Virus record (IMG/VR): IMGVR_UViG_2700989272_000006 | Coordinates: 1 to 19,695 of that record | Length of the DNA stretch: 19,695 bases | Reading direction: 5' to 3' (one strand) | From: a virus | Lineage: Duplodnaviria; Heunggongvirae; Uroviricota; Caudoviricetes | In this document: positions 1 through 19,695 of the stretch, in pieces | How the letters are laid out: each line of letters begins with the position of its first letter | How positions within the stretch are numbered: position 1 is the stretch's first letter | Translations under genes and position numbers: made by a program | The notes under the pieces: model-generated | What the model saw: only the letters and a program-made list of their open reading frames with translations | What the model was told of the DNA's origin: nothing | The model's database searches: none

Positions 1-141
1 TATGGCGGCGGCAGAGTCATAAAGCACCTCATTACCCTTGCCACCGCCTCGCAGAACGGGCATTCCCTGCTCCTGCCAGTTCTGAATGGTACGGATACTC
101 GCACCGAAAATGTCAGCCAGCTGCTTTTTGTTGACTTCCAT
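1..141 (-). CDS. nu1: Terminase small subunit Nu1, N-terminal part (partial, continues beyond window start)
   Basis: Reverse complement from position 141 translates to MEVNKKQLADIFGASIRTIQNWQEQGMPVLRGGGKGNEVLYDSAA..., which matches the N-terminal wHTH of lambda Nu1 as I recall it; ATG at 139-141 (minus); lies immediately downstream of the cos/cosB region. Confidence 0.85.
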   Translation of the reverse strand, partial: MEVNKKQLADIFGASIRTIQNWQEQGMPVLRGGGKGNEVLYDSAAAI

Positions 142-144
142 TGT

Positions 145-335
145 TCATTCCACGGACAAAAACAGAGAAAGGAAACGACAGAGGCCAAAAGGCCTGTTTT
201 CAGCACCTGTCGTTTCCTTTCTTTTCAGGGGGTGTTTTAAATAAAAACAGTAAGTTACGGCGAAGAAGAACGGAAACGCCTTAAACCGGAAAATTTTCAT
301 AAATAGCGAAAACCCGCGACGCTCCCGCCCCGTGG
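145..335 (-). other. cos region: cosB with three Nu1-binding R-like repeats (approx 169-180, 211-221, 271-281) and cosN cohesive-end site (approx 319-331)
   Basis: Sequence ccggaaaattttcataaatagcgaaaacccgcga followed by cgctcccgcccc closely resembles (from memory) the reverse complement of the lambda left end, including the GC-rich 12-nt cohesive end. Repeated GGAAACG/CGTTTCC motifs (aggaaacgaca, tcgtttccttt, acggaaacgcc) lie between cosN and the Nu1 start, as cosB R sites do in lambda. Exact nick positions were not determined. Confidence 0.6.
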
Positions 336-726
336 CAGGCCACCCCACCGGGAGGACCCGTCAGCCTGACAGCTCTGACGAACGTCTGATACAACGCCTT
401 GCATGAATGGCATCGGGATAATCCAGAAAGGCATAGCATCGTGCCCACAAGAATCTGTGTAAGTGTCCTGTTTCTTCCACCCCCGCACAGGACTGGCGAG
501 CATGAGGGACAAACCCGCGAACCATAAACGCGGTAAAAACCCGGTGTGCATCGTTTTTGATTATTCCCGCACACTCTCGCAGAAGGAGTTCCCCGTCGGG
601 CTACGGTCTCTGTTAATACGGGAATACGGCGACGATACAGCGCATGATGTGTCAGGCTTGAATACCTTTATCCGTTAAAAGGGATATCAGTTAAGTTATC
701 CCGTGTAGGGTATAAACCATTATCAA

Positions 727-752
727 AGCCACTCTGTAGGGAGTGGCTTTTG
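727..752 (+). terminator. Putative intrinsic terminator hairpin (gccactc-tgtagg-gagtggc followed by TTTTGT)
   Basis: 7-bp perfect stem with 6-nt loop and a following T-run on the plus strand, downstream of the plus-strand ORF 463..678. Confidence 0.3.
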
Positions 753-959
753 TAATGACAATAAAAAGCCCCGCGAATACGAGGCTAAATCCTGGTATTT
801 GTAATGACTGGCTCTTATCTCAACGCAGCCCCTTACCGCGCGCAAGATGCTCAATATCAAGCATCAGCAATGAGATATTTAATCTGGATTCACTCCAGAA
901 GTGATCACCACCCTGTCTACAGAGCCAGATGTGAAGGATGATGAGTAAAATTATCGCTA

Positions 960-1427
960 TCATCGAAGGCATTGCGTCCTGATATATTCCTGAAGCGTTC
1001 TCAGTGCTGTCTGGTCTCTGATGATTCCGTCCCGGATACCGAGAACGTTTCGTCCAGCAACTGGAGAGAGTTCGACGGTGGCATCATTGCCCATGCCGGA
1101 GGCGCTGGAGGTTTCGGCTGAGGATGGCACAGAGCATTTTCCTTTGACGAGCACCCGACCACCATTATCAAGCTTGCGCCGAAGAGCATCATTTTCAGCT
1201 TTCGCATCAGCCAACTCCTTCGTGTATTTAGCATCGAGTACATCAGCAGCACGCTGGCGTTGCTGCATGTCAGTAATGGTGGCGGTCGCCTGCTTCAGCT
1301 CACTGACTTTTTTATCACGCTGTTCTTTGTAGGCGATGGCGTTATCACGGTAATGATTGACCGCCCACGACAGGCAGACGATGATGCAGATAACCAGAGC
1401 ATAAATAATCGCGGCGACTCTGCTCAC
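960..1427 (-). CDS. Rz: Spanin inner-membrane subunit Rz (i-spanin)
   Basis: Translation ...[38 protein letters not shown]...[16 protein letters not shown]... is collinear with lambda Rz (N-terminal TM helix, coiled-coil body). Likely GTG start at 1427 overlapping the endolysin TGA stop (GTGA); the ORF-track start at 1442 is TTG. Confidence 0.85.
1001..1207 (-). CDS. Rz1: Spanin outer-membrane lipoprotein Rz1 (o-spanin), embedded in the +1 frame of Rz
   Basis: [21 protein letters not shown]... has a lipobox (VVGC) followed by a Pro-rich segment ([16 protein letters not shown]), as in lambda Rz1; AAGGAG SD 6 nt upstream of ATG at 1207; fully embedded within Rz. Confidence 0.75.
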
Positions 1428-1957
1428 TGATCTATCCCCCAACAGGCTAATGCGCTTTCCTGGTCACGACGAATAACCTGTCCATAGCAGTTATTTGAAC
1501 GTATGCGGCAATCGCGCCCACCATCTTTTATCCACCAGCGAATCGCCTCGCATGCACCCTTACGATCACCGGCATTCAGCCGCTTATAAAACGTCGACGG
1601 GAAACACTTACCGGGGCCAATGTTATAGGGACAAAATGACGCTATACCCGCTTTCTGTGGTTCGGTCAGTGGCACTTTAATATTGCGCTCCACCCATGCC
1701 AGCGCCTTATCCCGTTCAATGGCGTTAACCTGGTCGCATTTTTCCTTCGACAGTTTCATACCGGGAAAAACGGGTTTTCCATCCACCACCGTGGCACCCC
1801 GACAGATGGTCCAGATGCCGGAACCATCGCGGTATGCCGTTGTGTGGTTACCTTCTTTTTCATTCAGAAACTGGTCGAGAATATCAGGCGCAGGCGCACC
1901 GACGGCAATCAGTGCCAGAACGGCAGCCGACAGGCCGTATCTGATTTTTACGTTCAT
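1424..1957 (-). CDS. SAR endolysin (T4-lysozyme-like, GH24 muramidase) of phage 21 R type
   Basis: E-x8-D-x5-T catalytic pattern ([16 protein letters not shown]) typical of T4-type lysozymes; N-terminal weakly hydrophobic Gly/Ala-rich segment ([17 protein letters not shown]) consistent with a signal-anchor-release domain; sits downstream of a pinholin. Confidence 0.85.
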
Positions 1958-2062
1958 GGATATTTATCAGGATTTATCGGTTTCTGAACCCTGGATATGT
2001 TTATCTGTCCCGGCCTGTTGAATCAGGCAAGGAATAGTTAAATACAATAGAGAGGATTGTTT

Positions 2063-2335
2063 ATGGACAATAGCACCATTTCTCTACAGGAGTTGCTCGA
2101 CTGCATTTCCAAGCTTCGGGATGATGTAAATGCCCTTACTGTCGCATTTTCATATCTGGCATTCTCAATTCCCAAGGAACAAATGCAACCAACACTGGCA
2201 TCGCTCCAGCTTGAATCACTCAACCCCAAATGGTCCCAGCAACAACAAAATTCTTTCAAGTGGCTGGCGGTATTACTGGAAGAAAAATATGCTGGTGAAA
2301 TTACCATTTCGGCGGAGTCTTCAGAGAACCAGTAA
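2063..2335 (+). CDS. Hypothetical 90-aa protein, reverse-oriented inside the lysis cassette (candidate moron)
   Basis: ATG at 2063 preceded by AGAGAGGA 6 nt upstream; fills a 344-bp gap between the endolysin start and the DUF1327 gene stop that has no minus-strand gene; hydrophilic, Q-rich product (MDNSTISLQELLDCISKLRDDVNALT...). Coding status unverified. Confidence 0.3.
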   Translation: MDNSTISLQELLDCISKLRDDVNALTVAFSYLAFSIPKEQMQPTLASLQLESLNPKWSQQQQNSFKWLAVLLEEKYAGEITISAESSENQ

Positions 2336-2645
2336 TTCTTCCCGGTAGCTTTCCTTTGTAGGTTATCCACACATTCTGCGCCTCTAAAATTATGGGGCGC
2401 TTTTCCGGCGACAGCTCATCCCCTTCACATAACCCGGCAGCAACATCCAGGAAGACCTGTCTGATGCTCCTTCTGGCTGCTGCCTCATAAAACTCCAGCG
2501 CGGCACCTTCAACACGGTCCAGCGAGATGTCCAGGTCAAAAATTTCACCGTCAAAGCGGTTTTTGTCCCGTAACGCTAAAGTTACCGTAACTTTATTCTC
2601 AAAATTGCGGATCCCTTTCACAATCAGTTCATAGTTTTGAGTCAT
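2301..2645 (-). CDS. DUF1327-like protein (YdfR-like), lysis-cassette-associated
   Basis: 114-aa ORF with ATG at 2645 and GGAGAG SD; located between holin and endolysin, the position YdfR occupies in the E. coli Qin prophage. The family assignment is from memory. Confidence 0.55.
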   Translation of the reverse strand: MTQNYELIVKGIRNFENKVTVTLALRDKNRFDGEIFDLDISLDRVEGAALEFYEAAARRSIRQVFLDVAAGLCEGDELSPEKRPIILEAQNVWITYKGKLPGRITGSLKTPPKW

Positions 2646-2649
2646 TGAA

Positions 2650-2865
2650 TTACTCTCCCCGTGCAGCCTTACGCTTGTCTTCTTTAATCTTGAAATAAAG
2701 ATTTGTCAGATACGTCAGCAGGCCAAACACCAGACTACCCAGCACACCTATTGCCGCCCACTGTGAGGGCGTGACTTTATCGAGCAACTGTAAAAACCAG
2801 TACCCGGCACTACCTGCTGAGGTGCCATAGGCGACACCCGTTGTTAACTTATCCATGGATTTCAT
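2650..2865 (-). CDS. Pinholin, phage 21 S21-like class II holin with dual-start motif
   Basis: [71 protein letters not shown] is near-collinear with the S21 pinholin as I recall it (two TM segments, charged C-terminus); Met1/Met4 dual start (2865 and 2856); strong GAGGTGGGG SD. Confidence 0.85.
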
Positions 2866-2932
2866 AACCCCACCTCGCAGATGCGGGTGCTGTGTAATGG
2901 AAATAAAAAGGCCACCTGACGTGGACACCAGA

Positions 2933-3985
2933 TTATTTCCCCACCAGCTCGTTTATCTCTTTCACTGTCTGGTTAAACCGCTCTGACTCAAGCTCAACAC
3001 CTAAGGCCCGACGCCCCAGCGCCATTGCTGCTTTTATTGTGGAACCGGATCCCATAAAAAAATCAGCAACCAGATCACCAGGTCGACTACTGGCATTGAT
3101 TATTTGCCTGAGCATATCCGCCGGTTTCTCACACGGATGTTTACCCGGGTAGAACTGAACGGGTTTATGCATCCAGACATCGGTATAAGGCACGGAGACT
3201 GATACGGAGAAATAGCGCCGGAGAGATTTAAACTCATCCAGCAATTCAGAATATTTGCGATTCAGTGAATCATAAGATGCCACCAGCTGGTGGTGTGGTT
3301 GTTCCAGTTGTTGTTCCTGAAACTTCTCTGCCGCTATACGGGAAAACAGTGCCTGTAACTTCCGATAGTCAGCCTCATTCGGCAACTGCCACTGACTGGC
3401 ACCAAACCAGTGGGAAACCATATTTTTCTTACCTGTGGCTTCGGCAATTTGTTTTGCCGTTATACCCAGTTCGGCACGAGCATCCCTGAAATACGATATC
3501 AGCGGTGCCATTATGTGCTGTTTGAGTTCCCTTTCTTTTGCCGCATAGCCGTCACTTTTGCCGCGATATGGCCCCTGGTAATGTTCAGCAAACAGAACGC
3601 GCTCTGTGGCAGGAAAATATGCGCGCAGACTTTCTTTATTACACCCATTCCAACGTCCGGACGGCTTCGCCCAGATGATATGGTTAAGCACGTTGAAACG
3701 TTCACGCATCATGATCTCAATATCAGATGCCAGGCGATGCCCACAGAACAGGTAAAGGCTTCCGGCAGGTTTTAACACCCGCCAGAACTGGGCCAGACAG
3801 TGGTCCAGCCACTTAAGGTAATCTTCGTCCCCTTTCCACTGATTGTCCCAGCCGTTGGGTTTCACCTTGAAGTACGGCGGATCGGTAACAATCAGGTCAA
3901 TGGAATCATCAGGCAGGGACTGAATAAAATGCAGGCAATCAGCGTTGATTAAATCAGCACTGTTTATTTTTACAGTATTTTTCAT
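2933..3985 (-). CDS. DNA methyltransferase, beta-class amino-MTase (N6-adenine or N4-cytosine)
   Basis: N-terminal catalytic motif IV (IVTDPPYF) and C-terminal AdoMet-binding motif I (DFFMGSGST) in the circularly permuted beta-class order; 350 aa; no cognate restriction enzyme recognised adjacent. Confidence 0.85.
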
Positions 3986-4135
3986 GGATCAGTAAGCGTA
4001 ACTCTGGTAGGCTCACTCTGCTTTTGCGCTAAAGCAGTGGGCCGTGGTTCGCTTGTGACCAGTAAGCATGAGCGAATGGCTGGCAGGTGCTACCAACACC
4101 CACCAGCCGCCCATTTTCACAGCAGGAAACCGCCA

Positions 4136-4339
4136 TTACTGGCAGCGTCTGAATTTATTCCCGTACCCGCCGTTATCCTTCGCCAGACCCGCCAGAACTA
4201 ACTGAGTCAGTATTAACTGGCACCGGGCTTCGCTTACTCCGGTAGTTCTCGTCATCATGCGTGGCGTTACCCACTTGTCAGCAGGTAAGAAATGAAGGAC
4301 TGCGGCGGCGGTTTCTGTCATATCTTGCTGTTTTAGCAT
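4136..4339 (-). CDS. Small putative winged-helix DNA-binding protein (67-75 aa)
   Basis: ORF 4136..4363; internal ATG at 4339 has an AAGGGA SD 7 nt upstream; sequence (TETAAAVLHFLPADKWVTPRMMTRTTGVSEARCQLILTQLVLAGLAKDNGG) has a wHTH-like pattern. Small size makes the call tentative. Confidence 0.4.
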   Translation of the reverse strand: MLKQQDMTETAAAVLHFLPADKWVTPRMMTRTTGVSEARCQLILTQLVLAGLAKDNGGYGNKFRRCQ

Positions 4340-4460
4340 GTCTTTTTCCCTTCTGGTTAACATGACATACCAATAACTCTTGTCTAAAAATCCAGCAAGA
4401 TAAAAAGTCAGTATTCACGACCACCAGCGTGTTTACTGTACTGCACCAAGTTTACAGGTA

Positions 4461-4487
4461 CAAAAAACCCGCTCAGTGGCGGGTTTA
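4461..4487 (-). terminator. Rho-independent terminator downstream of the 205-aa gene
   Basis: On the minus strand: stem acccgc / gcgggt with 6-nt loop followed by TTTTTTG; located 130 bp after the stop of the 4616..5233 gene. Confidence 0.6.
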
Positions 4488-4615
4488 AGTTGTGTGGCGA
4501 AGTAACCACTCTTAACACACTAATAGCATTTTTGTTATAACACAAGTAGCTCATTCAGTATTTTTAGAATCTTGACTTTCTTAAGCACGGCGAACTCTGA
4601 ATACCAAACATAAAA

Positions 4616-5233
4616 TCAATTATCTTCCAGGCCGGATGCTATCAACGAAAGCCTCTCAAAAAACGCTGTAGCAGCCTTGTCCAAAGTTGAATAAGTACTG
4701 TATTCTCCGTGTTCGGGACCAACCACTACCCATGGTCGTCTTTTTGGGATTCGGGACTTCTCAGAAATCACTGTTCCAGATATACCAATATCAATTGTTA
4801 CACCTGTTATTATTTTCTCTTCATCTCTTTCCCTGAACTCAATTGCCATAAATGCCGTTTTTTTTCGTTTCCCGTTTTTAAAAAAATCAAATAAAGCAAA
4901 GCGATGCTCATTAAAATCAACACCCCATCGTCCTTCAGGATAAAGGGCATGAAAGTTGTCATTTACGCTCTGCATCGTCTCATAAGCTTTAACTTCTAAA
5001 TCTCCATAGTGCATAGATACCGCGCAGGAGTCACTGGGTAACTGTATTTTCCCAAGATTGAAAACCTTTACTGCTCCAGAACTATGGCATCTTGCCCGCA
5101 ATTTATCCCCATTTATACTAATCGGAGAAATATTCCTTAATGTTCCGGGCTGGCTCCCTCCTAAGTAAACGACTGTTAAAGATTGCTTATTTTCAATTGC
5201 ATCAACTAATACATGCTCTACATTTTTATCCAT
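4616..5233 (-). CDS. Hypothetical protein (205 aa), AT-rich moron immediately downstream of Q
   Basis: ATG at 5233 with GGGAGG SD 5 nt upstream (the ORF-track start at 5260 is upstream of the SD). Lower GC than flanking phage genes; own terminator. No domain confidently recognised; the N-terminal 65 aa (LTVVYLGGSQPGTLRNISPISINGDKLRARC...VKVFNLGKIQL) weakly resemble a WYL/SH3-like beta-barrel pattern. Confidence 0.65.
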   Translation of the reverse strand: MDKNVEHVLVDAIENKQSLTVVYLGGSQPGTLRNISPISINGDKLRARCHSSGAVKVFNLGKIQLPSDSCAVSMHYGDLEVKAYETMQSVNDNFHALYPEGRWGVDFNEHRFALFDFFKNGKRKKTAFMAIEFRERDEEKIITGVTIDIGISGTVISEKSRIPKRRPWVVVGPEHGEYSTYSTLDKAATAFFERLSLIASGLEDN

Positions 5234-5260
5234 AATAACCTCCCGATGAACAGGTATCAT

Positions 5261-5330
5261 CAGGAGGTTATAATAAAATATGATTATTTACTTTGATTGA
5301 ATTTATTACTATATGTAACAATCAATTTCT
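5261..5330 (-). promoter_or_regulatory. Candidate late promoter (pR-prime-like) region overlapping the Q 3' end / Q-205aa intergenic spacer
   Basis: AT-rich stretch with sigma70-like hexamers (e.g. TTGATT ... TAATAAA) directly downstream of Q, where lambdoid phages place pR-prime and qut. Exact -35/-10 not resolved. Confidence 0.25.
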
Positions 5331-5680
5331 AAAGATACCCCCAACATTGCCAGACAACCGTCAATAAACCCTTCAGCTTTCTGCAGTCTGATAACAACCT
5401 GATTAAGTGATATCCCCAGTTTTACCCCCAACGCCCGTAATGTAACCCCATACACATAATACATTTCCAGTAATTCGTATTGATACGGTTCCTTTTTCTT
5501 AAGAACTGTCATTGCAGAGCTAATGATCAGGCCATCGTCATCGCTACATTGCGGGCGGGATTTTACTTTCGAAGGAATTAATCCCTTAAAACCTGCAGCA
5601 ACAGATGACCATTCCACATCCTCGTGATTATTTGCCACCCATGCCCCCCAACGTTCAAGAACCATTTGAATATCACGCAT
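5309..5680 (-). CDS. Q: Late-gene antiterminator Q (short QuuD / 933W-type)
   Basis: MRDIQMVLERWGAWVANNHEDVEWSSVAAGFKGLIPSKVKSRPQC... matches the N-terminus of short Q antiterminators as I recall them; first ATG at 5680 with GGAGAAA SD; positioned immediately upstream of the lysis region. Confidence 0.75.
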   Translation of the reverse strand: MRDIQMVLERWGAWVANNHEDVEWSSVAAGFKGLIPSKVKSRPQCSDDDGLIISSAMTVLKKKEPYQYELLEMYYVYGVTLRALGVKLGISLNQVVIRLQKAEGFIDGCLAMLGVSLEIDCYI

Positions 5681-5697
5681 CAACTTTCTCCACAAAA

Positions 5698-6693
5698 TCA
5701 GGCCAGCACGCCTATTGCCAGCGCACGATCGATAAAACGAAATATCAGCTCCAGCTGGGAGCCATACTTCTCTTCAAATGCCACGGTATCCGCATGCAGC
5801 TCGTCGTGATGCTTTCTGCACAAAGGCAACACAAAGAGGTCATGCGCTTTTGTACCCATTCCACCCTGACCGTGGCCTATCAGGTGGTGGGGATCATCAG
5901 CAGGCTTTCCACAACATGCACACGGCTGTGTCTTAACCCAGCGCGTGTACTTTTCATTAACCCAGCGGCGGCGTTTTGGGCGTAACATAAAAGACTCCGG
6001 CGACTCCGGATCCACTTTCAGCGCCAGCACCTTTTTCGCTTTATCCTGGATGATGCTGGTGGCAGGAACCGAAGGCACAAGGTCACTCTCCCGGGTGACA
6101 GACGGCACAACAGGTTTCGGTAATCTCAGCGCCTTACGGGCTGCGCTTTCAGGTAAGGCATCCGCCAGGTCATTACGAATCAGCCACCAGCACAGTTCCG
6201 GCATTGTCACGGCATGGTTATCATCAAAACCGAGATCCCGACGGACTACAGACAACACCCAGCGGGCACAGTTATCCGTTGCCATTGATTCCAGCCGTTC
6301 CGTGAACTGATCGCGCAGCTGGTTATCGCAGTGCCAGCACAGACGGATTGCGCCCGGAGCGTGTCGCATTGTGGTCATGTTCTCGCTGTGCCAGTCGGAA
6401 TGAGGCCACTGGCAGCCTTTTTCACGAAGTAACCAGCTTTCAAGACATTCCACGCCACCAGCACGACGGATCACTGCCTCATTGCGGAACACGGCCCGAA
6501 CGGCAGGATCATCCGCCAGCGGTTGTGATACCGCCGGAACGGCACCACTGGCGAAAGATGAATAACGTTCCGGCTCAGGCTCCAGCAGGACACGCCCCTG
6601 CATAAACAGGGGCATCAGCTCTGAACCTGGCCTGAACAATACGATCCCCATACGCGGGGCAATTTCAGGGGTCAGTAGTGCTCTCACGGTCAC
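5698..6693 (-). CDS. DUF968-like protein (YdfU-like) with C-terminal HNH/zinc-finger-like motif
   Basis: C-terminal CxxC ... HH ... H pattern (CACCGKPADDPHHLIGHGQGGMGTKAHDLFVLPLCRKHHDELH); occupies the YdfU position upstream of Q. Start uncertain (GTG 6693 or ATG 6651). Confidence 0.65.
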   Translation of the reverse strand: MTVRALLTPEIAPRMGIVLFRPGSELMPLFMQGRVLLEPEPERYSSFASGAVPAVSQPLADDPAVRAVFRNEAVIRRAGGVECLESWLLREKGCQWPHSDWHSENMTTMRHAPGAIRLCWHCDNQLRDQFTERLESMATDNCARWVLSVVRRDLGFDDNHAVTMPELCWWLIRNDLADALPESAARKALRLPKPVVPSVTRESDLVPSVPATSIIQDKAKKVLALKVDPESPESFMLRPKRRRWVNEKYTRWVKTQPCACCGKPADDPHHLIGHGQGGMGTKAHDLFVLPLCRKHHDELHADTVAFEEKYGSQLELIFRFIDRALAIGVLA

Positions 6694-6694
6694 C

Positions 6695-7504
6695 TCAATG
6701 AACGGTATCGAGCAGCTTTAACAGCTCAGGGAATCGGGATTCGAAGAAATGCGGCTGCGTCTCACGCGGATTTGCGGGACTGGTGATGTTCTTGCCGAAC
6801 ATGCAGCCTTTCGCCGTCAGCGACCAGAATTTTTTGATGTTGTTAATCCCGGTACGGCTGTATCGTTCGCGCTGCTCGACGATCCCCAGCTTCACCATCT
6901 GGTGATATGCCTGATTAGCCGTCAGGCGGATACCATACTGCTTCAGCAGTGCACTCAGCGACAGCGTCGGGCGGCTTGAGCCATCAGGCGCGTCAGCAGG
7001 TGCATCAATGGCATAGCGCGGTGCCAGATTCGGTAAGCCAACAGCCTCCTGGAGTTTCTGACAGGCACCAAGCACTGAAGAGTTAGACAGATTTAACTCC
7101 CGGCGCATAAAGTCCAGCAGGATCACGCCAGCCTGCATCTTGTCAGCAGCCTGTCCGGATAACTTTTCCGGCGCGCTGGTTACCATATCGAAAGTACGGA
7201 TCACCTTCAGATGGAATGACGGGCTGATCCACATTGCATAGGCATACACCAGTTCCTTACAGACATACGTTCCCCGTTCATTTCCCCCATGAATCACACT
7301 CACCGGGTCAACACCCAAATTCTGGGTGTTGGTTAATTCATGAACAAGCTCAACAGTTTGTTGGCTGGAAAGAAACTTTCCTGGCTCCTTGGTTCTGGCA
7401 TTTGCACCAGATGCTACTGCTGCGCGATGCAGATCGTTCAGGCTGTAACGCCCATAAGCATCACGACGAACTTCAATACCATCAATGACCATCAGATTAT
7501 TCAT
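6695..7504 (-). CDS. KilA-N domain protein (antirepressor-like)
   Basis: N-terminal KilA-N-like pattern (MVIDGIEVRRDAYGRYSLNDLHRAA...GGNERGTYVCKELVYAYAMWISPSFHLKV); ATG at 7504 with AGGAG-type SD. Confidence 0.7.
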   Translation of the reverse strand: MNNLMVIDGIEVRRDAYGRYSLNDLHRAAVASGANARTKEPGKFLSSQQTVELVHELTNTQNLGVDPVSVIHGGNERGTYVCKELVYAYAMWISPSFHLKVIRTFDMVTSAPEKLSGQAADKMQAGVILLDFMRRELNLSNSSVLGACQKLQEAVGLPNLAPRYAIDAPADAPDGSSRPTLSLSALLKQYGIRLTANQAYHQMVKLGIVEQRERYSRTGINNIKKFWSLTAKGCMFGKNITSPANPRETQPHFFESRFPELLKLLDTVH

Positions 7505-7523
7505 ACTTCGTTTCTCCTCTTAA

Positions 7524-7913
7524 TCAGGCAGCTGCACCCGCCGTTTTCTCGTACTTACTGATAGTGATCTCGACCTTCCCTTCCGGGATAACCGGTCCCC
7601 ACTCCACCAGCATTCTTTTCACCTGACTGTCGTCTTCCCACACCCCCGCGTGGGTCAGGGCGTCAAACAGCGCCTTGTTATAGTTGTCCAGATCGCGGAT
7701 CCTGTTATCCGGAGGAAACAACACGATCTCCACTGAAGCAGGTGCCGACGTTGGTTTCGGCAGACGACGTAACTGCTCAACTATTGCTGCACACGCCGCG
7801 CTCTGGAATTTGCGCCCCGCCGCGCTTATCAGGCTCTTACCTGCAAACGCCACTTTGTTGGGGTGTCGCCAGTACGTGTTCACGCTGGGCGGAAAAGGCA
7901 GTATTAGCTTCAT
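7524..7913 (-). CDS. rusA: Holliday junction resolvase RusA
   Basis: 129 aa; MKLILPFPPSVNTYWRH ... RIRDLDNYNKALFDALTHAGVWEDDSQV matches RusA family hallmarks (PxxxN..Y, catalytic DLDN). ATGA overlap with the upstream gene. Confidence 0.8.
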   Translation of the reverse strand: MKLILPFPPSVNTYWRHPNKVAFAGKSLISAAGRKFQSAACAAIVEQLRRLPKPTSAPASVEIVLFPPDNRIRDLDNYNKALFDALTHAGVWEDDSQVKRMLVEWGPVIPEGKVEITISKYEKTAGAAA

Positions 7914-8236
7914 ACTTTCAGGCCCCTCTCATGTAACCAGTGGGCTGCACGCAACCTGGCGTTCTCCTCACCGGCAAGCAGTGCGCGGATGATACCGACC
8001 GCCTCGCTGTCGTCGTCCTTCACCGCGGTATGAAGCGTGATGCCCCGGGCCACGCCACGCTTTATCGTGATGACGCCTTTTTTCTCCAGTGCGCGAAGAT
8101 GCTCCACCGCTGCATTCACTGAACGGTATCCCAGCATGGTTGCCACCTCCTGATTGGTTGGCGGGAAGCCACGTTCTTTCTGATAAGAAATCAGCATATC
8201 CAGCACCTGCTGCTGGCATTGAGTTAACGTCGTCAT
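7910..8236 (-). CDS. LexA DNA-binding-domain-only protein (winged helix, no S24 peptidase domain)
   Basis: MTTLTQCQQQVLDMLISYQKERGFPPTNQEVATMLGYRSVNAAVEHLRALEKKGVITIKRGVARGITL is collinear with the LexA N-terminal domain (LTxRQxEV ... GxPPT ... EHLKALxxKGxI); only 108 aa, so the catalytic domain is absent. Confidence 0.75.
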   Translation of the reverse strand: MTTLTQCQQQVLDMLISYQKERGFPPTNQEVATMLGYRSVNAAVEHLRALEKKGVITIKRGVARGITLHTAVKDDDSEAVGIIRALLAGEENARLRAAHWLHERGLKV

Positions 8237-8886
8237 GCCGCCATCTCCCTGACCAGTTTTTCTGCCTGCTGGCGAACCTGCGCCAGAAAGGCCTCACCAC
8301 ATGCCTCAAGTTCATCGCGCCCGATGTAGCTGATTGCCGGTCCCTTCCAGGTCTTGTCGAAAACAGCAATAGCACCAGCGAAGAAAGCGCCTGTCGGCAC
8401 CTGCTTCTCATCCTTCGGGATAAACCAGGCAGGCAGTTCAAAACCAATACGCCCGCGAATAAAAGCAATATGATCTGCATCTTCCGGCCACCACACTTCG
8501 CTGGTGGCAGCTTTGATCAGGAAAACATAGCGCCCGCCTTTATCACGCATGGCACTGGCATGCTTCATGATGTAACGCATGCCGGTGATGTATTGCCCCT
8601 CATGCTGACTGGCGCGGCTGTATGGGGGATTACCAAAGGCAGCACCTTTAAGCTCCGCAAGGCGTTCTGACCAGTCATGCGCCAGCGCGTTGTCTTCCGC
8701 CGTGTAATACGCAGCACATTTGGCGTTATCACCGTCAGTGAACAGATCCAGAACAAACGGGCCAAACAGGGTGTTAATTCCCCAGAAAATGTTGTCCGGC
8801 GTGCGCCACTGATCGCCCACTTCCTTCAGTTCATGGGCTGGTTTGTTCCGCAGTTCCGCCAGCGCCTGGCAATATTTATTACTCAT
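8233..8886 (-). CDS. Phage Dam-type DNA N6-adenine methyltransferase
   Basis: NPPY catalytic motif (FGNPPYS) in a phage N-6-adenine-MTase-like context; ATG at 8886 in a TAATG overlap with the upstream gene; ATGA overlap with the downstream gene. Confidence 0.8.
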   Translation of the reverse strand: MSNKYCQALAELRNKPAHELKEVGDQWRTPDNIFWGINTLFGPFVLDLFTDGDNAKCAAYYTAEDNALAHDWSERLAELKGAAFGNPPYSRASQHEGQYITGMRYIMKHASAMRDKGGRYVFLIKAATSEVWWPEDADHIAFIRGRIGFELPAWFIPKDEKQVPTGAFFAGAIAVFDKTWKGPAISYIGRDELEACGEAFLAQVRQQAEKLVREMAA

Positions 8887-9380
8887 TAAGCCCCCACGTA
8901 ATTCCCTGAGAGATACCACTCTTCACCTGATGCAGCCCGCTTACTGCTTTTCCGTAAACACCGTTCACGACGCGCCAGAAAATTGTTTCGTTCTGGCTGG
9001 GAGTGGCTTTCACGGAATGCCGCCATCCACACCGTTGCAGCACGACGGTATAAGCCCCTCGACTCCAGTTCTTCAGCCTGGCGGGTCAGGCACAAAATCA
9101 CCCGGGGGTCGTTAGTGCCGACATAGAACTTGCGCACAGGTCTGGTTTCACGAACTGGTTGTGGTTCCGGCTCCTGCGCTCTCTCAGTCAGGCGCGAGAA
9201 ATGTCTGCGTGTATCTCCTTCACAACGGTGAGCCACACGCCCACTCTGACGTAACTTGCTTGCTGACTGCAGAACGCGCTGCCGTGAGTAACCTGCAAAA
9301 GCATCCGCAATGTCTCCGGAAGTACAGCCCGGATGGGCTTCAATGAATTTCTGAACTTCATTCAAAATACTCATGCTCAC
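8886..9380 (-). CDS. wHTH-PerC-like protein (C-terminal PerC-family motif)
   Basis: C-terminal segment AEELESRGLYRRAATVWMAAF...ARRERCLR resembles the PerC/Pch signature (LExxGLWRRAAxRW) as I remember it; N-terminal 90 aa look like a winged helix. Start GTG 9380 (GTGA overlap with O-like stop) or ATG 9374. Confidence 0.45.
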   Translation of the reverse strand: MSMSILNEVQKFIEAHPGCTSGDIADAFAGYSRQRVLQSASKLRQSGRVAHRCEGDTRRHFSRLTERAQEPEPQPVRETRPVRKFYVGTNDPRVILCLTRQAEELESRGLYRRAATVWMAAFRESHSQPERNNFLARRERCLRKSSKRAASGEEWYLSGNYVGA

Positions 9381-10369
9381 CCCCTGAATCCTGCCGGGAT
9401 CTGGCTGTAGTCCACGTTGTCGTAACTGGATTTGAAATATGGGTCTTCGCGTTTTTCTGTGTATGTGCTGACGGACGGCGATAAGCGCAGGGAAAGCTCA
9501 TCCCATTTTTCCCGCAGCTTCGACGGGCTGAGCACGTTACGGCACCAGAACGGATCGCGGCTGACGCGGCTGTACATCTCGCAGATTTGTTTGTGAGTAC
9601 GACCATCCTGCACACACATCAGGCGAATTTCGTTTGCCCAGGCTGTCCAGTTCGGTTCTTTGGGACGAACCACCTCGCCGTCACATTCGGCGGCCTGCTC
9701 GTACAGGGCGATGATTTTTTTCCAGAGCCACTGTGCGCAGGTCAAATCATCCTGCGTTCCCCACTGGCGCTTTTTAGGGCTGAATACAACCGCATCAGGA
9801 TGGCGAGTTAAAAACTCCTGTTCAGCCGTTTGCGTGTCCGGTTGCGAAGCGTCCGGACGAGAAGAGGTTTTATTCTCTGTAGTAATCTCTGTTGTATTCT
9901 CTGTAAGATCATTGGGCCATTTTGACCCGATGACAGCGTGTCGTTTTGAACCAATGGATCGTGTCATTTTGCGCCCATCCATCAGGTCACTTTGACCCGA
10001 TGGAGAAGTGCATTTTGACCTGATGGATTCGTTCACTTTGACCTCTTCTAAAAGCTCACTTTCATAGTTGATCGTGTAGAAGTTGGTCATGTCACGCTTC
10101 GATTTATTGAGTTGCTCGCGACGCAAAACCCCAAGTGATTTCAGGCTTGCAAATGTGCGTTTCAGAGTGGACTCTGACCAGAACGGAAACTGCTCCAGCC
10201 ACTGTTCTGTCGTGTTATAAACCCAGCGAATTCCGCCATGCTCAGTGCCTGAATTCGTTTCATTCAGCCAGTAATGAAGCTGCTGCAACACAATTGCCTC
10301 ATTCAGACCAATACGGCATGCAAGATCACGATTTATCACAATGGGCTGGGATGTCATTAACAGGCTCAT
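9377..10369 (-). CDS. Replication initiator (lambda O-like; iteron-containing gene)
   Basis: 330-aa ORF containing an internal array of six direct repeats plus 12-bp repeats encoding a Thr/Glu/Asn-rich linker (TENTTEITTENKT), the hallmark of lambdoid O genes that carry ori; N-terminal domain is HTH-like. The C-terminal domain family is not confidently assigned. Confidence 0.7.
   Translation of the reverse strand: MSLLMTSQPIVINRDLACRIGLNEAIVLQQLHYWLNETNSGTEHGGIRWVYNTTEQWLEQFPFWSESTLKRTFASLKSLGVLRREQLNKSKRDMTNFYTINYESELLEEVKVNESIRSKCTSPSGQSDLMDGRKMTRSIGSKRHAVIGSKWPNDLTENTTEITTENKTSSRPDASQPDTQTAEQEFLTRHPDAVVFSPKKRQWGTQDDLTCAQWLWKKIIALYEQAAECDGEVVRPKEPNWTAWANEIRLMCVQDGRTHKQICEMYSRVSRDPFWCRNVLSPSKLREKWDELSLRLSPSVSTYTEKREDPYFKSSYDNVDYSQIPAGFRG
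9872..9907. repeat. Three tandem 12-bp repeats (TCTCTGT core) flanking the iteron array
   Basis: ctctgt cores at 9875, 9887 and 9899; adjacent to the iterons, analogous to the repeat/AT-rich region next to lambda ori; encodes the TEN/TEI/TEN linker. Confidence 0.55.
9918..10045. repeat. Origin-like iteron array: six direct repeats (consensus approx CAYTTTGACCYGATGG) at 23-bp spacing
   Basis: Repeat starts at 9918, 9941, 9965, 9988, 10011, 10034 (cattttgacccgatg / tcgttttgaaccaatgg / cattttgcgcccatcc / cactttgacccgatgg / cattttgacctgatgg / cactttgacctc), all inside the O-like gene. Confidence 0.75.
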
Positions 10370-10590
10370 GCCGCACCTCCGAGATGCTTCATGTTTTTTC
10401 CGGAGCGAAAGGCTATAAGCGGCATACTGACGCGGTAATTACGGCCCAGCGGTTCACAAATCACCTTCTGACATTCACGGTCAACCAGGCTAACACGTAG
10501 AACATGCCCTGCAGGCGTGGTGTACCACTGACCGGGGCGAGGACAACGGAAAGTCTGATTGGTAAATCGTTTGAAAATATTCCGGATCAT
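10366..10590 (-). CDS. Hypothetical protein (74 aa), translationally coupled within the replication operon
   Basis: ATG at 10590 overlaps the Rha-gene TGA stop (ATGA), and its own stop overlaps the O-like ATG (ATGA); no recognisable domain. Confidence 0.5.
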   Translation of the reverse strand: MIRNIFKRFTNQTFRCPRPGQWYTTPAGHVLRVSLVDRECQKVICEPLGRNYRVSMPLIAFRSGKNMKHLGGAA

Positions 10591-11735
10591 TTGCGCCCCC
10601 TTACCTCTGAAGAGTTCAGCGACGAATGAATAAGACGGGCAAGAAATGCCGCATCGTTAATTCGGTCATACAGACTTACAGCCAGAGGTGATTCAGCTTT
10701 TTCCAGCATGGGATAAAGCTGCTGCAACCAGACCTGATGAATTGATGAAATGTAGGAATAGAGAACGCTGGCGTTATGTGCAACGTCGCTCGGTACAGCG
10801 GGCTTTGAAAGCTGTTTCTCCATCTGGTTAAAGGCATTGATGTATGCCTCTTTGAACTGGGCAGCACGTTTACCCGTGAAACCCATAGCAAGAAACGCAA
10901 AGCCGTCGCGGGTTATTTGATAGCAAGGTAGTTTGCGGCCTGTGCAATCGGTGTAATCACTCACCGAAAAATTGCGGGCAGTGAATGATGCGGAACATTC
11001 AAGCGTGCGGATCTTTTTCAGTACATCGTCATGACGTTTGGAGAAGAAGTTGGCAACAGCCAGGGATGAAGTAACAGCCTGACCATCAACGATGGCAATT
11101 TCAGGTTGAGTGAGGGTTGGGATCGTAGCCATGATGGCAGTCTCCGATAACAGTGAATTACCTTCACCACCGGAAACGCCAATTTCGCTGGTGGTGAACT
11201 GAACGGGGTTGGCGTAACCGGCGTTATCGGAAACCGGCGCACCTTTCGGTGCCCCCGTCCAGCCCACCATAATTTGGGTGTGCACAGACGCAGACGATAA
11301 AAAAGACGCTGGCGCGTCATATATCGCCGATAACATTTCCAGGACGCCAATCCCGACACCCGCTTTATAAGGTGCCTGAACAGTGTAACGTCCCGGAATG
11401 GCAGAATCAATGTGCTGGTGGTCCTTCACACTCAACAAAATCACGCCTGAATTTCCACAAAGGACTAAAGCACTCATGCGGGTAGTCTTTGCGAAGATAG
11501 ATAACGCGCTGTGTTTCTGGCTCCCAACGAATAACATGGACATAAAGCCCTCTTCCGTCACGAAACCAGCGGTTAAGTTCCTGCACAACTCGCCCCCCAC
11601 AGTCAGGTAAAGTTCTCTGTGGTTACTTACAGCCAGGTGATTTGGTAATCTGCATTCATGCCGTAACAACAGGTGTTCAGCGACGCTGACCACCAGCTGT
11701 TGCGACAAACGGTTATTTGCCGTTAAACTGTTCAT
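10587..11735 (-). CDS. Rha-domain phage regulatory protein with about 200-aa N-terminal extension of unknown function
   Basis: Residues about 205-300 (VTSSLAVANFFSKRHDDVLKKIRTLECS...YQITRDGFAFLAMGFTGKRAAQFKEAYINAF) match the Rha/ORF6-type pattern; ATG at 11735 with GGAGAAA SD and ATGA overlap with the upstream stop support the long form. The N-terminal half has atypical composition. Confidence 0.6.
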   Translation of the reverse strand: MNSLTANNRLSQQLVVSVAEHLLLRHECRLPNHLAVSNHRELYLTVGGELCRNLTAGFVTEEGFMSMLFVGSQKHSALSIFAKTTRMSALVLCGNSGVILLSVKDHQHIDSAIPGRYTVQAPYKAGVGIGVLEMLSAIYDAPASFLSSASVHTQIMVGWTGAPKGAPVSDNAGYANPVQFTTSEIGVSGGEGNSLLSETAIMATIPTLTQPEIAIVDGQAVTSSLAVANFFSKRHDDVLKKIRTLECSASFTARNFSVSDYTDCTGRKLPCYQITRDGFAFLAMGFTGKRAAQFKEAYINAFNQMEKQLSKPAVPSDVAHNASVLYSYISSIHQVWLQQLYPMLEKAESPLAVSLYDRINDAAFLARLIHSSLNSSEVRGRK

Positions 11736-12295
11736 GCGTTAGTTTCTCCACAGACACAAAACGCCACGACGCCCGGAGCTGCACACTCGCGGGCGTCACT
11801 CTTTTCTGGAGCGCAAAAGATTTTGTAGACCAGTGCTGCATGCTCCTGGAGCTTCGAAATTGACAGATACAACTCATCATTAATTGCTGTCTGCTCGTGT
11901 GGCTCCACTACCCCATCTTCGATTGCCGAACGAATCTGCTTTGAGTAACTCCCGATCTGTTCGATGACTTCCAGCAGGCGCTGGTTTATATCGGCGTTCT
12001 CTACTTCCTCAAGTTCAGGAAGCGATACAAACACCCCACCAGCAGACTGTGCGACAGCATCCGCAATGTAGTGAGTGCCAGCCGCGCGCTGTAAAATCAT
12101 TGCCCATCCCAGCGGGAAAATCTGATCGCCATCTGCACGAAGGCGGTTGAATAAAGCGTTCTCTGTTACATCCAGCCACTCAGCAGCTTCAGCGTAACCT
12201 CCCGGCAACGCCGCGATAGTTTTTCTGACAGCTTTCACGTACCACTCAGGCTGTTTTTCTACTTTCCAGTGATGCTTACCCACGGTTAGCCTCAT
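11732..12295 (-). CDS. Early regulatory protein in cII position (cII/YdaT-like), function unverified
   Basis: 187-aa ORF directly downstream of cro-like gene; HTH-like segment (GYAEAAEWLDVTENALFNRLR); assignment is positional. Confidence 0.45.
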   Translation of the reverse strand: MRLTVGKHHWKVEKQPEWYVKAVRKTIAALPGGYAEAAEWLDVTENALFNRLRADGDQIFPLGWAMILQRAAGTHYIADAVAQSAGGVFVSLPELEEVENADINQRLLEVIEQIGSYSKQIRSAIEDGVVEPHEQTAINDELYLSISKLQEHAALVYKIFCAPEKSDARECAAPGVVAFCVCGETNA

Positions 12296-12326
12296 CGTTC
12301 TGTGGTTAAAAATTGAAGGTGTTCTG

Positions 12327-12527
12327 TTAATCTTTCGGATAGATATCCGGTCTTAAGTCAGATTTCGTAATTGCACCTGACGTGCATTGCTCAAGTTTTT
12401 TAGCCAGCACAAAACTGGCTTTTTTATAACCATTGAAAACCAGCCGTAAGTAGCCTGGTGTTGAGCCAACTTTTCCGGCCAACTCGCCCTGCTGTTCTTT
12501 GGTTAAAGAGTCCCAATACGCTTTCAT
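12327..12527 (-). CDS. cro: Cro-like repressor (66 aa)
   Basis: C-terminal part of ORF 12327..12830 (MKAYWDSLTKEQQGELAGKVGSTPGYLRLVFNGYKKASFVLAKKLEQCTSGAITKSDLRPDIYPKD) resembles Cro/YdaS-type HTH; internal ATG at 12527 has a GGAGG SD and lies just downstream of the PR-like promoter. The upstream part of the ORF overlaps cI antisense and is considered non-coding. Confidence 0.65.
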   Translation of the reverse strand: MKAYWDSLTKEQQGELAGKVGSTPGYLRLVFNGYKKASFVLAKKLEQCTSGAITKSDLRPDIYPKD

Positions 12528-12617
12528 ACAATATGTACCTCCGATATACATATTACATGATTGAGATGAACCTTCAAGATACTTGTACCCTATCGGTACA
12601 AAGGTTTTAATTTCGTT
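12528..12617. promoter_or_regulatory. OR-like divergent control region: two 19-bp palindromic operators (12533-12551 ATGTACCtccgaTATACAT; 12583-12601 TTGTACCctatcGGTACAA) and PR-like promoter (minus; -35 TTGAAG 12572-12577, -10 TAATAT 12550-12555)
   Basis: Perfect or near-perfect 7-5-7 palindromes sharing the half-site (A/T)TGTA(C/T)C, positioned between divergent cI-like and cro-like genes; the -10 overlaps operator 1. Confidence 0.65.
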
Positions 12618-13292
12618 ATGAAAACAGTCCATGACATCCGGCGGTCTAACGCCAGAAAACTGAGAGATGGTGTTGGCGGGAATTCTTCCTTTGCCACCAT
12701 GATTGATCGCGAGCCAACCCAGACCAGCAGGTTTATGGGAGATGGTGCTACTAAAAATATCGGTGACAGCATGGCACGGCACATCGAAAAATGTTTCGAC
12801 CTGCCTGTCGGATGGCTTGATCAAGAACACCAGACAACAAACATCACAAAAAAACCTGATGTTTCAATTACTAACAAACAAATAACGTTAGTCCCTGTCA
12901 TATCATGGGTACAGGCCGGAGCATGGAAAGAAGTTGGCTATTCTGAGGTTGATTTGAGCACAGCAGAAACTTATCCCTGCCCTGTACCCTGTGGCGAAAT
13001 GACTTATATCTTGCGGGTGATTGGTGATTCAATGATTGATGAGTACCGCCCGGGAGACATGATTTTTGTTGATCCTGAAGTCCCTGCCTGCCACGGTGAC
13101 GACGTTATTGCATTGATGCACGATACAGGCGAAACCACCTTCAAGCGGTTGATAGAAGATGGAACACAGCGTTACCTCAAAGCATTAAACCCAAACTGGC
13201 CTGAACCTTACATTAAGATCAACGGTAATTGCTCTATAATTGGTACAGTGATTTTCTCAGGAAAACCAAGAAGATACAAAATAAAGGCCTAA
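12618..13292 (+). CDS. cI: CI-like prophage repressor with C-terminal S24 (LexA-like) autopeptidase domain
   Basis: C-terminal domain with Ser/Lys dyad context (VIGDSM ... TFKRL) and Ala-Gly cleavage-site-like motif (VISWVQAGAW); N-terminal 70 aa HTH-like; divergent from cro with operators between. An in-frame TGA at 12567-12569 rules out an upstream extension. Confidence 0.85.
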   Translation: MKTVHDIRRSNARKLRDGVGGNSSFATMIDREPTQTSRFMGDGATKNIGDSMARHIEKCFDLPVGWLDQEHQTTNITKKPDVSITNKQITLVPVISWVQAGAWKEVGYSEVDLSTAETYPCPVPCGEMTYILRVIGDSMIDEYRPGDMIFVDPEVPACHGDDVIALMHDTGETTFKRLIEDGTQRYLKALNPNWPEPYIKINGNCSIIGTVIFSGKPRRYKIKA

Positions 13293-13304
13293 TCAATATT
13301 TATA

Positions 13305-13328
13305 ACCTGCTTCGGCAGGTTTTTTTAT
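13305..13328 (+). terminator. Intrinsic terminator after cI (acctgc-ttcg-gcaggt + TTTTTTAT)
   Basis: 6-bp GC-rich stem, GNRA-like tetraloop, 6-T run immediately downstream of cI stop (13290-13292). Confidence 0.7.
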
Positions 13329-13330
13329 AC

Positions 13331-13375
13331 TTGACAATGTACCCTTGAGATACATAATGTATCTAAAAGAAACAT
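13331..13375 (+). promoter_or_regulatory. pL-like promoter (-35 TTGACA 13331-13336, 16-bp spacer, -10 CATAAT 13353-13358) overlapped by two operator palindromes (13337-13355 ATGTACCcttgaGATACAT; 13357-13375 ATGTATCtaaaaGAAACAT)
   Basis: Consensus -35 and near-consensus -10 with proper spacing; operators share the half-site found in OR and sit in the spacer and over the -10, as expected for repressor control of an early-left promoter. Confidence 0.7.
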
Positions 13376-13978
13376 AACACAGGCAAGATTAAACTAAATT
13401 TGGTTGTAACACGGCGTATGGCACATGCGTCGTTAGCGGTCTGGGGACGTTAAAGGGGACAATCCACTCCTTGCTCGAGCAAACAAACCAGGTAGCCGGA
13501 ATGTGCAAGTCAATGATGATGCTGATAAGACGCCTAACCAGCGTGGCGATTCGGTTTGACGCCTGGGAAGAGACCAGGGTGCAACGATGAGGGCATTTAT
13601 GGAACCGCGACAAAGTGTGGTGCCGTAACTGGCTAAGTGCTCTCAGCGTTGTGGTGAATGCGCAGGCTGATGCGCGAAAGACATTGCAGCTATTGCGGAA
13701 AAGAGCTGTTCGGCGGGGCAATTAAACGCCCGTGAGAGTCTGAAATAACCGCAAGCCGGAGATCAGCACCGGTCACCACAACAGCCACTGCTTTGGCGGT
13801 ACCAGTTTGTACACTTGCTTCCGGCTGGTACCGCTCTTTTTACAAAACAGAGAAGAGCATCACCGGACGACGGGCTCATAACCCAATCCATCCGGGCGGC
13901 TGCCACCGCAGGTGTTCTTCTCTGTTTTGTGGAGAAACTAACCGACCTTGCAGGGTCGATATGATGAGGAGCAGCAAA

Positions 13979-14341
13979 ATGGCTAGCGAACGCAGTACTG
14001 ATGTGCAGGCATTTATCGGGGAGCTGGACGGCGGCGTATTTGAAACCAAAATCGGCGCAGTTCTCAGTGAAGTCGCTTCCGGTGTGATGAACACGAAAAC
14101 CAAAGGTAAGGTCTCGCTCAACCTGGAAATCGAACCATTTGATGAGAACCGTGTGAAAATCAAACACAAACTCTCATATGTTCGCCCGACTAACCGCGGG
14201 AAAATTTCCGAAGAAGACACCACCGAAACACCGATGTATGTCAATCGCGGTGGTCGCCTGACTATTCTGCAGGAAGACCAGGGACAATTACTGACTCTTG
14301 CCGGTGAACCTGACGGAAAACTACGCGCAGCAGGTCATTAA
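13979..14341 (+). CDS. Hypothetical early-left protein (120 aa; YfdP-like by size and position, unverified)
   Basis: ATG at 13979 with GAGGAG SD 7 nt upstream; the longer ORF-track form (from 13793) lacks an SD and is probably leader. Confidence 0.55.
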   Translation: MASERSTDVQAFIGELDGGVFETKIGAVLSEVASGVMNTKTKGKVSLNLEIEPFDENRVKIKHKLSYVRPTNRGKISEEDTTETPMYVNRGGRLTILQEDQGQLLTLAGEPDGKLRAAGH

Positions 14342-14406
14342 TATCGTTCTTAATTAACTGATTATTTATCTCATCACTGAATATCTTTATATAGTGAGGA
14401 CTGATT

Positions 14407-15231
14407 ATGTCTCATAACTTAGACGCAACCGCAATTAATCAAATCCATGCCCTTATTTCTGCTCAGGGTGTTAATGAAATCATCAGTAAGATTGGTGCCG
14501 ATGCTGTGGCATTGCCTGAGAATTTCCGCATTCATGATCTGGAAAAATTTAATTTAAATCGTTTCCGTTTCCGTGGTGCGCTTTCCACTGCCAGCATCGA
14601 TGACTTTACCCGTTATTCTAAAGATCTTGCAGATGAAGGCACCCGCTGCTTTATCGATGCCGATAATATGCGTGCCGTCAGTGTGCTTAACCTGGGTACT
14701 ATTGATGAGCCAGGTCACGCAGATAACACTGCCACTCTCAAACTGAAAAAGACAGCACCGTTCTCTGCTCTGTTGTCTGTTAATGGCGAGCGTAACTCCC
14801 AGAAGTCACTGGCAGAATGGATTGAAGACTGGGCCGACTACCTTGTGGGCTTTGATGCTAATGGTGACACCATTCAGGCAACCAAAGCGGCTGCGGCGAT
14901 CCGTAAAATCACAATTGAAGCGAACCAGACCGCTGATTTTGAAGATAATGACTTCAGCGGCAAACGCTCCCTGATGGAGTCTGTCGAAGCGAAGACCAAA
15001 GACATTATGCCAGTGGCATTTGAATTTAAATGCGTTCCGTTTGAAGGCCTGAAAGAACGTCCATTTAAATTACGCCTCAGCATTATCACTGGCGATCGTC
15101 CTGTACTGGTTCTGCGCATTATTCAGCTGGAAGCGGTGCAGGAAGAAATGGCTAACGAATTTCGTGATCTGCTTGTTGAGAAATTCAAAGACAGCAAAGT
15201 AGAAACCTTTATTGGTACTTTCACCGCCTGA
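14407..15231 (+). CDS. Hypothetical protein, DUF2303-like (YfdQ-like), 274 aa
   Basis: ATG at 14407 with GAGGA SD; size and operon context match the CPS-53 yfdQ-type gene as I recall it; no catalytic motif identified. Confidence 0.6.
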
Positions 15232-15358
15232 TTTCATTACTGCAAATGCCCCTGCGGGGGCATTTATGGAAACGTAATTAACTCAATAATCACCGAATGG
15301 TGAGGGCTTCCTTTTACCAGAATTCAGCGCGGTGCAGTGCATATACGTGGAGAACAAA

Positions 15359-15895
15359 ATGTCATTTATTAAAACTTTTTCCGGGAAGCATTTTTATTAT
15401 GACAAGATAAATAAAGACGACATCGTTATTAACGATATCGCGGTTTCCCTTTCAAATATCTGTCGCTTTGCAGGACATCTTTCACACTTCTACAGCGTCG
15501 CCCAACATGCGGTGCTTTGCAGCCAGCTGGTACCGCAGGAATTTGCTTTTGAAGCGTTAATGCATGATGCAACAGAAGCATATTGTCAGGACATCCCCGC
15601 ACCACTGAAACGCCTTCTTCCTGACTATAAACGGATGGAAGAAAAAATAGACGCCGTAATCCGTGAGAAATACGGGTTACCTCCTGTTATGAGCACGCCA
15701 GTGAAATATGCCGATCTCATTATGCTGGCAACCGAACGCCGCGATCTCGGGCTTGATGATGGTTCTTTCTGGCCTGTACTGGAAGGTATCCCGGCGACAG
15801 AGATGTTCAAAGTTATTCCACTGTCACCAGGCCATGCCTACGGGATGTTTATGGAACGTTTTAACGAGTTATCGGGGTTACGCAAATGCGCATGA
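15359..15895 (+). CDS. HD-domain phosphohydrolase (YfdR-like 5'-deoxynucleotidase family), 178 aa
   Basis: HD motif in LMHDATEAYCQDIP plus upstream His (FAGHLSHF...AQH); ATG at 15359 with GGAGAA SD; the ORF-track start at 15332 lacks an SD. Confidence 0.7.
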   Translation: MSFIKTFSGKHFYYDKINKDDIVINDIAVSLSNICRFAGHLSHFYSVAQHAVLCSQLVPQEFAFEALMHDATEAYCQDIPAPLKRLLPDYKRMEEKIDAVIREKYGLPPVMSTPVKYADLIMLATERRDLGLDDGSFWPVLEGIPATEMFKVIPLSPGHAYGMFMERFNELSGLRKCA

Positions 15896-16473
15896 ATGTT
15901 TTCGAAATGGAAGGGTTTCTTCGCGGGAAATGTGTACCGCGAGATCTGAAAGTGAACGAAACAAACGCTGAGTACCTGGTGCGTAAATTTGCTGAAGCTG
16001 AGGCCAAGTGCGCGGCGCTGGCTGAACGTATCGAAGAGTTACAGACAAAACCTACGCCAGATTCGTTTGGCATCATCGGTGAAAACATTCGAACACAGGA
16101 TAATCGAATAACGTCAGACCCTATGTTTTGTGTGTATCAAAAGCGCGAAATTGTTGTTGATGCTGATTATGACTATGACCGGATTGTCTGGGTTGATGAA
16201 GATAGCAATGAAGCCAATAAACTCCAAAGTCGTCGTCTCGAACTACTTCATGAAAACTTTCGGGAACCACCAGAAAAATGGCGGCGCGTTGCTGTGAAAG
16301 ATATTGATGAATTCGTTACCTGCTGTTTCACCGAACAGGGTTGTAAAGACTACCTGGCAGCCAATGGTCACAATCTTCGCTTGCCATTTATATATGTAAA
16401 AAGCGGTTTCAGGAACGCTGAATATATCGGCATAAGAAACTGGCTTGCTGGCATTCGCATCAAAGGAGAGTGA
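15886..16473 (+). CDS. Hypothetical protein (195 aa)
   Basis: ORF overlapping the stop of the HD gene by 10 nt; acidic, coiled-coil-like N-terminus; no recognised domain. Confidence 0.55.
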   Translation: MRMNVFEMEGFLRGKCVPRDLKVNETNAEYLVRKFAEAEAKCAALAERIEELQTKPTPDSFGIIGENIRTQDNRITSDPMFCVYQKREIVVDADYDYDRIVWVDEDSNEANKLQSRRLELLHENFREPPEKWRRVAVKDIDEFVTCCFTEQGCKDYLAANGHNLRLPFIYVKSGFRNAEYIGIRNWLAGIRIKGE

Positions 16474-16474
16474 G

Positions 16475-16666
16475 ATGATCGGACAAATATCAATTGTTCG
16501 ACCGGGAGCATGTGACGATCGCGAGATACGAATGATTATTCGTCTGGCAATAGGGAAAACAATAACTGCTCTCATTACTCCTGAAAATCTCGCATTAGCG
16601 TTAACAGGAAAGTCAGACCTGCCAGTAGAGCTAAAGCTGCGAAATATTGAGATTAAAGTGAAATAG
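16475..16666 (+). CDS. Small hypothetical protein (63 aa)
   Basis: ATG at 16475 with GGAGAG SD; the stop of the preceding gene overlaps the start (TGAGATG). Confidence 0.4.
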   Translation: MIGQISIVRPGACDDREIRMIIRLAIGKTITALITPENLALALTGKSDLPVELKLRNIEIKVK

Positions 16667-16668
16667 TT

Positions 16669-17556
16669 ATGAATACTCTTACCAAAGAATGGTTACAGAA
16701 CACGATTACCGGAATTGAGTCGATAATAGACGATAAATCGTTTGTATGTAGTGAAATAGCATTCGAAATAGGTGTGGTTAACAACATACTTACCGCATTT
16801 AAAATTGCACTGGCATCGCTGGAAGCAGATCCAGTTGCTTATATTTTCAAACATCCGGCCGGGAAATTATTCTGGGCTTTAACTGATGAAAGCAATAAAG
16901 AGCAAGCTGACGTTATTCCTGTTTATGCTGCCGCGCCTGCGTCGGTTGTGCCGGATAATGCATCAGAGCCTCTTGCTTATGCTTACAAAGAGCTTACGCC
17001 TGAGATTATGCGCAACCATTTAGCTGTATTCGAGCGATATGGAATAGCCCCAAACGATAGCTCTACCACAATTCAGGCACTGCGAATCGCGCTGGATGGC
17101 ATAGAGCGGAGCGGCGCCATGCTTCATGGTGCCGAACCTGTAAGCCAAACTTACAAGTTGCCTCCCCTGTCATCCAACGAAGTAAACGACGCGGCATGGA
17201 AATTACGCAACATGCTTACTGAACACGGTCCTCTTAATGGGCGTCAGTTCAACAATCTGAAAGGTTGCTTCTATGAGGCATTAAAGGTCGCAATGCGCAA
17301 CTATCCGGTAACTCCGGATAGTTGGATAAGCTGTAGTGATCGAATGCCAGAAATGGGAGAGCGACAATGCTATGCGTTAGCGGCTGACTTTAAAAACAAC
17401 TACCCGCCACACATCCCCAACACTCAGGTCGGCGTATATGGCGACTGGTTTAATGATGGCGATCCCACTTGGGTTGACGGTGATGGCGAAGACCTGTATC
17501 TCAAAGAGGTAACCCACTGGATTCCGCTACCAGAACCGCCGCAGGAGGTGAAGTGA
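16669..17556 (+). CDS. Hypothetical protein with DUF551-like C-terminus
   Basis: C-terminal ...EVTHWIPLPEPP motif typical of DUF551 phage proteins (from memory); 295 aa; the stop overlaps the next gene start. Confidence 0.6.
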   Translation: MNTLTKEWLQNTITGIESIIDDKSFVCSEIAFEIGVVNNILTAFKIALASLEADPVAYIFKHPAGKLFWALTDESNKEQADVIPVYAAAPASVVPDNASEPLAYAYKELTPEIMRNHLAVFERYGIAPNDSSTTIQALRIALDGIERSGAMLHGAEPVSQTYKLPPLSSNEVNDAAWKLRNMLTEHGPLNGRQFNNLKGCFYEALKVAMRNYPVTPDSWISCSDRMPEMGERQCYALAADFKNNYPPHIPNTQVGVYGDWFNDGDPTWVDGDGEDLYLKEVTHWIPLPEPPQEVK

Positions 17557-18128
17557 TGAACAACTTAATGATCGACCTTGAGACGATGGGGAAAAATAAG
17601 GATGCACCGATCGTTTCCATTGGCGCGGTGTTCTTCACTCCAGAAACCGGAGACATCGGACAAGAATTCTATACGGTTGTTAGCCTGGAAAGTGCTATGG
17701 GGCAAGGAGCTACACCTGACGGCGATACCATCCTGTGGTGGTTGAAACAAAGCCCTGAAGCACGAGCTGCAATCTGTATTGATGATACTTTGTCGATCAG
17801 CGATGCTCTCTCAGAACTAAATCATTTCATTAACCGGCACGCAGACAATACGAAATATTTAAAAGTCTGGGGTAACGGAGCCACCTTCGACAACGTAATT
17901 TTACGTGGAGCTTATGAGCGAGCAGGACAAATCTGTCCGTGGGCATACTGGAATGACCACGATGTACGCACGATCGTTACGCTTGGGCGTTCCATCGGAT
18001 TCGACCCCAAAATGGACATGCCTTTCGATGGCGAACGGCACAACGCCATGGCTGATGCCCGTCATCAGGCAAAATATGTTTCCGCTATCTGGCAGAAATT
18101 AATTCCTGCCACCAGCACAGAATTATGA
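17556..18128 (+). CDS. DEDDh-type 3'-5' exonuclease (DnaQ/RNase T-like fold)
   Basis: Exo motif I (IDLETMG), motif II-like (WGNGATFD), motif III (HNAMADARH); ATG at 17556 with GGAGGTG SD 5 nt upstream (the GTG at 17553 is the alternative start). Confidence 0.8.
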   Translation: MNNLMIDLETMGKNKDAPIVSIGAVFFTPETGDIGQEFYTVVSLESAMGQGATPDGDTILWWLKQSPEARAAICIDDTLSISDALSELNHFINRHADNTKYLKVWGNGATFDNVILRGAYERAGQICPWAYWNDHDVRTIVTLGRSIGFDPKMDMPFDGERHNAMADARHQAKYVSAIWQKLIPATSTEL

Positions 18129-18164
18129 TTTTCCCGGGTGCAGCCGGTTTTGATGGAGAAAATT

Positions 18165-18446
18165 ATGAACACCTTGTTTTTACTGATGGCTGAATTCAAT
18201 ACCCCTAACATTGAACTCTCAGCAGTTAGCCAAAAGTACTTTGGCATGAGTCCAGCCACGGCAGAAGCAAAAGCAAACGCTTGTAAGTTGCCCGTTCCAA
18301 CATATCGCATCGGCACATCACAAAAAGCAAAACGTTGCATCAATATTCAGGATCTTGCGGAATACATAGACAAAAGACGAGAAGAAGGACGTATCGAGTG
18401 GGAACAGGTCAGAACAAGCAAACAGAAGGGCAAAGAACATCACTAA
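18165..18446 (+). CDS. Small DNA-binding protein, PrtN/excisionase-like (tentative)
   Basis: MNTLFLLMAEFNTPNIELSAVSQKYFGMSPATAEAKANACKLPVPTYRIGTSQKAKRCINIQDLAEYIDKRREEG resembles the PrtN-family pattern as I recall it; last gene of the early-left operon before the terminator. Start 18165 or 18153. Confidence 0.5.
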   Translation: MNTLFLLMAEFNTPNIELSAVSQKYFGMSPATAEAKANACKLPVPTYRIGTSQKAKRCINIQDLAEYIDKRREEGRIEWEQVRTSKQKGKEHH

Positions 18447-18448
18447 AT

Positions 18449-18476
18449 AAAAAACCCGCCTAAAGGCGGGTTTTCA
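18449..18476. terminator. Bidirectional intrinsic terminator (AAAAAA cccgcc-taaa-ggcggg TTTT)
   Basis: 6-bp GC stem, 4-nt loop, flanked by an A-run and a T-run; sits between the convergent plus-strand early-left operon and the minus-strand accessory module. Confidence 0.75.
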
Positions 18477-18493
18477 AAAAGCACCAGCTATGA

Positions 18494-18667
18494 TCATGCT
18501 GCTTTGCGACGACGAAGCTTACCCTGCTGCTCTTTACCAGAGACAGTAGCGTGAGTGAACGCATTAGGAGCAGCCTTCATCAGAACTTCAACAGCAGCAC
18601 CCATACCTGCGAATGCTTTCATTGTGTCGAACTTAACCTGTGGCTTGGTTGCTTTTTGATCTTCCAT
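18494..18667 (-). CDS. Small hypothetical protein (57 aa), below the ORF-track cutoff
   Basis: Reverse complement gives ATG GAA GAT CAA ... (MEDQKATKPQVKFDTMKAFAGMGAAVEVLMKAAPNAFTHATVSGKEQQGKLRRRKAA) with an AGGAG SD 7 nt upstream and the bidirectional terminator just downstream. Confidence 0.4.
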   Translation of the reverse strand: MEDQKATKPQVKFDTMKAFAGMGAAVEVLMKAAPNAFTHATVSGKEQQGKLRRRKAA

Positions 18668-18706
18668 AGAAAACTCCTGAAGTTATACCGAAACAATTCC
18701 TGTTGT

Positions 18707-19126
18707 TTACTCATCATCAATAGATGATACGCAATATTTATTTTTAAATTTAAGGTTCTTTGGCGTAACTTCATCAGAGATATCAAAACCGTCCAGAATT
18801 CTATTGAATGTAGCTTCTGGCATATCATCATGAACAGAAATCTCACCCGATCGCTGCTTTCTAACCATGTTATCCACTCGCCAAATTATAGCTTCAGCGT
18901 AAACAACATAACTTGGATGCTTGATAAAGCGATGATCACCAGAATTCAAGACGCAAGACGGATCGTGGGGGACACCATCCTTGATACTAGAAATATTAAC
19001 AACTAAAACACAATAACAATCGTTAACGGGGTAATAAACAGGATCATTACAAATCACATGAAGATGATTGCATGGCCCAGTTGGGGCAAGCACAGTTCCT
19101 TTCCTGTATGGCTGATAATCCGTCAT
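18707..19126 (-). CDS. Hypothetical protein (139 aa), translationally coupled partner of the Panacea-domain gene (candidate toxin/effector)
   Basis: ATG at 19126 overlaps the TGA stop of the upstream gene (ATGA); AT-rich; Cys/His-rich N-terminal half (GPCNHLHVICNDPVYYPVNDCYC); no recognised domain. Confidence 0.6.
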   Translation of the reverse strand: MTDYQPYRKGTVLAPTGPCNHLHVICNDPVYYPVNDCYCVLVVNISSIKDGVPHDPSCVLNSGDHRFIKHPSYVVYAEAIIWRVDNMVRKQRSGEISVHDDMPEATFNRILDGFDISDEVTPKNLKFKNKYCVSSIDDE

Positions 19127-19695
19127 GATAATTGCAAAGAAAATTCCTTAAGTTTCTGAGATTCTTCCATTTTGCCAATTATGCGATTAGCCTCATCCTC
19201 GCTTTTACCCTCACTGATCAGCATTTCTTTCAGGTCTATAGGCTTACGAGAATTGCCAGGATCGTGCCACTCTGGACAAACGCTTTCTAGATGCGTCATA
19301 TTTGCGAGATCAAATCGGTTCATATGCCCATACCGAGAATAGATTTCATCTAAAATCCGGATATCTGCACGACTCAATTCATCAAAGACCTCGTCTGCAT
19401 CCATTTCCCTCGGATCTGAACGCAACGATACATTATGCCCGTTCGTCTCTATCAAGTTGTACCAGTAGTCACCAATGCCTTCAGCCTTACCGCGAATCAA
19501 GTTCAGCGTATTCGACATGACTGGTCCAAATTTCATAGAGTAAAGGCTATCTTCGCCGATCATCCTGCCATGCTTCAAAATCGACTGGCGGTTAGACAGA
19601 TAGAGCAACTTCATCAATTTCAGATATGCCATGCGCCCACCTCGCTTAAGAAGTAGGTATGCAGCCATTTGAGCTACTTTTTCTTCGCAAAACAT
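19123..19695 (-). CDS. Panacea-domain (DUF4065 / COG3600 GepA-like) protein, candidate antitoxin; start coincides with the window edge
   Basis: N-terminal pattern VAQMAAYLL...YLKLMKLLYLSNRQSILKHGRMIGEDSLYSMKFGPVMSNTL and C-terminal ...MTHLESVCPEWHD match the DUF4065/SocA-like signature (L.KLQKLLYY...GPV ... TH...W) as I recall it. The ATG is at 19693-19695, so the true 5' end cannot be confirmed. Confidence 0.6.
   Translation of the reverse strand: MFCEEKVAQMAAYLLLKRGGRMAYLKLMKLLYLSNRQSILKHGRMIGEDSLYSMKFGPVMSNTLNLIRGKAEGIGDYWYNLIETNGHNVSLRSDPREMDADEVFDELSRADIRILDEIYSRYGHMNRFDLANMTHLESVCPEWHDPGNSRKPIDLKEMLISEGKSEDEANRIIGKMEESQKLKEFSLQLS

Follow-up and report, generated by a model that had tools for sequence, protein, structure and literature searches.

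Toxins linked to the Panacea-domain antitoxin PanA have been catalogued by Kurata et al. (2022, PNAS; PMC8832971), and one of the clusters in that catalogue, T6, was labelled 'EndoA/PemK/MazF-family RNAses' by HHpred. T6 includes a validated pair from P. moraviensis BS3668, listed as 'NotPhage', the PanT of which is toxic in E. coli and neutralised by its cognate PanA; the two proteins form a stable PanT:PanA complex in pull-down, and the neutralisation is independent of ClpXP and Lon (PMC8832971). The P. moraviensis toxin specifically inhibits 35S-Met incorporation, so that the activity shown for it is inhibition of translation (PMC8832971). Beyond this validated pair, T6 lists pairs from Proteus, Pluralibacter gergoviae, Pantoea septica LMG 5345, 'Yersiniaceae bacterium 2016Iso4' and Photorhabdus; in all T6 pairs the antitoxin gene precedes the toxin gene, with overlaps of -4 or -1 (PMC8832971, Dataset S1).

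The same Panacea (SocA) domain is found in the antitoxin of the SocAB system of Caulobacter crescentus. SocA, however, is a ClpXP adaptor delivering SocB, a DnaN-binding toxin, for degradation, whereas T6 PanA, as judged from the P. moraviensis orthologue, neutralises by binding and without ClpXP or Lon; the toxins of the two systems are unrelated. The locus described here also departs from MazEF and Kis-Kid (PemIK) in that a Panacea protein takes the place of the MazE/AbrB-type or Kis antitoxin. It departs from CcdAB of the F plasmid in the target, which is gyrase for CcdB and translation for the T6 orthologue, and in the antitoxins, which are again unrelated.

The DNA analysed here, referred to as the window, is a stretch of 19,695 nucleotides belonging to an E. 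coli prophage that measures roughly 37 kb. We propose that the panA and panT genes at its end constitute a type II toxin-antitoxin pair with a PanT of cluster T6, carried as cargo by a dusA-integrating temperate phage; we assign this reading a probability of roughly 0.78, and its basis is homology to a tested system together with strict synteny. No paper dealing with this E. coli/dusA-prophage copy was found in a literature search, and the RefSeq accessions of the window proteins were not found, among the matches listed, in the supplements of both PanAT papers.

Organisation of the panAT locus

Three minus-strand ORFs of 190, 139 and 57 aa, all in the same direction, occupy the final 1.2 kb of the window. 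The 190-aa ORF, panA (19695..19123, minus strand), encodes a stand-alone Panacea (DUF4065) antitoxin without an added N-terminal domain; Pfam SocA_Panacea (PF13274) matches residues 27-137 with an E-value of 2.2e-19 and 70.9 bits (cut-off 25.7), in agreement with the domain assignment made in the first-pass annotation of this DNA. The window ends exactly at the panA ATG. In 99.9%-identical E. coli chromosomes a GAGG is located 8 nt 5' of this ATG and an in-frame stop 26 codons upstream of it, with no ATG between, and RefSeq has the same 190-aa PanA under the name 'Panacea domain-containing protein'; panA is thus a complete gene, and the possibility raised in the first-pass annotation, that it is cut from a longer one running beyond the window, is not borne out. 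The AlphaFold2 model of PanA (pLDDT 93.2) is folded throughout and features a long C-terminal helix (residues 166-189). No PanA counterpart was found in the PDB, either by sequence or by Foldseek of the model.

The 139-aa ORF, panT (19126..18707, minus strand), encodes a protein with a MazF/Kid/CcdB-like predicted fold that we place in PanT cluster T6, as discussed below. The stop of panA overlaps the start of panT in an ATGA at 19123..19126 (minus strand), read from the sequence and already pointed out in the first-pass annotation. panT lacks an evident Shine-Dalgarno sequence, and the ATGA overlap implies that its translation is probably coupled to that of panA. The start of the second gene differs between databases, RefSeq giving a protein of 128 aa and the phage records one of 139 aa. 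The first eleven residues of the 139-aa form are kept across the family alignment, with M-T-x-Y-x-P-Y-R-K-G as the conserved N-terminal pattern, and on this basis the ATG inside the ATGA overlap is taken as the true panT start.

The 57-aa gene (18667..18494, minus strand) begins 39 nt downstream of panT on the same strand, with an AGGAG 6 nt before its ATG, and belongs to phrog_2741 (function unknown; PHROG E-value 8.4e-36). It is followed by an intrinsic terminator at 18475..18450 (minus strand), made up of an 11-bp stem, six of its pairs being G-C, followed by a T run. The first-pass annotation described this element as strong and bidirectional; the stem and T run agree with this on the minus strand, but the hairpin, which also sits just past the plus-strand xis gene, gets only TTTTC on the plus side, and its strength would accordingly be asymmetric across the two directions. 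The AT-richness that had been described here is confirmed for the two module genes: the GC content is 38.6% for panT and 43.3% for panA, against 48.3% for the whole window, a value that the 57-aa gene (48.3%) shares. That the panAT genes are real is indicated by the occurrence of identical proteins on at least 1000 contigs and of the full module in 205 complete E. coli genomes out of 5426 (~4%).

Relation of PanT to cluster T6

Homologues of PanT are numerous. A word-indexed search recovered 62 clusters, and an exhaustive HMM search yielded 2719 representatives at 50% identity with E-values of 1e-3 or below, and 945 at 1e-10 or below. In all 29 loci with enough flanking DNA, a count that leaves out two loci at contig ends, PanA lies directly upstream of the PanT homologue on the same strand, and these linked loci cover many genera of Gamma-, Alpha- and Betaproteobacteria. 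The overlap of the two genes was measured in 25 homologous loci: 13 have the -4 (ATGA) overlap and three a -1 overlap, and in the 21 of the 25 with a start codon placeable near the PanA stop the spacing falls between -4 and +21 nt, the small positive gaps being mostly in Alpha- and Betaproteobacterial loci. The pair is also found in phages of Yersinia, Vibrio, Pseudomonas and Klebsiella. Such strict linkage of two genes with start-stop overlap is typical of toxin-antitoxin modules.

Several of these loci connect the window directly with the published T6 pairs. The window PanT is homologous to the genes downstream of PanA homologues in Pluralibacter gergoviae (57% identity), Photorhabdus (46%) and Pseudomonas sp. 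(40%), and a genome scan gave 56% identity to the protein of Pantoea septica LMG 5345 and 55% to that of Chimaeribacter coloradensis 2016-Iso4. The overlaps we measured in four of these loci equal those in the published table (PMC8832971), namely -4 for Pantoea, -1 for 2016-Iso4, -4 for Pluralibacter and -1 for Photorhabdus. As to the validated toxin, the window PanT is 43% identical (E-value 6e-34) to SDU72800.1 of P. moraviensis BS3668 (132 aa), which we infer from strain and genome, not by accession, to be WP_083201923.1 of the paper. Furthermore, the PanA next to the Pseudomonas homologue starts with MIFSEQKVAQ, the N-terminus of P. moraviensis PanA in the published data (PMC8832971). By sequence, the window PanT is a member of cluster T6, described in 2022 and with one validated member. 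The first-pass suggestion that the partner of the Panacea protein may be a new toxin family is not upheld; panAT here is instead a new copy of a described, partly validated family.

The two pairs resemble each other in overall design. In each, PanA stands alone, measures some 185-190 aa and starts in much the same way (MFCEEKVAQ in the window, MIFSEQKVAQ in P. moraviensis). Each has, directly downstream with a stop/start overlap, a toxin of about 132-139 aa, and the MazF-like fold predicted here agrees with the HHpred assignment of the published cluster. They differ in context, the E. coli pair residing in a dusA prophage whereas that of P. moraviensis is 'NotPhage', in the overlap, which is ATGA here and -1 there, and in the toxin itself, since P. 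moraviensis PanT differs at His23 and Cys26, which are conserved in the enterobacterial toxins.

Toxicity, neutralisation and complex formation are carried over to the E. coli pair by analogy with the P. moraviensis orthologue, and the pair might instead not be a working toxin-antitoxin system at all, the 139-aa protein being non-toxic in its native host and both proteins serving the phage in another way. Such an explanation draws on the published finding that 8 of the 25 assayed PanTs were non-toxic in E. coli, a set that includes the phage-borne pairs of E. coli MOD1_EC5558 and Salmonella phage Emek (PMC8832971). Those two pairs, however, belong to a different cluster, T1, and Emek was not among the phage genomes with a similar PanA in a PanA tblastn search; we therefore rejected the idea that they represent the system of the window. 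The T6 member that was assayed was toxic in E. coli, every family-conserved residue is intact in the window PanT, and the linkage and overlap of the two genes are typical of toxin-antitoxin modules, all of which makes a non-toxic pair very unlikely in our estimate. The toxin-antitoxin reading offered by the first-pass annotation is judged the best one, on the grounds of T6 homology and strict linkage to PanA.

Fold and conserved residues of PanT

The first-pass annotation described the 139-aa protein as Cys/His-rich with no recognisable domain. The former is accurate, with 6 Cys and 6 His residues present; the latter is contradicted by structure comparison. The structure of PanT is predicted with confidence, and MazF-family endoribonucleases, Kid and CcdB come out best in the structural comparison, so that PanT is predicted to have the SH3-like barrel fold of these toxins. 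Compared with MazF and Kid it has additional helices at the C-terminus, and its residues 48-71 form a long loop that is conserved.

At the sequence level this relationship is not visible. Pfam returned only a chance ICMT match (E-value 0.05) for the window PanT and no match to PF02452 (PemK_toxin), and across 105 diverse members of the family PF02452 gave a single match at an E-value of 0.11. An hhalign comparison of the PanT family with a small MazF alignment, consisting of five MazF/Kid/EndoA/ChpBK sequences confirmed against the PDB, gave a probability of 0.4%, that is, no signal, and profile searches of the PDB sequences with both narrow and broad family alignments found no MazF, the best matches being chance ones (E-values of about 0.3-0.5). 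NCBIfam contained nothing meaningful for PanA, PanT or the 57-aa protein, PanT having two chance matches far below threshold. As sequence profiles give no signal, the link to MazF rests on structure and the published HHpred result.

Conservation across the 105 family members is pronounced. His21 is invariant, Asp55, Cys58, Gly63, His65, Phe67, Ser72, Tyr76, Gly113 and Ser117 are conserved in at least 90% of the members, and positions 46-47 are nearly always Ser or Thr; the window PanT retains every one of these residues. His21 opens strand 2 and the Ser/Thr residues at 46-47 close strand 4, which by eye may place them topologically near Arg29 and Thr52 of MazF. These two catalytic residues of MazF could not be mapped onto PanT and are not recognisably conserved in it. 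The lack of recognisable Arg29 and Thr52, of a Pfam PemK match and of an hhalign signal, together with the extra helices and the 48-71 loop, sets the window PanT apart from the toxins of MazEF and Kis-Kid.

We propose His21, Asp55, His65, Ser72 and Tyr76 as candidate active-site residues. By analogy with MazF, RNA cleavage is the activity that we consider most likely for PanT, though at about even odds; the argument draws on the fold and on the translation phenotype of the orthologue. The conserved His/Asp/Cys/His set leaves room for other chemistry, and PanT could be a non-RNase that uses the MazF/CcdB scaffold for another activity, for example to poison gyrase as CcdB does or to catalyse a reaction at a metal site built from the His/Asp/Cys/His set; we regard this as unlikely.

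A cargo slot in a dusA prophage and the proposed role of panAT

Over the 1.3-kb module region the window matches phage SKA5 at 99.9% identity and Lys8385Vzw at 99.1%. The integration site of the prophage is the 5' end of dusA. Strain WP4-S18-ESBL-09 illustrates the outcome: an intact dusA with a divergent, phage-supplied 5' end adjoins int at one prophage end, and the native 35-codon 5' fragment of dusA remains at the opposite end. It is on the latter side that panA is located. It starts 254 bp in from the boundary with host DNA, and the displaced native dusA promoter lies directly upstream in the same orientation. On the circular phage map of SKA5 and Lys8385Vzw the order is exo and xis (PrtN-type), followed on the opposite strand by the 57-aa gene, panT and panA, and then attP and int. 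The first-pass description of a module at the very edge of the prophage, transcribed opposite to the adjacent early operon (here exo-xis), is therefore confirmed on both points.

Only part of this region is constant. Of 565 complete E. coli genomes matching it, 205 carry panAT, and in phage mEp460 xis and the 57-aa gene are present but panAT is not, the slot being filled by an unrelated 177-aa gene. The 57-aa gene, in turn, is absent from all panAT loci outside E. coli phages. From these three observations we conclude that the cargo is the panA-panT pair alone, in a variable slot beside attP, and that the 57-aa gene belongs to the phage backbone, outside the toxin-antitoxin module. The first-pass annotation was right that this ORF has a good Shine-Dalgarno sequence and follows panT, but its inclusion in the module is not borne out.

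A three-gene module, with the 57-aa protein acting as a chaperone, regulator or second antitoxin, was considered on account of the short 39-nt distance, the common strand, the gene's own AGGAG and the terminator it shares with panAT. Such a module is hard to reconcile with mEp460, in which the 57-aa gene stands by xis behind a different upstream gene, with the restriction of panAT to a fraction of the region-matching genomes, and with the backbone-like GC content of the 57-aa gene and its absence from every non-E. coli locus; we rejected it as extremely improbable. The 57-aa gene is nevertheless probably co-transcribed with panAT.

How the pair is transcribed is suggested by its position. Upstream of panA, a search for promoters gave only a chance-level sigma-70 match and one for operator-like inverted repeats only a 9-nt palindrome, and no terminator-like site was seen between the dusA 5' fragment and panA. 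Because panAT is downstream of and co-oriented with the displaced dusA promoter, it is probably expressed during lysogeny, and its location would permit transcription to read through from that promoter into panAT.

We propose that the type II toxin-antitoxin pair would operate as follows. PanA and PanT would be produced from one transcript, with translation of panT coupled to termination on panA via the ATGA. PanT, a protein of ~130 aa with the MazF/Kid/CcdB fold, would arrest growth by stopping protein synthesis, and PanA would neutralise it by direct binding, without ClpXP or Lon. In the lysogen the pair may serve either in prophage stabilisation or as a phage-triggered growth-arrest (abortive-infection) module, both roles being suggested by its position.

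The second of these roles could be the principal one. Panacea would then sense an infecting phage and free PanT, so that lysogens exclude other phages, and addiction or stabilisation would not be the main function. This is compatible with the toxin-antitoxin reading, from which it departs in the biological role alone. A low-GC cargo in a variable slot at the prophage edge, the probable expression of panAT in lysogens and the presence of the pair in phages of four other hosts are in keeping with it. On the other side, none of the three proteins, PanA, PanT and the 57-aa protein, matched a defence model of PADLOC-DB v2 at E-values up to 1, and a literature search found no phage-protection data for any T6 PanAT. 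A chiefly anti-phage function is accordingly possible, though doubtful. A more far-reaching version is quite unlikely: PanT of T6, instead of being a MazF-type RNase, would use the MazF/CcdB scaffold as a new kind of enzyme, with His21, Asp55, Cys58 and His65 making up its catalytic or metal centre, and panAT, placed behind the dusA promoter, would be expressed only after integration and provide lysogeny-specific, Panacea-sensed abortive infection.

Returning to the toxin-antitoxin pair as proposed, the practical value of the finding lies in annotation. A family of some 2700 representatives at 50% identity is without a Pfam, NCBIfam or PADLOC model, and in RefSeq this PanT is labelled 'hypothetical' with a truncated start. 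This PanAT is present on a dusA prophage in about 4% of complete E. coli genomes. The position of the pair behind the displaced dusA promoter hints at a simple route to integration-dependent expression. The chemistry of PanT, its neutralisation and the trigger of its release are questions of the whole T6 family and not of this locus alone, and the panAT locus would be a convenient native E. coli system in which to address the target of T6 toxins, neutralisation by PanA and the sensing of phage by Panacea.

PanA structure and pairing

The AlphaFold2 model of the window PanA (19123-19695, minus strand; m3a4fda924988) is confident, with a pLDDT of 93.2. It matched neither a PDB sequence in a profile search nor a PDB structure by Foldseek (best E 2.6), so it appears that no Panacea fold has been solved experimentally among the entries of the PDB copy searched. 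An N-terminally extended PanA of 232 aa is annotated in some E. coli records. The 90% identity protein cluster that holds the window PanA also contains the unrelated 139-aa toxin, which is probably a clustering artefact arising from the overlapping gene junction.

Phage PhiR5_2 carries an orphan PanA-like gene (L034, 2528-3052) whose product is 40% identical to the window PanA; it adjoins ibrA/ibrB and has no co-oriented partner downstream, and thus a phage PanA is not always paired with a toxin.

The toxin start codon

The toxin gene panT lies at 18707-19126 (minus strand) in the window, and its RefSeq/PGAP call in the near-identical prophage of E. coli WP4-S18-ESBL-09 (L001, 8308-8694) encodes 128 aa, starting from a GTG at codon 12, 29 nt past panA. 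This RefSeq start looks truncated, as judged from the family alignment, in which the first 11 residues are conserved, and from the ATG within the ATGA overlap, which gives 139 aa. Toxin calls in Pseudomonas show the same N-terminal truncation (108 aa versus a true length of 132 aa).

Neighbouring phage genes and the cargo slot

The module adjoins a plus-strand gene (18138-18446) of the PrtN family ("pyocin activator", PF11112), which PHROGs classes as an excisionase; its RefSeq start lies 27 nt further in, giving 282 bp versus the 309-bp ORF. The 57-aa protein beside this PrtN-type excisionase (18494-18667, minus strand; phrog_2741) has a basic C-terminus (KLRRRKAA) and is highly conserved in this phage group, regardless of the adjoining cargo. 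The slot between its gene and attP/int is variable: in phage mEp460 it is occupied by gp23 (L035, 3965-4498, minus strand), an unrelated 177-aa gene with no match in Pfam or NCBIfam, and panAT is missing from about 360 of the E. coli genomes that match the region of xis and the 57-aa gene. The DUF551-containing ORF (16669-17556, plus strand) encodes 295 aa versus 269 aa in WP4-S18-ESBL-09 (L001, 6348-7157), and this length difference between otherwise near-identical prophages suggests that the early-left (ea22-like) region is locally mosaic.

The dusA junction and proposed panAT expression

At the int end of the prophage dusA is intact, with a divergent, phage-supplied 5' end. Just past window position 19695 (L001, 9297-9654), lysogens retain a 35-codon 5' fragment of dusA together with its native promoter. 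The fragment reads MHGNSEMQ...APMLD followed by five out-of-context codons, and both elements lie 254 bp upstream of panA in the same orientation. No terminator-like site separates them from panA. This co-oriented promoter, with no such site intervening, suggests that panAT is expressed by read-through only once the phage has integrated.
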